Shown here: piece by piece, positions 1 through 64,000 of the stretch | How the letters are laid out: the number at the start of each line of letters is the position of its first letter | Numbering within the stretch: position 1 is the first letter of the stretch | DNA from: Promethearchaeia archaeon | GTDB taxonomy: Archaea; Asgardarchaeota; Lokiarchaeia; Sigyniarchaeales; SOKP01 | NCBI GenBank assembly: GCA_029856125.1 | Contig: JAHQWJ010000120.1 | Location: 256,758 to 320,757 of the forward strand | Direction: 5' to 3' | Length of the DNA stretch: 64,000 nt | Translations under genes and position numbers: made by a program | The notes under the pieces: generated by a model | Seen by the model: the letters and a program-made list of their open reading frames with translations, nothing else | Told to the model about the DNA's origin: nothing | The model's database searches: none

Positions 1-1751
1 TACATGAGAACTTCGTCTTCTAATTGTGGAGACTTTAATGCCATCGCTTTTATCTCCTTTCGAGCGCTCAAGTGCGTATCCTTACTGTGTGTATTCTCAC
101 TTTGTGTACTCTTACTTTTAGTATCCATTTTGAACAAGTCGTCTAGACTTCTCCCGCACGAAGAACAAGTAGAAGGTCGGTCAACGGTCTCTACCTTACA
201 GAAGGGACAGGTGAAAGAGGCGCTCCAGTAAGTAGTTTTCAGCACCTCTAATTCCCTTCTTACTCGGGCGATGGCGTTTGCAGTTCCGACCTCGGGCAAT
301 TCTTTCAGTTCTTTTAGTTCTTTTACTTTTTGCGATATATCAAGCGCAAGGCCGGCGCGCTCCATGTCCAGCAACATCGCGTAAGTGGGAGATTGGTTAG
401 CCCAAGCCATTTCGTTTTCTGGATTTAATTGCACCGCATCTTTGAAGTACTCAATCCCTTTCTTAAAGTTCCACACCTCGCCTTCAATGTATGCTAACCC
501 GAGTAAATTTAGCGCGTCTGAGGTTAAAAATGGATCGTTGCTTAACGATACTACTTTTTTCAAACACCGTCGTTGATGCATGTATTTACCATAATCTTTA
601 TACGCCATCGCAAGCGCAAACCACGATTCGGAGTCGTCGGGCATAAGGAACAACACTTTTTTCAGTAGCGGGATAGCATAGAAGTATTTACCGATTCCAC
701 TACTAAAAAACGCAAAATCTCTCAAGAAAGGCAACTTTAAGTCGTTTTTTTCGTAATAATCAATAATGAGATTATCCCGTTTGACGAATTCTCGAGATAT
801 ATGATACGCTTCTGCTAACCGTAGTTTCGCGATTGGTATTTTAGGATTAATTTCGAGAGCTTTTTCCAAATAAAGTATGGTTTTCTCAATATGATTTTGA
901 TTGAACATCGCTATCCCTAGCCCTACCCAATAAAACGCTTTCTGCGGAACGATTTCCGTCAGAATTTTCATGTATCGGAGTGCTTCTTGAGGTTTCCCCC
1001 GCTCGTTAAGGTCTCGCACACGCGCGATTAACAGTTCTTCGTTGTCAGGGAATTGTTCCATCGCCTTCTGGAAACATTCATCCGATTGTTCGTCGCCTTT
1101 AAAAGCGCGGAGCATTTTCGCTTTGGTTTTCCATTCGTTTACGGTCTTTGCTCTGAAATTCGCAATGTATTGTATAAAAGCTTCAAGTAATTGAGGTTGT
1201 GGGTTTGCCCCCGACGACTTTAGGTCTTGAATGTTAACAGTTTTAAAGCGATCAAAAAACTTTAACGATTCAAATTGCTCAGGAGTAAGGTAGAAAAGAT
1301 ACCCGCCAAGTAATAGACTCATCATTACGGGCAAGTATTCAGAATCGAACCTGCGAGCGATTTCTTCCGAAAAAACATTTTTTGCGAGTGGATCGCCAGC
1401 GTCGCAAAGCTTACGAAGTAACGGAAAGGAGATGTTTGAATGGAGCAAACCGGTGTTGTAATCGTTTTCATACCAGACTTGGAGGTTAGAACAGTGCCCC
1501 CAGAACTCTACTTCCGGAGGAATAAGCGGAACCGTTTCCGGAAGTAACAGCGATTCGTATTCCATCGATTTGTCTAAGTTATCGGATATTTCATCGATCG
1601 AGAGTAGATTTTCTATTCTCGTCATTTTTTCGATTGGAACGTTTAAAAGTAAGTATTTACAGTTTATAAAACGCTCACCGTTTACGTATATCATGGTTTC
1701 GTTTCGTTCCAGCTTAAGGGTTAAGAAATCGTTTACTTTAAAGGTGTGCAC
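1..1751 (-). CDS. TPR-repeat protein with Loki-type N-terminal domain and C-terminal zinc ribbon (3' end at the window edge; absent from the ORF track)
   Basis: Hand translation from GTG at 1751: MHTFKVNDFLTLKLERNETMIYVNGERFINCKYLLLN...EFWGHCSNLQVWYENDYNTGLLHSNISFPLLRKL, an N-terminal domain I recall from Lokiarchaeia LRR/TPR proteins. TPR-like helices follow, then CPFC...CSSCG near the end. The frame reads ...EDEVLM-TA at position 1, so the stop may lie just outside the window. Confidence 0.8.
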   Translation of the reverse strand, partial: MHTFKVNDFLTLKLERNETMIYVNGERFINCKYLLLNVPIEKMTRIENLLSIDEISDNLDKSMEYESLLLPETVPLIPPEVEFWGHCSNLQVWYENDYNTGLLHSNISFPLLRKLCDAGDPLAKNVFSEEIARRFDSEYLPVMMSLLLGGYLFYLTPEQFESLKFFDRFKTVNIQDLKSSGANPQPQLLEAFIQYIANFRAKTVNEWKTKAKMLRAFKGDEQSDECFQKAMEQFPDNEELLIARVRDLNERGKPQEALRYMKILTEIVPQKAFYWVGLGIAMFNQNHIEKTILYLEKALEINPKIPIAKLRLAEAYHISREFVKRDNLIIDYYEKNDLKLPFLRDFAFFSSGIGKYFYAIPLLKKVLFLMPDDSESWFALAMAYKDYGKYMHQRRCLKKVVSLSNDPFLTSDALNLLGLAYIEGEVWNFKKGIEYFKDAVQLNPENEMAWANQSPTYAMLLDMERAGLALDISQKVKELKELKELPEVGTANAIARVRRELEVLKTTYWSASFTCPFCKVETVDRPSTCSSCGRSLDDLFKMDTKSKSTQSENTHSKDTHLSARKEIKAMALKSPQLEDEVLM

Positions 1752-1899
1752 ACTGTTTACCTGTTTTTATTGTAATTGTTTGCGTACTTTATTTTTGTCT
1801 ACTATGTATTATTTGAATTACTTTATAAAAATATGCTACTTCACAATTTTCTAATTTGTAACTGAGCTTTCAAGGAGGAATAACAAAATTTGTAATTTT

Positions 1900-2145
1900 T
1901 TAAGCATTAAAGTTCAAATAAACGATTTTTACTATTAGCACAAAATCTATTCTGATTTGCTTTTCACAAAGAATCTTTGTCTTATGACAAAGTTTGCAGA
2001 AGGGATGGTAAATAGGCTGTATATCTCGTTCATTGCAAGCCAAGCAAATACTGGTTTCCCTATAACGCTTAATATCAATAAATACCTAATAAGAATATTT
2101 TTCAGGATCTAGTTGTTCAATATCGATGGATTCAAAATCAACCAT
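1900..2145 (-). pseudogene. Small zinc-finger protein interrupted by an in-frame TAG
   Basis: AGGATGA precedes ATG at 2145. Translation: MVDFESIDIEQLDPEKYSY*VFIDIKRYRETSICLACNERDIQPIYHPFCKLCHK... TAG at 2086-2088; CxxC...CxxC continues in frame after it; TAA at 1900-1902. Confidence 0.5.
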
Positions 2146-2213
2146 TTTAAAATCATCCTATTTAGTCAACATAACTAAAAATATTAGTAGATTCAATAAA
2201 TAAAAATAAGATC

Positions 2214-2846
2214 TTATTTAGGTTTATAATTGAGGGTAATTTCTGTTAAAAATGACAGGACTTCTCGGTTAACATCTTTTTTCGAAGAATTTTCTTTTTT
2301 AAAAGCCTTGTATTCTTCCCTCGTAACTTTTTTTCTTGACATTTTTTTCTTCATTATACTATCGTTAGCCATTAATTCAATCTTTTGATTTCTTAAGTAA
2401 AAGAAGTATTCTTCAGCGACTATCCTGATTCTCCTTAAACTTTTTTCGTAGCCCTCTAATTGACTTTTATAATAATTGAAAGTAATCAAACGAGTATTGA
2501 TGTCTATTTCCTTTCTTTTGAATGACTTATTCAATTCAGATATGTAATTTTTTATATTTTGGATTTGAGAATTGATTTCAAAGAAATTGTATGGCTCCCT
2601 GATTTGGGGATTGACTTTTTTAAGTTTCAGTTTTACTTCATTAGACATAAATTTTAACGCTTTAAACTGCGTGGAAGCTTCCTCTTCAGTGCTTCGCTTA
2701 ACCCTTTTTTTCAGTTCCTTTAACTTTATCTTAATCTCATTTTGCTGCTTTTTTAGTTTGTATAACTCGAACAATAAATCGAGCTGGTTAAAATACTCTT
2801 CATCTGACAATATTTCTGTGCTTGGAAAGGTTTTATTCTCAATCAT
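2214..2846 (-). CDS. Hypothetical basic coiled-coil protein
   Basis: 210-aa ORF, K/E-rich heptad-like helices; AGGTGA Shine-Dalgarno upstream of ATG. Confidence 0.75.
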   Translation of the reverse strand: MIENKTFPSTEILSDEEYFNQLDLLFELYKLKKQQNEIKIKLKELKKRVKRSTEEEASTQFKALKFMSNEVKLKLKKVNPQIREPYNFFEINSQIQNIKNYISELNKSFKRKEIDINTRLITFNYYKSQLEGYEKSLRRIRIVAEEYFFYLRNQKIELMANDSIMKKKMSRKKVTREEYKAFKKENSSKKDVNREVLSFLTEITLNYKPK

Positions 2847-2924
2847 AAAATCACCTACTTTTTTTCTTAATAAATTTGATGTAATTTCAGCTTATTTAAA
2901 TAAAAAAAATAAAAATTTTGATGT

Positions 2925-5900
2925 TTAATCCTCCTCACTACTAAAAATATCGTTAAAAGGATTACCTTTGCCTTTATTTCCAGTATTTTTGATCTCTAAT
3001 TCCACTTTCATTGGTGAATGTTTTCTTTTCCGCCTGAAAATGGCACTAATAATCCTAAAAACAATATATCCTAATACACCATAAAACACAAATGGAATTA
3101 AAAGACTTATTATGAACACAAGAATTGTGTTTGGAGTTGGAGGATTATCGGGATCAGGTGTCGGCTCAGGGTCAGGTATGGGTTCTTCTGAAGAACTAAT
3201 CGTGTGTTGGTAGAGCGATATTCCATTGGGGTGGTATTCATCGATAAGAACAATATCAAAGTAATATTTAAAATCCTTATCAGGTTCGAAATATAACGTA
3301 AAACGAGAATGGTCAAAATTATCGACTCTATCAAACAGTTGAGAATCAAAATATATATCGTTTTTGTAAATTTTTGTTTGAACTCTAGAGTTTTCAGCTG
3401 GATTGAGCCCCGACGCAAATTCGTACGAGACATTAAATTCAAAGTTTACAGAATTGTTGTTAGTTGTAACTTTCAGACCGTTACTATGAAAATTGTAAGA
3501 TGTCAGAAAACTTATAGAACACTGTCCTATTTCCTTTATGTAATCGTAAACACGAATAATTCCTTCGACTTTAGGGTAATTTAATGCCCTTTCTGGAACA
3601 AGAAAATTCACATAATAGTTAGACTCTGTCTGTTTTTCAAGGTTTAAAACGCCTAGTTGAGGACTTTCAAAAAAAATTGATACTTGGTTTCCAAAATCCG
3701 TTAAAATTATGTTCCTAAAGGAAGCTGTAATGCTATTTACTTGCCCTAATAAAATTTCTTGATTATACTCACAATTAACTTGTAGATCGTCATTAAGAGC
3801 CATATCAACCACTCGGAAGAAATTTGCCTGCTCGATTCGGGAAGTATTAGGATCGGAATAATATTCGTTGAACTCACTGGAGTATAGATCCTGAACAAGA
3901 GCGTTTGTATAAGAATAATTAAACACGATTTGGAGATCTAGGATTTCTGATAGCTTATAATGATAATAGAGAATTTTTAAGCTTGATGTATCAATGTTTT
4001 GGTAAATAAAATTCCTTATTTTTTGACTGTTTAAATCGAATAATCCAAGTTCTTTTAGTAAATACGCCATATAGTAGGTATTTTCTGTCAATGACTCAAT
4101 ATCAGAACAATACTGAGGGTTAAAATGGATAACTGTGTCGGATTCGTATACATTACTTTTAACATACTGATAGAGAGCTGTTTTGTTAAATGAAAGTGAT
4201 TCTATATCTCCTAAATCTAGGTGATCAGCAAGGAGATTTAGTAATTTAATCGCGTAAAAACTGTTTTCAAAAGTGATATATCCTGTTTGGTATTGTTGAG
4301 GTATTGAAGTAGGAAAAGGAAGGAATGCTCCGTGAAATTCGTTCCCAATTGATTGAAATTGAGAATTTAATACGGCGTTAAGCTCTTCACGTAAATCGTA
4401 TAGGACCCCAAGGTCGTTTAATTTAAAAATTCTTTTTAGGCTATTTAGTGTCATATAGGTGGTTTTGTGACTTCTTAAGAAATTTAGGTTATTTGTTTCG
4501 TTCAAATTGCCATATTTATAGTATTCTATAGGGTAGGATCTGAATCCAATAATATTTTGATCCATACCAGTACTCGCATATATTAGAATGTGTCCTCTTA
4601 AAGGATTGAATATACAAGCTTGTTTTATAAGTTCGTACAACCCTGATATATCTAATTCGCCAATTCTTCCTTTTTGATAAAATGAATTCACTACAGAGTT
4701 AATTGTTTCCATAGACATATAATCGGCAGAAAGGAGCGAATAACCTCGTTCTTGTTTGTAAAAAGATAGTGAATTCGCTATTTCTTCCTTTTCTTGTTCG
4801 GTTAACTGTGAAATTTCACCAATTTCTTTTAAACTTCGGACTATTTGGAAGGTGTCAATTAATTCATGATATTTGTACACCGTGGAACGATCCCAATTAC
4901 CCAAAGTGTTTCTGTTGTTCATTACGAATTGAAGGGTTTCAGATCGACTAAAATTGGAAAACCCTGTAATATCTGACATTTCAAGCCCTATAGGTGTCGC
5001 AACTATATCTAAAGCGTTGGAGATATCGTTCACTTGAAACTTAAACTCCTGTTCGTCGTAGATCACATTGAGAAATGTGTGAAATTCGTGTGTTCTCACA
5101 GTATCAACTAAATTTAGCATCTGTAAACTCTTTACAGCGTAATAGGAGGATATAAGATTCGGTTCGAATAATGGTGAGCCAAGAGTATCTAAGGTGAGAT
5201 CGTTATCGTTAAGAAAGCTCCCAAAAAACCAATCGTATCCGTTGATAGTTTGCAATGAATTAATAAATGGCACTAATCTGTTTAGATAAAAACCATAACC
5301 CGCCCAGTCATCGATAAAGAGATTTAAAGTACTCAATGCAAAATAAGTGTTATCCAATGTAGCAACCTTAAATTCACTCACTAATCCGTCATCATAAGGT
5401 TGTCCTATAAAACCATTCTCTTCTCCTTCAGGATTAAAACAATTCCAGATAAAATTAATATTTTCTTGTGGATCTACTAAATCCAATCTATTTAAAATAT
5501 CTAAAGATAAGACCGCATAACAATGGATTTCGAGCATTGAGCTTAAAGGATAATACATCTGAGGGAAGTTCATGTTTAGATACCGATGCGTATTCTTGTC
5601 TATAAATATGTGTAAATCCTCAGAATAGTGATCCAAGATGTAATCTATTATTTTGGTCTGATTTATATTACCTAACTTTCCGAGTGCTTCAAGAATATAA
5701 AGCCCATAGTATGTTGCCTGTAAAGAAGGCTCATAAATCTGTGGAAAATATCCGAGATTGTCGTAATCGTTGATTTTTCTTCCGAAAATTGCTTCAATGT
5801 CATCTCCATTGTCATTAGACGAGGTATTTGGGATTATTTTTCTTATATCATCAGCATTTACCTCAATATATCCTCGCTCGATAGTATCAAACTTATTCTC

Positions 5901-6038
5901 AATCAATGAAAAGTGGGGTATCGAAAAGGTACCAATGAAAAAAACTACTATAATAATTGTTTTTACTATTTTTTGTGTAATTTTTAAATCGCTTCCTATG
6001 GGTGTAATTATTAATTTAGAAATACAATTCACCCTCAT
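2925..6038 (-). CDS. Membrane-anchored secreted protein with prenyltransferase/squalene-cyclase-like alpha-alpha repeats
   Basis: N-terminal hydrophobic segment. Repeated 'TYYGLYILEALG / TYFALSTL / SYYAVKSL / SFYAIKLL' motifs. Pro-rich linker PIPDPEPTPDPDNPPTP, C-terminal TM helix, then RRKRK. Confidence 0.75.
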   Translation of the reverse strand: MRVNCISKLIITPIGSDLKITQKIVKTIIIVVFFIGTFSIPHFSLIENKFDTIERGYIEVNADDIRKIIPNTSSNDNGDDIEAIFGRKINDYDNLGYFPQIYEPSLQATYYGLYILEALGKLGNINQTKIIDYILDHYSEDLHIFIDKNTHRYLNMNFPQMYYPLSSMLEIHCYAVLSLDILNRLDLVDPQENINFIWNCFNPEGEENGFIGQPYDDGLVSEFKVATLDNTYFALSTLNLFIDDWAGYGFYLNRLVPFINSLQTINGYDWFFGSFLNDNDLTLDTLGSPLFEPNLISSYYAVKSLQMLNLVDTVRTHEFHTFLNVIYDEQEFKFQVNDISNALDIVATPIGLEMSDITGFSNFSRSETLQFVMNNRNTLGNWDRSTVYKYHELIDTFQIVRSLKEIGEISQLTEQEKEEIANSLSFYKQERGYSLLSADYMSMETINSVVNSFYQKGRIGELDISGLYELIKQACIFNPLRGHILIYASTGMDQNIIGFRSYPIEYYKYGNLNETNNLNFLRSHKTTYMTLNSLKRIFKLNDLGVLYDLREELNAVLNSQFQSIGNEFHGAFLPFPTSIPQQYQTGYITFENSFYAIKLLNLLADHLDLGDIESLSFNKTALYQYVKSNVYESDTVIHFNPQYCSDIESLTENTYYMAYLLKELGLFDLNSQKIRNFIYQNIDTSSLKILYYHYKLSEILDLQIVFNYSYTNALVQDLYSSEFNEYYSDPNTSRIEQANFFRVVDMALNDDLQVNCEYNQEILLGQVNSITASFRNIILTDFGNQVSIFFESPQLGVLNLEKQTESNYYVNFLVPERALNYPKVEGIIRVYDYIKEIGQCSISFLTSYNFHSNGLKVTTNNNSVNFEFNVSYEFASGLNPAENSRVQTKIYKNDIYFDSQLFDRVDNFDHSRFTLYFEPDKDFKYYFDIVLIDEYHPNGISLYQHTISSSEEPIPDPEPTPDPDNPPTPNTILVFIISLLIPFVFYGVLGYIVFRIISAIFRRKRKHSPMKVELEIKNTGNKGKGNPFNDIFSSEED

Positions 6039-6212
6039 ATTTAAACAAAAAATGTGGATTATTAAAAAATTCCCGAAGTAAACTACCCAAAATCTGTTTT
6101 TGCTTCTCTATCTCATTTTTTCCTTTATAAAGAATAATTAATTAATCCCCAGTAAATCTTGATTTAACACTAAAGTCCGAGATATTATAAGTTTATTTAA
6201 AGTGATAAAAGA

Positions 6213-9200
6213 GTGGTTGAAAATAAAATTAGAAAGATTGAAAGAAAGGAAACTTTAGTATGTGAAACATGCAATAATACAATTCCAAAAGAGATTCTTG
6301 AAAAAAGTGTAGAGGGAGTAAAAAATCTCTATTGCCAATATTGTGGTGTGTCATTAAATCTCTTTCCCGATCCAATCGATAATATTGTATCTGGCGAGAG
6401 TCCTATTATCTCCCCTAATACCCAAAAAGAGTCGAACTTGACAAAAATTAAGCAAATTAGCCAAAAAAGCGATTTAACTTTGAGTTACTCAAATATAAGG
6501 AACGCTCTACGAAGTTATATTTATCAGCTGATTTATCAATTGTTAACAAACACTCCTGTAACCCTTAAAAAAATGGAGAATAAAAAAGAATTGAAATCTT
6601 CGCATATTAATATAATACTCAAAAAACTTTGGAACGAATTAAAAGACTTGAATCGAAATGATTTAGCTAATCAAGAATTGGTAAGCTCAAGACGAAGAAT
6701 TAGGAATTATTTTGAAGAATTTCAATCATCGCTGCGACCTTATAAAAAATTTCGAAAGGTTAATTTTGCTCTTTTTGCAGAAAACATCGAATTCGTTTTC
6801 GGGTTAATTTTAGGTGATTACGAATTCTCGAACCTTGCAACCTCTAAAAAACGGATAGTACTCAATTTAAAAAAGAGTTTTGGATTTAAATCAGATACGG
6901 CAACAACGAATTCGTTTACTTACAACATCTCGTTAATCGTTAGTAAAAAGATTCGCAGCATACTTAGTCAATATCACATTACAGAGGGGAACGATAATAA
7001 ATTAGCATTAGATGAAATAATTGGTCATGTTATTGATTATATAGTCACTAATAAGGATAACTTATCTGATTTAAGTGAATTCAACAACTCCAAAAAGAAA
7101 AAGTTTCATAAAACACTGGAAATATTAATCGCCAATTTAAAAACTGACTGGATTTATCGCAAGAGCTTTGAAGATCACATCTATAGATTAATTATAGTCG
7201 TCAATTCCTTAATGAGCGATGCTGATTATTCTTCCAACCTTATTGGATTTGAGCGGCTTATCAGCCAAGGATTAACACAATCAGCTCTCTTTGAAAAAGA
7301 CCAGGATTTCTCTCCTCATTTTAAACTAAATTTAACTCTGATATTGTGTCGAATTATATACATAAAAATAAAGAATTCCCCTAGTATAACCAAATTAAGC
7401 TCTCAACCCGTAAATTTGAGCATTACGGAAGAAAATGAAATTAGAAATTCAATTTTAGATGAAATTACAGCAGGTAAAAAAATCAACTCTCAATTATTGA
7501 AGAAGTTTTATAAGTTCTCGCTAGAAAAATTTCAAACTTATTATGAAAAATTACAATTAAAATTATCTTCGGATTTGATATATGTGGAGAGCTTTCGTAA
7601 TTACCTTAGTGACCTTGTAAAACTCGTGTTTACTATCGTACATTCAATTTCAAAAAAATCACATCTTACTCAACTCGAACTTGCTGTGGTAAAAGACTTA
7701 GCAAACTATAATTTTGAATGGTTTTATAAAAAACCAGAGAGGACCTATTTCTATTATTTAAATTCAACTAATCATTCTAATGAAGATGAGAAATCTATTA
7801 ATCTAACTTTGAATAATCAACACCTTGATAATTCCTCGGAAGAAAAGCATGTCAACCGAATTCTTAAACTTGCAAAAGAGCTAGTGGATAAAATGCAGCA
7901 ACAGCAAAATGAGAATCTTAAAGAATTAGGATATGACGGGAGCATACCTTTAAAAGAGTTTGTCTTATACGATAAAGATATAGCTAGACTTCTTCAGAAG
8001 GGCATTATCAAGGATATAGACGATTTAATCGGCATTAAGGGAATGCTTCGATATGGCTTCGTAGGTTTTACTTATAGGGCAATCGACAGAAAAACAATGT
8101 TCTTTCAAAGTGGTTTATCGTTCGTCCCCCATCCTAATCGACTTAATTATTATCTTCGTGACTGTGTTTTCAAGCCTAAGAAATACCAATTTAAAAAAAC
8201 GGGTACTAATCAAATATATGGTTGGATAGCTAAGGCAATCGATAGAGAATGCGGTTTAGCGTCATTTAGGAAGGAAATTGCTGAAGGAAAAATTGGATCT
8301 TTATATAAGGCATTAAATAAAATGTTTAAATTTGAGATTACTGGAGTCTTTTGGGGCGAAAAGTCAGTAAGAAATGCTGAGGACGAGCAAATTGCTGTTA
8401 CTTTATTAAACACTGATCGCAAAGGATTAATAAGGTTACTTAGCCGAACGGGTATAGGATACGATATTCTTAATCCTTCCTCTTTAAACATGAAGAAAAT
8501 AACCGAAATTAGGCGGAAATACGGAATCTCTAAAAGTATGATTGGAATGGGGTTAAATGATCCATTATCTTCAGGACACGGCGGTTATCCCAAGTATATA
8601 AAAAGTTATATTTGGAGGTGTGGTTATTACACAGCGCTTGGTATGTTACAGACTCAAATGCACGAAGAAATGAAGAAAAATGGTTTTTATAAAAAATCAC
8701 TTCCAGCCTTTAGGTGGGAATATGCGAGGTGGTTTGGGAACCTTAAGCAAGGCAGAGAATTGTTCTTCGAACCTATACTTGAAGGTTTAAAGGAATTGTA
8801 TGGTTATTCCGAAAGTGACCTTAATAGATTATTCCCACTTGCTAAGAAATTTGATAAAGAGCTGTTCATTCATTTGACTGAAGAGAACTATGAATTACTT
8901 GAAATTGCAGAGAAGATGGGTCACAATGCTGATCATCTAGGAGATCTGGCTAAAGATTTAATTCCTCAAGAATACGATTTTATAGAACAATATAAATTTA
9001 CAAGTAATAAAAAGCAGAGGTCGTTTGAAGATTTACAATATTATTTGGTAGCTCAGAAAATATTACGCTATTATTTGGAAGACAAATCAAGAGGTGAAAT
9101 TATAACGAGTTTTGATGGTGGAATATCTAATGATAATTTCAGAGAAGTTCTTAAAAGAGTTTTACATACTCAAAAATATTCTGAACTTCGAAATGTTGCT

Positions 9201-9566
9201 GAAGAACCCCTGCTAAGGCTTCTAATTTTAGATATTAATCCTTCACAAGTATCTGACATTGTAGACGATAGTAGATGTTGGATGTCGAAGTTTACGATGT
9301 ATAAGAAGTTAAAAATTTACTATAAAAACAACCCATTAGTTCAGCGATTACTTTCTAGGAAGAATCTCAATTCTTTAGAAATGGCAAGAGCAGCTATAGT
9401 CGGGACAGAATTAGAGAAATATTATAAGCTGGGACTCTCGGACAAGCTTATATTAAGGAAACTCAATAATAAGTACACTTTAACCGAAATAAGAGACTTG
9501 ACTATATTGATTTGGGGTCGTGATCCCGATTCCGTGAGGTTAATGCTCCATATTGGTGTGTTGTAA
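6213..9566 (+). CDS. Large protein: N-terminal zinc ribbon, helical repeats, putative degenerate GIY-YIG nuclease domain
   Basis: 1117 aa. CETC...CQYCG at the N-terminus. Segment GFTY...QSG...NR...FKFEI...NAEDEQI...GLN follows GIY-YIG motif order. Confidence 0.7.
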   Translation: MVENKIRKIERKETLVCETCNNTIPKEILEKSVEGVKNLYCQYCGVSLNLFPDPIDNIVSGESPIISPNTQKESNLTKIKQISQKSDLTLSYSNIRNALRSYIYQLIYQLLTNTPVTLKKMENKKELKSSHINIILKKLWNELKDLNRNDLANQELVSSRRRIRNYFEEFQSSLRPYKKFRKVNFALFAENIEFVFGLILGDYEFSNLATSKKRIVLNLKKSFGFKSDTATTNSFTYNISLIVSKKIRSILSQYHITEGNDNKLALDEIIGHVIDYIVTNKDNLSDLSEFNNSKKKKFHKTLEILIANLKTDWIYRKSFEDHIYRLIIVVNSLMSDADYSSNLIGFERLISQGLTQSALFEKDQDFSPHFKLNLTLILCRIIYIKIKNSPSITKLSSQPVNLSITEENEIRNSILDEITAGKKINSQLLKKFYKFSLEKFQTYYEKLQLKLSSDLIYVESFRNYLSDLVKLVFTIVHSISKKSHLTQLELAVVKDLANYNFEWFYKKPERTYFYYLNSTNHSNEDEKSINLTLNNQHLDNSSEEKHVNRILKLAKELVDKMQQQQNENLKELGYDGSIPLKEFVLYDKDIARLLQKGIIKDIDDLIGIKGMLRYGFVGFTYRAIDRKTMFFQSGLSFVPHPNRLNYYLRDCVFKPKKYQFKKTGTNQIYGWIAKAIDRECGLASFRKEIAEGKIGSLYKALNKMFKFEITGVFWGEKSVRNAEDEQIAVTLLNTDRKGLIRLLSRTGIGYDILNPSSLNMKKITEIRRKYGISKSMIGMGLNDPLSSGHGGYPKYIKSYIWRCGYYTALGMLQTQMHEEMKKNGFYKKSLPAFRWEYARWFGNLKQGRELFFEPILEGLKELYGYSESDLNRLFPLAKKFDKELFIHLTEENYELLEIAEKMGHNADHLGDLAKDLIPQEYDFIEQYKFTSNKKQRSFEDLQYYLVAQKILRYYLEDKSRGEIITSFDGGISNDNFREVLKRVLHTQKYSELRNVAEEPLLRLLILDINPSQVSDIVDDSRCWMSKFTMYKKLKIYYKNNPLVQRLLSRKNLNSLEMARAAIVGTELEKYYKLGLSDKLILRKLNNKYTLTEIRDLTILIWGRDPDSVRLMLHIGVL

Positions 9567-9736
9567 GGAATATAAATATCGCAATATCATTGTTAAATAA
9601 CAGTTTTCCATGTAAATTAAGTTTTACATGAGTTAAAAGCGAGAATTCTACTCTTATTTAATCATGTGTTTCTCTGTTTTTACTGGAAACGAAGCAAAAG
9701 TTTGAGCTTTTTATAGTTTTAACGTAAAAAACTATC

Positions 9737-10543
9737 ATGGGAATTCACGATCACTCGGCAATAGTATCAAAAATAAAACGAGCACCTGAGAAAGCGAATA
9801 TTCACAATCTCTTTATCTTTAACAAATCTGGAATATGTATCTATGGTTTAAATCTCACAAATCTTTACCCTATAGAGCAAGAACAGCTTATCTCTTCTTA
9901 CTTTACAGCTCTAATGTCATTCACAAAAGAATTGATTGGAGAAAAAATTAAAACCTTAGAAATTAGCGGTGGAATTAAATTGGTAGTATTTGAAAAAAAA
10001 TCATTATTTTACAGTATTCTTTGTAGTACAATTGAAAATTTAGAGTTTCTTGAAGATTTAATTTCTAAAATTGAATCGCAATTTATGAATTATGTTAATA
10101 AAAATAACATAAAAATGGATTTAGAATATGTTTACGACGAGCATTTAAACTATCTCATAGAGGATATTATCAAGGAGCCTTTTACCAACGAATTCGATAT
10201 TGTTAAACAAAAAGAGGTAATAAATTTCCTTATCGATTTTAAGTCAAACGACGATATTAAAGGTGTTATTCTTTTAACTCATAGAGGAAATGTAATTTAC
10301 TCATCAATAAATAACATTATGTTGAAACCATTCCTAAAAGAAGTGGATTTTAGGGTGAAAATATCGAATAATTCTATTTTAAAATTATTTTATACTTCTA
10401 AAAACAAGGAGTTAATTTTTTCTGAAAATATTAACGATCTGTTTATAGTTATTCTTATTTTTGAAAGTAAAATTAAATTTGGAATAGCTGAGTTTTATTT
10501 ACAGAAAGTTGTAAGAAAAATTAAGAACTTAATTGGACTGTAA
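9737..10543 (+). CDS. Longin + roadblock-like domain protein
   Basis: HNLFIFNKSGICIY...QLISSYFTALMSFTKEL is longin-like; DIKGVILLTHRGNVIYS is a roadblock/profilin-fold-like second domain. Confidence 0.7.
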   Translation: MGIHDHSAIVSKIKRAPEKANIHNLFIFNKSGICIYGLNLTNLYPIEQEQLISSYFTALMSFTKELIGEKIKTLEISGGIKLVVFEKKSLFYSILCSTIENLEFLEDLISKIESQFMNYVNKNNIKMDLEYVYDEHLNYLIEDIIKEPFTNEFDIVKQKEVINFLIDFKSNDDIKGVILLTHRGNVIYSSINNIMLKPFLKEVDFRVKISNNSILKLFYTSKNKELIFSENINDLFIVILIFESKIKFGIAEFYLQKVVRKIKNLIGL

Positions 10544-10694
10544 CTAAGGATAGCGTTAAGTTAATACAACTTAATTTGAAATATTCACACTTGAAATTGA
10601 GAAACTGTAAACATGAATTCTTTATGATTTATAAAATACAAATTAAAATATCTTAATAAATAATAAAATGTAAAAACTTAAAGTGAAATTTTAA

Positions 10695-11198
10695 ATGACC
10701 AAATCAGAAGAGGGATTAAAAACAGCTTTTGCTGGTGAATCCCAAGCTAATAGGAAGTACTTGGCTTTTTCGAAAAAAGCTGAGCAAGAAGGCTTTCCCG
10801 GTGTAGCACGTTTATTCCACGCTGCTGCTGCCGCCGAAACGGTGCACGCTAATAATCACCTGCGAGTCTTAAAAGGCATCAAATCAACCGCTGAAAACTT
10901 AAAAGAAGCAATTGAAGGGGAATTTTCTGAGTTTACAAATATGTATCCCGAATTCATAGAAAATGCAAAAACTGATGGAAACCAAAGCGCTGAACGTTCT
11001 TTTAATTACGCTAATGATGTCGAAAAAGTACACCATAAATTATTCAAAAAAGCATTAGAGTTACTGGAAAATGGGAAAGATCTAGAAAACAAACCAATGT
11101 ATGTCTGTTCTGTTTGCGGATATACACAAGAAGGAAACCCTCCAGATACATGTCCCGTTTGTAATTCTCCTAAAAAGGTTTTTAATAAAATCGATTAG
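10695..11198 (+). CDS. rbr: Rubrerythrin
   Basis: AFAGESQANRKY, ETVHA, EKVH di-iron motifs; C-terminal CSVCG...CPVC rubredoxin site. Confidence 0.95.
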   Translation: MTKSEEGLKTAFAGESQANRKYLAFSKKAEQEGFPGVARLFHAAAAAETVHANNHLRVLKGIKSTAENLKEAIEGEFSEFTNMYPEFIENAKTDGNQSAERSFNYANDVEKVHHKLFKKALELLENGKDLENKPMYVCSVCGYTQEGNPPDTCPVCNSPKKVFNKID

Positions 11199-11214
11199 AA
11201 ACTTATCTTTTTTT

Positions 11215-12798
11215 TTAAATTGTCCAAGGCTTATAACCGCCCTGTATTTTACGGAAATAATCATCAATTGAGAATCCCAATTCCTTTTCAGCCCTGCGCA
11301 ACGCGCCCATAGTTGCTCCATAAGCGTAATACCGTAATAGTAATTCGGAAATAGAAGAATCACCTAAAGAGATAAGTGCCTGTAATCTCGCAGCGTTGAG
11401 TGTTCTTTTTATGTGTTTGAATTTAATTTTAATTGAAGATAAACGTCCTAATTCGTTTTCTAAGGTTTTAAATCTCTCCAATAAAATATTTAGATTTTCA
11501 GATAAATAATAATGGCATTCATTCTCATATGGGGTGTTTAATTTAGGAATAAATGGGTTTATATTTACTTTTAATTGATTTCTAGTAAAACCTAACTTTT
11601 CAATAGATTTTAAGAGAGTAACTATATCTAAAATATCGTCATCAGTTTCCTTAGGTAATCCAATTATAAAATAAAATTTTACATTTTTAATTTTGGACTC
11701 CCGAATCATTTCTATTGCGCGGAAAATTGAATCATTAGAAACTTTTTTGTTTAAGTCATATCTTAGCGAATCATTACCCGTTTCAGGAGCTATTGTAATT
11801 GTTTTTATATCGCTTCGCTCAAGGATTTGAATAATTTTGGGTGTGATATGTTCAATTCTTATTGAGGGTAAACTAAATCGTTTACTAGAGTTAAGTATAA
11901 ACTCACAGATTTCAGAAAATCGAGGATGTGAGGAGACACAGGAACCTATAAGGCTAAATTTTTCAAAATTTGAATAATTCAATCCATTTTTAATCGATTT
12001 AATAATTTCATCGAAACTTTTATTTCTGAAAGGGTAGTTATGAAAAGAAGATAAACAAAACTTACAGCGAAAGGGACACCCCCTATTTATTTCAACAAAA
12101 TAATTTTCTTCAAAAATCTTTTTTATATTATCACTTTTCGATAATAATTGGTATGTTGGAGTAGGTGATTGATCCAAATTTTCCAACACAGCACGATTTA
12201 CAGGATTATCTATACTTGGGATATAAATACCTTCAATTTCTGAAACTTTGTTAAAAAAATCTTCAGTAGAATAATTGTTGGTTTTAAATTCTAAAAATTT
12301 ATCAAAAAAATCTTTCAGGTTTGGCTCAGCATCTCCAATAAAAAAAAGATCAAACACTTTACTCATTGGTAAGGGATTAGAAGTTATAGCAGGACCACCA
12401 CCTATTATTAGAGGATAATGTTCTGAATTTCGAGATAAATTGCTTAATCGCTTCTTAGATTCCAAAGGAATTTGAGCTTTTTCCAAAATCCATAAGATGT
12501 TTTTGAAATTGTTTTCATAATGAACGGAAAATCCTAAAATATCAAAATCTGTAGGTAATAACGCATTTTCAATGCTTCGAATGCGATTGATAGGAGAGTA
12601 GTCGTCAGACGCGGGATATTTTATATTTTCTGGAAGGAAAAATCGTTCACAAGCATAATTTGGAATCGAATTTATCATAAAGTAGAGCAATCTAATAGAA
12701 TAAGAGGACATACCCATTTGATATGTATTTGGATAAATTAATCCAAACGATAAATCAATTTTTCTCCAATCTTTGATAATTATGTTTTCTTCAAACAT
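11215..12798 (-). CDS. Radical SAM protein (B12-binding-like N-terminal region)
   Basis: EINRGCPFRCKFC (CxxxCxxC); YPNTYQMGMSS and GGGP motifs. Confidence 0.9.
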   Translation of the reverse strand: MFEENIIIKDWRKIDLSFGLIYPNTYQMGMSSYSIRLLYFMINSIPNYACERFFLPENIKYPASDDYSPINRIRSIENALLPTDFDILGFSVHYENNFKNILWILEKAQIPLESKKRLSNLSRNSEHYPLIIGGGPAITSNPLPMSKVFDLFFIGDAEPNLKDFFDKFLEFKTNNYSTEDFFNKVSEIEGIYIPSIDNPVNRAVLENLDQSPTPTYQLLSKSDNIKKIFEENYFVEINRGCPFRCKFCLSSFHNYPFRNKSFDEIIKSIKNGLNYSNFEKFSLIGSCVSSHPRFSEICEFILNSSKRFSLPSIRIEHITPKIIQILERSDIKTITIAPETGNDSLRYDLNKKVSNDSIFRAIEMIRESKIKNVKFYFIIGLPKETDDDILDIVTLLKSIEKLGFTRNQLKVNINPFIPKLNTPYENECHYYLSENLNILLERFKTLENELGRLSSIKIKFKHIKRTLNAARLQALISLGDSSISELLLRYYAYGATMGALRRAEKELGFSIDDYFRKIQGGYKPWTI

Positions 12799-12834
12799 AC
12801 AGAAATTACCATAATTCGTTAGAACATTGTATGA

Positions 12835-13635
12835 TCAAGAATCTAGCTCCCGTCCTTTTAATAATTTCTTAATTTCTCCAACAATTAAAGGTAAAACTCT
12901 CCCAATTTTATGGTTAATTACAACCTCTGCTTTCTCATCTAAGTCTGTTCTCTCATCATTTACTATTATTAACTTTCCCTTTTCTCTTAATGTATATAAC
13001 GGTAAATCACACACAGGAGCAACTGAAAGGGAAGACCCTGCAATTAACATTACATCCGCTTTCTGAGCTAAAGCTTGAGATTGGTACATCTCGAACCGGG
13101 GTGGAGCTTCACCGAACAAAACAACAGAGGGTTTAAGGGGAGAAGCGCAATAATCACATGAAGGTCCTGTTTTCTTCTCTTTTTTTAATTTTCGAAAGAT
13201 TTGTTCTTTTGTATATGATGCTCTACATCCAAAGCAAGTAAACCTATTGACGCTTCCGTGGATTTCATAAACTATTACAGAACCAGACTGTTGATGAAGT
13301 TCATCTATATTTTGAGTGATTACTGCTTTCAATATACCCAAATCTTCGAGCTCTGCAAGAGCGTAATGCCCTAAATTCGGTTTTGCTCTAAATATATTTG
13401 GAGCAATCTTTTTAGCCATTTCCCAGAATTTAGTTGGATTTTTAAGAAACGATTGTATGTTTCCATAAATTTCTGGCTTGTATTTTTCCCAAAGGCCTCC
13501 CTCGCTTCTAAAATCCGGGATGCCTGATTCTGTAGAGATTCCCGCCCCAGTTAACGCTATAGCTTCTTTTGAATTAAAAAGTAAATTTGCTGCTTGCTGA
13601 ATTTTCTTTTTTTCAAGTAAATTAATAATTTTCAT
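12835..13635 (-). CDS. cobB: NAD-dependent protein deacylase (Sir2 family)
   Basis: TGAGISTESGIPDFR, TQNIDELH, HGS, Zn cysteines, GSSLSV. Confidence 0.95.
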   Translation of the reverse strand: MKIINLLEKKKIQQAANLLFNSKEAIALTGAGISTESGIPDFRSEGGLWEKYKPEIYGNIQSFLKNPTKFWEMAKKIAPNIFRAKPNLGHYALAELEDLGILKAVITQNIDELHQQSGSVIVYEIHGSVNRFTCFGCRASYTKEQIFRKLKKEKKTGPSCDYCASPLKPSVVLFGEAPPRFEMYQSQALAQKADVMLIAGSSLSVAPVCDLPLYTLREKGKLIIVNDERTDLDEKAEVVINHKIGRVLPLIVGEIKKLLKGRELDS

Positions 13636-13895
13636 GTACTTTGGTTAGAATTTCTAGATTAAGAATTGAATATAGATACGATGTTCTAATGGCTCGATTA
13701 TTTTTATAATATTTTTAGAAATTATTAAAAGTTACTTGTTATAAACGTACAGAAAAACTATAAAATTCCTAAAATTAAAATATCTCTTATATATTCTTTT
13801 ATTTAAACTTGATTCAAAGGAAAAGAATTATATTTTTCGTTAATTTAAATTCTTTAAGGGATATTTTAAGTGATAAACTATTGTTTCTTTAGAAA

Positions 13896-14783
13896 ATGAT
13901 TACTGGTTTCTCTATAATCTTAGATGATGATGTGTTATATGTTTCAAATGAAAATAAGTATCCTACATTTGAAATAGTATTATTTGTCAAGAAGTTAATA
14001 AGTAGTCTTAATCCTAAAAATTTTTGGCGTTTAACTAATATCTATTTCGAAGGAGAGACTGGTAAAGAACGAATGATAATAAAGCACATAGTCACAGAGA
14101 ATGATCAAAACCTATTTTTTTGTATAACAGGTGATTTCCTTTCTAATTCTGAAGAAATTTCTAAACTCATGGCAGAATATTACGAAAAAGTTACATTGAA
14201 CTATGAAACTGTAGAATTTATTCAAAAAGCCTCAAAAAATTCCGAATTCTCAAAAATTATCAAGCTCATTACTGCTTATCTATGGGATAAATATCGAGAA
14301 CCATTGGAAGATGAAAATATAGATTTAAAATGTTCTGATACAGAAAATAAAATAATATACTGTGGGATTTCTTCTCAGGGATTGCCAATTATTTCACAAT
14401 TATACGACAAAACGCTTCTACACAACTTTCATAGAGAAATTACAGGTGAAAATATAGAATTGCTTAGCTCAAATATTTCAGCTAATTTAGCTACGATAGC
14501 TATGAATACTCAAATCAGAGCTAAAACTAATATTAAAGAAGTTCATTTTGATGATTTAGGGGAAAATGGATGCAAGAAAATAATTCTCTATAGTAATATT
14601 AACGAATATTCCTTAGATTTCATTGCTTCTGGGGATTTTGTTAAAATTAAGGAAATTTTCAAACAATTAGAAGATAATTTCTCTCAAGAACAAGTTTTAA
14701 AGAAGGAGTTCATGGGTGATTTAAAACCATATAGATATTTAAAAACCCACCTCGATGATATGATCCTTCAATTTGATCAATAA
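13896..14783 (+). CDS. Putative tandem longin-like domain protein
   Basis: Two ~140-aa beta-hairpin/helix units (MITGFSIILDDDVLY; IIYCGISSQGLPIISQLY...LLSSNISANLATI) resembling longin folds. Confidence 0.5.
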   Translation: MITGFSIILDDDVLYVSNENKYPTFEIVLFVKKLISSLNPKNFWRLTNIYFEGETGKERMIIKHIVTENDQNLFFCITGDFLSNSEEISKLMAEYYEKVTLNYETVEFIQKASKNSEFSKIIKLITAYLWDKYREPLEDENIDLKCSDTENKIIYCGISSQGLPIISQLYDKTLLHNFHREITGENIELLSSNISANLATIAMNTQIRAKTNIKEVHFDDLGENGCKKIILYSNINEYSLDFIASGDFVKIKEIFKQLEDNFSQEQVLKKEFMGDLKPYRYLKTHLDDMILQFDQ

Positions 14784-14814
14784 TTCCTAAATAAAATGTT
14801 TCTTTCTTATTCTT

Positions 14815-16104
14815 ATGAAGGCTGTTATTTTAGCAGCAGGAAAAGGTAGCCGGCTTAATCCCATCACATCTACGGTACCAAAACCAATGATTCCTATTGG
14901 AGGTAAACCATTATTAGAACACGCTTTATTAAACTTAAGAGATATAGGTGTTCAAGAAATTTTAATAATCGTCGGATACAAGGAAGAAATTATAAAGAAT
15001 TATTTTGGTAATGGACTATCAAAATTCAAAGTTAAGATCCAATATACTACACAATTAGAACACTTAGGAACAGCTCACGCTGTTGGTTTTGCTAAAGATT
15101 TCGTAGGGGATGATGATTTTTTCCTAATGTATGGTGATTTATTAACAGATCCACAAGTATTTAAAGACATTTTAGAGATTTACCAGAAAAGTAGCTGCGA
15201 AGGATTAATTTCATTATTTGAAGTCAACAATCCTCAAGAGTATGGGATTATTTCATTGAGCAATGAAGGATATGTTGAAAAAATATCTGAAAAACCTTCT
15301 ATAGATTTAAATCTTGGTAATCTAGCGAATGCTGGAATATTCATCTTTAATCCTTTAATATTCGAAGCTATAGAATTAACAGAGTTATCTGTACGAAATG
15401 AATATGAGTTTACTGATTCAATGCAAATTTTGATTAACCAGTTAAAGGGAAAAATTAAAGGGTATATTATAAAGGATTTATTCTGGAGTGATATAGGATT
15501 ACCTTGGCATCTTTTAGACGCAAATGAATTTATATTAAAAAGATTGAAATCCAGTTTGGAAGGAAAAATTGAAGAAAATGTAAATGTGTCAGGTAATGTT
15601 TTCATCGGCAAAAATACATTAGTTAAATCAGGTTCTTACATTCAAGGACCTTGTTATATTGGAGAAAAATCCTTAATTGGCCCAAATGCATACATACGGC
15701 CATACACCTACATCGGTAATAATTGTCACATTGGAATGTCTGAGGTTAAGAATTCGTTAATTTTCTCAAATACCTCTATTCCTCATTTCAATTATATTGG
15801 CGATTCTATTATATGTGAAAATGTTAATCTCGGGGCAGGTACAAAAATATCCAACCTAAGATTTGATAATAAGAGTATATCGATGATTATCAAAGGAAAA
15901 TCCATCAATTCAGGGAGAAGAAAATTAGGTGCTATTATTGGACCAAACACGCAAACGGGAATTAATTCCAGCATAATGTGTGGCAAAAAAATCGGGCGAG
16001 ATTCGATAATAGGTGCTCATACAATTGTAAACGAAGATATTCCGTCTAATACTTTATACTACCAAAATGAAAACGGGATAATAAAAAAAGCTAGAAAAAC
16101 ATGA
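14815..16104 (+). CDS. glmU: Bifunctional sugar-1-phosphate nucleotidylyltransferase/acetyltransferase (archaeal GlmU)
   Basis: MKAVILAAGKGSRL...PKPM nucleotidyltransferase motif; C-terminal hexapeptide repeats, HFNYIGDS, NLGAGT. Confidence 0.9.
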   Translation: MKAVILAAGKGSRLNPITSTVPKPMIPIGGKPLLEHALLNLRDIGVQEILIIVGYKEEIIKNYFGNGLSKFKVKIQYTTQLEHLGTAHAVGFAKDFVGDDDFFLMYGDLLTDPQVFKDILEIYQKSSCEGLISLFEVNNPQEYGIISLSNEGYVEKISEKPSIDLNLGNLANAGIFIFNPLIFEAIELTELSVRNEYEFTDSMQILINQLKGKIKGYIIKDLFWSDIGLPWHLLDANEFILKRLKSSLEGKIEENVNVSGNVFIGKNTLVKSGSYIQGPCYIGEKSLIGPNAYIRPYTYIGNNCHIGMSEVKNSLIFSNTSIPHFNYIGDSIICENVNLGAGTKISNLRFDNKSISMIIKGKSINSGRRKLGAIIGPNTQTGINSSIMCGKKIGRDSIIGAHTIVNEDIPSNTLYYQNENGIIKKARKT

Positions 16105-16130
16105 AATAATTAGATTTAAAAATCCTAAAT

Positions 16131-16862
16131 TTAAGCCTTAGTAAGCTTCCTAACGCTAATTCTTTCAGTTCTCCTTATGTCACTCTTTCGAGATCGCTTG
16201 ACATCAACTTCGACTACCTCAAAGTCTTCATCTTTAGTTACGAATTCTGTATCCTCGCCTCCCTCTGGAACGCTTACCAATTTACATTTAATGATTGCAC
16301 AGTTCGATAGTGGATAAATGGTTTTCGCAATTCTTACGATTTGATTGGTAAATTCTTTATAAATCATTCCAGTAATGAACTTTTCATGGTTTAATGTTTT
16401 TGCGAATTCTATCAAAATTTCTCTCATGATTTTACGAATTATAATTTGTTGCGAACTTCGGGCTCGGGCTATAGTAGTGCATATAATCGTTAACCTATAG
16501 ACATATTCGTCTTTAGTAGTAAGATTAATTATGGTTTGAATCTTCGAGCTTCCTCTTCCGATCAAGGATCTAACATAATCGTTAGTATATGAATGCCCTA
16601 AAAATATAGATTGTGCTTGCTTTGCTTCTTGATTAACTTGTACTACTTTGAATTTCAATTTTAGACTTACATCTTCGTAACGGTTTGAAAAATCATATAG
16701 TAAGGCTTCAATGGTTCTTCCGTTAAGGTTATTTTCCATTCCGATTATTTCGCCAATAGGTTTAAAGTTGAAGCTTTTTGGGGCGATGACATTATACCAT
16801 TCTTTATCTTTGAATGAAACTCTCCTTAATTTTGACTTCTTTTTTTTTGCTTTCTGACTCAT
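16131..16862 (-). CDS. rps3ae: 30S ribosomal protein S3Ae (eS1)
   Basis: KEWYNVIAPKSF...GRTIE...DYVRSL...KTIYPL. Confidence 0.95.
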   Translation of the reverse strand: MSQKAKKKKSKLRRVSFKDKEWYNVIAPKSFNFKPIGEIIGMENNLNGRTIEALLYDFSNRYEDVSLKLKFKVVQVNQEAKQAQSIFLGHSYTNDYVRSLIGRGSSKIQTIINLTTKDEYVYRLTIICTTIARARSSQQIIIRKIMREILIEFAKTLNHEKFITGMIYKEFTNQIVRIAKTIYPLSNCAIIKCKLVSVPEGGEDTEFVTKDEDFEVVEVDVKRSRKSDIRRTERISVRKLTKA

Positions 16863-16870
16863 ACCTTAGT

Positions 16871-17329
16871 CTACCTCATCACGATTGTCCTAATTTTATC
16901 CGGGTCGTACTTAAAATCACTTGCTAGTACTTTTTTACTCTTGTAATACTTGATAAGTCTGTAAATCTTGCTTTCTGTACGTTGTAACCCCTTTTTCGAA
17001 TCTAAATCTTTATGGTTTGTCTCCAGATGTTTTCTTAATATAAGCGCTTTTTTAACTAAATTAGTTAAGTCTTCTGGTAGAGGAGTTTCAATATCTTTTT
17101 CTTTAAGAATTTGTGAAATTGATTTGCCGGTGACTACTTTTATTAAAGGGATGCCATAAGAATCTCTTAATATCACACCTATTAGGGATTGAGAAAAACC
17201 CTTCCTAGCAAGTTTAATGACCTCGTTTTCTACTTCTTCAGAAGAAAGTTCTACCCACACAGGTTTTTCTAATCTAGCCGGGCGTGTACTTCCAGACTTC
17301 CCTTTCTTTCTTGAGTGCATTCGAGCCAT
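16871..17329 (-). CDS. rps15: 30S ribosomal protein S15 (uS15)
   Basis: MARMHSRKKGKSGS...ILRDSYGIP...LPEDL...ESKIYRLIKYYK. Confidence 0.97.
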   Translation of the reverse strand: MARMHSRKKGKSGSTRPARLEKPVWVELSSEEVENEVIKLARKGFSQSLIGVILRDSYGIPLIKVVTGKSISQILKEKDIETPLPEDLTNLVKKALILRKHLETNHKDLDSKKGLQRTESKIYRLIKYYKSKKVLASDFKYDPDKIRTIVMR

Positions 17330-17470
17330 TTTTTGCGTCCTACTTTATGAATAATTTAATAATAGTAATTTTATAGATGAACAATATAAAGAATCATGTA
17401 AATTAAAATTTTTGAATTTAATAATTAAAACCTTATTAATCTAAATATATCATAGGAAATTATTGTAATT

Positions 17471-18058
17471 ATGAAATATGAAAAAGAAATAATTTATTTT
17501 ATTACTGGGAATAATCATAAATTTAAGGAAATTGCAAAATTGTTCCAAAAGGAAGAATTAGAATACGATTTAAAGCAGAAAACCGCTGCAACTATTGAAG
17601 TTCAAGCATCTAGTATTAAAGAAGTCGCTCTCTTTAAACTTAAAAGTGTAAAAACAAATTTTAATAACTCTTATTTTGTTGAGGATGCGGGGTTTTTTAT
17701 TGATGTTCCTCTCAAAGGATTCCCAGGAGTATATTCCAAGTTTGTATTAAATACTATCGGTAACAAAGGTATACTGAACCTCATTAGCGATTATTTAAAC
17801 ACCGCTGCTCATTTTGAAGCAGTAATAGCTCTATATTTTCAACCATTAGATAAAATATTTACCTTTGAGGGATCAGTTGAGGGAAAAGTTTCAAAAGAGA
17901 TCAAAGGTACAAATGGATTTGGTTATGATCCTATTTTTATTCCTAATGAACTGCCTAATAATACTTTTGGTGAATTATCTACGGAAGAAAAAAATTCTAT
18001 TTCACACAGAGCGAAAGCTTGGCAAAAGCTGTTAACTTTTCTCAGGGCGCACCAGTAA
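17471..18058 (+). CDS. rdgB: Non-canonical purine NTP pyrophosphatase (RdgB/Ham1)
   Basis: TGNNHK, EDAG, GFPGVYSK, GFGYDPIF, EKNSISHR. Confidence 0.95.
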   Translation: MKYEKEIIYFITGNNHKFKEIAKLFQKEELEYDLKQKTAATIEVQASSIKEVALFKLKSVKTNFNNSYFVEDAGFFIDVPLKGFPGVYSKFVLNTIGNKGILNLISDYLNTAAHFEAVIALYFQPLDKIFTFEGSVEGKVSKEIKGTNGFGYDPIFIPNELPNNTFGELSTEEKNSISHRAKAWQKLLTFLRAHQ

Positions 18059-18063
18059 TTATT

Positions 18064-21030
18064 TTAAAAAGTTTGACGGAATATATCCATTACAGATTGT
18101 CTACTTAGTTTGATGAGGATTAAATACATCCCCAAAATCCCGAAGAAAATGGATAGGGAGAACACTCTAAACAAGACATCCAAAGGGATTGAGAATACAA
18201 TAGGCATTTCTGTCAAAAGTCCTAAATTCGTTTCCATTAAGTAAGCACAAAAGGTACCGATTAAAGTCCCCATCGTTCCGCTACTCAACATAATAATTAA
18301 ACTTTCAATCAAGAAGAGATTCCTTACGTTTCTTGTTTTCATACCCATAGACCTTAGAATGCCAATTTCAAATTTTCTCTCCATCATTACTGCGTACATT
18401 GTGCTTACTAAACCAAAGATTGCTATAACAATTGCAAACCAAAGAACAACTTCCATTAAACTGCTTTGTCGATCAAACATAGATTGCATCATATTTACTT
18501 TTGTTATTGCGTCGTCAAGAAAATAATCTTTCCCTGTAGAAATATCTCGTATCTCATCTTTAGTATCTTCAATTATGGTTTCGGAATCATCTTCAAGCTT
18601 AATAAAAGCTTTATCAACAATCATTTTTGGGTCCCATTGATTTTTAACATCCATTAACCTCATGTAGTTTTCTAAAGAAACCATAATGCCTCCACCTTCA
18701 GCAGAAGCTTCTGTAGTTCTAAAGTTAAAAAATCCTGGCATTCCTCCGGAAATACCAACAACACGGAATAGAGTAATATTTCCAGGATCGTTCGGAATTT
18801 GAGGGTTGAAAAAAGTTAATCGAATGTATTCACCGACATCATCGATGCCGAAAACAGTCGCAAGAGACTTAGCAATGATGCATGTATTATTTTCGTTAAA
18901 CAATTGACTAAATGAATAATTAAATCCGCTCCGTGGACTGCTCCAAATCATCAAATCATTATCCATTAATTTATAATAATTCCTCTCAATACCAATAAAC
19001 CCGACCTCTAAATTGTCGAAATTTGCTATATCTCCGCCTTTTACTTGATATTTTTCTTCCGCTTGTTCAGTGTAAAATTCAAAGATGTTTATAAAAGCAT
19101 CATTAATAGAGTCCTCGTCAAAACCGCCTCCACTCTGGCTAAAGTCGAATAAAATCGATAAAACAGACGTTATATCAAACATGTTATATAATGACATAGC
19201 GATTTCATCTATTCCATCAATAGTTTTTAGGTCTTCAATCGTATTGAGCGTAATTGCGTTAGTTTCGGGATTTACTCCTTGATTAATTAAAACTAAATCG
19301 GATCCATATTGAAATTTTAAATTAGTTGCCAAGTTCTGCGATTCCATCTCGGAAACGCTAGTGATAAAGAAAATGAAAGAAAAACTTATCGCAAACATCA
19401 CAATTGTGCTTGTGTTCCTCCTCCTGTTTCTTTTTAGCGATATTTTAATAATATGAGCATACTTCTTAATGAATGGCGTGAAAGCTCCAATTAATAGGCT
19501 TTGTATGATTGGTATAACCCCTACTGATGCGAAGACCAACCCAATTAATATAGCCGCAATAAGTCCAATAAATAGACCGGCAATCATCATCATATCACCC
19601 GACACGAATATGCTTGGTAACAAGATAAACACTAGCATACCGATAGTAGCAAGTGCTGAGCCCATTAGAAAATTTCTAACATTCATACTTCCCTCTTTCT
19701 TTACCTCCCACCCTTCTTCTTTCTTGTGAAACGGCGTAATTGACTTAATAATATCAATTTTGGCAGTTTTTAAGGCAGGGATTAAAGAAATTACTAAAGA
19801 AACTATAGATCCTATGGAAAATGCTAAAATAACTGTTTGAGGTTGAATAACAAAGTCCATATTCTGTAGGGGAAAGTCTGTCAAAACGAAGAGTGCGCCC
19901 ACAACTGGCGGTGTTCCGATAAGACCTACGATTATCCCTATAATAGATCCTACCACTCCAATCATTACACCTTCAAAAACTACCATTTTTACAGGAAACA
20001 TTTTCTTTCCTCCTACAACTCTTAAGATTCCATATTCTCTAATTCTTTCTTCTGTAGATGTAGAAAGAATAGAATTTATTAAAATACCTGTAATAAGCAT
20101 AGAAATAATCGTAATAAACCAAAAAATAATTGTCATACCCATTAGTAAAAACTGTTGAGCACTTATTTCCTGTAATTTCGGCATTGCTACGGTGTAAGCA
20201 TTAGGATCTAGTCTTTGTTGAATTCGCGTACCTATTTCCCTAATTTGTCGTTTAGTGAAATCAATATCGCTAACAACGTAAATTGATTGTGGATTTTTAA
20301 TGGTGCCCATTATTAAGTTAATCTCTCCTTCGCGCTGCATAAATGATTGAGCTTGTTCTAGATTTACGATAATTAATGCGTTTTCTAATTCAGTAAATTT
20401 TAAGTCTTGTTCGCAGATAGCCACAACCTCGACATCTAAAGAATATTGCTGATAATTCATGTGGATTAAATCTCCGATACTCACATTTAGAAGCTCTGCA
20501 ACTTTCCATAAAATAACACATTCTCCCATATTTGGTTCGGCAACATAATTACTTCCCGTTTCAGTACCATTCTGATCTACCAAGTTTAAATATCCCATTT
20601 CTCCATTATTAACTTCTTTTAAGAAATCGATTCCATAAACTTGTAACGAACCATTCGAATCAGTATTATCAGAAGATACTTTCACAAGCATCATAATTCG
20701 TGGAAATAACTCATCCACACCCTCAATATCTGATAATTCATTATCTATTAGTGATTCATCAAAAAAAGGATCAAATGTTAAATCTGTATTTACGGCTTTA
20801 GATATTAGTATATCGGAGCTTCCAGTGGTACTCGTTATAATCCCCATATAATTATAAGACATTGAATCGTTTATCATACCGATTGCGGTGAGAAGAATTA
20901 TTGAAATTGTAATTCCGCTCAACCCAAACAAAACTTTTGCTCGATCTTTTTTTATGTTTAACCAAGATTGTTGTAAAAATTGGATTCTGAGTTTTAACCT
21001 TAATTTATATAATATATTTTGTATACTCAC
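18064..21030 (-). CDS. ABC transporter permease, tandem MacB/FtsX type
   Basis: Two FtsX modules (EERIREYGILRVVG; MERKFEIGILRSMGM), each with a large extracytoplasmic domain. Confidence 0.9.
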   Translation of the reverse strand: MSIQNILYKLRLKLRIQFLQQSWLNIKKDRAKVLFGLSGITISIILLTAIGMINDSMSYNYMGIITSTTGSSDILISKAVNTDLTFDPFFDESLIDNELSDIEGVDELFPRIMMLVKVSSDNTDSNGSLQVYGIDFLKEVNNGEMGYLNLVDQNGTETGSNYVAEPNMGECVILWKVAELLNVSIGDLIHMNYQQYSLDVEVVAICEQDLKFTELENALIIVNLEQAQSFMQREGEINLIMGTIKNPQSIYVVSDIDFTKRQIREIGTRIQQRLDPNAYTVAMPKLQEISAQQFLLMGMTIIFWFITIISMLITGILINSILSTSTEERIREYGILRVVGGKKMFPVKMVVFEGVMIGVVGSIIGIIVGLIGTPPVVGALFVLTDFPLQNMDFVIQPQTVILAFSIGSIVSLVISLIPALKTAKIDIIKSITPFHKKEEGWEVKKEGSMNVRNFLMGSALATIGMLVFILLPSIFVSGDMMMIAGLFIGLIAAILIGLVFASVGVIPIIQSLLIGAFTPFIKKYAHIIKISLKRNRRRNTSTIVMFAISFSFIFFITSVSEMESQNLATNLKFQYGSDLVLINQGVNPETNAITLNTIEDLKTIDGIDEIAMSLYNMFDITSVLSILFDFSQSGGGFDEDSINDAFINIFEFYTEQAEEKYQVKGGDIANFDNLEVGFIGIERNYYKLMDNDLMIWSSPRSGFNYSFSQLFNENNTCIIAKSLATVFGIDDVGEYIRLTFFNPQIPNDPGNITLFRVVGISGGMPGFFNFRTTEASAEGGGIMVSLENYMRLMDVKNQWDPKMIVDKAFIKLEDDSETIIEDTKDEIRDISTGKDYFLDDAITKVNMMQSMFDRQSSLMEVVLWFAIVIAIFGLVSTMYAVMMERKFEIGILRSMGMKTRNVRNLFLIESLIIMLSSGTMGTLIGTFCAYLMETNLGLLTEMPIVFSIPLDVLFRVFSLSIFFGILGMYLILIKLSRQSVMDIFRQTF

Positions 21031-21060
21031 TTTATCACGCTTTACTTTCGATTGTGTTAA

Positions 21061-24000
21061 TTACCTATCTAAAATACTAAATTTTTTACTTTTATTTTCG
21101 AATTTTCTTAGAAAAATGCCATTTTCTTTTAATGATTCTTTTATTTCTCCAATTTCTCGCCTAACTAATCTAACTCCTCGACATTTTTTGTTTTTACAGT
21201 AAAAATTCTCTTCTGGCTTATCTTTAAAATACCATTTACCGCAATTTATACAGTTATAAGCAACATAAATTTGATCGTGATCGCACTTCGGGCACATATA
21301 GTTAAATTGACTTGATTCAAACCATGATTGACAATACTTGCAGTGGAGAATTAAGGGATTCTTGTATTCTTCTGAAGTTTCTATGATCTCTATTCTCTTA
21401 ATGACTTGCTCTTTATCAAGTTCTTTTAACCTTAGTTTCTCCGCAAAGGTATTCCTACGGTGTCTGAAACTAAATTTACCATATTTTTCCGCTAAAACAT
21501 AGGATATTATGCCAAGTATGATAACACTTACAATTATTAGCAACCAAATTCCCCACGTTTGAAAATTCATTAACCCATTTTCTACTTCGACGTGAACTAC
21601 TGATTCAGCTCTATTTCCTTCTGCATCGTAAGCAACGACCATTACTATGTATGTCCCATCTAGAAATTGAGAAGTATCCCATTCAATACTTAAAACTCCG
21701 GTACCTTGATTGAAATTAAGCAAACTTCTATCAATCATCTCATCGTTGATATATATATTTATACGAGTATCATCTATTTCAATATTATCGCTGATGTTTG
21801 CCTCAATTTTAGTAATTGAGTTGACAATTTCATCGTTTAGCGGTGTGCTAATTTCGATAGTAGGAGCGATGAAATCTGTGAATTTATCATAACCTAAATA
21901 GATATTTGATATTAACCATCCATAACCCAAGCCTGTTGTTATGTCATTGGAATGTAAAGTGAATTTGATTAAAACAATTTCATTGGAGTATTGCGAAATA
22001 TCCAATGATTCGTTTCCTGCAAGATTTTCAGAATCAAAGTAGTATTCTCTTAAATTATCCCAACTTTCTCCGTAATCACTTGAGATAGAAATTGTACACT
22101 TGTCAAGTTCGTCCTGTTCCAAAAAGAATTCATTCTGTAAAGAAATTTCATACGCAAAATTCAAGAAGACATCGTATTCATCTCTAAGATGTAAAGGATA
22201 TGTTATTAGACTAGCTTCCCAATCGGGCTCATATCCTTGCGAGAGACTACCGTAACTTTGGCCTAATCCTCCATATATGAAGGGATTTCCAAAGCGATAA
22301 TATAGATGCCAACTATTATCCCCTTTTAACCATTGCGTTAGCTCTTTTTGCATCGGATTTCCAGTGATATAATAATCCGATAAAGATGTAAGCGTATAAT
22401 CGAACCCAATTAATTTGCCACTTTGATTTACATTAAATTCGTAAGCAATGGGATTTTGAAAATTAAATAAATTATTATCTTGATTAAAATAATTAGTAGA
22501 GTTGAAAAACTTACCATCGTATACATGAAACCTAAAAGTCAGATTAGTAATATCGTTCAATACGAATGACTTTACAAATTTAATTCCACGAGAGTCAACG
22601 GAGCCTAAACTCGCGTTCCACGCGCCAAATATATTAATCATAGAATAATTCTGATTATTGATTTCAATAAATACATATTCAGGATAATTGTTATCGGAAT
22701 CGAAGTAATTTAACGAAAAAGTGATTCTATCGTATTTAAATCCTTGAATATCGGATATGTTATCGTCTACATTAAAATCTATTTCAGGCGTTTGAAAGTT
22801 CGTATAGTTCTCTAGCGAGAAATAAGCCAACGCAAATCCTTTATAGTTAATAGGATCGAAATCTTCATCTATTACAGCTACAAACCTAAATTGGACAAAA
22901 TTTCCAATATATTGAGTTATATTTATTTCTTCTAAAAACCAGTCCCTTTCTTCACCTGAATAAATTCTTAACGTAATCCAGCCCGTCCAATTAGGATTTA
23001 TCTGCAAAAACATGAAATCACCAGAATTTAAACTCGTTCTTAGCCCTATTTTAGCCAAAACTTGCGTATAGTTTTTATTGATGCTAGTTATATTAAACAA
23101 GGGGCTTCTTAACGATCCGTTAGGAAAGGGATTTGTTATGATATATGGTTGGTATGTATAGTTTAATGGAAAATCATGGTCTCTACCGAAATACATTGCT
23201 GACCAGTTCTCAGAATATAAAGTGGAACGATTGTCATTCTGATTACTTTGATTTAACATTCCCCAACCTGTTCCATTATATGACCATCCATTAAACCCAT
23301 CGTTAAAATCGTGAACATATGGAAATGCCTCGCTATCATCTGGAAATTCGATATTGATACTTAATAACTCTGATAAAGGATATTTTGCATGATGAGATCC
23401 ATCACTAGCGTTAAAATAGTAGTAATATTTCCCTGGTTTAGAAAATTTAACAAAATCGCTTCTAAAAACAGCTCCGTTAGTGTAATTGTCATCAAAAGCG
23501 AGAATTTGAGTCATTGCATACTTTTTTGAAGTATTTACAATATATAAGCATACTTCTTGAGGAGGTATATTTGAGGTATCGTTATCAAAATATTCTATGA
23601 AAAACCAATAATTATCAATAGTATAATTCTTAGCGGGTTCACTTCCATAAAATTCTTGGAGGCTAATAACTGTATCATTTTTTGCCCCCCCGAAATAATT
23701 AATCTCGGTCATTTTTAACTCGGGAGCGAAATTATTATTCACGCTAGAAACATTCAAGGTAAAGTTACTTTTTCCTGAAATAGCTTTAACAATTAATATA
23801 CATTCTGTTTGGTTATGCTTTGGAGTGAAGTAGAAGAAATCTGAGTCCCCATACCACTTTTGTGCTGCTTGTAATAACAAGGGTTCTCCAAACCGATTTG
23901 ATTCATTTGCATATAGAAATAAATCTAAATCTGCGTTACCATCCACATTTGATAGATTGAAACTATATTGAGTGTCTTCAAGTAAATGTATTTTTCTTGC

Positions 24001-25872
24001 AAACACATGATTTTCCAAGGGATTTAATTCTGAACTTGTCAATTCGTAATTAATAGGTTCATTTATCTCAATTTCTTTGGTTAAGGCATCAATAGCCGCT
24101 TGAGTGTTCAATCTTCCGTACCCTTCATGTACATCTTTCAGGTTATTTAATAATCCATTAAAAAGATTTGGTGAGTAATCACTTTCATCTATTTCTGTTT
24201 TAGGATCATCCTCTCTTTCGAGATTTGTTTCTGATGCGGTCATGAGTAATATAGCTTTTAACATTTTTACCCATTTAGTAAGATTCTGGTTATTCCATTC
24301 AGTCCAACTCCCCCATTTCGCATCTATTAATATGTTAATTACTGCAGAAACGATTGCTGTTGATATTGAAGTCCCGATTAAAGCGGTTGTATCATTAGAT
24401 TTTCCATCTGCACTTACAATTGAGCGATGACTTGGTATTGTACTACCTCCTGGCGCAACAATATCAGGTTTCAGAATGTTTTCTCCGACATTTCGTCCCA
24501 TGCTGCTGTAAGAAGTTATCATGTCTTCATCGTTGATCGCACCAACAACTATTGCATTTTTATTAATACCTAAACTGTTAAATGGCTTAGCACCTTCGAT
24601 TCCATTATTCCCCGCAGCAATAACTACTATAATATGATTTTTAATGACTTGATCAATTACAGCATTAATCGCAGTTACATCTTCTCCTATTGTTCCGATG
24701 CTTAAACACACGGAAATTATTTGATATATTGTTCTGTTTTGGATCACGCTTGCCATTGCCGATATTAAGTCTGATACATACCCTTGCCCTGAACTATTTA
24801 CGACTCTATAACTCAAAATTTTGGTAGCGTTAGCGATTCCATTAAAATGATTATAGTCCTCATAATAAGATTCGGGAAAAAATGACATAGATGAGTTGAA
24901 AGAAAAGGCTGGAGTAGTATTACTTTTTTTATGATATTTAATATAAACATCATAAATTCCTCTTTTATCAGGGGCGACATTGTGTATAATTGAATAGATT
25001 TGATTAGGATTTTGAATGGTACTAGAATTAACCAATGTAGAATTATAAAACAATTCCAGCCAAAAAGTATCTATTTCATTTGTCTGATAATCGAAGCTGG
25101 AATTTATTCCAATTTTTGTGCTACTTTTTGACATATTTACAGTGAGAATTTTAAAAGTATAATTTTTTGAAGGTAAATAATCCTCAAATAACTCCAAATG
25201 TGTGTAATTTCCATATAAATTAATAAAAGAAGGGCTGCTAGATTCATTGGTGAGGACGCCAGTACCTGCAATAACAGAGGATATGAAAGTTCCGTGGCCG
25301 TTTCTATCAGAGATCAAATCGTTATCGACAAAATTCTGCCAACCTACAACTTTATTTTGTAAAAAAGCTTGATTAGGATTAATGCCACTATCTAAAACTG
25401 CGATAGAGGAATCAGTGTCACCATTATAACCATTATTATACCAAGTGGCATTAACTGATTGTGTTTGAGCGCTAGCATAATTCATCTGAACTTCAATAAT
25501 TTCATCGGTATCGATATTAATATCGGGAAATTCATTCTTATATAAAGATAAATTAACTAAAGGGATTGTTCCAGCAAATCCTGAGAAATCATTAAATAAC
25601 CCATTCCAATCTTCATGCTCTTTTAAAATACCACCATAAGACACAAATCTAATCTTTGCGCTATTATTATAATTTGTATTATTAAAAAAAACTATTACAT
25701 TTTTGTTACCACTGTTTGATGTGCGTAGTGTATCTGAGAATTCTTTTTGTTTTACGAGTTTCACACCGTTTAAATCTAAAGTTTGAAATTCTAAAAGAAA
25801 ACTAGTACCGATATTTAATCCGAGGATAAGAAGTAAGATAACAAGATATTTTGATACTTTTTTCATGTTCAA
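21061..25872 (-). CDS. Membrane-anchored S8 (subtilisin-like) peptidase with cytoplasmic zinc-ribbon tail
   Basis: Signal peptide; catalytic D (IAVLDSGI), H (NGHGT), oxyanion N (AAGNNG), S (GTSIS); Ig-like domain; TM helix; C-terminal CKYC/CPKC/CINC/CKNKKC. Confidence 0.9.
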   Translation of the reverse strand: MNMKKVSKYLVILLLILGLNIGTSFLLEFQTLDLNGVKLVKQKEFSDTLRTSNSGNKNVIVFFNNTNYNNSAKIRFVSYGGILKEHEDWNGLFNDFSGFAGTIPLVNLSLYKNEFPDINIDTDEIIEVQMNYASAQTQSVNATWYNNGYNGDTDSSIAVLDSGINPNQAFLQNKVVGWQNFVDNDLISDRNGHGTFISSVIAGTGVLTNESSSPSFINLYGNYTHLELFEDYLPSKNYTFKILTVNMSKSSTKIGINSSFDYQTNEIDTFWLELFYNSTLVNSSTIQNPNQIYSIIHNVAPDKRGIYDVYIKYHKKSNTTPAFSFNSSMSFFPESYYEDYNHFNGIANATKILSYRVVNSSGQGYVSDLISAMASVIQNRTIYQIISVCLSIGTIGEDVTAINAVIDQVIKNHIIVVIAAGNNGIEGAKPFNSLGINKNAIVVGAINDEDMITSYSSMGRNVGENILKPDIVAPGGSTIPSHRSIVSADGKSNDTTALIGTSISTAIVSAVINILIDAKWGSWTEWNNQNLTKWVKMLKAILLMTASETNLEREDDPKTEIDESDYSPNLFNGLLNNLKDVHEGYGRLNTQAAIDALTKEIEINEPINYELTSSELNPLENHVFARKIHLLEDTQYSFNLSNVDGNADLDLFLYANESNRFGEPLLLQAAQKWYGDSDFFYFTPKHNQTECILIVKAISGKSNFTLNVSSVNNNFAPELKMTEINYFGGAKNDTVISLQEFYGSEPAKNYTIDNYWFFIEYFDNDTSNIPPQEVCLYIVNTSKKYAMTQILAFDDNYTNGAVFRSDFVKFSKPGKYYYYFNASDGSHHAKYPLSELLSINIEFPDDSEAFPYVHDFNDGFNGWSYNGTGWGMLNQSNQNDNRSTLYSENWSAMYFGRDHDFPLNYTYQPYIITNPFPNGSLRSPLFNITSINKNYTQVLAKIGLRTSLNSGDFMFLQINPNWTGWITLRIYSGEERDWFLEEINITQYIGNFVQFRFVAVIDEDFDPINYKGFALAYFSLENYTNFQTPEIDFNVDDNISDIQGFKYDRITFSLNYFDSDNNYPEYVFIEINNQNYSMINIFGAWNASLGSVDSRGIKFVKSFVLNDITNLTFRFHVYDGKFFNSTNYFNQDNNLFNFQNPIAYEFNVNQSGKLIGFDYTLTSLSDYYITGNPMQKELTQWLKGDNSWHLYYRFGNPFIYGGLGQSYGSLSQGYEPDWEASLITYPLHLRDEYDVFLNFAYEISLQNEFFLEQDELDKCTISISSDYGESWDNLREYYFDSENLAGNESLDISQYSNEIVLIKFTLHSNDITTGLGYGWLISNIYLGYDKFTDFIAPTIEISTPLNDEIVNSITKIEANISDNIEIDDTRINIYINDEMIDRSLLNFNQGTGVLSIEWDTSQFLDGTYIVMVVAYDAEGNRAESVVHVEVENGLMNFQTWGIWLLIIVSVIILGIISYVLAEKYGKFSFRHRRNTFAEKLRLKELDKEQVIKRIEIIETSEEYKNPLILHCKYCQSWFESSQFNYMCPKCDHDQIYVAYNCINCGKWYFKDKPEENFYCKNKKCRGVRLVRREIGEIKESLKENGIFLRKFENKSKKFSILDR

Positions 25873-28800
25873 AATTCCCCTCCATCTTCCGTACTATCCT
25901 TAATATAACTCTGTTCTTTGGAAAGTGAATTAAGGCGGTCTCTTAAGGTATTTTCAACTTTTAGAACCGAGTCATTGCGTGATACTTTAAAAAGCATTAA
26001 TTCGTTCCTCTGAAGTTCATACTTACTAGCTTTATATTTCTTAGTTTTCCAAATGAAAATCGTTAAAGTAGTAAACGCCGCTAAGGCCGGACCTAGCACA
26101 AACAAAATATTAATTTCTTCTGGAATTATAACTTTAATTTCAATAGAATTTGATGTTTCTATTACTTTTTGAAGGTAGAAATATTCAATACTCGCAGGTT
26201 TCAGCCTGATTAAAGCTTGTTTAGTCGCTTGAATTTTATAGGAAAATGTAATTTTCTCATCTGGTTGCAAACTCGTAGCAGTATAAATAAGACTTCCGCT
26301 AATTAATTCAAATTCAATATTCGTAAAGCCAATAGCGTCGCTAATGGTAATATTTTTCGCACAAATATTCCCGGTGTTAGTAACCGTTATGTTTACCGTA
26401 ATAATATCCCCAATTTCTATTTGATCTCGATTAACTGATTTTAATATTGAAAAATTGATAAAACCAAGAATAAATGACTTTGAAGAAGCAATTTGAATCG
26501 TATTTTCCTCTAAACAACTGAAATAATTAACAGAAGGATAATAGTACCCTTTCCATCCAATTTTTATTAAGGAGATGTTAAAAATTATTAACTCATTATA
26601 CATAATTTCTGGCGTAACCAGATTCTTCTTACTATTAGGTACCAAATCTCCGTATTGATCATTAAATGAAAGAGATAAATTTGGAATCACTAATCCAGCA
26701 ATTCCCGTATTTTTAATATAAATTGACAAGTTAAATATTTCATCGACACTAGGGGCTAAAGTTGTGGAATTACAATGAATCTCAATCGTTCTAACATAAG
26801 GTTTTCGGGATAAATAATCGATTGGAGCAGAAAAATACACATCATTTGGTTGAGACTCCAGTGTTGTAGAATTTAAATTTTGAATAAAATCTAAATTATT
26901 ATAACTAATTGTTGCATTGCTAATTGTAGCTGTATTTGGAACATAAAAAGAAAATGAAATTTGCTTTTTCTCAGATGGAGCAAGATTAAGAATATTGTAT
27001 TTTAAGTAGTCTTTTTCGATTGTAAAGTTGAAAGGATTATGCATAATTCCGGGGACCATAATTGATATATTAACGTTTCTTGCGATATTTGACCCTATAT
27101 TGCTAAAAACTAACGTATAGTTATTTATCTCTCTCGTACTTGAACTATAGCTAGATAAATAAGAATATGAGGTAATAGACGCCATATTGTAAGTACTCAA
27201 AGAGATTGTATTTGATTTTTTAATATATTCAACTTTACCACTTAATGAAGTATAAGTAACTCTAGATCCTAAAACTGTATACTCGTTAACATCTCTGTAA
27301 TAAAATTCTATATCCAAATCATTTATCGAAATGTTAAACTTGTCAGAATTGATCCCCTTTATTTTTAAAATAATTGAATGGTTGTTTCTATCTGCAGGAT
27401 CAAAAATCCATTCAAAAATCTCTTGGTCTTTAATAAACGTATAAGTCGATGCGTTATTGATTGTGGTAATCAAATACGGTGATATATCTTGAAAAGTTTC
27501 TGAAGTATAATTAAAAACTTCAAAATTCAACACTTCATTAATGTCAGTGTAATTAACAATAATTGAAATACTATCTAAAGAATTGTTTGTTAGGTCTATC
27601 GCAGTTTCATTCTTAAAAAGAAATTGTAATTCAATCTCGTGTTGATCAATATATTTCTGTTCTGATTCGACGATCCAATCTAGGTTATCGTTGTTTAATG
27701 CCATTTGAGGAGAAGTTCCGTCAAGTGAAATCCCAGAAATTATCGAAGGTATCTGCGGAAAATTTTCATTAACAGTAAAATTATATTTGTAAAAAGAAGA
27801 AAATGTATCAAACCCTTCTATCGAAAAATTGTCGTAGGTATAAGATAATACCTCGTTTGGCTCTAACTTCCAATTCTCACTATTCCAAATACTCCGTTCA
27901 TTGGTAAAAGTATCTTTTAGCGATTCTGAAGATTGACCTATTGCATCTAATGAAGAAATTAATTGTGGGTTACCTATTGCAATTAAATCAATCACATGAT
28001 CCATATTTTCATTATAAGGTAAAAAATTAGTGAGATTGTTAAGATCTGGAAAATAAGTATCTACAGTTCCTGCTCCTGTTGTATCAAAATAAAAAATGTG
28101 TGGATTCTTATCAAAGTTAAAAAAATCCTCCAAAGAAGTGTATTGACCAGCATACTCAATTCTGACAACTTCCCATATAGATTCTTTAAGATCCTCATCA
28201 AGACCTAAAAGAACTCCGATTGGTCCTATGATTATTGGAAAAATATCATCGAGTTCTATAGGTATTGGAGTAGGAACCCCCCAAGCAGTTTCGTTACCTA
28301 CATTTGTAGCTGTAATATTAAATGAAAAGTCTTTAAAGGCTCCATTTGAGGCATTCCCCCCAATTAAGTCTTTTGTAATAAGTAAATTGGGTTCTGAATT
28401 TGAAATTTTATAAGTAATAACTATCTCTTCAATTGGGTTAAAAATTCCGGTAGGTATTCCTGGTAACCCTTGAATTCCGAACTGGTGTAAAAAATTTATG
28501 ATATCTGCTTGGTTGTTCAGATTTACGGGTTTAACATAACTTTGCTTAAATCCATTGTCGTTAACCCAAAACAATTCAAACGAATAATCTTTAAGCGCCT
28601 GGATATCAAATTCTATCTCAGCGTAGTATAGTAATAAGCCGATTTGCTCTAATAGAAAGTCATAAAGCGTAAAGTAGGAGGGTGTTGCATCGCTTATATC
28701 AGTACAAAAAATATTCACATTAATTTCACTCATAAAAGCGCCTATTAAAGAAATAAATATCTTTTCACTAGGTTTGAGTGATTCTCCTTGATAGCCTAAT

Positions 28801-29828
28801 GCGTCCCATAAATTAAAACGATATTCATCTTCACTGACTTCGGTAATTCCAAGAGCTGAACCTTCATATTGTATCATTAAGCTCGTATAATGTGATTCAT
28901 TAGAGAGCGTGAGCGAACTAAACGAATCACCAAAATCGCCAAAATCGTTTTGGGTCGATGTTTGATTGAACACCTCTGAAAAATTTCCAAATAGTGAATC
29001 ATAGTCAAGGATAATATCAGAGAATTGCTCAAATACATTATCTACTTCAAGATTTTCTAAATAACCTAAATCAAGTGAATCAATATTAAAATTTACCTGA
29101 TCTATGGACTTATATATATCATAGTCTAAGAAATCCAAGGAGTTCACTAATAGAAATGTGGAAGATAAATGTTGAGCATTAATATATTCTTCGGAAGTTA
29201 AACGTTCCACATCTAAGGCTTTCCAATAACCATCCATAGGAAGGTTTTGCGTAATTTCATCAAGATAAATCTCCCAATTTGGATGATCCCCTACAAATGG
29301 AAAGAAATACGCGTTTGAGGTATTTATCGTTATTAAATCTATCTCAAATTTCTTTCTTATAATATCTAGCGCTCGATTTGCTCTAAACAATACGTCTTCT
29401 TCGCTCATTTCTTCATCGTAATAAAGAAATCCCGAAAAACCGTTAAAAGTCGTTTCATATTGCTTACTATAGCGATCTTCATTAATAACGCGAGGGAATA
29501 ATTCTGGCGTAATCCCGTTTGATACGCTGAGAAGCACATTACATTTATAAAACGCGGGATCTCTCGTATCAAACTTAGGAAGAATACTTGTATCGTTAGT
29601 GAAAAGCGATTGTTTAATGACTGATTTATTCCCTGCTACTAAAGCATTAATTTGTTCTGCATACAAATCTGTTCCCGCTATATCAGACATTTCTAGAAAT
29701 TTTTCTTGAAAATCGGATTGTTCCTCGTAATCAACTACAAATTCTTGACTGCCAAAATTGTCATATATTGGGAAAGAAATAAAATTAAGGAAGAATAAAA
29801 CAGTCAATATTTCTTTAGAGTATTTCAT
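25869..29828 (-). CDS. Large secreted, C-terminally anchored protein with DUF11/BatD-like Ig repeats
   Basis: Signal peptide; repeats such as FNITATNVGNETAW, YTLVFSNIGSNIARNVNI, VNITVTNTGNICAKNITISD; C-terminal TM. Overlaps the protease gene by 4 nt. Confidence 0.75.
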   Translation of the reverse strand: MKYSKEILTVLFFLNFISFPIYDNFGSQEFVVDYEEQSDFQEKFLEMSDIAGTDLYAEQINALVAGNKSVIKQSLFTNDTSILPKFDTRDPAFYKCNVLLSVSNGITPELFPRVINEDRYSKQYETTFNGFSGFLYYDEEMSEEDVLFRANRALDIIRKKFEIDLITINTSNAYFFPFVGDHPNWEIYLDEITQNLPMDGYWKALDVERLTSEEYINAQHLSSTFLLVNSLDFLDYDIYKSIDQVNFNIDSLDLGYLENLEVDNVFEQFSDIILDYDSLFGNFSEVFNQTSTQNDFGDFGDSFSSLTLSNESHYTSLMIQYEGSALGITEVSEDEYRFNLWDALGYQGESLKPSEKIFISLIGAFMSEINVNIFCTDISDATPSYFTLYDFLLEQIGLLLYYAEIEFDIQALKDYSFELFWVNDNGFKQSYVKPVNLNNQADIINFLHQFGIQGLPGIPTGIFNPIEEIVITYKISNSEPNLLITKDLIGGNASNGAFKDFSFNITATNVGNETAWGVPTPIPIELDDIFPIIIGPIGVLLGLDEDLKESIWEVVRIEYAGQYTSLEDFFNFDKNPHIFYFDTTGAGTVDTYFPDLNNLTNFLPYNENMDHVIDLIAIGNPQLISSLDAIGQSSESLKDTFTNERSIWNSENWKLEPNEVLSYTYDNFSIEGFDTFSSFYKYNFTVNENFPQIPSIISGISLDGTSPQMALNNDNLDWIVESEQKYIDQHEIELQFLFKNETAIDLTNNSLDSISIIVNYTDINEVLNFEVFNYTSETFQDISPYLITTINNASTYTFIKDQEIFEWIFDPADRNNHSIILKIKGINSDKFNISINDLDIEFYYRDVNEYTVLGSRVTYTSLSGKVEYIKKSNTISLSTYNMASITSYSYLSSYSSSTREINNYTLVFSNIGSNIARNVNISIMVPGIMHNPFNFTIEKDYLKYNILNLAPSEKKQISFSFYVPNTATISNATISYNNLDFIQNLNSTTLESQPNDVYFSAPIDYLSRKPYVRTIEIHCNSTTLAPSVDEIFNLSIYIKNTGIAGLVIPNLSLSFNDQYGDLVPNSKKNLVTPEIMYNELIIFNISLIKIGWKGYYYPSVNYFSCLEENTIQIASSKSFILGFINFSILKSVNRDQIEIGDIITVNITVTNTGNICAKNITISDAIGFTNIEFELISGSLIYTATSLQPDEKITFSYKIQATKQALIRLKPASIEYFYLQKVIETSNSIEIKVIIPEEINILFVLGPALAAFTTLTIFIWKTKKYKASKYELQRNELMLFKVSRNDSVLKVENTLRDRLNSLSKEQSYIKDSTEDGGEF

Positions 29829-29844
29829 AATTTTTCATCTCCTC

Positions 29845-32844
29845 CTACATTGTTTCCCTATAAATATCTACAATTTTCTTTTTTCGGGATTTATTCAATA
29901 ATACTTTCATTCCAATTAGAGTAAAAATTATCGATATAGCAAAAATTACGAACATATCTGTTAATGGAAAAACAGGGATATTAGGTAAACCGCTAGTTAG
30001 ATTCATAGACACACTTAGAAGTAAACTAGTAACCCACCCTACGATGACACCTACAGTTCCACTACTTAGCATAATAATTAACGACTCTATAGTAAACATT
30101 CTCCCGATTTCTTTCCCTTTTAACCCTAAAGTTCTAACAATCCCTATTTCTTTTTTTCTTTCAATAATTGTTGAATAAGAAGATGATAGTAATCCAAATA
30201 AACAGATGATTACTGTCGCATTCAAGGTCATAGAAAAAAACACGGCAATAATTGTGAAAAATAATTCTTGTTCCGTAATCCTTTGTTGTAAACTTATTAT
30301 CTCAAAATCAAAAGAGTTCTCATTTTCCCGTTTTAGTTTATTCATGATAAACTGTGATGAACTTTGGGCATTTAGATTGAGTTTAATAAATATCTTGTCT
30401 AAGTATGGTATTGGGGGAATATCCATAATACTCATATAGGTTTCTTGAGAAATCATAACGCCCCCCATATTAGCCGATGCAGCAGATCTCCCAAATTCAC
30501 CCATAAAGCCTGGCATGGCTGCTGCGACTCCAACTATTTTAAAAGTATAGATCTCAGACTCGTCCCCCCTCTGTATTACCATCCGAATAATATCTCCGAG
30601 AAGCATATCCATACTTAAAGAAATACCTTCTGATATAATACAAGTATAGAAAGTTTGTTCAATAAATAGTTGTTCAAAAGACGATTTGGTTTCTCCCTGT
30701 GTAAATTCCATATATTCGGTTTTGATCGTAGATAGATATACTTCGTCAACGCCGATAAGACTTATTTCTTGTGTTGTCAAACCAGCGTAATCCCCAATCT
30801 CTGCTGTAAATTCTTTACCTTCTTCAGAATAAATTTGTGTTAACTGGAAAGGGCTGGCGATTACCGAGGAAATCCTCTCGATACCATCGATTTTTAATAA
30901 TTCATCCTTAAAATCGCTTGTGAGGATTCTATTCGGATTTACAGAAAAGTCGCTATCTTGACTTGTTTTAAGACCATCAACAGAAGTGCTAAGAAAATCA
31001 CCACCCTCACCTCCAAATAATCCAAAACTCTCGACTTCTTCGGGTTCGAACCACCCTTCTGTTTCTATCACTAAATCTGAGCCTAAATTCAAGTTAGCAC
31101 TCACTACACTCTCGTTCGCTAAAAAGCTAAATACGCTCGAAGTAAATATTACAAACGAAAAAGTAAATGCAAAAGTTATTATCGTGCTAGAGTTCCTTCT
31201 AACATATCTAAATATAAAGATTCTATAGACTGGGGCTAATTTTTTGGTAAATACTGAAAAAAATCTAATAAACATTCTTAAAATTAAAGGCATTAAGGCC
31301 AATCCTGCCAATGTCATTCCAATCAAAAATATTAATAACAAAGCGATTAAAGTTCCTGACATTAACGCCGCATCTCCAGTAGTTAATATCCTTGGGATAA
31401 CAAACAATACAAACGCTCCATTCGCGGCCAGAATAACACCCACGATTAGAAGCTTATAGTTCACCGAAGCTTTTTTTTTAAGTTTATATAACACATCCTC
31501 CTTACGATAAGGATGGATAGATTCTATTAATTGGAGCTTCATAACTTTAATAGCAGGTGAGATACTAACAATAAGCCCTACACTTAATCCAATGATATAA
31601 GCAATTAAAAACGACCAAATAGTAGACGAGAACGTTATATTTCCCGCTAGACCCGGTATCGATTCCGCTACAACAGCACCTGCTATCGGAAGTACGAGAT
31701 ATTGTGTTAGAAGTTGGGCTAGTATCATGCCTAATATCGTTCCAAAATTACATAACAACAATCCTTGTACTAAAACGATTATTAAACTGTAACGCTTGGT
31801 TGCTCCCAGCGTTCTAAAGATCCCAAACTCTCTTATACGTTCCTCAACAGATGTTTTTAGAATCCCATTAATTAAAACACCAGAAATTAGCATAGAGATC
31901 ATAGTTACGAATACAAAAATTATCGTCAACCCGACGCTAAACATTTCAGAATAACCTAGAATGTCTAACTTTGGTAAACCTATATTATATTCGTTTAATC
32001 CGATTAAAATCTGAACTTTTCCCGCTAATTTTTTGACTCGATCTTCTGTACCGTCGATATCCCTTGCATCATATAAAAGTTCATCCCCTTTTAATGTTAA
32101 AATTAATTCGTTACATTTTCCATTGAATGTCGTGTTACCAAAGGTATCGTAAATGGTATTAATATCAACGACAATCAAGGGTCGGTTTGTATATGTTATA
32201 GGCCATTTCAATTGAAAATCAAAAATGCGATTTATGGTAAAATTTTTTACTCTATAATAGTAAGTATCTCCGTGCCATAATCCCATTCTAATTTCAATTG
32301 TGTCGTTCTCAGCATATTTAATTTCCTCGTTTAACCCGTAATATATAGCACATTGATTCAAAGCTAAATTAGAAATCTCTAACAATTCGTTAGTATCTGG
32401 CTTTAAAAAACTCCCAAATTGAAGTTGGTTTTCTAATTCAAAATCTATCCCCGAGATAATAACGCTACTCCTACTGTTTGCTAATTCTTGGGTTTCATAA
32501 CCCTTAGAATCGTTAACATTTCCCCATAAACTCATTCTAGGAATAAAGGATTCAACTTCGTCGATATCACTATGGATCGTTTCTATTATGGGCTGATAAC
32601 TGAAATAATTCGACCGATTATCGGGCTCGCCATTATAATGTCTTACGGAAACATTAAAATCTTGTTGGCCTGCATCGATACTAAGATAATCAATGAAAGT
32701 AACTGCTATAGAATCTGATAAAAATAGAATTAGCGCTAGAAGTCCAATAGAAATTGTAATTCCTAATACCCCAATAAAGGTCCTGGTCTTGTGACGGACG
32801 AAATCTTTTAAGGCGTATTTAAATACTATTTTTATGTTAGTCAT
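29845..32844 (-). CDS. ABC transporter permease, tandem MacB/FtsX type
   Basis: EERIREFGIFRTLGA and IERKKEIGIVRTLGL; paralogous to 18064-21030. Confidence 0.9.
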   Translation of the reverse strand: MTNIKIVFKYALKDFVRHKTRTFIGVLGITISIGLLALILFLSDSIAVTFIDYLSIDAGQQDFNVSVRHYNGEPDNRSNYFSYQPIIETIHSDIDEVESFIPRMSLWGNVNDSKGYETQELANSRSSVIISGIDFELENQLQFGSFLKPDTNELLEISNLALNQCAIYYGLNEEIKYAENDTIEIRMGLWHGDTYYYRVKNFTINRIFDFQLKWPITYTNRPLIVVDINTIYDTFGNTTFNGKCNELILTLKGDELLYDARDIDGTEDRVKKLAGKVQILIGLNEYNIGLPKLDILGYSEMFSVGLTIIFVFVTMISMLISGVLINGILKTSVEERIREFGIFRTLGATKRYSLIIVLVQGLLLCNFGTILGMILAQLLTQYLVLPIAGAVVAESIPGLAGNITFSSTIWSFLIAYIIGLSVGLIVSISPAIKVMKLQLIESIHPYRKEDVLYKLKKKASVNYKLLIVGVILAANGAFVLFVIPRILTTGDAALMSGTLIALLLIFLIGMTLAGLALMPLILRMFIRFFSVFTKKLAPVYRIFIFRYVRRNSSTIITFAFTFSFVIFTSSVFSFLANESVVSANLNLGSDLVIETEGWFEPEEVESFGLFGGEGGDFLSTSVDGLKTSQDSDFSVNPNRILTSDFKDELLKIDGIERISSVIASPFQLTQIYSEEGKEFTAEIGDYAGLTTQEISLIGVDEVYLSTIKTEYMEFTQGETKSSFEQLFIEQTFYTCIISEGISLSMDMLLGDIIRMVIQRGDESEIYTFKIVGVAAAMPGFMGEFGRSAASANMGGVMISQETYMSIMDIPPIPYLDKIFIKLNLNAQSSSQFIMNKLKRENENSFDFEIISLQQRITEQELFFTIIAVFFSMTLNATVIICLFGLLSSSYSTIIERKKEIGIVRTLGLKGKEIGRMFTIESLIIMLSSGTVGVIVGWVTSLLLSVSMNLTSGLPNIPVFPLTDMFVIFAISIIFTLIGMKVLLNKSRKKKIVDIYRETM

Positions 32845-32886
32845 TCTAATTAAAACGTACTTTTATAATAAAATAGATGAATTATT

Positions 32887-34065
32887 TCAATCTAAAATCA
32901 ATTCTTCTCCCGAAATTTGCCCCTTAATATTATTTTCTTCTATAAGTTCATCCAAAATATCGTTAAAATGTTCTGGGAGGTTTGAAACGATCGGAATTGG
33001 GACACTATTTTTAATATCACTAACTTTGATATTGGTTTTACCTTGATTCGTATATAAAAATTTAAATATTAAACTCTTACATTTTTCCTTATTAATTTCA
33101 GCGTCCTGTTTCCTTCGTAACTGCATAATATCTGTTTCTTTTAGACCTCCAATTTTCCCCTCGTGAGTTAATTTTCCATCTCTCATGTGATACACTTTCG
33201 TAGCGAATTCTGATACCGCAGCATCGTGAGATACAGATATAAATGTTGCTCCTTTTTTGTTTAAATCTCTAATAAGGTTCAAAATCATAATTCCGGTCTT
33301 GGAGTCTAAGTCACCAGTTGGTTCGTCGAGAATTACTATGGCTGGATCGTTAGCAAATGCTCTTGCAATTGCAACTCTTTGTTGTTCCCCACCGCTTAAT
33401 TCTGATGGTGTATGGTGAGAACGCTCATCCAACCCTACCAGACTCAGTAAATCCATTGCTTTTTTTCTCTTACCTCTTTTACTTAACTTTCCAGAAAAAT
33501 GTAAAGGGACCATTACATTTTCTAAAGCTGTCATTTGCGGTAGTAAGTTATAAAATTGAAATACAAAGCCAATTCTTTCTCTTCTTATTTCTGCTAAGTT
33601 GTTGTCATTAAGCATGGAAATATTACGCCCTTCTAAGAAAATTTTTCCTCTCGTAGGAGTATCCAATCCACCTACTAGGTTTAAAAGTGTTGTTTTGCCA
33701 CTTCCTGAAGGACCCATTATATCTATAAAATTACCTTTATCAATCGCTAAATCAACGCCGCGCAGAGCCGCTACCGCCGTGGTTCCAAGTAAATATGTTT
33801 TGTGTAGGTTCTCAACAACAATTAAATGCTCATAATCTTTTCCAACTTCTTTTTCTTGTTTTATTTCGAATTTGATTTTCTTTCTTTCTTCACGAGAGAG
33901 GGTAAGTGATTCCAATTTCTGCTGTTTTAATGTATTTTTTTGTTTTTTAATTTGCCATTTTCGAAATTCTTTGCTTTCTTTTCCCTTCCATATCGCAAGT
34001 TTTCCAGTTTCGTTTTCGTATTCATCCATTTCCTCAGTTTTTTTAATAATTCTTCTTTCAGACAT
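32887..34065 (-). CDS. ABC transporter ATP-binding protein (LolD/MacB family) with N- and C-terminal extensions
   Basis: Walker A GPSGSGKT, signature LSGGEQQRV, Walker B ILDEPTG, H-loop VSHD. Confidence 0.95.
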   Translation of the reverse strand: MSERRIIKKTEEMDEYENETGKLAIWKGKESKEFRKWQIKKQKNTLKQQKLESLTLSREERKKIKFEIKQEKEVGKDYEHLIVVENLHKTYLLGTTAVAALRGVDLAIDKGNFIDIMGPSGSGKTTLLNLVGGLDTPTRGKIFLEGRNISMLNDNNLAEIRRERIGFVFQFYNLLPQMTALENVMVPLHFSGKLSKRGKRKKAMDLLSLVGLDERSHHTPSELSGGEQQRVAIARAFANDPAIVILDEPTGDLDSKTGIMILNLIRDLNKKGATFISVSHDAAVSEFATKVYHMRDGKLTHEGKIGGLKETDIMQLRRKQDAEINKEKCKSLIFKFLYTNQGKTNIKVSDIKNSVPIPIVSNLPEHFNDILDELIEENNIKGQISGEELILD

Positions 34066-34240
34066 TAAGTTTAACCCTTTTTTGAGTATAGAAATATAAA
34101 TTGTAGAACAAATACTAAGATAATCATTACTGCAATAGGTTTAGAAGTATTAGGAATGTTTTAAACATTAAGATTCTAATATATTCGAACATCCAATAAA
34201 AATTTTTTTAGATATAAAACGATTGAAATAGGAGTGAAAT

Positions 34241-34963
34241 TCATTTTCTTTCTAGGTATTTTAAAATTTTCAGACTAATATCTTTCTCAGCATCTTTATG
34301 CGTTTTAAATATATCTGATTTTAAGTTTTTAGGTACTTTAATTAGCTCTTTCTGATTATTATCCACAATTTCTGGGTTTTTCGCAATCCAACGAGCATCA
34401 TCATCTGGACCTAGCTTTTCATAATCAAACTTGATCGTAGGTGTTACCTTGAATTTATCCTGTAAATATTCTAAAAGCTGGTTTTTGTATAAGTGCGGTG
34501 ATTCCTTTATTAACGACTCCCAATCAGTTACAAATCTGTCAATAATTATTTTTTCAACTACTTGTAAATTATTTCCTGAATCGATAAAAATCGCTCCGCA
34601 AATCGCTTCGAATACATCCGCAAGTATAGAACTGTCTTTTACTCTTTGCTTTTTTGAAGAAAAAATGTATTTCCACAATTCCATTCCTAACGCTATTTTT
34701 TGAAAAGTTCTATTATCCTCTAAGCGTAGTTTGGTTTTAGTTAAATTGCCAGGATCGACTTCACCTTTAATATAGAGTTTAAAACTAAAGATTAATTTGA
34801 TCACGGCATCTCCAAGCGTTTCGAGGATTTGATAGGAAGGAAGCTTTTTTTCGTTAGCAAATTGGGATGTGGTTAAGGCTTGAAGTAGCATTTCTGGTTT
34901 ATTAAAACGATAATTTATAAAATCTTGAAACTGATCTAGTATGTCTTCTGTAATCTTATCCAT
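34241..34963 (-). CDS. rnc: Ribonuclease III family protein
   Basis: LETLGDAVI signature, ADVFEAICGAIFIDSG, then a dsRBD-like region (YKNQLLEYLQ...K.AEK). Confidence 0.85.
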   Translation of the reverse strand: MDKITEDILDQFQDFINYRFNKPEMLLQALTTSQFANEKKLPSYQILETLGDAVIKLIFSFKLYIKGEVDPGNLTKTKLRLEDNRTFQKIALGMELWKYIFSSKKQRVKDSSILADVFEAICGAIFIDSGNNLQVVEKIIIDRFVTDWESLIKESPHLYKNQLLEYLQDKFKVTPTIKFDYEKLGPDDDARWIAKNPEIVDNNQKELIKVPKNLKSDIFKTHKDAEKDISLKILKYLERK

Positions 34964-35016
34964 GCTGTATAAAATGAAAGGATAAATTTAAAAATTTAAA
35001 TAAAGTTAGTTAGTAT

Positions 35017-35439
35017 ATGGAGTTAAAAAAAACTCTCTCACTTATTGAAGACATCGAGCAGAAAAATGTTAAAATTGATGAAATTCTTTCAAGTTTGCCA
35101 ATATCTTCTCGTAATGAACTTCTTGAGGAAATAACGCGAGATATTATTGAACAAAATAGTATCATTAAAGAACATGGCTTTGCTAAGGAAAATACCTGTG
35201 ATCCAGAATCACCAACTCAAGAAATCTCATCAATAAATTTATTAATTGATAATCTCGTTTCAAATATTCAAAAAAATCCTTCTAAGAAAGTGCTCTATTT
35301 ACGTTTATTCCTTGAAAGATTTCGAGATATTTCTGATCAAGATAAAAACGTTGTAATCCTGTCCATAAAGGACGAAGATTCTAAAGGATTAAAAGAAAAA
35401 ATATTATCGATTTTGAAAGTATTCAAATTGGAAGGATGA
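35017..35439 (+). CDS. Hypothetical helical protein
   Basis: 140-aa ORF with plausible composition; no motif recognised. Confidence 0.65.
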   Translation: MELKKTLSLIEDIEQKNVKIDEILSSLPISSRNELLEEITRDIIEQNSIIKEHGFAKENTCDPESPTQEISSINLLIDNLVSNIQKNPSKKVLYLRLFLERFRDISDQDKNVVILSIKDEDSKGLKEKILSILKVFKLEG

Positions 35440-35505
35440 ATAGAAAAAATAGATTTTATATGTTATCGAATTTGATTAATTAATCCCATTTGAACTAATC
35501 TTATC

Positions 35506-35919
35506 CTATTCAGATTCAGTTTCATATTCAAACAGTTTCATTAAAATTAGAACACTTTTTATACCTTTCATTTTGATCCTAAAAGTGATGACTTTCCAAA
35601 CAATTGATCCCAATGAAATATCACCCCCTCCCAAGATGTCTGCAAAAACGTTGGTTTTTGTTTCCATAAAACCATCCCAGCCGAGAGCTTTTTTCGATAT
35701 GTTCGATTTTGGGTTGTTTTCAATGCCCTCAACATAGATTCTACCCTTTTCTATCACTAAAAGGGCAGCTTGTTTTCCATCTTTAGGGTTTAAAAGTATT
35801 TTGATTAAAGAATCCTTATAATCTTCTTTAAATTGCTCAATTGTGTTCAGGACTTCTATTTCTTTAGCCACAACCTTAGCTATTCCTTTTAACCGCTTCT
35901 TTTTTTCTTCTTCATTCAT
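35506..35919 (-). CDS. Hypothetical protein, possibly SCP2 lipid-binding fold
   Basis: AALLVIEKGRIYV...DGFMET...FADILGG...RIKMKG pattern resembles SCP2. Confidence 0.55.
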   Translation of the reverse strand: MNEEEKKKRLKGIAKVVAKEIEVLNTIEQFKEDYKDSLIKILLNPKDGKQAALLVIEKGRIYVEGIENNPKSNISKKALGWDGFMETKTNVFADILGGGDISLGSIVWKVITFRIKMKGIKSVLILMKLFEYETESE

Positions 35920-36080
35920 TGTTAATCATTTTTTTACATTAATGTAAAATAGTTTTGCCTTAATTTCCTATTTAATTAAATCTAATAATAATGAGATATC
36001 TTTAAAATTGTCTTTTTTAACGTTTATAATAAAGAAGAAGAATAATTCTAAATCGGGAGTTATGCTATAGCTCCGTGAGG

Positions 36081-36332
36081 TTAATAACTCTCAGCACCAC
36101 CAGCATCAAAGAATTCTTCAAAAGCTTTTCTATCCTGAGCAGAAATTTTGGCACTACTCATTGTTTCTTTCACAACTATAGGAGCTGACTCCTTCTCGTC
36201 GTGTATGATCTTTTTAACTATTTTAAAATCATCTGCATCTGCTTCTAAATCGAATTCTTTATCGCAAGCTTTGCAATATAATTTTTGGTTTTTTGGAAAG
36301 ATGATATTGTCACAGTCTGGGCAGAACTTCAT
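36081..36332 (-). CDS. TFS/RpoM-like protein with only the N-terminal zinc ribbon
   Basis: MKFCPDCDNIIFPKNQKLYCKAC; ATG at 36332 is the likely start (track extends to 36416); no C-terminal cleavage zinc ribbon. Confidence 0.7.
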   Translation of the reverse strand: MKFCPDCDNIIFPKNQKLYCKACDKEFDLEADADDFKIVKKIIHDEKESAPIVVKETMSSAKISAQDRKAFEEFFDAGGAESY

Positions 36333-36623
36333 GGTTTCGATTATCACCAATTTTTCATTTTTTACTTTTTTAAGTTTATTATTCCTTAAGTGTCTTGTAT
36401 AATCTTCTGTCGTCAATTAATATGTAAAATAGTTAACATTTATAAATTTATTGGCGTCCAATGAGAGAAGTTGAGTTCAGATATTTAAACTTTTCTTTTA
36501 CGTTTTTAATGTATAACAAATGAAAAGGTAATGAGAGTTTAGTTTATGCCTATAGATGGTATTAGGTTAAAGGGCGTGCTAAGTTAGGAAGTCATCTTTT
36601 TATGATAATGTTTTTTCGTAATT

Positions 36624-37340
36624 TTATCTTAATTTTTGTAAATCTATTGGGTTCCCTTCTAAACAAAGTGTACTTATTTTTTTTAAGTTGTCTAAATCCT
36701 TTATTTGAATTATTTTATTGTGCGTACAACCAAAAAAATATAATTTTGAAAGATTTGCTAACCCCTCAATTTCGCATATATCATTATAACTCAAATCTAA
36801 ATCTTCTAAATTACCTAAGTGTTGGAGATTAGTTATAGCAGAAATTTTGTTTTTTATTAGATTTAAACTCCTTAAATTTATAAGGGAATCAAGCCCATTA
36901 ATCTCAGAAATCAGATTATCACATAAACACAAATATTTTAATTTTTTTAATTTGTCTAAATTTTTAATTCTAGAAATTTTATTTTTTTTTAACCAAAGTT
37001 CTTCGAGGTTTTGAAGCGCACTTAAGCCTTTGAGTTCAGATATTAGGTTCTTTTTCAGCCATAATACCCTTAAGTTTTCTAGATTATCAAGGCCCTTTAT
37101 TTCAGTAATCTGATTATTATTTAAACACAAAATCTCTAATTTTTTAAGTTTATCTAAGCCATTAATTTGAGATATCTGGTTGTTAGATAAATCTAAAATG
37201 TGCAAGTTGGATAATTTCTCGAGGCCTTGTATCTTTTCAATATCCTTTATGCCTTTATTGGATAAGTTTAAGGCGTGATTTTCTATATTAAATTTTTGTC
37301 CATCATATTGGACAAAATTTTGACTTTGTTGAAAATGCAT
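36624..37340 (-). CDS. Leucine-rich repeat protein (SDS22/internalin-like)
   Basis: Regular 22-aa repeats LxxLxLxxNxIxxIxGLxxL. Confidence 0.9.
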   Translation of the reverse strand: MHFQQSQNFVQYDGQKFNIENHALNLSNKGIKDIEKIQGLEKLSNLHILDLSNNQISQINGLDKLKKLEILCLNNNQITEIKGLDNLENLRVLWLKKNLISELKGLSALQNLEELWLKKNKISRIKNLDKLKKLKYLCLCDNLISEINGLDSLINLRSLNLIKNKISAITNLQHLGNLEDLDLSYNDICEIEGLANLSKLYFFGCTHNKIIQIKDLDNLKKISTLCLEGNPIDLQKLR

Positions 37341-37455
37341 GGATTGATTTTAGTTAATCTTCTATTTAAACTTATCGTATGTGTTCTCTTTACTTAAGAA
37401 ACATAAATGCTAAATTTTAAAGTAATAATTAATTATTTTAAGAGAGAATATCGAT

Positions 37456-38187
37456 ATGAATGCGATTAACAAGATTATCATCATGGGTCATCGAGGCGCT
37501 AGTAAAATAGCCCCCGAGAATACATTAAAAGCATTTAAAGAAGCAATTCGCTTAAAAGCAGACGCAGTCGAATTTGATGTCCAAGAAACAGTCGATGGTG
37601 AAATTGTTATCATCCATGATTACGATACCCTTAGAACCGCTGGAACTGAAGGTACTGTAGAACAAATGACCCTTAAAAAATTAAAAAAATTGAATTTTGG
37701 AAATGGTGAACAAATTCCAACACTTTTGGAATTAATTGAGTTAGCAAAAGATAAAATATCTCTTAATTGCGAAATTAAAGTAGAAGGTATCGCTAAAAAA
37801 ATAATTCACATTTTCCAAGATGCTGACATTCTTGATTCTACGATAGTTAGTTCATTTTTACATGAAGAATTGATTAAGATACAAAAAATTGAACCACAAT
37901 TAAAATTAGCAACCCTTGTCCCTACTGAAGCAGGAAAATTCTCAGATTGGAATTATAAGAAGAAATTAATTGATTTTACATCTGAGAATAATTACTATGC
38001 AATTAATCCGTTATATAAACTAGCTGATAAACAATTTATCGAATATGCCCATGAAAAAAACATAAAAGTTTTTCCGTGGACTGTTGATTCTGGAATTGCT
38101 ATGAAGAAATTAATAAATATGGGCACAGATGGGATTATAACCAATGACATTACTCGTCTTAAAGAAGTTTTGAACCGTAATGACTAA
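37456..38187 (+). CDS. Glycerophosphodiester phosphodiesterase
   Basis: GHRGAS..APENT..AF, EFDV, IHD, CEIK, WTVD, DGIITN. Confidence 0.95.
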   Translation: MNAINKIIIMGHRGASKIAPENTLKAFKEAIRLKADAVEFDVQETVDGEIVIIHDYDTLRTAGTEGTVEQMTLKKLKKLNFGNGEQIPTLLELIELAKDKISLNCEIKVEGIAKKIIHIFQDADILDSTIVSSFLHEELIKIQKIEPQLKLATLVPTEAGKFSDWNYKKKLIDFTSENNYYAINPLYKLADKQFIEYAHEKNIKVFPWTVDSGIAMKKLINMGTDGIITNDITRLKEVLNRND

Positions 38188-38225
38188 TCCAATTAATAAA
38201 ACTTAATTACAAATTAATAGGGGAT

Positions 38226-38960
38226 ATTATTTTTAATAAAAAAAAAGATGATTTTTTAGTAATAGGCCATAGAGGAGCTAGTTCAGAAGCGCCTGAAAAC
38301 ACTTTAAAAGCTTTTGAGAGAGCAATTGAGTTGAATGCCGATTATATTGAATTTGATCTTCAAAAGACTCTCAATAATGAGATTATTATAAGCCATGATG
38401 CCAATCTTTTAAGGACTGCTGATAAACCAAAATCTTTACGAGATATGTCAATTGAAGAAATTAAAAAAATAGATATTGGGGAAGGAGAACGAATACCTAC
38501 ATTACATGAATTAATGGTAACCACTAAAGGAAAAATAAAACTCCAACCCGAAATTATAGCTCCAGGAATTGTCGATGATTTAATTAACATTTTAAGAGAA
38601 GAAGACCTAATTAACACTTCAATCATTAGCAGTTTTGATATTGCGGAGCTATTAAAAGTAAAGAAAATTGAGCCACGATTAAAAATAGGCTCTTTAATTC
38701 CTAAAGCTTTAACAAAAATTCGAATGGTAAAACGATATGTTCAAAGAGCAATAGATAATGAATTATATGCTATCCATCCATATTATCCAATAGTTGATAA
38801 AGAGTTTGTAGATTTCGCTCATAAGAATGGTCTTAAAGTTAATGTATTTACAGTAAATGATGAAGATATGATGAAAAAACTAATTAAGTTAGGTGTTGAC
38901 GGAATTTTTACTGACGATATTGCTTTATTAAATAGAACTTTAGAAAGAACTAATCAATAA
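38226..38960 (+). CDS. Glycerophosphodiester phosphodiesterase (second paralogue; start uncertain)
   Basis: GHRGASSEAPENTLKAF begins at 38265, in frame and upstream of the track start (38331). No in-frame ATG/GTG/TTG lies between the TGA at 38181 and this motif. Confidence 0.85.
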   Translation: MIFNKKKDDFLVIGHRGASSEAPENTLKAFERAIELNADYIEFDLQKTLNNEIIISHDANLLRTADKPKSLRDMSIEEIKKIDIGEGERIPTLHELMVTTKGKIKLQPEIIAPGIVDDLINILREEDLINTSIISSFDIAELLKVKKIEPRLKIGSLIPKALTKIRMVKRYVQRAIDNELYAIHPYYPIVDKEFVDFAHKNGLKVNVFTVNDEDMMKKLIKLGVDGIFTDDIALLNRTLERTNQ

Positions 38961-39023
38961 AATATTTTAGTCAAATTCTATTATATTTCTTATTAATTTA
39001 AACGAAATTTTCTTAGTTTAACA

Positions 39024-40511
39024 ATGTCTTCAGTACAAAAATCACCGATAGATTTTAATAGATTATTCTTTCCAAGAGCTATTGGTATTATAGGAGCAAG
39101 CCATGATCCTGCAGGTGGTGGTTTTTTTGTTCGAGCAATGAGGGGCAAATTTAAAGGAAAAACCTACTTATTTAATCCAAGGTTAGCTGGAAAAACATTA
39201 CATGGCCAGAAGGTTTACGCATCTATATTAGAAATTTCTGAACCAATAGATTATGTTATTATTGCGGTTCCCTCACGCATAGTTCCAAAGGTCTTAGATG
39301 AGGTAGGTCAAAAGTCTATTCCTTTTTGCACAATTTTCTCTTCAGGATTCCGTGAAGTTGGTAACGAGGATCTAGAAAAATTAACTCTTGAAACAGCTCG
39401 CAAACATAAAATTCGAATCATTGGTCCAAATTGTATTGGTGTGTACAACCCTAAAGGGGGATTATTTTTTGCTTACGAGCAATCCCGCAAGCATGGTAAT
39501 TTCGGAGGAATTTTTCAATCGGGAGGAATCGCTCAAAATGTTTCCCAACTCATAGTATCTTACGGTTTGTATGCATCAAAATTTATCTCTATAGGGAACT
39601 CCCTCGATCTATCTCCAGTTGAATTTTTAGAATATTTCTTAAATGACGAGTATACAAAAATTATTGGTTTATATATTGAGAATCTGCGGAGTATTGAACA
39701 GGGAAGAAAATTTATGGATATTGTTAAAGAATGTAATTTAAACCGTAAACCTGTCATTCTTTGGCGGGCGGGATACGGAAAAGCAACTAAAAAAGCTATA
39801 CTCTCTCACACAGGAGGTTTAGCGGGTAACAACGAAATTTGGAAGGCTGTAGGAAAACAAACTGGGAGTTGCATAACAAGTAACTCAAATGAACTTGCTG
39901 CGTTGGCATCTGCTTTTAATTTAACTCGTTTACCTAATTCGCGAAATGTTGGCGTGATTGGGATTGGCGGAGGTTCCACAATAGAAGCGATAGATATTTT
40001 AGAAAAGTATAACCTAACAATTCCCCAATTATCAGAGAGAATCATCGGTAAAATGAAAAGATTCGTCCCAGATGTAAATACTAACTTATCAAACCCCATA
40101 GATTTAGGTGGGATGGGAATTCAACCCAATATCTACTATCGTACGATATTAGCGCTTGATAAAGATCCTAACATTTCATCTATTATTTTCATTAAGGATC
40201 CCGAGAGATTTGGAGGTTTTTCTGACTTAATGGAAGAACTAGGGTATGGTGCATTAGATCTAAATAAAGAGTTTATCCGATACATATCAAAAGCGAAGAG
40301 TGTATGTACAAAACCTATGTACTGCGTCATGCTGAAAATCAACGAGGGATTTGAAGAGTATAAAAGTAGATACAAGTTCAAGCTGAAATTGCTTAATCGA
40401 AATGTTCCAGTTTTTGAATCTTTAGATCTCGCAGGAACTGTTTTGGATAAACTAAACTCGTATCGTGAGTTCTTACAAAAACACGAAAAATATCCAAAAA
40501 GTAAAGATTAA
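39024..40511 (+). CDS. CoA-binding protein, acyl-CoA synthetase (ADP-forming) alpha-subunit family
   Basis: IIGAS, FSSGFRE, IIGPNCIG, QSGG, SHTGGLAG phospho-His motif, NPIDL. Confidence 0.9.
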   Translation: MSSVQKSPIDFNRLFFPRAIGIIGASHDPAGGGFFVRAMRGKFKGKTYLFNPRLAGKTLHGQKVYASILEISEPIDYVIIAVPSRIVPKVLDEVGQKSIPFCTIFSSGFREVGNEDLEKLTLETARKHKIRIIGPNCIGVYNPKGGLFFAYEQSRKHGNFGGIFQSGGIAQNVSQLIVSYGLYASKFISIGNSLDLSPVEFLEYFLNDEYTKIIGLYIENLRSIEQGRKFMDIVKECNLNRKPVILWRAGYGKATKKAILSHTGGLAGNNEIWKAVGKQTGSCITSNSNELAALASAFNLTRLPNSRNVGVIGIGGGSTIEAIDILEKYNLTIPQLSERIIGKMKRFVPDVNTNLSNPIDLGGMGIQPNIYYRTILALDKDPNISSIIFIKDPERFGGFSDLMEELGYGALDLNKEFIRYISKAKSVCTKPMYCVMLKINEGFEEYKSRYKFKLKLLNRNVPVFESLDLAGTVLDKLNSYREFLQKHEKYPKSKD

Positions 40512-40547
40512 GAATTCGATCCAAAAAATAGGAATGTTTTTTATATT

Positions 40548-41351
40548 TCATTCGCTAATATGGCTCGTTTCTATAGGACGCCCGGGGCTCCCTTGATAAT
40601 AAAATTTATCTGGCTTTCCTCTCCAGTTTTTATGTAAGACCGTGTTTGGGAAAATCACATTGTTATCCGTGGTTATTGCATTTGGGCCCATTATAATTCC
40701 GGGATACAAAGTCGTATTTTTTCCCATTATTATTTTCATCATGCTAATTTTTCCAAATATTGTATTTACAGCATGGCTTGATAGGGCAGATGTAGGGTAG
40801 ATGAACACATTATCGCCTAATTCAGTAAATTCTAATCCTACATACGCATCGCAGTAAATAACATTTTTCCCGAGATTATTGTGGCTTATCCTCCGCAACA
40901 CTCTATTAACGAGCCATGGGAACGGAGATTTCGAAGTTAACCACATCGGAAATTTAATGATAAATCCTCGTTTATGATAGTATTTCATCATTTTACCATC
41001 CTTACTATCCTTATCTTCTAAAACTCTTTTAAACACGCCTTCAGCAGGAGGAGATTTTTTATTCCATCTCCGTACCCATAACGCTGTAAACTCAATTAAG
41101 AGAATAAGGTAAAGGAAATAAAGAAAAAAAAGAAATCCCGGGAGTATCAAAAAATGGATTTCTAGAGGGATTGAGAGCGGAATTATAAAACCATACTCAA
41201 ATAATAAGAAAAATCCTAAACAAATATATAAAGGAACTAAGAAACTTATGAAATTTATTTTAAAAAAGTCTAAAACGGGAAGTTCTACAACTTTATCCTT
41301 TTTCTGTTCAAATTCAGAATTTGTTTTTCCTACTCCTTTCTCTTTGCTCAT
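40548..41351 (-). CDS. Membrane protein with C-terminal hexapeptide (left-handed beta-helix) acyltransferase-like domain
   Basis: Two N-terminal TM helices; LGKNV, LGDNVFI, MGKNTTL repeats; ends YQGSPGRPI. Confidence 0.65.
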   Translation of the reverse strand: MSKEKGVGKTNSEFEQKKDKVVELPVLDFFKINFISFLVPLYICLGFFLLFEYGFIIPLSIPLEIHFLILPGFLFFLYFLYLILLIEFTALWVRRWNKKSPPAEGVFKRVLEDKDSKDGKMMKYYHKRGFIIKFPMWLTSKSPFPWLVNRVLRRISHNNLGKNVIYCDAYVGLEFTELGDNVFIYPTSALSSHAVNTIFGKISMMKIIMGKNTTLYPGIIMGPNAITTDNNVIFPNTVLHKNWRGKPDKFYYQGSPGRPIETSHISE

Positions 41352-41459
41352 AATATTATTATTACTAAAATCTTATAAAAAATTATTTACATTGAATAAG
41401 ACAGAAAGGGATTTGCTCAACAAATAAAAAAAAATACAAAATAAAATAAATAAAAAAAA

Positions 41460-42749
41460 TTAGATTTTTTGCGTTTCTACTTCTATTACCTCTTGTGTAG
41501 GCAATACTTCTATTTCTGGTTCTTGTGGACGATCGAGATATCTTATTTTAGTGAAAAACCATAAAATAATCGGATTTACGATTCCTATTAAAGCACTAGC
41601 AAGTAAGAGATTCACGACACCCATTAAACCCGCAAGAGGTCCTACTAATAACGCACCAATAGGAGCAATTGCCATAGATACTGTGTGATCAATAGACATA
41701 ACGCGCCCTATTTTGTCGGATGGGACAACAGTTTGCAAAATAGTTAAGTATGTCGCAACAGTTATTGGAAAGATAATCGCTCCAAGAAACCCACCTATCA
41801 TCATCATGTAGAAATTTTGATACGGTGCTAAAATGATAAGTACGTAAAACGTGAAAAAGACCATCTCTCCAATTAAATTGACCTTAATCTTGTTCTTCCA
41901 CTCCTTCTTTATTGAAGTAATTAAGGAGCCAATCACATTCCCTACTTGGATTGAACCAAAAAGGAAAGCTAAATGAAACACAGATCCATCGTGTATGATA
42001 TTTATGAAGTAGGGCCACAGCACTCCGAAGGGCCTAAATATAAAGTTAAAAATCATCGCAAAAATGATCATACTTAAAAGACCCGGAATCGCCTTTACAA
42101 TTTTAAATCCATCCTTAAATTCCCTCATGAAAGATGTTTTCTCAGCAACTCTGGTTTCCTTAGCATTGAAAGGAATTTTTATCAAGAACAATGGTACTAC
42201 GGCTATTAGGAATGTTGCGCCGTCAATGAGAAAGATATAGGTAATTGGGAATAACCCTAATAGTAAAGCGGATAAAATCGGGCCGACCATGAAAATTAAG
42301 CCAGAAAACAAGAAGTTTCCTCCGTTAACTCTGCTTATTTTATCTTTGGGAACCATAGAAGGAAGTATCGCGTGGAATGTAGGGACTTGAAACGCAAAGA
42401 GAATGTTTCGCATTGTATGTATAATCAATATCATCCAAATGGGTGTGAATCCAGTAAAAAAAATTAGGAACAAACCAAATGTCAATACTGCTTGGAACAA
42501 ATCTACGGTAAATATTATTGTCTTGCGATTTAGCCTATCAGAAAGTACTCCCGCAAACGGAGTAACGATAACTTGAGGGAGAAAAATCAAGAATGTCGCT
42601 AATGAGAGATAAAAAACGCTCTGTGTCTCAATTGTAATCCACCAAGTAATAACAAAACCGATAATTCCTGAACCTAATAGCGAAAATTGCTGTCCGGCCA
42701 TAAAATAAAGGTAATGCCTAAACGATTTTTTTGTTGGTAATTCTTCCAT
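41460..42749 (-). CDS. MFS transporter (DHA3/MefA-like)
   Basis: GQQFSLLGS, AGVLSDRLNRK, ~12 TM helices. Confidence 0.9.
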   Translation of the reverse strand: MEELPTKKSFRHYLYFMAGQQFSLLGSGIIGFVITWWITIETQSVFYLSLATFLIFLPQVIVTPFAGVLSDRLNRKTIIFTVDLFQAVLTFGLFLIFFTGFTPIWMILIIHTMRNILFAFQVPTFHAILPSMVPKDKISRVNGGNFLFSGLIFMVGPILSALLLGLFPITYIFLIDGATFLIAVVPLFLIKIPFNAKETRVAEKTSFMREFKDGFKIVKAIPGLLSMIIFAMIFNFIFRPFGVLWPYFINIIHDGSVFHLAFLFGSIQVGNVIGSLITSIKKEWKNKIKVNLIGEMVFFTFYVLIILAPYQNFYMMMIGGFLGAIIFPITVATYLTILQTVVPSDKIGRVMSIDHTVSMAIAPIGALLVGPLAGLMGVVNLLLASALIGIVNPIILWFFTKIRYLDRPQEPEIEVLPTQEVIEVETQKI

Positions 42750-43053
42750 TTTTTTATTAAACCTTCAATTCTATATTCTTACAACTTAAAACCTTTTTCT
42801 TTAATACTTGATACGAAAGGTTCAATTAATAGTTTCGAATCGTGAAGTTTACGCATAGTTCGAACTACCGTAGAAAATGATTAGTATCATCATCATCAAA
42901 ATCAATCGGGAATAGTGAAAACTGTTTCAGTTTAAAATTGGGTAATCTACACAAAAGAAATAAGAAACAGAATGAACTAGTATTTCTCATAATGGAGCCA
43001 GAAGATATGAAGATATCCGAGGAATTTATTGAGAATAAAATTTACCTCTATTC

Positions 43054-43455
43054 TTAAAATGGGTAAAATCTCGGGCGGTGGGTAAGGGATTTCCCTCGAA
43101 TTAATTTTTCTAAGTTAGTTTTTAATGTTTTAAGCTCGTAATCCCCTTTAACTTTAATTTCATAAACATGTTTTTGATTTTTATTGTTGGTGGTTTGGTG
43201 ATATAAGTTCATTAAGTAGGACTTAGGTTTAGTAATAATATCTAAGGATATTTTTCGTAATGGTTCTTTCTGAACAGCGGTTTTTTTATCTTGGATCGTA
43301 ATAGTGGTAGAATTTCTTCGAGTCTTTACCGTAACAGAAAAATCTTTTACAATCTCTTCTAAAATGCTTAATATTTTTACTACGTGATCGGGAGCGTTCT
43401 CCCTCGCTTCAAAAATACCGATTTCCTTAGGTGAATTATTAGACAATACACCCAT
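43054..43455 (-). CDS. Hypothetical protein
   Basis: 133-aa ORF, no recognised motif. Confidence 0.6.
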   Translation of the reverse strand: MGVLSNNSPKEIGIFEARENAPDHVVKILSILEEIVKDFSVTVKTRRNSTTITIQDKKTAVQKEPLRKISLDIITKPKSYLMNLYHQTTNNKNQKHVYEIKVKGDYELKTLKTNLEKLIRGKSLTHRPRFYPF

Positions 43456-43523
43456 ATTATAAAAGTAATAGTATTTAAGCTTTTTAGTCGGCGAAACCTA
43501 CGACTCATGCGATAAATTAATAG

Positions 43524-44234
43524 CTACAAGTCTCTACCCATACCGTAATAAATTAACAATCCCGAAGAAATAAGCAAAACTATAATAGAAAAACCCCATA
43601 TCGTTTTAAAAGTGGGATCTTGCCACGTGTTATACAACAAGAGACCGTAAACTAAAGTAATCGCTAAAATGTTTCCAATAATGAACAAACTTAATTTTCT
43701 CTTTAAATTGGAGTCTTTAAAAAGGCTACGCAACCGTAGAGAGTAATAAATCACCGGAATAGTAAAACTTATTGTAAAAAGAATATTACCAGTGATGTAA
43801 TACGGAAAACTATATACAGGCGCCCAACTCTCGGAATAAGCCACTCCACTTGGGTATAAGTGAAATAAAAGCCAGGTTATTCCGTACGCACCTATTATTA
43901 GGATCGCTTTTTTAAGCGTAAACTCGTACTTCAATTTTAAAAGGCTTAAAATAAAAACTACTACGAATATGAACGAAAACATCGTTAGATAAGTTGCAAA
44001 AAAATATACGATGGTAATAAATTCTCCTGGTGAAAAGAAAGCAATTAACACCGCAATTCCGTTCATTAAAAGACCAAGGCTCACGAAAAGGTAAAAACCA
44101 CTTAGAGTTAAGGAATTTCGGTTGGTGTTGCGCTTTAACATTTTATAGATGAGGTAAGAAAATAACCCCACTATAAATATTTGTGGGACAAATATGATAA
44201 ACAACCGCAAATACTCGGTGATCTGAAAAATCAT
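43524..44234 (-). CDS. Multi-pass (about 7 TM) membrane protein
   Basis: Seven hydrophobic segments; no signalling domain attached. Confidence 0.75.
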   Translation of the reverse strand: MIFQITEYLRLFIIFVPQIFIVGLFSYLIYKMLKRNTNRNSLTLSGFYLFVSLGLLMNGIAVLIAFFSPGEFITIVYFFATYLTMFSFIFVVVFILSLLKLKYEFTLKKAILIIGAYGITWLLFHLYPSGVAYSESWAPVYSFPYYITGNILFTISFTIPVIYYSLRLRSLFKDSNLKRKLSLFIIGNILAITLVYGLLLYNTWQDPTFKTIWGFSIIVLLISSGLLIYYGMGRDL

Positions 44235-44351
44235 AATTACACTATTATTATTCTTTCGAAACTTTATTAAAAATTAGGTTTTTAAACTTAAAATAAATTT
44301 ATTATTTTTAAATAGGTAGGTTAGTTAATTAGCCGAACGAATATTTCGATA

Positions 44352-45371
44352 TTACTCTACTTTCCGCTCCAATATGAGATGCGTTCTAGTATATGTTAAG
44401 CCAAAGTGATTTATAACTAAATTTTTACATTCAAACACGTTAATTTCCATCGGGACCGAGGCAAAGCGAAAATCATCATCGTAAGCCGCGTCTAAAAATT
44501 CCTTCATTAAATAAATACTGAGTCCTTTCCCTCTGTGTTCTTTATCGATAGTAATAGAATATGCCACAAAAGAATTGTATTTTCCTTTTTGATTCTTCTT
44601 AAACGGGTTTGGAAGCGAGATAAAACATCCTACGAACTGTTTGGATTGTTTATGCCTAAGTAACTTCACCATATAAACACCTCCATATGTTCTCAGGAAA
44701 GAAAAAAAGTTCTCGACTAATTTTTCTGGGCTGGGGGTTACTCGCGATTCTGTAGCTAAGTTTCTGGAGCTCAAAATCAAAAGTGGCAATTTTATTTCTT
44801 GGAAATCGTCCCAATCTTTAAGGGAGAGAATTTCGTAACCTTCAAAATCGTATTTTTTCATCTCTTCTTCGGGAACTTTAACAAACTCTCCTTCCCATGT
44901 TCCTTGTTTAGATTTAATATAAAACCCGAATTGGGCGAAAATTTCTTGATAAATTGGGGGATTAACAGGCTTTGAAACGCACAAATCGTTCAGACTATCT
45001 TCAGTCATGAATCCATAGCCAAAAATAAAGGTGGGAGGGTTAATTGGTCCCCTTATTGTTTTATATTGATGTTTTTGAGCGTATGTGATTAATTCTTCAA
45101 GTAAATACTTGATGTATTTTTCTTCGTGGTCAATTACACCAAAGAATCCAAAAAATAATACCTCCCCCCCGTCGTCGTACGCTAAAGTATGGCCTACAAC
45201 CTTATTATTTTCTTTTAAAATCAACGATTTAGTGTTATATATAGTAAGATCGTGAAGTATAAAGTCGTAAAACGCTTCGCGGACGGGGATATTTATACCA
45301 AGCTGTAAGTATTTTAAAATTTCGTTTGGCTTTTCTATCATACCTACCGATAAGCTCTCTGGATTTGTCAT
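44352..45371 (-). CDS. GNAT-family N-acetyltransferase
   Basis: FFGFFG...IRGPINP N-terminal domain; acetyl-CoA motif IDKEHRGKGLS. Confidence 0.8.
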   Translation of the reverse strand: MTNPESLSVGMIEKPNEILKYLQLGINIPVREAFYDFILHDLTIYNTKSLILKENNKVVGHTLAYDDGGEVLFFGFFGVIDHEEKYIKYLLEELITYAQKHQYKTIRGPINPPTFIFGYGFMTEDSLNDLCVSKPVNPPIYQEIFAQFGFYIKSKQGTWEGEFVKVPEEEMKKYDFEGYEILSLKDWDDFQEIKLPLLILSSRNLATESRVTPSPEKLVENFFSFLRTYGGVYMVKLLRHKQSKQFVGCFISLPNPFKKNQKGKYNSFVAYSITIDKEHRGKGLSIYLMKEFLDAAYDDDFRFASVPMEINVFECKNLVINHFGLTYTRTHLILERKVE

Positions 45372-45486
45372 CTTTCCGTTTTCTATTCTTATTATTATTT
45401 TTAACTCTAAAATCTATCTAGTGTAATAAAAAAAGATAAAGTATCTTAAAACTTTAAGTTTTTATTATTCGTATAACTTCTCAATA

Positions 45487-46722
45487 TCAGAAATCCCAAG
45501 AAGGTTTAATAGCCTTTAGAAAGTTCTCAGTTTCTGGGATCATCTTCAAGTTCCCGTTCACTTTTCCCTCGTAATAGATAAAAACAACTTGATCCTCGAA
45601 AATATTTTCTTCCTTGAGGTATTTGAAGCAAGGCACGTAACCAAAAGGCTTTAAACCCGCGTTGTATAACATAGCTTGTTGTATAGGATGATATGCAGAC
45701 GCGTAAAGTTCCAAATAGCGAATATTAAGTTTCTTTACCAGTTGTTTTACTTCCTCTATAAATACAAACAGCTGCTCTTTATTCGAAACATTGTAATTAA
45801 TTTTTTCAAAGATTCGTACTTGAGGTTGGTGTAAAAAGGAGACATATGCGTCTGAATTGTTAATTGAAATAGTTATTACGCTGTTGCCCAGATTATCCTT
45901 TTCTTCTTGGTAGGTCAAGTTTTGCTTAATAGTTTGAATTATTTTATCGTCAAAATTCAACGTCAAATGGTCAAATATCTCTGGAAATTCAAGCTGATAC
46001 CTCTCGCGGGCGTAGTAATAACATGTTAAGACGCGTGGGATAATCTTCGGGATTTCTTTTCTGCGATATTTCGTTATTGTGTCCTCGTCGTATAAAATAA
46101 GCAAAAATTCTGATTCATCTCGATTAAAAAAGATGTCTTTTTTTGGAAAAAAGGCTATCGGTTTTAACCCTATATAATCTGATAACGACTGAGATTTAGA
46201 ATGAGCAGAACGTGCTTCCCCAAAATACATCAAAGCCCTTTTCTCGTATTTTTTAAGAAGAGCTATCCATGCGGCCATCAAAAGTTTTGGAAGAGAGCTC
46301 AGACCTTGAAATTCTTTTTTAATCGTGAACCCATGGAGATACACACTTTTAATTGAAGCGTTAAATTTAATTCCAGCACAGCCAATAACTTCGGTTTTGT
46401 TTATTTTAAAAACTATCCAATGATAGTTAGGGTCTTCGATCATCTTCCGTATTTCTTGCGCGTTTTCCAGTTCTTTGTACGGATATGTATTTTGATACAC
46501 TTGTTGAAAAATTTCTGAGATGCTTTGAGCTTCTTCAAGTTTAGCGAACTGGACCGTTGGTGTTAGTTTTTGTTCTTTAGAACCCGATCTTTTCGGAAAA
46601 TTTATTCCATCATCTAAACTTAAGTCTCTGTACTTAGCGTAGGTCCGAAGAAAGTCTTGAACAGTTACGATGGATTTTATAGTTTTAACTTGTTTGGCAA
46701 TAGATTTGTTATTCAAAAACAA
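45487..46722 (-). CDS. GNAT-fold protein
   Basis: YQNTYPY, IKKEFQGL, GEARSAHSKSQ, GLKPFGYVP; TTG start. Confidence 0.7.
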   Translation of the reverse strand: MFLNNKSIAKQVKTIKSIVTVQDFLRTYAKYRDLSLDDGINFPKRSGSKEQKLTPTVQFAKLEEAQSISEIFQQVYQNTYPYKELENAQEIRKMIEDPNYHWIVFKINKTEVIGCAGIKFNASIKSVYLHGFTIKKEFQGLSSLPKLLMAAWIALLKKYEKRALMYFGEARSAHSKSQSLSDYIGLKPIAFFPKKDIFFNRDESEFLLILYDEDTITKYRRKEIPKIIPRVLTCYYYARERYQLEFPEIFDHLTLNFDDKIIQTIKQNLTYQEEKDNLGNSVITISINNSDAYVSFLHQPQVRIFEKINYNVSNKEQLFVFIEEVKQLVKKLNIRYLELYASAYHPIQQAMLYNAGLKPFGYVPCFKYLKEENIFEDQVVFIYYEGKVNGNLKMIPETENFLKAIKPSWDF

Positions 46723-46927
46723 TTTGATATCCCAATAATTATATGATAATTGGTTTATTATTATGATGTAAAAATATTTAAACTTGCGTAATATCAGCGT
46801 AAGTTGTTATATAAAGGAAACATTCTAAAAAAAAAAGTTATTAAATAATAAATTTTAACTCAGTATTTATTTAAATACAATCTCATTTTTCATCTTCAAT
46901 GACAAAAAACCTTTCTTCATTTTATAA

Positions 46928-47848
46928 ATGGGTGAAATATATTTGAAGGCTGTACTTATTGATGCTCAAACAGCATCCTCCATAATCGCTGCTAAAGACG
47001 ATTATATTTCTAATTTTAGCGAGTTTGACTTACAGTCGCGCTTAGGAACCTTCGAAATGGTATCGAAAGAAGACTTAGTAGAATTTCTTTCACGACAGAC
47101 CGTTGAATGGACAAATTCTGAGGAAATTATCGTAAATAGAATTTTCAGTGAATTAAATATCTGTTACGCGCCGTACAAAGAATACCTATTGAACAGCGTT
47201 AAGCTTATAAAAACCACCGGTCGAGAAGAATGCGACGCTGCTTACACGAGAAACACGTGCATATATGTTCCAATTTCGATGGTTCAATGGCCGTACGATC
47301 AATTAAAAGAGCTAATTGCTCACGAGCTTTTTCATGTAATCAGCACTACTAACCCAAAATTCAGGAATGACTTATATCTTAAACTTGGATTTAATGCTTG
47401 TCCCGAATTAGATGTCCCTAAAGAATATAAACGGCTATATGTGTCAAATCCTGATACTATTGGGAAGAATTCCTATGTGAAATTTAAAAATAACGGCGCT
47501 CAGATAAAAGCAGTTCCTTTTCTCTATTCTAAAACTCCGTATACAGGTGGATATTTCTTTGAATACTTCCGTTTTACATTTCTTGAGTCTGAATTGAAAC
47601 ACGATAAATGCGTCCCGATATATGAAAATAGCCGGCCAAAATTCATTAGTCCTCCACATGAATTATTTGAGATGTGCGAAGAAATCGACCCCTACAATAA
47701 CCAACATAGATTACATCCTGAAGAGATTCTGGCCTATTATTGGAGCTTATTACCTTTTTCTGAATCAAAAATAGAACCTTATAACAGAAGCTATCTCGTA
47801 AAGATTCGCAATCTCTTAGAGCAGGAAGGAACCAGTGTATTTAGTTAA
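46928..47848 (+). CDS. Putative zinc metallopeptidase (HEXXH)
   Basis: IAHELFH plus downstream HPEEILA; SNPD motif. Confidence 0.7.
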   Translation: MGEIYLKAVLIDAQTASSIIAAKDDYISNFSEFDLQSRLGTFEMVSKEDLVEFLSRQTVEWTNSEEIIVNRIFSELNICYAPYKEYLLNSVKLIKTTGREECDAAYTRNTCIYVPISMVQWPYDQLKELIAHELFHVISTTNPKFRNDLYLKLGFNACPELDVPKEYKRLYVSNPDTIGKNSYVKFKNNGAQIKAVPFLYSKTPYTGGYFFEYFRFTFLESELKHDKCVPIYENSRPKFISPPHELFEMCEEIDPYNNQHRLHPEEILAYYWSLLPFSESKIEPYNRSYLVKIRNLLEQEGTSVFS

Positions 47849-48287
47849 AAATGTAATCATAATTTTTTTTTAATTTTCGTTCATGAAATATAATGAGAGT
47901 GGTATAATCCCAATAAGAAATGAAACTTAGATCTAAAAAAATAGACTTCCAAAACTTACTAATACATAGCCTAACGAAAATAGAACTGCAAACCCTACGA
48001 TTGTAAGAATAATTGTATATATTTTTATGAAATCCATTTAAGTTCCCCTCATGTTCCGTTATTCAATTTGCTCTAACTAAATAGATTATATAAAAGTTAT
48101 GCCTATAGTACGAATGGATGTATTTTTAAAATCCAAATACAGAAAGCCGAATGAAGGTGTATTCATAGTTTATACAAAAATGTAAACTGTATATACAAAA
48201 TAATACTTCTCTTAAATTGCGAATGAAATCTAATTTCATTCTTACATCCAATTTGAATTTTTAAAACCATTAGAAGAGGTAAAAAAT

Positions 48288-48611
48288 ATGGTATACATTG
48301 TTGTTGAATCAATAGCTCCACACAATCAAGCTGCAGAATCCGGAAAAAAATGGCTTGAGGTTACTAAAAAATTTCCTCCAGATAGAAGCATTAGCAAACA
48401 GGTCATGGTAGCTATACGACCTTCGAGTAGAGGAATGATTTCACTAGGTGTTTGGGACGTAAAAGAAGGGAGAGAAAAAGACGCACTCGTCCGAATGAAC
48501 GAGTCAATGTTAATGTTTGCCGAAATCCCGGGATATAAATACAGCATAAAAACATTCTTGTCTTCATTTGAAGCGATGGGTATTATAGGACTAAAACCAC
48601 CTGAAGATTAG
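48288..48611 (+). CDS. Small hypothetical protein (ferredoxin-like alpha/beta pattern)
   Basis: 107 aa; GAGGT SD upstream; T-tract downstream. Confidence 0.75.
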   Translation: MVYIVVESIAPHNQAAESGKKWLEVTKKFPPDRSISKQVMVAIRPSSRGMISLGVWDVKEGREKDALVRMNESMLMFAEIPGYKYSIKTFLSSFEAMGIIGLKPPED

Positions 48612-48675
48612 TTCGAAAAAAAATTACTCCTAATTCTTTTTTTTTATAATTTTTAGCAAATATTGAATTACAAAT

Positions 48676-49239
48676 CTATTTTCCTAGTATAATCTGCTCC
48701 CACATATTATTCCTGCTTTTAATTACTATGACAACCGTAAACAATCCCATTATTAGATTGGTCAGAATATTAGCAATTAAAAATCCCAGTTTTATATCAC
48801 CATCAACAGCAAAAACAAGAACTAATACTCCAACAATACTATAAGGATCTACGAAGGGCCACAGAACTAAACTATATGGATGCATTGGAAGGTCCAATAG
48901 GATATGGAAAACATTTCCAAGCATACAAGAAAATATAAGAACTGGGGTTAATTTACACACCTCCTTTACCTTAACCTTATCGAGCCGAAAAAGTAAAGAA
49001 GCTATAATCGGATAGAGAAGAACGGTAGCTAAAGCTGAGATTATTGTTCCTATAGTGAGCGCGCCAATCAGACTGTGCAAAATGAAATGATTGTCGATAC
49101 CTTCACTAAAGAAAAGGAATAAAATTGGCACCTCAATATCGGGTATAAATGACCCAACAATTAAACCCGGTAGATTCAATCTTTTGTTTAGTTTTGAGAG
49201 CCCCCATGCGACGGGGTAATGCAGAGGCGTAGCAGGTAT
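48676..49239 (-). CDS. DUF4184-like / metal-dependent hydrolase-like membrane protein, probable ATA start
   Basis: GSFIPDIE, HSLIG, HILLDLPMH motifs. The frame extends upstream of the track start as (I)PATPLHYPVAWGL from ATA at 49239, 7 nt after AGGTG. Confidence 0.75.
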   Translation of the reverse strand: MPATPLHYPVAWGLSKLNKRLNLPGLIVGSFIPDIEVPILFLFFSEGIDNHFILHSLIGALTIGTIISALATVLLYPIIASLLFRLDKVKVKEVCKLTPVLIFSCMLGNVFHILLDLPMHPYSLVLWPFVDPYSIVGVLVLVFAVDGDIKLGFLIANILTNLIMGLFTVVIVIKSRNNMWEQIILGK

Positions 49240-49543
49240 TATTAAACACCTTTTATTATAACTACTAGTGTAATTTAATAGAATTTAAACTTAAATCCTT
49301 TCGATGTTAAATTAAAGAGGTTTTTAATAAATTTCCTTCTATCCAATCTTCGTTATATTAATTAAGTACAAAAGGTGATTCCTGCCAATAATCTTCAACT
49401 CCGCTCTCCCAAACTTAACGGTATTTTTAACCGCTAAGCTAAAAAACTTATTAAGTAAGGTCAATAAACCATAGGAAAGTGAGTAATCGCCTTATATTGA
49501 CAGGAACCTTGCGTTTATACGAAAGACCGGTCATAAAATATAC

Positions 49544-49607
49544 AATTTTTGTCGTATACTTTATCAAAGGAAAATGGTATTAATAAAAATTTAGGTATAT
49601 AAATCTT
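49544..49607 (+). repeat. 64-bp direct repeat, copy 1
   Basis: aatttttgtcgtatac...aaatttaggtatataaatctt; 59/64 identical to 51328-51391 by manual alignment. Confidence 0.9.
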
Positions 49608-49662
49608 AATAGAACATAGTCATTATTACAATAGAATAAAAGGCAAACTAGTACTCGATATT

Positions 49663-49704
49663 ATGGACGAGTTTATAATCAACGACTTCCTCACTTCTAA
49701 ACTA
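49663..49704 (+). pseudogene. 5' remnant of a gene with the Loki-type 'F(K/I)xNDFLTxKL' N-terminal domain
   Basis: Translates MDEFIINDFLTSKL, matching MHTFKVNDFLTLKL of the gene at 1751; similarity ends at the stop codon of the convergent 516-aa ORF. Confidence 0.5.
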
Positions 49705-51252
49705 TTTGAACTTTATAAACTTATATTCTCGTTCTTCTGAAAGAATTTCTAATATTAGAGCACTCTTACTCACGTGACCATTCAGTAATGCTAACTCTTT
49801 TATATCTTTTTCTTTATACCGCTTTATATTCAAGATACCGTCAATATAATATAATATATCTCTATTGGTTCCAGCAGAATTTAGTAATAATTGCGTTGTA
49901 CCAGGTACAGAATGACTATCCTCCGTGTAAATATATATTAGTATTTGATCAGGAGAGGAGGGGTAATATTTGCCACTTCCAACAACATTTACTTCCAATT
50001 TTTCTTTATCGAACTGTTTTGACGTTCCTATGAATTCTGAATATCTTACATTTCCAGTGGGTTCAAATTGGAACGCATCGTGAATGTAAAGCTCGTCTGT
50101 CCATAAATCCTCCTCTGGAAGGCGGATGTAATGCTCTTCTTCAGTCTTATAATAAAAGACAACGTAATAATATCCATCAAATTGCAGATTAGTGTTTAGG
50201 ATTTGCTTATCTCTATTCCAAAATTTAAAGTACCCATCAATCAATTTATCAACAAAAGGGCGATATTCATCGTATCGGTATCTATTATAACTACGACGAC
50301 GCTGACCTGTAAATTTTTTTCTGGTTTTTTTAATAAATTTTTTTATGATAGGGAGTAAGCCAATGAGTTCGCTATCATTAAGAACCTTTAAATATCCATT
50401 ACGTAGAATCAGGTCCACGTCATTTAAAATCAGTTCTGTATCCGGGGATAACCCTAGTTCTTTAATGAATCGATATTTAAAATCTTCAAAACTTAGTAAT
50501 TGCTCTAAAATCTCATCCTTCTCTACGGGGGCTTTTTTTTCTGGTTCTTTTACTTGCAGATGTCTAGATTTTCGTTTTGAACCGTGAATTAGAAAATAGA
50601 GGTCGTCTTCTTCTGTTTGTATCTCGTTGAACGTCATCTTAAACTTATCGGGTAACGATGTAAGGATGGGAACAAAGAAATCCGTCTTACAGGAATGATC
50701 TAGGAAACATAGTAACTTTAAGATACATCTCATAAAGATATCTCTATCGTAATTTTTATAAGGATATTCATCGGTATTATGAATAAGAGCATTTGATACG
50801 TTAAAAAGCTCTTTCAAGAAGTTCTCGGCGAGCATCCTATATTCTTCGTCCGCACTTTGCAATCCTTCTTCAAGAATTTTATCTAAATCTCTTAAAATAT
50901 CTGTGTAGTTGTCGCCATCGAGAAGGGGATGAAAGAATTCCGCGAACTGCCGTGTAATTGAATCTTGGTTCATATCTTCTCTTAAAAGGGTATCCATAAT
51001 TAATCTCAGAAACACCTTTCCCCCAGTATACTTCACAACGCGTTCAAGGGTGAATAGATAATGATAATGTAGCTCGTTAAGATTATCCCAGAGAAGATCA
51101 ATTTCGTATAATAGTCTCTTTAAAATTTCTTGATTATTTGATTTAAGAAAATAATTTTCCTGTTCCAATTTTTCAAACTCATCACAATTCCAAACACGAT
51201 CGCAAATTAATCGCTTTCGTAAAGTTTTGAAATGACTTAAGTTCTTTGACAT
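49702..51252 (-). CDS. Hypothetical protein flanked by direct repeats
   Basis: 516-aa ORF; helical N-half, beta-rich C-half; no recognised family. Confidence 0.75.
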   Translation of the reverse strand: MSKNLSHFKTLRKRLICDRVWNCDEFEKLEQENYFLKSNNQEILKRLLYEIDLLWDNLNELHYHYLFTLERVVKYTGGKVFLRLIMDTLLREDMNQDSITRQFAEFFHPLLDGDNYTDILRDLDKILEEGLQSADEEYRMLAENFLKELFNVSNALIHNTDEYPYKNYDRDIFMRCILKLLCFLDHSCKTDFFVPILTSLPDKFKMTFNEIQTEEDDLYFLIHGSKRKSRHLQVKEPEKKAPVEKDEILEQLLSFEDFKYRFIKELGLSPDTELILNDVDLILRNGYLKVLNDSELIGLLPIIKKFIKKTRKKFTGQRRRSYNRYRYDEYRPFVDKLIDGYFKFWNRDKQILNTNLQFDGYYYVVFYYKTEEEHYIRLPEEDLWTDELYIHDAFQFEPTGNVRYSEFIGTSKQFDKEKLEVNVVGSGKYYPSSPDQILIYIYTEDSHSVPGTTQLLLNSAGTNRDILYYIDGILNIKRYKEKDIKELALLNGHVSKSALILEILSEEREYKFIKFK

Positions 51253-51327
51253 TTTTATTCTAAATTTTTAATCTTTGTTATACTATATTTCTATTATTCA
51301 AAGTCGTAATCGTGCCATACTCAGTTT

Positions 51328-51391
51328 AATTTTTGTCGTATACATTACCATAGGAGAATGGTATTTATAAAAATTTAGGTATATAAATCTT
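51328..51391 (+). repeat. 64-bp direct repeat, copy 2 (contains TATA-like TTTATAA / TATATAAA; probable promoter of the gene at 51410)
   Basis: Near-identical to 49544-49607; ends 18 nt before ATG 51410. Confidence 0.9.
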
Positions 51392-51409
51392 GACAAATTA
51401 ATAATATTC

Positions 51410-52486
51410 ATGCCAAAAGGGATGGACAAATATTGGAATCCTCAAAAGAGTTTTACAGCTTTAGAATCGGAACATGTCATGAGGAAAAAGTTTTTAAGCA
51501 AGAATACAACTGTGAAAGAGAGGAAGATTCTAATGAAAGAGCGTTCACGTTTACTAGATCAAGCAGAAAAAGAGGTTCATAAACAACCAGCACCTTCTGG
51601 CTTTTATCCTTTTAATGAAACCAAATTCGCGTATGAGCCTTATCTTTCCTACCTTGATGAATTAAAATGGGATACAAATTACTATCAAAAACCAATTCGC
51701 GATCCCATTATAAAACTCGTAAAAAGAGGTATGTACGGCACCAGTAAAGAAACATTTGATGATATCTTTCGGATTCTTCGAATTTACACCAAAAAAATTC
51801 AAATGATGAAAAAATTGAAACACCTACACTTCTCCACTGAACAAGAAGCTTACGAAAGAGGTATGGGAGAATTTTTTCAGATTATTGATTCCTATTTAAT
51901 ATCTAAATATACCTCACAAATGATAAAAAATTTTGAAGTAACAATTAAGAAAGGAAAAGTTATTGTTATAAGACCCGACCTTAGTGCACTCGAAACTCAA
52001 ATGGACAATTACACTTTTATGACATGTCTTTTAGAACGGACTATTTTCATATCAGCTTCCTTACAAGACGAGTCACTTACTGATGATAAGAGAAATGAAT
52101 ATCTTGAAATAAGGGAAAAACTCCGAAAGGGTTACAAATTTGCTCAGATGTATGAAGTCAGGAGAGCGCGTCAGAATGGTGAAAAATTTGAAATTCTTAT
52201 GGATGAGGTTCATGGAGCTCATAAAAATGCAATGAAAGTAATACATCTATATCTAAAGGCTGGAAAACCGTATCTACCAAATACATCTAACACGATAGAA
52301 GAGATATTTATGAAAGAAATTACCGAGATACGTAGAGTTCTAAGAAAAAGCGATTTAACCACAGAAGAACGAAAATATTTTCTGAAGAGAGAAAACCTTC
52401 TGGAAAAAGAAATAGACTGGGAGGGAGGAATGAAAAAACTGTTAGGAGATTTCCCCTATGACAAGGATAGAAGAATTATCACTTAA
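51410..52486 (+). CDS. Hypothetical helical protein
   Basis: 358-aa ORF; internal T(V/D/T)(K/D/E)(E/K)R-type helical motif repeated; no recognised family. Confidence 0.75.
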   Translation: MPKGMDKYWNPQKSFTALESEHVMRKKFLSKNTTVKERKILMKERSRLLDQAEKEVHKQPAPSGFYPFNETKFAYEPYLSYLDELKWDTNYYQKPIRDPIIKLVKRGMYGTSKETFDDIFRILRIYTKKIQMMKKLKHLHFSTEQEAYERGMGEFFQIIDSYLISKYTSQMIKNFEVTIKKGKVIVIRPDLSALETQMDNYTFMTCLLERTIFISASLQDESLTDDKRNEYLEIREKLRKGYKFAQMYEVRRARQNGEKFEILMDEVHGAHKNAMKVIHLYLKAGKPYLPNTSNTIEEIFMKEITEIRRVLRKSDLTTEERKYFLKRENLLEKEIDWEGGMKKLLGDFPYDKDRRIIT

Positions 52487-52491
52487 AAGCA

Positions 52492-52511
52492 AATGGTATT
52501 TATAAAAATTT
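52492..52511 (+). repeat. Partial third copy of the direct-repeat element
   Basis: aatggtatttataaaaattt, identical to 51357-51376. Confidence 0.7.
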
Positions 52512-52592
52512 CTAATTTCTTGGGCTAGTTAGATTTAAATAGGAGCGTTTGCTCATGAAAGTTAAGTACAAGAAAGGTGAATAAATTAATTT

Positions 52593-53681
52593 ATGAAAAT
52601 GGAATGGGAGAATAGCGATCGAGAACTTAAACCTCGTAATATCTATCAAAATGTCTTAAATAGAAATATTAACATAAGAGAAGCTTTTAGGTCATTAATC
52701 AATCTTTCACTTTATCATCTTAATCAGGAAATTAAAGCACAAGCTATTAAAATTCGAATTGATTTAGCTAAATCAAATTTAGTCTGGGAATTTGCACGAA
52801 GCAATAATAATATCGAATTATATCTTAATAATGGAGTTTACCCTTCTGATGCTCCAGTTTTAGCCTTATTAGAAATATTAATAGATTGTGAAATCTTAGG
52901 TTACGAAACTAATAATGAAGGCTATATAACTTTTTTGCCTCTTTTTGGTTCAGATAATTCTTGTGTAGGTGTTTTCCCAGAACAAATATGTGATTTAAAA
53001 TTTTTGTATGTACTGTATTTTTCACAACAGAATATTAGATCCATACCAAAGTGCGTTAAGAACTTAACCTATTTGAAAAAGCTTGATTTAAGCTATAATA
53101 ATTTAGAGAAGGTTCCGAACGAGATCCAAGAACTTAAGAATTTGACTTTTTTAGATTTAAGTTTTAATAAAATACAAGAACTCCCTACTTTCGTAAAAGA
53201 ACTTACACATCTTAACCAGCTATATTTAGCCGACGAGGAGTTAAATGTGCCCCACAGAAATGTGTTTGATTGCCTGAATGTCGCTGATCTCGAAGAAAAT
53301 CTTAGCTTAAAAGCATTGTCTGAGTTATTTGCGAAATTAGAAAAAAAGGAGCAAACTGAACGAAAAGAGCTTACTAAGAAATTTAGCGAACAAAAAGAAT
53401 TATCTGCAATTATTTACCCTCCGAGAGAAATCTTAAACACCCTTCTAAATAAACCCCGAAATTTTGAATATGTCATGCTTTGGATGCTGGGTAACAATTT
53501 CGCTTGTGGATGGCGCGATTTCAAGTCGGATCCTGTAAATATAAGTCAAGCAACTTTGTCGAAATATCTCAGCATACTCATCGCAAACAATTATGCGTAC
53601 AGGGTAAGTAAAGGATATTACATAATAACGGAATCAGGAAGAAGAAGATTAAACAAAATAGAAAGTAGTATTAAAAAATAA
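52593..53681 (+). CDS. LRR protein with C-terminal winged-helix DNA-binding domain
   Basis: LRRs (LKKLDLSYNNLEKVP, LTFLDLSFNKIQELP); C-terminal LWML...ISQATLSKYLSIL...YIITESGR MarR-like wHTH. Confidence 0.85.
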   Translation: MKMEWENSDRELKPRNIYQNVLNRNINIREAFRSLINLSLYHLNQEIKAQAIKIRIDLAKSNLVWEFARSNNNIELYLNNGVYPSDAPVLALLEILIDCEILGYETNNEGYITFLPLFGSDNSCVGVFPEQICDLKFLYVLYFSQQNIRSIPKCVKNLTYLKKLDLSYNNLEKVPNEIQELKNLTFLDLSFNKIQELPTFVKELTHLNQLYLADEELNVPHRNVFDCLNVADLEENLSLKALSELFAKLEKKEQTERKELTKKFSEQKELSAIIYPPREILNTLLNKPRNFEYVMLWMLGNNFACGWRDFKSDPVNISQATLSKYLSILIANNYAYRVSKGYYIITESGRRRLNKIESSIKK

Positions 53682-53701
53682 AGAATTAAAAAAAATCTAA
53701 T

Positions 53702-53770
53702 TTAAAATCTTAATGTGGCAAAATTATAACCCGTTGGGTTTAATATTGTTTTGCATCCTTTTCTTTTCAT
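53702..53770 (-). CDS. Micro-ORF C, 22 aa: MKRKGCKTILNPTGYNFATLRF
   Basis: CGAGGTAAAAAAAT-ATG; stop TAA followed by a T-tract; leader repeated in the neighbouring units. Confidence 0.7.
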   Translation of the reverse strand: MKRKGCKTILNPTGYNFATLRF

Positions 53771-53868
53771 ATTTTTTTACCTCGTTTTTTAATTTGGTTT
53801 TGTTTTGTGTATTATTTGTTGTTAAATTGCGAATTTTTAATTATTATAAAAAAATGTGGTAATTACAA

Positions 53869-53940
53869 TTACATGTCAAAACGGTAAGGAATATATCCCG
53901 CGTTTTTGATGATTATCGTTCTTTTCTCGTTTTTTTCCAT
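53869..53940 (-). CDS. Micro-ORF B, 23 aa: MEKNEKRTIIIKNAGYIPYRFDM
   Basis: CGAGGTAAAAAAAG-ATG; AAAACAAAACCAAA leader shared with unit C; TAA then T-tract. Confidence 0.7.
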   Translation of the reverse strand: MEKNEKRTIIIKNAGYIPYRFDM

Positions 53941-54015
53941 CTTTTTTTACCTCGCTTTTTTTTGGTTTTGTTTTAGTTTTGATTTTTGGCTTAAAATTAA
54001 TAAAAAAATATATTC

Positions 54016-54096
54016 TTAAAATTTACAGATTAAGTTTGCTTGATTAAAACCTACAACTAATCTAACATCTTCTTCTTGCTTTTCTTTTCTTCTCAT
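54016..54096 (-). CDS. Micro-ORF A, 26 aa: MRRKEKQEEDVRLVVGFNQANLICKF
   Basis: AGAGGT plus A-run before ATG; TAA then T-tract. Confidence 0.7.
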   Translation of the reverse strand: MRRKEKQEEDVRLVVGFNQANLICKF

Positions 54097-54161
54097 TTTT
54101 TTTTTACCTCTTTTCTGTTCTTTTTTTTTCCTGGTTTTTAAAATTTAAAAAAATTAATTGA

Positions 54162-54449
54162 TTAGAAATTTATCGTGGAATTGCGAGCTCCAAGAAGCTT
54201 TGCGTCTACTTGCCCCTTATACTTGTTTATGCCGACTTTCTCTTCCGAAATCCTCGCGTTATATTTAAATTTATTGAACACTCTCAAAAGCTTGTTCGAT
54301 AGTGAACTTGATTCAACCTTCGCTTCTTTGGTGGTATTAACCCGCACCTGAGGCTCTAACACCTCAGGTGCTAGGTTTTGGGCTATGGTTTGGCATTGGC
54401 ATTCCAATTGGTCTTTACAAATGGTTTTTTTTTCTATTGCTTGTGCCAT
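54162..54449 (-). CDS. Small hypothetical protein heading the micro-ORF array
   Basis: 95 aa; A-rich leader; contains VGINK and ends in ...INF; divergent from the wHTH-TPR gene. Confidence 0.7.
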   Translation of the reverse strand: MAQAIEKKTICKDQLECQCQTIAQNLAPEVLEPQVRVNTTKEAKVESSSLSNKLLRVFNKFKYNARISEEKVGINKYKGQVDAKLLGARNSTINF

Positions 54450-54540
54450 TTTTTTTCACTTTTTTTCTTTTTTTTGTTCGAGTTCTTTTTTTTATTGTTA
54501 ATTTTATTAACTTCGGGTTCTTTATTTAGTTCTTGTTTAA

Positions 54541-54565
54541 GAAGTTCGAACGAACTTCGAAGTTC
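54541..54565. promoter_or_regulatory. Overlapping palindromes, candidate operator
   Basis: GAAGTTCG-AA-CGAACTTC (54541-54558) overlaps the perfect palindrome GAACTTCGAAGTTC (54552-54565), inside the 162-bp divergent intergenic region. Confidence 0.6.
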
Positions 54566-54611
54566 AGTGCGAATAACAAACCTTAAATAGCTACGAAACC
54601 GATCTATAACT

Positions 54612-57572
54612 ATGAGTGAGGTAAAATTTCCACCTGAAGGTATAATTACACCTATGAAAATCAACAAAGATTTTGAGCATATTATACTCTGGATGCTCTA
54701 TAATAATGATGTTTGTTTATGGTCTGATTTTAAATCGGATCCTGTAAATATAAGTCAAGCAACTTTGTCGAAATATCTTTCAATCTTGATTAGTAATGGT
54801 TTTATTGAGAAGGAGATGAAGGGTAAGTATAAAATTACTCCTGAAGGTCGAAAACAATATGCCGATCTTCAAGTTAAAAATGCACTTGAAAAAACATTAA
54901 ATTATCCACCTGAAACAATAACAAATAAGAGAAATTACGATGATTGGATTCTATGGATGCTATACAATAACCACCATTGTAAATGGTCAGACTTCCTTGA
55001 GGAGCCGCTTAGAATCAACCAGTCTTCATTGTCGAAGAATTTGAATCTATTACTTGAGAAAGGTTATGTTGAAAAGGATAACCGTGAGTATCAGATTACT
55101 AATTCAGGTGAATTAGAATACTTCAATATGTTAAAGAAATACGATTTGGATCGCCAGTCGATATTAAACGAAGAGACTAAGAGAGTTGAGGTAGTTACAG
55201 ACAAGGTAGCGGAGTTTTTTAACGAATTCGATATCGAAGATAACGGGATAAAATACCGATTTTTGAATATGGTGCTTAGGTTAGATTATACTAAAGTTGA
55301 AAGCACCTTGTCTGACGAGGTAGATTTTGATAAAATTTTGCTTTATCTCGCTATTAATCACCCGGATCAATACCCTAAATACATCACGGCCAAAGATTTT
55401 GCTTTAGAATACGATATAAAGCTAACGACACTGACCTTCTTTATCGAGAAGATCGTTGAAGATAATATCTATCCGATACGCTTCTTTAAATTAAATGTAG
55501 AGGATAAGTACAATTACTACATTCAAGCAGAAGAGCGGTTAGAAAAAATGCTCAATGTAATTATCGAGGATTACATTAGGAAGTTTACATATTTGAGTAA
55601 ATTCCAGAACGCCAGTGGAGTTCAATACCAGATACCCAATATCAACGAGTTACTTGAAGATATAACTAGCGATATGTGTAGTAATTTATTCCACGACGAT
55701 TTGAAACCGGCTCTAAAAAAATTCCTTCCTGAGTATATCGAACATTTGGCATATAAATTTGAGAGCGAGAAAAGTTTGATTAACCACACGGATAAAATAA
55801 AAGGGATCGCCTTTCAAAATGTATTCGAAGTAATTCAGAGTTTTGGAACATCGGAGACGGCGAGTACGGTAAACAAACCTATAGACAACGAATCCTATTA
55901 TTTTTTGCATAATAGGATATTTGATACATTGGACATAATTTATTTCTCGAAAATAGATTTTATTCGCATGGTTGAGTTTAAAAAGGCGTATTTTTCCAAG
56001 AATGCTGAATTTTTAGCAATGATAGAGAAAAAGTTAGCGAAAGGTAACCTATCGAAAGTAAACGATTTGCTTAATGAGAATCTTAAGAATTTAAACGACG
56101 TTGAACTGATGATCCTTAAGGATTTAACTTTAACATATAACGGAGAATTAGAAGAATCGCTCGAATTAACTAAAGAAATCATTGAGAAATATCCTGACGA
56201 ATATGTAGGATATCTTTTTCAATCAGTTACGTATTTCTTGATGGGAAGATTTAAGGATGCGTTGGATGTTATTGATTTAGGATTGAACATGTCATTTAAT
56301 ATCTTGTTAATATCTCAAAAAACGCAAGTTCTCATTAATTACGATCACGATAAAGCCCAAGAACTCATTGATGAGATGATAAAAGAATATCCAGATAATT
56401 TTGCCTTAAATCGCACAAAATTCCTAGTAGGTATGACGGATTGTTGTACAAAAATTTATGACGAACCTTTTGAACTGATAAATTCACTTATAGAATTGAA
56501 TCCTGACGATTCAGACCTCTCAATAATGAAAGCGGTATTATACACGGTAACCCATAAGTATAAGGAAGCAAAAAACTGGATTAAGCAGACTGTTGAATTC
56601 AATTTACTTAAAGGTAATCCACGAGTTGACACTGCTGCGTATTTAATATTGTCATTCTCATATGTAGCTAGAGGTAAATTTGAAAAAGCTTTAGATATTG
56701 TCAGTAAGGTTAAATTCCACTATCCAAACCATCCGCTTTCTCATATTATTACTGGATTAGTTCACGGATTCAATATAGTCTACAATTTTGATGAGGGTAA
56801 AGTAAACAAAGAACTCTTTAAGAAAGAGTTCCAGAAAGCAAAAACAATGGAGCAAAGCAAGAAGAAGTTGTCCAGGTATTATCAACTGGAAAGTTATATA
56901 TTAAATGAAACAGATGGTTTTGACGAAGCAATAAAAGCAATTGATAAAGCAATTGAATTAAGTCCGGAACACTTCGATATCTATAGTACAAAAGCTCACA
57001 TATTCCTAACTTATGACGATAAGCAGAGCGAGATATTAGAGTTCTACGATGAATTATCTGAAAAATTTCCTCAGAATGATAAAGAAATTCGCCAGATGAA
57101 GTCGTTCTCTTATTATGTGTTGGGAAAAATAGAAGAAGGAGTTAAATTTCTTAAAGAAAGTATTAAAATTTACCCCGATGCGGTAGCTATGTTAAACAAC
57201 CTATCTGTATTTCTAGGTAGTTTAGGAAAAATCGATGAAGCTTTGGAGGTAATTGAAAAAACAATTGAAATAGAACCGCGTGACGCGAATTTATTCGATA
57301 CTTACGGTGAAATTCTGATGTTTGCAGAGAAATACGAAGCGGCAATAGAAAAATTTTATCAAGCATTAGAGATGAATCCAACCGGATGGTTTGCATTTCA
57401 TACATTCATAAAACTTTCAAAATGTTATAAAGGTCTAGAAATGCTTGAAGAGGCAGCTACTTGCTACGATAAAGCAAAGATTTTAACAGAAAAAGTTCTA
57501 CCAGGAAAAAGAAAGGTGTATTTAGATCAATTAGACGAGAGTGATGCGTATTTTTCCCGTGTTCCATTATAG
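54612..57572 (+). CDS. Tandem winged-helix + TPR-repeat putative transcription regulator
   Basis: Two N-terminal MarR-like wHTH repeats (ILWMLYNN..C.WSDF...ISQATLSKYL / INQSSLSKNL); C-terminal half made of TPRs (AIKAIDKAIELSP, ALEVIEKTIEIEP, AIEKFYQALEMNP). Confidence 0.9.
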   Translation: MSEVKFPPEGIITPMKINKDFEHIILWMLYNNDVCLWSDFKSDPVNISQATLSKYLSILISNGFIEKEMKGKYKITPEGRKQYADLQVKNALEKTLNYPPETITNKRNYDDWILWMLYNNHHCKWSDFLEEPLRINQSSLSKNLNLLLEKGYVEKDNREYQITNSGELEYFNMLKKYDLDRQSILNEETKRVEVVTDKVAEFFNEFDIEDNGIKYRFLNMVLRLDYTKVESTLSDEVDFDKILLYLAINHPDQYPKYITAKDFALEYDIKLTTLTFFIEKIVEDNIYPIRFFKLNVEDKYNYYIQAEERLEKMLNVIIEDYIRKFTYLSKFQNASGVQYQIPNINELLEDITSDMCSNLFHDDLKPALKKFLPEYIEHLAYKFESEKSLINHTDKIKGIAFQNVFEVIQSFGTSETASTVNKPIDNESYYFLHNRIFDTLDIIYFSKIDFIRMVEFKKAYFSKNAEFLAMIEKKLAKGNLSKVNDLLNENLKNLNDVELMILKDLTLTYNGELEESLELTKEIIEKYPDEYVGYLFQSVTYFLMGRFKDALDVIDLGLNMSFNILLISQKTQVLINYDHDKAQELIDEMIKEYPDNFALNRTKFLVGMTDCCTKIYDEPFELINSLIELNPDDSDLSIMKAVLYTVTHKYKEAKNWIKQTVEFNLLKGNPRVDTAAYLILSFSYVARGKFEKALDIVSKVKFHYPNHPLSHIITGLVHGFNIVYNFDEGKVNKELFKKEFQKAKTMEQSKKKLSRYYQLESYILNETDGFDEAIKAIDKAIELSPEHFDIYSTKAHIFLTYDDKQSEILEFYDELSEKFPQNDKEIRQMKSFSYYVLGKIEEGVKFLKESIKIYPDAVAMLNNLSVFLGSLGKIDEALEVIEKTIEIEPRDANLFDTYGEILMFAEKYEAAIEKFYQALEMNPTGWFAFHTFIKLSKCYKGLEMLEEAATCYDKAKILTEKVLPGKRKVYLDQLDESDAYFSRVPL

Positions 57573-57605
57573 AATTTTAATAGAATAAAATTATATTTCT
57601 ATTTT

Positions 57606-58736
57606 TTATTTATTATGTTCTTTAACCAGTTTTACCAATTCTGCTTTCCTATAAGAGGACAACACTTTAATATCGTTATTAATACAGTATTCTTTCAGTT
57701 GTTTTACCGTCCAAGTCTTATAATTTGATTCTGGTTCAATAAATTCTTGGGAGAGCCCTTTTTTAACGAGGCTTATAATTTGTGCTTTTCTATAAGATGC
57801 TGGCACTTTTATATTGTTCTCTTGACAATAAATTTTTAACTGTTTAACAGTCCAGGTATTGTAATCTAGTCCTTTGTCTTTTTCAACCGTCTGTTCTACA
57901 ATTTTGGGTGCTTCGAGTTTTTGGAGAATTTCTATTCCTTCAATAGTTTTAGAGGTATCATCAACATAAATTCTTAAAGTGCGATCAGTTAGTTCAATTA
58001 TTCCCTCTGGCAGCGAGTTCACCGGTCCCCACTCGACTTCTTCTACTTCTTTGCCAAATATTTTAGCTTTTTTTATTGCAGCGCCAAAAATCTGAAAATT
58101 TCCTAAGATTAGGTTTTGTCTTTTTAGATCGGCTGGAATGGTATTATTCACTATTTTATCAATTATTTCCCTTTTGTCAGTTTTGGGTGATTTAATTGCC
58201 TTTTTATGTTCTTCTTTTGTTCTTTTCGTCACAGTTTGAGGAACTGTTTGAGAAGCTTTTTTTTCTTTGAAAGAAGGAGGAGGCCCCTTCCAACTGTGAA
58301 CTCTCTTTCCGTCTAATTCTAGAGTTGTTTTTTCAGGTGTAGAATGAATTTCCTTGAACTCTTGTGAATTTCGATCAAGAAGTTCTGGTAATTCACCTGT
58401 TGTAAAATCGAATGCTCTTAAGAACTCGTTAGGTTCGTCTCCTTGGTCTACTGAGATAATTTTGCATCGATGAAAATGCGCATCCACAATCAGATCGTTT
58501 TGTAATTCAGCAGCAACTCGAGAAGCTATAAATTTTTTCCTGACGTGTGAATTGACACCTTTCCAGATGTAGATTCTCCTTAGGCCCTCCTTGACAATTA
58601 TTAACACTTGGTTAGAATCCAATATATTTTGACCGTTATTCAACCGAAAAGTATCTTCAGAAATATCTAACTTTACTTTTTCTCCTGTACTTTCTAGTCC
58701 GAAGATCATAAAGTTATCATAAATTTCAGACATCAT
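57606..58736 (-). CDS. Gelsolin-domain protein with two C-terminal SAP/HeH/Rho-N-like repeats
   Basis: LDSNQVLII...RIYIWKG..S..KKFIA...VDQGDEPNEFL gelsolin domain; twin repeats Y.TWTVKQLK.YC..N.IKV.(A/S)SYRKA. Confidence 0.85.
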   Translation of the reverse strand: MMSEIYDNFMIFGLESTGEKVKLDISEDTFRLNNGQNILDSNQVLIIVKEGLRRIYIWKGVNSHVRKKFIASRVAAELQNDLIVDAHFHRCKIISVDQGDEPNEFLRAFDFTTGELPELLDRNSQEFKEIHSTPEKTTLELDGKRVHSWKGPPPSFKEKKASQTVPQTVTKRTKEEHKKAIKSPKTDKREIIDKIVNNTIPADLKRQNLILGNFQIFGAAIKKAKIFGKEVEEVEWGPVNSLPEGIIELTDRTLRIYVDDTSKTIEGIEILQKLEAPKIVEQTVEKDKGLDYNTWTVKQLKIYCQENNIKVPASYRKAQIISLVKKGLSQEFIEPESNYKTWTVKQLKEYCINNDIKVLSSYRKAELVKLVKEHNK

Positions 58737-59035
58737 TAATTACGATTTTTTTTTTAAATTTAAAAATGAGACAACTCTTACGGATTATGAAAATCCATTC
58801 TCTTTGTAACTGAAAATAGTAATATTATATTTTTTAAATTGCTAAATAGAACATCTGGTATTAACATATAAAATTATTGAAATGAATAATTCGTAAAGTT
58901 ATTTCTACACTAATCATGCTCAAACTCGTTTTTAGTATAGTTTATTAGTCATTATCTATTTTAATCGTTAAGTTTAGGGATATTTAGTTTATTATTATCT
59001 TATTCTTCTTGAATATTGTCTAAGGTCATTAATTT

Positions 59036-60265
59036 ATGAATGAAACCAACAACAGAAAACTCTTCAAATACAAAATGTTAGCACCTTTATGGATTGCTAT
59101 ATTCATAGATGTTTTGGGATTCACGATTCTTTTCCCTCTGGTGGGATATTTCAGTGAACTCTTCACAACAACTCCAACGATGATTGGGCTTATTTTTTCT
59201 GTAAATGCGATGTTCGGTTTTGTTTTTGGGCCTATATTAGCAAAACTCAGTGATAAATATGGAAGGAGACCACTATTATTAATTTCTCAATTTGGTACAC
59301 TTTTTGCTTTTATTTTAACCGCTTTTTCTGGGAATTTATTGATGTTATTTATTGCGCGTATGATTGACGGTATGTTTGGAGGCAATTTTCCTATTGCTAA
59401 AGCTATTATTAGCGATAAAGTCCCACCCAAAGACCGAGGTATTCAAATGGCTAATGTAGGAATTGCGCACGTTTTAGCTTCATTAATTGGTCCAGCCATT
59501 GGTGGAATTTTCTTTACGTGGTTCGGACTTTTAGGGCCTGGTTTATTTGCTGCAGGGTTAACGGTTATCACGATTATCGTTACTTTTATTATGTTGGAAG
59601 AAACCTGGACAAAAGAAGATAGAGCTCAAAACCATAAAGAAAAACCTGAGATTTCAATTAAAATAAGACAGAATAAAAATGCTCTTTTCATGTTAGCTCT
59701 TTGGGCTTTTCATACAATTTCCTTCTCAATTGTTATGACCTCTCTCTCATTTTTTAGTGCCATCGTTCTACATCTCCAACCGCTTGAAATGTCTATTGTA
59801 TTTATGATATCTGGCATCTTTAGAGCAGGAGTGAGATTTACACTTTTTAAGCCTACAATAAAAAAACTTGGGGAAATAAATGCTATACGATTAGGATTGG
59901 CTATATTTTTTGTAGGATTCTTTATTTATGGTTATTCTACAAGTGTAATTTCCCTCGTAATAATTTTTATGTTTATTAGCTTTGCAGCTTCCTTAACCCG
60001 AGGTCCATTGCTTAGTAAAATTAGCCAAACAGCGTCGCCTCAGGAACAAGGCAAAATTAACGGACTTTCCTCCGCATTCGACAGCATAGCTCAGATAATA
60101 GGACCCCTTATTGGACCTTTTATACTTGACACGCTTCCACCGTACTGGTTAGGGATAGTAGTTTCATTAATCGCGTTACCAGCGCTTCTAATGTCTACGA
60201 GAAAAATAGAGAAAAAGAAATTTAATCATTCAAAGAATGCTTTAAATCATTCTAAAAAAAAATAG
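59036..60265 (+). CDS. MFS transporter (TetA/DHA1-like)
   Basis: FIDVLGFTILFP, LSDKYGRRPLL, ARMIDG, GPAIGG. Confidence 0.92.
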   Translation: MNETNNRKLFKYKMLAPLWIAIFIDVLGFTILFPLVGYFSELFTTTPTMIGLIFSVNAMFGFVFGPILAKLSDKYGRRPLLLISQFGTLFAFILTAFSGNLLMLFIARMIDGMFGGNFPIAKAIISDKVPPKDRGIQMANVGIAHVLASLIGPAIGGIFFTWFGLLGPGLFAAGLTVITIIVTFIMLEETWTKEDRAQNHKEKPEISIKIRQNKNALFMLALWAFHTISFSIVMTSLSFFSAIVLHLQPLEMSIVFMISGIFRAGVRFTLFKPTIKKLGEINAIRLGLAIFFVGFFIYGYSTSVISLVIIFMFISFAASLTRGPLLSKISQTASPQEQGKINGLSSAFDSIAQIIGPLIGPFILDTLPPYWLGIVVSLIALPALLMSTRKIEKKKFNHSKNALNHSKKK

Positions 60266-60279
60266 AAAAAGTAAGAATT

Positions 60280-61128
60280 TTACTCGTTTAAGAAATCAAT
60301 TATTGTTTGATTTACTTCTGGGGCTTTCGAGAGAGGGCTGCTATGACCCGCTTTTTCCATAACCACTATTTTACTATTAGGTATTTTTTCGTGAATCTGT
60401 TCCATTGATAATTTTGGAATTAACCTATCGTGAGAAGCAGTAAGTATTAGCGTTGGATTTTTTATGGTATCTAATCTATTGAATGTGTTGTGGGTTTTTA
60501 ATGCTTCAGCTTGCATATTAATATCTTTAGCTGTAGGGGGGTTGATTGTACTCTCTTTTATCAATATTTCTGCGGACCATACACCATACCACATTTTTGA
60601 AGGGGCTGCTTCCATCTGTTTCCTAAATTTCAGATGAAAGCTTGTACGGGTTCCCGACCACCAAGCTTTAGCGTGGTCCTCTTTTTTCATTTCTAGGTCG
60701 TTTAGCCGCATATTTTTATATACTTCTGGGCCACTCTCGTCAGGGAAGCCATGATTAGTGTTAATTAATATCATTTTATTTACTCTTTCTGGATACTTCA
60801 AAACGAAATTCTGCACGATCATTCCACCGAGGCTCCAACCTGCTATATTGGCTTTTTCAATTCCAAGATACTCCATAAGACCGTTGATATCATCTGCGAA
60901 AATTTCCATTGTATATTTTCCATTAGGTCTATCTGACTTTCCTGCTCCACGATTATCTAATCTTATAACTTTAAAATGTTTTGATAAATCGGGTATTTGA
61001 GCAATCCAGTTTTCCTTTTTAGCTCCAAATCCATGAATTAAAAATAAAGGGTAGCCATCTCCAAAGACTTCATAGCATAACTTAACTCCATTAACATCTG
61101 CATATTGTTCTGTCATTTCTAAACACAA
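60280..61128 (-). CDS. Alpha/beta hydrolase
   Basis: LIHGFG, DNRGAGKS, GWSLGG, D (HDRLIP), H (AGHS). Confidence 0.92.
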   Translation of the reverse strand: MCLEMTEQYADVNGVKLCYEVFGDGYPLFLIHGFGAKKENWIAQIPDLSKHFKVIRLDNRGAGKSDRPNGKYTMEIFADDINGLMEYLGIEKANIAGWSLGGMIVQNFVLKYPERVNKMILINTNHGFPDESGPEVYKNMRLNDLEMKKEDHAKAWWSGTRTSFHLKFRKQMEAAPSKMWYGVWSAEILIKESTINPPTAKDINMQAEALKTHNTFNRLDTIKNPTLILTASHDRLIPKLSMEQIHEKIPNSKIVVMEKAGHSSPLSKAPEVNQTIIDFLNE

Positions 61129-61287
61129 TAAACTTATTATTTATTTAGATTAACAAGGATTTAGTTTTATTTAAGATTTCTTCTTCACTAAAATAAGGAA
61201 ACATAATTTACTCAATCATGATAAAAAAATTTTAAAAACAATTCTACTTTAGAATCTTTACTTCTAATATGTTAAATAATTAAGTAA

Positions 61288-62058
61288 GTGAGTAAAATGG
61301 AAGAAAAAAGAGTTTTAATCCCTTCCGGGAATGATAAAAAACTCCATGGCGTCATATATTTTGCTTTAGATGAAAACCCTTTAGACAGACCACCTATTCT
61401 AATAATGTGTCATGGATTTACAGGCGATAAATACGAATGGGGGCGCTTTCCAAAAACAGCGAAAGTTTTAAATAAAGAAGGTTATGACGTGCTTATTTTT
61501 GATTTTTCTGGCTCTGGTGAAAATAAAAGAGAACCTGTAAATTTATCAAAACAAGCCTCTGATATAGAAAACGTTTACGAATGGGTAAAAAATCAAGGGT
61601 ATTTAAAAATAGGCGTATTGGGCCTTTCTTTTGGTGGTCAGACTGTATTAAAGGCAAGTTTACCTGGAATAATAACTTATGTATTTTGGGCTCCCCTTTT
61701 ACTGCTTCATACGACAGGAGACCAGGCTGATTGGTTTAAGGATATAGCTAAGAGCCCTGTAGAAATCCCCTCATCAGGAGAATTTGAGCCTATTATAATT
61801 GACATGAGTTTTGTGACAGATATGGGACAATTCCGAGTAAAACCTGCGTTAAAGAAATTATTTCCTCCTACCCTCATAGTTCAAGGTACTAAGGACGATA
61901 AAGTCCCTTTGGAGTTGACTAAGAAAGCATTCAGTATGATGCCTCAAGATGACAATCATAAATTAGTAGAAGTTCAAAACGCAACTCACGATTTTAAAGA
62001 AATACACTTACAAGAATTTATTAGGGAAACTGTAAATTGGTTGAAAAATTATTTCTGA
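61288..62058 (+). CDS. Alpha/beta hydrolase
   Basis: CHGFTG, FDFSGSGE, GLSFGG, QGTKDDKVP, ATHDF. Confidence 0.92.
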   Translation: MSKMEEKRVLIPSGNDKKLHGVIYFALDENPLDRPPILIMCHGFTGDKYEWGRFPKTAKVLNKEGYDVLIFDFSGSGENKREPVNLSKQASDIENVYEWVKNQGYLKIGVLGLSFGGQTVLKASLPGIITYVFWAPLLLLHTTGDQADWFKDIAKSPVEIPSSGEFEPIIIDMSFVTDMGQFRVKPALKKLFPPTLIVQGTKDDKVPLELTKKAFSMMPQDDNHKLVEVQNATHDFKEIHLQEFIRETVNWLKNYF

Positions 62059-62067
62059 AAAAAAAAA

Positions 62068-64000
62068 TTATTTAATTTTACTCCTTATTACATTTGGAGG
62101 GTCTAATTTTAACATTTTAAAATTATCTAACAAATTTTCGAAACATTTATCAGTTATAACAAATTTACCCGGTGCTTTGGTTAGTATCTGAGAGTTAGAG
62201 ACTTTTTCAGTATGGTTAAGTAACATTTTTCCATAGTAATTATTTGATAGTTCATGAATATCGTAAGATGTGTCGTTAATTTTGTGTATTTTGCAATTTA
62301 CGAGTTCTTGCTTCAACATGTAAATTACTTTAACAGACCATTTTTTAAATGTAGGGAATTTTTTCAGCGATTTTATATCGATTAACTCCAACTGATTACG
62401 CTTAATTAATTCGCTTAGTTTCAATGATACAAATTTCTTAAAATCTAACTTTAATTCTTGTAACGACTGTTTTATTAGGGAATTACTTTTAAATCCGGTT
62501 AGGTACGATGGATCTGTGAAAATTTTTGAATGCCGTTCGAAACCGATTATTCTCAATACTTTTTTTTTGTAATTTGGTTTCTGTATTATTTTTAAGTAAG
62601 TTTTGTTTAGTTCGTTTAGAATTTTCCTTTGAATGAAGTTACTAAAATATTTCCTTACGCTTTCTTTTTTTGGTAAAAAACTTTTTTTAAACCTTTCATC
62701 TATTTTATCGTAGGCGTCTAACTCGTCAATTTGGTATTCTTTTAATTCGGTTATGATCTCGAAGGGGATATATGTTGAGACAAATTCTATTCCTTCCCAT
62801 ACGAGTTCTATTGCAGTTTTTATGTTAATCCTTCTTAAGGGTCTTATAATTTTAATGTTTCCTGCTTTAATTGCGATTGGGGTTGTTTTACACAAAATTA
62901 AATCAAAAGGTTTAATTTCGTGCGTTAAAGGATGATTGCTATCTGGAATCAGGAATCCGTCCGAAAATTGACAAATATAACTTCCTAATATAGGCTTTTG
63001 GGCTAAATCCCACTCAATTAACATAAAATTCTCTAATTCTTTAAGATTCACCTCAAAGTCTAGGTCAATAACTTTGTCGGTATACACAGTATTTTTTATT
63101 TTTGGATTTTCACTTCCCCAGAATTTTTTTACTGGATTTCTAACGGGGTTATTTCCATCAAATATTTCATTAAACACCGGGTAGTTTTCTACGAAATAAC
63201 TTTGTTCAAGATACTCTAAGTGGTGTCTTTCGAGGCCGCACTTTTCTAAAATGTAATAATACAACGGTATTTCAGACCGAGAAGAAGAAGCCCAAATTAG
63301 CGTAGGATAATTGTATCTAAAATTAAATTTCATTTGTTTGAGTTTATCTGATTGCGTGTTCGCAATGACTAACGACCTTAGAAAACCGTGTTTTTGCTTA
63401 AGCCCCTCTAAATATAAATCCCTTAACTTTTCCTTGTAGACACCGATCTGTGAATAGATTTCGCTATTATTTTTAAAATTGCAATTTCTCGCAATAACTA
63501 AATAGCCATCCATGTTATCTTCTGATTCCATATTTAAAATTGCTTCGTTAACGCTTTCTAACATCAATTCTGCGATTTGCTCCTTCAAATCTAACTTCGA
63601 ACTCGTGGGAAGTTCCTTAAAAAAATCGTCTAAATATAATTCAGGGGCAAACTTATGAAGTAATAGATATCTAAGAACTGGATTTTCCACAGCATATACC
63701 TCGATTTTTTTAAGAGTCTCAATAACAAGGTTTTTAGGGAAATCGAGTAAAAAATTTTGTAAGTCGAGAATTGAGTCGATTTTTCTGAATACTTCATAAT
63801 CCACAATACTATTAAAGAGCAAGCTTATAAACTTAGGATAATCAGTAATGTAATCTCTTACTTCCTTGAATCTTACCGCGTATTTTATGAATTGGTCGTT
63901 TAACTTGTATTTAAGAGAAATTTCTGCGATCTTCTTAATATATTCTAGATTATTAGATTCCTTATGAGCTTGGTCTAAAAAATTTATTGCCTCATAATAT
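62068..64000 (-). CDS. Large hypothetical protein, 5' end beyond the window
   Basis: The frame of track ORF 62068-63822 stays open to the right edge (YYEAINFLDQAHKES...). Confidence 0.75.
   Translation of the reverse strand, partial: YYEAINFLDQAHKESNNLEYIKKIAEISLKYKLNDQFIKYAVRFKEVRDYITDYPKFISLLFNSIVDYEVFRKIDSILDLQNFLLDFPKNLVIETLKKIEVYAVENPVLRYLLLHKFAPELYLDDFFKELPTSSKLDLKEQIAELMLESVNEAILNMESEDNMDGYLVIARNCNFKNNSEIYSQIGVYKEKLRDLYLEGLKQKHGFLRSLVIANTQSDKLKQMKFNFRYNYPTLIWASSSRSEIPLYYYILEKCGLERHHLEYLEQSYFVENYPVFNEIFDGNNPVRNPVKKFWGSENPKIKNTVYTDKVIDLDFEVNLKELENFMLIEWDLAQKPILGSYICQFSDGFLIPDSNHPLTHEIKPFDLILCKTTPIAIKAGNIKIIRPLRRINIKTAIELVWEGIEFVSTYIPFEIITELKEYQIDELDAYDKIDERFKKSFLPKKESVRKYFSNFIQRKILNELNKTYLKIIQKPNYKKKVLRIIGFERHSKIFTDPSYLTGFKSNSLIKQSLQELKLDFKKFVSLKLSELIKRNQLELIDIKSLKKFPTFKKWSVKVIYMLKQELVNCKIHKINDTSYDIHELSNNYYGKMLLNHTEKVSNSQILTKAPGKFVITDKCFENLLDNFKMLKLDPPNVIRSKIK

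Follow-up and report, generated by a model that had tools for sequence, protein, structure and literature searches.

A conserved winged-helix/TPR regulator and its micropeptide genes form a probable, undescribed regulon in one family of Asgard archaea

Analysis of a 64,000-nucleotide stretch of Promethearchaeia DNA (the window) allowed us to identify a real and conserved regulator-micropeptide regulon in one Asgard family. The module is undescribed, as our literature search returned neither a paper describing it nor any peptide-receptor signalling circuit in Asgard archaea. The locus consists of a 986-aa regulator gene and, divergent from it, a 95-aa ORF and three tandem, unannotated micro-ORFs (m1, m2 and m3), all of which had been correctly placed by the first-pass annotation (Table 1). 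From promoter architecture, we consider it very probable that the regulator binds an operator in the intergenic region and controls the peptide genes together with an MFS transporter gene, probably as an activator. A signalling role for these very small products, as ligands of the regulator, is plausible.

Table 1. Features of the regulon in the window (nucleotide positions unless given as residues).
Feature	Position	Strand	Details
Second operator+TATA of the regulon	42826..42866	-	0 in 100 shuffles
MFS transporter, 429 aa (MFS_3/DHA3-like)	41460..42749	-	inferred regulon member, ~11 kb from regulator
LRR protein	52593..53681	+	C-terminal end is a copy of the regulator's wHTH1
m3, 22 aa	53702..53770	-	SD 53779-53783; family motif ILNPTGY....R[FY]
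m2, 23 aa	53869..53940	-	SD 53949-53953; family motif III[KR]NAG...R[LF][DE][FM]
m1, 26 aa	54016..54096	-	SD 54106-54110; family motif [GE][FY]NP..L.[RK][FY]
95-aa ORF	54162..54449	-	variable N-terminus, C-terminal ~35 aa conserved
BRE/TATA of divergent unit	54521..54532	-	family consensus AAACTATATA; 9 nt after operator
Operator, putative	54541..54565		two overlapping palindromes; family consensus TTCGAACTTC-N3/4-GAAGTT
Regulator gene TATA-like box	54581..54590	+	~29 nt before ATG
Regulator, 986 aa	54612..57572	+	Pfam, AF2, structure alignment
Regulator wHTH1	residues ~21-90		Pfam, AF2
Regulator wHTH2	residues ~109-175, then linker helices		Pfam, AF2
Regulator third wHTH-like unit	residues ~236-305		AF2 model; beyond two Pfam wHTH matches
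Regulator helical bundle	residues ~309-410		AF2 model
Regulator TPR solenoid	residues ~430-983		three modules, ~170-190 aa each

The two N-terminal winged helices and C-terminal TPRs first read from the regulator sequence are in place, with Pfam matching two wHTH domains and TPRs (the latter over cut-off), and an AF2 model built from 90 homologues (pLDDT 84.7) adds the third wHTH-like unit. The winged helices resemble MarR/PadR/Sso10a-type domains (VIA-align: best Z 10.4, rmsd 1.9, 78 aligned), and the N-terminus has weak NCBIfam matches to Sso10a, Sta1 and Lrs14, all under cut-off. Homology of this region to RPC62 was not accepted, the Foldseek matches being weak (E about 1e-3, TM 0.13). For the TPRs, the best structural matches are generic superhelices (APC/C, OGT, Tom71), and an ESM Atlas search with the regulator gave generic TPR clusters only. 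Family members come in three sizes (~630, ~830 and ~990 aa), set apart by the number of whole TPR modules. The second recognition helix is nearly invariant across the family, and polar residues at groove positions of the last TPR module (N862, the invariant D896, and E900) are kept in all size classes. TPR modules A and C have a net charge of -10, and the peptides of +2 to +5.

The palindromes previously noted in the intergenic region were located at 54541-54558 (GAAGTTCG-AA-CGAACTTC) and 54552-54565, the second being a perfect 14-mer (GAACTTCGAAGTTC) with a single occurrence in the 3.69-Mb genome. Both are flanked by TATA boxes that point in divergent directions. The operator consensus, in line with the nearly invariant second recognition helix, ends 9 nt upstream of AAACTATATA at fixed spacing across clades, a position shared by archaeal activators such as TFB-RF1, Ptr2 and Sta1, which bind upstream of BRE/TATA (PMC5937170). 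An operator PWM, unspecific without its TATA part, matched at 95 of 129 divergent promoters, which in part were its training set; a sigma-70 promoter scan was set aside as irrelevant. The earlier proposal that the regulator controls transcription of the peptide genes is thus well supported by a conserved operator. The regulator's own TATA-like box is kept in orthologs as (C/T)TATTTAAG on the opposite strand, and its mRNA is probably leaderless or short-leader.

Each micro-ORF unit has the same layout: its leader is A-rich, GAGGT precedes the ATG by 7-10 nt, and the stop codon is followed by a T-tract. The GAGGT pairs with the 16S tail of the source genome (GATCACCTCCT), in which such SD sites are rare (391/3270 long ORFs, 12%). 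An SD-led ORF of 18-35 aa lies on the divergent strand at 62 of 112 family loci versus 4 of 1326 other genes of the source genome, as counted by a single fixed detector over family loci that are kin and not independent; a second locus sample from the wider family, partly overlapping the first, has micro-ORFs at 18 of 46. Homologues had been expected to keep adjacent micro-ORFs, and they do: orthologs at 61-94% identity retain, in unchanged order, the 95-aa ORF with between one and three micro-ORFs, any one occasionally lost, and most paralog clades carry their own array and peptide family. In many clades, and in other orthologs, a micro-ORF is the first target gene. Many of the clade-specific families have in common a K/R-rich, hydrophobic-N-x-G-[YF]-[NH], aromatic-end pattern.

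Substitution patterns point to clear purifying selection on m2 (dN/dS 0.31; third-position bias 38/33/89), with ratios of 0.51 for the 95-aa ORF, 0.72 for m1 and 0.71 for m3 (not significant), in a sample of chosen intact ORFs that biases toward a coding signal. Judged by this and by their conservation, the three micro-ORFs and the 95-codon gene are real, conserved, protein-coding genes. One alternative is that the units work as RNA or through the act of translation, as leader or attenuator, so that peptide sequence matters little. While the ratios near 0.7 for m1 and m3 and the repeated leader, ORF and T-tract units would suit this, the low ratio and third-position bias of m2, amino-acid motifs common to distant clades, the lack of a constant downstream gene and an Rfam search of the locus that gave no match make it highly improbable. 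RNA-library contigs match relatives of the regulator and, in one exact 175-nt contig (54258-54432), a stretch of the 95-aa ORF. None covers the micro-ORFs, but contigs from A-rich repeats tend to be lost, and the libraries may contain carried-over DNA. The 95-aa ORF, for which ESM Atlas gave no usable match, belongs to a family of 70-98-aa proteins of which only the C-terminal end is kept at two loci. This family accompanies 49 of 73 two- or three-module regulators (830/990 aa) and 0 of 35 one-module regulators (630 aa); on the tree, which offers 4 independent pairs for it, this association is not significant, and for module number against a GTPase the independent pairs were likewise too few.

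The regulon probably extends beyond the divergent locus. With a matrix trained on other loci, the source genome has five operator+TATA sites, versus none in three shuffles: the divergent promoter, the MFS gene, an MBL-fold gene, the gene of a secreted-type protein and one weak site. Before the MFS gene, operator+TATA is present in 13 of 14 orthologs (>=69% identity) and 3 of 5 at 50-56%, versus 0 of 9 paralogs (<48%), and in 836-aa-regulator clades the MFS gene lies directly behind the peptide genes. The best NCBIfam matches of the transporter (2A0121, MefA/B and EntS) are all under cut-off. At other loci, the operator stands ahead of single peptide genes, members of the 95-aa family and the gene of a sensor-less HATPase_c protein. 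Through the operator+TATA in common with the MFS gene, the regulon thus acquires a candidate route for export, and SBP_bac_5 importers are present. Hydropathy analysis found no hydrophobic core in the micro-peptides (best 8-residue Kyte-Doolittle mean 0.2-1.35), and the first-pass annotation had reasoned that, having no signal sequence, they may act inside the cell. That conclusion does not follow: leaderless peptides of the RopB/LCP class are secreted and then re-imported (PMC10518010), so the missing signal peptide does not discriminate among an export-compatible loop, a strictly internal one and an effector role, and the putative MFS exporter shares the operator.

Peptide genes are also found away from regulators. 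A set of 42 genomes contains 28 m2-type genes, of which 12 have a regulator next to them and 15 are stand-alone copies, paired with m1 and equipped with a separate promoter, one gene falling outside this split; these 15 copies away from any regulator, and the MFS gene as a regulon member, are new in this analysis. At least 8 genomes conserve such promoter-bearing m1+m2 cassettes, and in 8 genomes an EF-2-like gene follows 235-390 nt downstream of the cassette. Their promoters fail the operator PWM yet keep GTTC/AGT elements in register. The source genome has two stand-alone cassettes and one lone 95-aa-family gene.

There are two possible explanations that bear directly on these cassettes. First, the peptides could be output only, acting as small effectors (modulators of intracellular proteins or exported cationic antagonists), with the regulator switched by another TPR ligand or partner, for example a small GTPase or sensor-less kinase, and the MFS protein serving in efflux or self-protection as part of one stress regulon. 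We regard this as a real possibility, only a little less probable than the feedback reading favored below. It draws on the stand-alone cassettes, on a peptide number and order that differ among orthologs, on operators before MFS, MBL-fold, secreted-protein and HATPase_c genes, on the weak constraint on m1 and m3, and on mosaic TPRs that do not track the peptides strictly (see below). It leaves unexplained why peptide genes come first behind so many paralogs and why the 95-aa family is confined to regulators with extra TPR modules; a bacteriocin-like role is further disfavored by little hydrophobicity and by the finding of no modifying enzyme, leader-core structure, cleavage motif or dedicated peptidase among the varied neighbours within 1-4 kb. 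Second, feedback could be strictly intracellular, with unstable peptides titrating the TPRs and reporting translation or proteolysis capacity. The lack of a hydrophobic core, strong SD sites despite their rarity in this genome and the position upstream of the EF-2-like gene would agree with this, but the link to EF-2 may stem from a single insertion that was inherited, the MFS exporter appears co-regulated (as its common operator suggests) and leaderless peptides are known to be secreted (PMC10518010), which leaves it quite unlikely.

The regulator family is narrowly distributed. Paralogs occur in 100 of 126 genomes of one Lokiarchaeia (Promethearchaeia) family, at 1-10 copies each, and in 1 of 24 searched genomes elsewhere in the class; being so confined, the system says little about eukaryote origins. 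Neighbours vary: in several clades, and at two of the three full copies in the source genome, a membrane protein, GTPase or HATPase_c protein takes the place of an adjacent peptide gene, and a small GTPase or sensor-less kinase lies beside regulators of sister clades. The LRR gene, convergent on the micro-ORF array, is not a constant part of the locus, and a 44-nt wHTH identity between it and the regulator is not unique, since the same 44 nt occur in another genome's regulator. Counting against the earlier claim that the TPR domain binds these peptides are the many paralogs that have no adjacent peptide and the frequent occurrence of cassettes on their own.

We also asked whether peptides track the TPRs. 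Within the ortholog clade, TPR alleles are mosaic with respect to the N-terminus (93% N-terminal with 64% TPR identity in one case, 69% with 87% in another), and no matching peptide swaps accompany them. The peptides follow the TPR part weakly: partial Mantel tests, with the N-terminus and the downstream gene as controls, gave p values near 0.02 both for m1 and for the C-terminus of the 95-aa ORF, with no signal for m2 or m3, and these values do not survive correction for 12 tests. Complex prediction with regulator residues 180-980 and residues 45-95 of the 95-aa ORF scored 0.00, which is evidence neither way.

Taken together, we tentatively favor, at somewhat under an even chance, a lineage-specific transcription activator whose peptide output feeds back through the TPRs. 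A regulator dimer would bind the operator and activate the divergent genes (95-aa ORF and peptides) as well as the MFS gene. More speculatively, the peptides, which are basic and have aromatic ends, might bind the acidic TPR modules, as might the C-terminal motif of the 95-aa protein, and thereby set regulator activity, closing a loop as in Rgg/SHP or RopB/LCP; the co-regulated MFS protein may export the peptides and ABC peptide importers may return them. We give the same guarded credence to an export-compatible loop with peptides as TPR ligands. This activator and feedback reading draws on the enrichment of micro-ORFs and their place as first target gene, the peptide families sharing one residue pattern, the operator at fixed spacing and its repetition before single peptide genes, the conserved groove residues and opposite charges, the restriction of the 95-aa family to multi-module regulators, the MFS operator in orthologs versus paralogs and the SBP_bac_5 importers. 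Counted against it are the mosaic TPRs without peptide swaps and the weak Mantel results, the module association that is not significant on the tree, and the lone m2 copies and other neighbours in several clades. A bolder version is unlikely, namely an archaeal family of cell-to-cell peptide signalling, independent of RRNPP, in which leaderless 22-30-aa peptides are exported by a co-regulated DHA3-type MFS protein and, after re-import, are sensed by TPR activators of modular build, each with one to three ligand modules, in up to ten paralogous channels per genome. The reagents for testing are defined and cheap (one regulator, one operator, two target promoters and four peptides), and even if the peptides are effectors, the regulon would bring to light micro-proteins that had escaped annotation in a lineage abundant in sediments.

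Several known systems offer points of comparison. Like TFB-RF1, Ptr2 and Sta1, the regulator has a wHTH fold and a palindromic site just upstream of BRE/TATA, and TFB-RF1 also activates a putative exporter (PMC5937170), but those are small single-domain proteins without TPR modules or peptide targets. The putatively co-regulated transporter is assigned to the family of DHA3/MFS_3 exporters (MefA, EntS), although below all specific cut-offs. Unlike RiPP and bacteriocin arrays, the locus has no modifying enzyme, leader-core or dedicated peptidase among the precursors' neighbours within 1-4 kb. The closest parallels are the RRNPPA receptor-peptide systems, including Rgg/SHP, ComR/ComS and RopB/LCP (PMC10075063, PMC9765709, PMC10518010). 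As in these, an N-terminal DNA-binding part is joined to TPRs, peptide genes are small (10-100 aa; here 22, 23, 26 and 95 aa, conserved and coding), a small SD-led ORF is adjacent and divergent (here the 95-aa ORF adjoins, though not in all paralogs), and there are several paralogous pairs per genome with probable positive control of the peptide gene. The 22-26-aa length and basic N-terminus of the micro-peptides recall SHP, and the lack of a SEC tag recalls LCP. The differences are as marked. The regulator has 986 aa (627-1007 in the family) in contrast to the 250-500 aa of the RRNPPA size criterion (PMC10075063), three MarR/PadR/Sso10a-type winged helices instead of a single HTH or 3HB with a core of 5-9 TPRs, and canonical TPRs most similar to APC/C, OGT and Tom71. 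Peptides come in arrays of 1-3 with a 70-98-aa protein and are, by hydropathy, not hydrophobic and without a SEC signal or SHP-type hydrophobic propeptide (the LCP class being the exception among known systems), the promoter is an archaeal TATA/BRE, and binding and secretion are predictions. No RRNPP model appeared among the Pfam and NCBIfam matches listed or the best 50 Foldseek matches. Because of receptor size and secretion tag, the two of five RRNPP criteria of PMC10075063 outside which it falls, and of a different DNA-binding module, the system is not classed as an RRNPP member; it is probably convergent with RRNPP, not descended from it.

In most orthologs the gelsolin-repeat/HeH/SAP-like gene runs convergently towards the regulator gene, and its sole use here was as a linkage control. 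An EF-2-like gene lies 235-390 nt downstream of the C12-type stand-alone cassette in 8 genomes. The MFS exporter gene is interrupted by stops in two relatives (G020 and G016).

Features in the window and on other contigs (C) of the source genome, with locus handles (L)
Feature	Position	Strand	Remarks
Gelsolin-repeat protein with two HeH/SAP-like domains	window 57606-58736	-	convergent on regulator
MFS exporter	window 41460-42866	-	predicted regulator operator+TATA
LRR protein fused to copy of regulator's first winged helix	window 52593-53681	+	44-nt identity
m1+m2 cassette, stand-alone	C12:280-499 (L032)		own TATA, variant operator
m1+m2 cassette, stand-alone	C18:4312-4548 (L031)		own TATA, variant operator
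Metallo-beta-lactamase-fold gene	C129:5791 (L196:2872-3711)	+	preceded by candidate operator+TATA
Gene with N-terminal hydrophobic segment	C82:30862 (L197)	-	preceded by candidate operator+TATA
81-aa protein of 95-aa family, lone	C105:470-715 (L194)		no nearby regulator or operator

Other genes accompany the family elsewhere. In one clade of 824-aa regulators the divergent target is a sensor-less HATPase_c gene, which in other cases is preceded by its own operator; the 245-262-aa protein carries an H-box-like motif (L089, L099, L156, L102, L062). Among short-class loci, a Rab-like GTPase gene follows the peptides in 18 of 31 (L047, L056, L078 and L087 among them), with modules duplicated in tandem. 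Some arrays contain small zinc-ribbon-like CxxC...CxxC ORFs of 32-69 aa (L182, L190, L091, L082, L094, L191).

Lone or broken copies of the first winged helix, similar to the one in the window's LRR fusion, close the array in genome G004 and at loci L131, L143 and L035. The LRR-winged-helix protein may compete for DNA binding, or it may be what is left of a duplication.

Follow-up and report, generated by a model that had tools for sequence, protein, structure and literature searches.

Comparison across genomes indicates that four small open reading frames (ORFs) in the window, the 64,000-nucleotide stretch of DNA from a Promethearchaeia archaeon analysed here, are protein-coding genes under purifying selection; all are encoded on one strand, face the gene of a wHTH-TPR protein, and have an operator in common with an MFS transporter gene. 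We consider them a real and undescribed microprotein regulon whose products have a putative role as ligands. Our literature searches turned up neither an archaeal transcription circuit with peptide ligands nor a description of this regulator/micro-gene module, which was found in one Asgard family only. Our preferred, still tentative view is that a lineage-specific archaeal transcription circuit has this array as its output, and probably also as its feedback arm.

Architecture of the micro-ORF array

Three micro-ORFs lie on the minus strand, where a sequence-only reading of the window had placed them: class A (54016-54096; 26 aa; motif [GE]-FNP...[RK][FY]-end), class B (53869-53940; 23 aa; motif IIIxN-[AG]-GY-x-P) and class C (53702-53770; 22 aa; motif ILNPTGY...R[FY]-end). 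All three stop with TAA, and each is preceded by an A/C-rich leader and followed by a T7-T8 tract within 15-21 nt of the stop. A conserved Shine-Dalgarno (SD) GAGGT stands 8-9 nt before every ATG (minus strand; 54106-54110 in unit A, 53949-53953 in unit B and 53779-53783 in unit C), but the pure A-run up to the ATG that had been ascribed to the units is present in unit 1 only. The leaders are alike, as had been claimed, with units 2 and 3 sharing 47 nt at 87% identity (E 8e-8); the coding parts do diverge between the three units, yet each unit constitutes a class of its own that is kept across genomes. No more than 21 ORFs across the 3.7-Mb genome satisfy the same rule, and 7 of these are members of the array's family, so the array is more than a product of chance.

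The first gene of the operon is ORF0 (54162-54449, minus strand; 95 aa). It had been tied to the micro-ORFs through a shared GIN, but its homologues mostly read C-I-N, GIN is not kept and the motif does not fit; ORF0 instead belongs with the array as a member of the same operon. Array and ORF0 together would form a single operon, divergent from the regulator gene and behind one conserved operator and TATA-like box.

T7 tracts on the minus strand provide candidate internal terminators 3' of ORF0 (54147-54153), unit A (54002-54008) and unit B (53848-53854), and T8 plus T6 tracts 3' of unit C (53673-53695, minus strand) are the likely terminator of the operon. The mean longest T-run after the four ORFs is 7.4-8.0, equal between units, compared with a genome average of 4.3; the last terminator alone is more T-rich than the others and is the most T-rich in orthologues. 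Intra-operon termination is common in archaea and leaky internal termination has precedent, with U-tracts likewise found between co-oriented genes of one operon (PMC10450193). Expression may be graded by partial termination at the T-tracts, as the sequence-only reading had supposed; this would have archaeal precedent and fit a single promoter, although it explains possible graded expression only and not the genes themselves.

Conservation and selection

Frame, SD and motif are all conserved in relatives, and their loss is what the sequence-only reading had named as grounds for giving up its view of the micro-ORFs as real, selected genes. The micro-ORFs are conserved in frame at about 20 orthologous loci, and at the DNA level the array region is 66-78% identical to its counterparts in about ten genomes of its genus and 11 contigs from metagenomes. 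Homologues are labelled as Promethearchaeota or Lokiarchaeota MAGs, including Loki_b31 and Loki_b32, and some titles give other Asgard groups. Each of the classes A, B and C has been retained together with its T-tract, SD, start and stop. When DNA profiles were searched without regard to reading frame, about 55 homologous segments were returned, of which two are decayed, one by loss of the start codon and the other by loss of the start together with a frameshift; simulated neutral survival per tip is 0.13-0.43. In a codon model, omega is 0.40 for A, 0.53 for B, 0.48 for C and 0.72 for ORF0, and 0.13 for the regulator. A likelihood ratio test against an omega of 1 rejects neutrality for all four small ORFs (p 2.5e-6 for A, 0.007 for B, 0.003 for C and 5e-4 for ORF0), and in a cruder star-tree simulation on 6 tips only class C reached significance.

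The low complexity of the sequence, omega values just moderately below 1 and the outcome of the star-tree simulation are what might be expected of chance ORFs in AT-rich repeated spacer DNA, or of a non-coding RNA. We regard this explanation as very improbable: the likelihood ratio test speaks against it for every one of the four ORFs, frame, SD, start and stop are kept in all homologous segments but the two decayed ones, and the array region has no match in Rfam.

Duplication followed by diversification, also proposed earlier, is plausible. Besides the similar leaders, the number of micro-ORFs per array varies from 0 to 3, ORF0 is absent from some arrays, one genome (G007) carries a second complete A-B-C array, and peptides that bridge the classes occur in other clades; direct pairwise similarity between A, B and C is however marginal (p 0.05-0.12). 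Class B, the most widespread type, is present twice more in the genome. With a profile derived from other clades, B comes first among the 22,037 ORFs searched (E 1.5e-4 to 6e-3), and A and C are missed. A common ancestor of the three classes is likely, if weakly shown by these comparisons. Unit A is skipped in one contig of a public run. At another locus (L226, G114:C3) the first divergent ORF, of 27 aa, has an ORF0-like start and a class-B-like end and apparently arose when a deletion fused two units. A degenerate DNA pattern for class B proved too noisy, often matching controls; its recurrent extra match is presumably an Alba-like gene. Six loci of genus g28 (L126, L128, L130, L133, L143 and L145) encode a conserved protein of 105-120 aa with an Arg/Asn-rich insertion, which we also take to be Alba-like.

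A wHTH-TPR regulator faces the array

The regulator gene (54612-57572, plus strand) encodes 986 aa and is divergent from ORF0, with 162 bp between them. According to Pfam, an AlphaFold model (mean pLDDT 84) and fold searches, the protein has two winged helices at its N-terminus, then a third domain of winged-helix-like fold and a flexible linker, followed by a TPR solenoid of about 550 residues (about residues 430-983), and Pfam TPR families score above cut-off. Fold searches with the solenoid returned generic TPRs, with APC/C, OGT and designed TPRs scoring at least as high as PlcR and Rap: PlcR reaches Z 16.1 (rmsd 4.3, 199 aligned) and RapI Z 15.9 (rmsd 8.3, 319 aligned), compared with up to Z 18.6 for unrelated TPRs. 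No Rgg model is among the regulator's NCBIfam matches.

Searches with the 986-aa query found the regulator family in 103 of the 134 genomes of the window's family and in one genome of one other family, and not in 25 others of the class. TPR-bearing homologues are of about 630, 830 or 990 aa. A divergent micro-ORF lies within 1 kb at 65 of the 130 TPR-bearing regulator loci with enough flank, compared with 11 of 2437 ordinary genes (0.45%), and a micro-ORF or a gene of ORF0 size accompanies 91 of the 130; since kin are not independent, these counts are descriptive and overstate the co-occurrence. The loci with micro-ORFs are spread across the regulator tree (a quick tree of the first 420 residues), a pattern that shared descent explains, so we do not claim co-evolution of peptide and receptor. 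Micro-ORFs are absent from the TPR-less 440-aa regulator clade, which as one clade counts as one event. Adjacent micro-ORFs are also absent from two TPR-bearing clades, one linked to histidine kinases (9 loci) and one of 635-aa regulators linked to membrane proteins (10 loci).

Two neighbouring genes deserve description. An LRR protein with a C-terminal winged helix is encoded convergently with the array (52593-53681, plus strand); this winged helix is 54% identical to the regulator's first one, and over the recognition helix the DNA of the two genes matches perfectly for 44 nt. Genes of this kind also flank arrays in two other genomes (G014 and G004). The LRR protein is possibly a competitor for the operator, or the match is possibly a trace of gene conversion. 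Convergent with the regulator gene is one for a gelsolin-like domain fused to two HeH/SAP/Rho_N-like motifs (57606-58736, minus strand).

Operator, promoters and candidate regulon

Most of 79 non-redundant regulator intergenic regions contain GAACTT/GAAGTT half-sites, spaced at about 11 bp and followed by a TATA-like box toward the small genes. In the window, this candidate operator and TATA-like box of the peptide operon lie at 54522-54563 (minus strand), with half-sites at a period of about 11 bp; the site is the best match in the genome to the motif derived from the 79 upstream regions, but it is itself part of the training set. Six sites in the genome reach at least 20 bits, as against 1-2 in shuffled sequences. 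The array contains no operator match, which is consistent with a single promoter. On the plus strand, a TATA-like box (54583-54589) precedes the ATG of the regulator by 22 nt in this clade, and the regulator mRNA is thus probably leaderless. A sigma-70 promoter scan of the region was discarded as irrelevant for archaea.

The second-best match, and the best outside the training set, is a copy of operator and TATA-like box at 42825-42866 (minus strand; 32 bits), 11 kb from the array in the same window and 117 nt before an MFS gene (41460-42749, minus strand) that we regard as a candidate member of the regulon. Its product scores above cut-off for Pfam MFS_1 and MFS_3 and below the curated cut-offs of TIGR00900 (223 vs 320 bits) and MefA (138 vs 675), so it is related to the DHA3/MefA models and not a member. 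The operator element recurs at 87-119 nt (15-38 bits) before the MFS gene in all evaluable homologues retrieved across the genus, while three MFS paralogues in the same genome lack it (-3.5 to 1.6 bits). In about ten genomes the MFS gene and the array share a contig, at a distance of 1-15 kb. Two MFS orthologues (L297 and L298, in G020 and G016) have in-frame stops and keep the operator. Further matches to operator plus TATA in the same genome precede a probably secreted 215-aa protein (C82:30862, 30 bits), a 279-aa protein (C129:5791, 25 bits) and a kinase-like two-gene operon (C77:3369, 16 bits), the last of which faces a regulator in other genomes.

Some small genes stand alone. The window's own genome (G000) has two peptide pairs (C12:280-499 and C18:4312-4548) and one ORF0 (C105:470-715) far from any regulator. 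The variant operator that they share scores just 8-16 bits; the cassettes are conserved at fixed sites in at least 8 genomes, and in 7 genomes the C12 cassette immediately precedes an EF-2-like GTPase gene.

These arrangements bear on whether the micro-ORFs could be leader peptides acting in cis, with a ribosome stalled on the micro-ORF masking the U-tract so that transcription enters downstream genes. There is a U-tract within about 20 nt of each ORF, 22 arrays run into a same-strand gene within 350 nt, and intra-operon termination is, as noted, common in archaea (PMC10450193). Nevertheless, 42 of 64 arrays, the window's own included, have no such downstream gene, and the products therefore most likely act in trans and not as attenuators. 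The gene 3' of the window's array is convergent, the MFS gene has an operator and TATA box of its own, and the existence of stand-alone cassettes also argues against attenuation in cis, which we consider distinctly improbable.

Properties of the peptides and of ORF0

We collected 99 micro-peptides and 71 ORF0 proteins from 164 distinct regulator loci. The micro-peptides are cationic, with a mean net charge of +3. Their best 9-residue hydropathy averages 0.8 and reaches 2.0 in 3 of the 99, so by hydropathy they have neither a Sec signal or SHP-type hydrophobic profile nor a transmembrane helix like that of a type I toxin or small membrane protein. A terminal F or Y is found in 51 of the 99 micro-peptides and 47 of the 71 ORF0 proteins, compared with 11% of long ORFs, as expected if a C-terminus is read. 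The peptides, with an omega of 0.4-0.5, are evolving more rapidly than the regulator at 0.13, and they have clade-specific motifs. Three likenesses were pursued and dropped: mimicry of a longer host protein gave no match above reversed-sequence noise, PEX5, considered for a PTS1-like C-terminus, was not among the fold matches listed, and the penultimate Tyr of an HbYX C-terminus is missing. In five arrays (L166, L173, L226, L132 and L139) the peptides are followed by micro zinc-finger ORFs of 32-58 aa with two CxxC.

Proteins of the ORF0 family have 65-100 aa, with a disordered N-terminal half and one long C-terminal helix (model pLDDT 66). The family is confined to genera that have the regulator, occurring in 43 of 68 genomes of the window's family and in none of 232 genomes of the phylum's other families; it matches no Pfam family and gave no usable Atlas match, and its relatives among 1.8 billion representatives are all of the same size. 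A complex prediction of ORF0 with regulator residues 180-986 scored 0.00, with the fold of the partner uncertain, and speaks neither for nor against an interaction. One RNA run, available as assembled contigs only, contains a single 175-nt contig over ORF0 (54258-54432, depth 3), too weak to indicate transcription, and none over the micro-ORFs. A 10-bp G+C-rich hairpin lies within ORF0 at 54344-54371.

Cationic, multicopy and variable peptides that are co-regulated with a DHA3/MefA-like efflux protein could also be bioactive peptides or precursors of RiPP type that the MFS protein exports and that antagonise other cells or signal to them. We think this improbable, as the peptides have no Sec-type core, a transporter gene is missing beside many arrays and stops interrupt two MFS orthologues; moreover, no modifying enzyme or peptidase gene recurs beside the arrays at the 164 loci (ORF starts within 2 kb), so the co-encoded maturation enzyme that defines a RiPP precursor cluster is missing within that range.

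A putative feedback circuit

The reading that we find most economical, and adopt tentatively, is one of feedback, with the peptides acting on the TPR domain of their own regulator. The tandem winged helices would bind the repeated half-sites. In archaeal activators, operator placement just upstream of the TATA box points to activation. Because the half-sites sit in this position, the regulator would more likely be an activator of the peptide operon and may act as a repressor of its own leaderless transcript. ORF0, A, B and C would be carried on one transcript that terminates leakily at the U-tract behind each ORF. The unprocessed, basic, non-secretory peptides, built from a charged N-terminus, a short hydrophobic strand, an Asn/Gly/aromatic turn and an aromatic C-terminus, would then bind the TPR groove and tune the regulator's activity. 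Paralogous peptides may differ in affinity or sign, and the MFS protein may export either the peptides or an inducing compound.

Such feedback is favoured by the conserved divergent layout of array and regulator, the frequency of micro-ORFs at TPR-bearing loci, their absence from the single TPR-less clade, the restriction of ORF0 to genera with the regulator, the aromatic C-termini, the faster evolution and clade-specific motifs of the peptides, and the operator before the MFS gene. Against it stand the two TPR-bearing clades without adjacent micro-ORFs, the cassettes kept far from any regulator, the up to four dissimilar products facing one regulator, and the generic character of a solenoid for which PlcR and Rap are not ahead in fold matches.

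Several of these points would be accommodated if the regulator senses something else and the peptides are outputs of its regulon that act on other proteins, as the microproteins AcrZ and MgtS do in E. coli. Possible targets include the MFS transporter, the Rab-like GTPase or TPR proteins encoded after other arrays, and the translation machinery. The stand-alone cassettes at fixed sites, the TPR-bearing regulators without peptides and the presence of several different peptides at one locus would all suit such effectors, as would the next same-strand gene after the array, which encodes an MFS protein in 10 and a Rab-like small GTPase in 12 of 60 loci. However, no single candidate target goes with all arrays, while the regulator goes with most, and the transmembrane helix that typifies transporter modulators is missing from the peptides. 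As a reading, action on other regulon members comes close to feedback, although we judge it somewhat unlikely.

Relation to known peptide-receptor systems

Firmicutes offer established examples of HTH-TPR receptors whose genes lie next to peptide genes (PMC10075063). The arrangement described here resembles that of RRNPP systems (Rgg/SHP, ComR/ComS, PlcR/PapR, NprR/NprX and PrgX) in combining a DNA-binding N-terminus with a TPR C-terminus and in placing a small peptide gene immediately next to the receptor gene, often in divergent orientation; the peptides span about 23 codons and have a basic N-terminus, and MFS genes are found at some Rgg loci as well (table in PMC7564271). Unlike in RRNPP systems, the archaeal receptors have winged helices and 630-990 aa instead of 250-500 aa, each is accompanied by one to four peptide genes, the peptides are hydrophilic without a Sec-type core, the promoters are of the archaeal TATA type, and PlcR and Rap score no better against the archaeal solenoid than generic TPRs. 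Set against the five criteria of PMC10075063, the module has propeptides within 10-100 aa (22-26 aa and 95 aa), receptor TPRs (Pfam and model) and adjacent receptor and peptide genes (the 162-bp divergent gap; 91 of 130 loci), but it fails on the secretion signal and, with 986 aa, on the receptor size of 250-500 aa, and we therefore do not file it as an RRNPP member; the logic that we tentatively propose would be RRNPP-like.

Peptides without a signal sequence are known for HTH-TPR receptors of the RopB clan (PMC10518010), so that lack of a signal is compatible with communication. The leaderless communication peptides (LCPs) of that clan are likewise encoded divergently from their receptor, but SIP and the S. 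salivarius LCP measure 8 aa and belong to a clan of Firmicutes, whereas the present ones are cationic, of 20-32 aa, and arranged in arrays with a helical protein of 65-100 aa; no test showed the two to be related in sequence. Eukaryotic TPR solenoids that read C-terminal tails (APC/C Cdc27-type, Tom70 and OGT) are the top fold matches of the solenoid; this is a generic TPR likeness at 10-20% identity, none of them is fused to winged helices, and we claim no homology.

By analogy with these systems, the module may be an archaeal counterpart of bacterial peptide-signalling switches. A bolder and improbable extension would be an independently evolved archaeal peptide communication, in which signal-less array peptides leave through the co-regulated MFS protein and are read by the TPR solenoids of wHTH regulators that are paralogues of one another. 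One Asgard family would then have quorum-type codes, specific to each clade, for the control of operons with Rab-like GTPases and kinases. Within that family the module is common, and in other clades it stands upstream of small GTPase operons. With synthesizable candidate ligands, a receptor, an operator and a transporter identified, peptide signalling in Asgard archaea becomes testable in vitro without culture, and even if the peptides are effectors and not ligands, they constitute a family of more than 100 distinct microproteins with a defined regulon.
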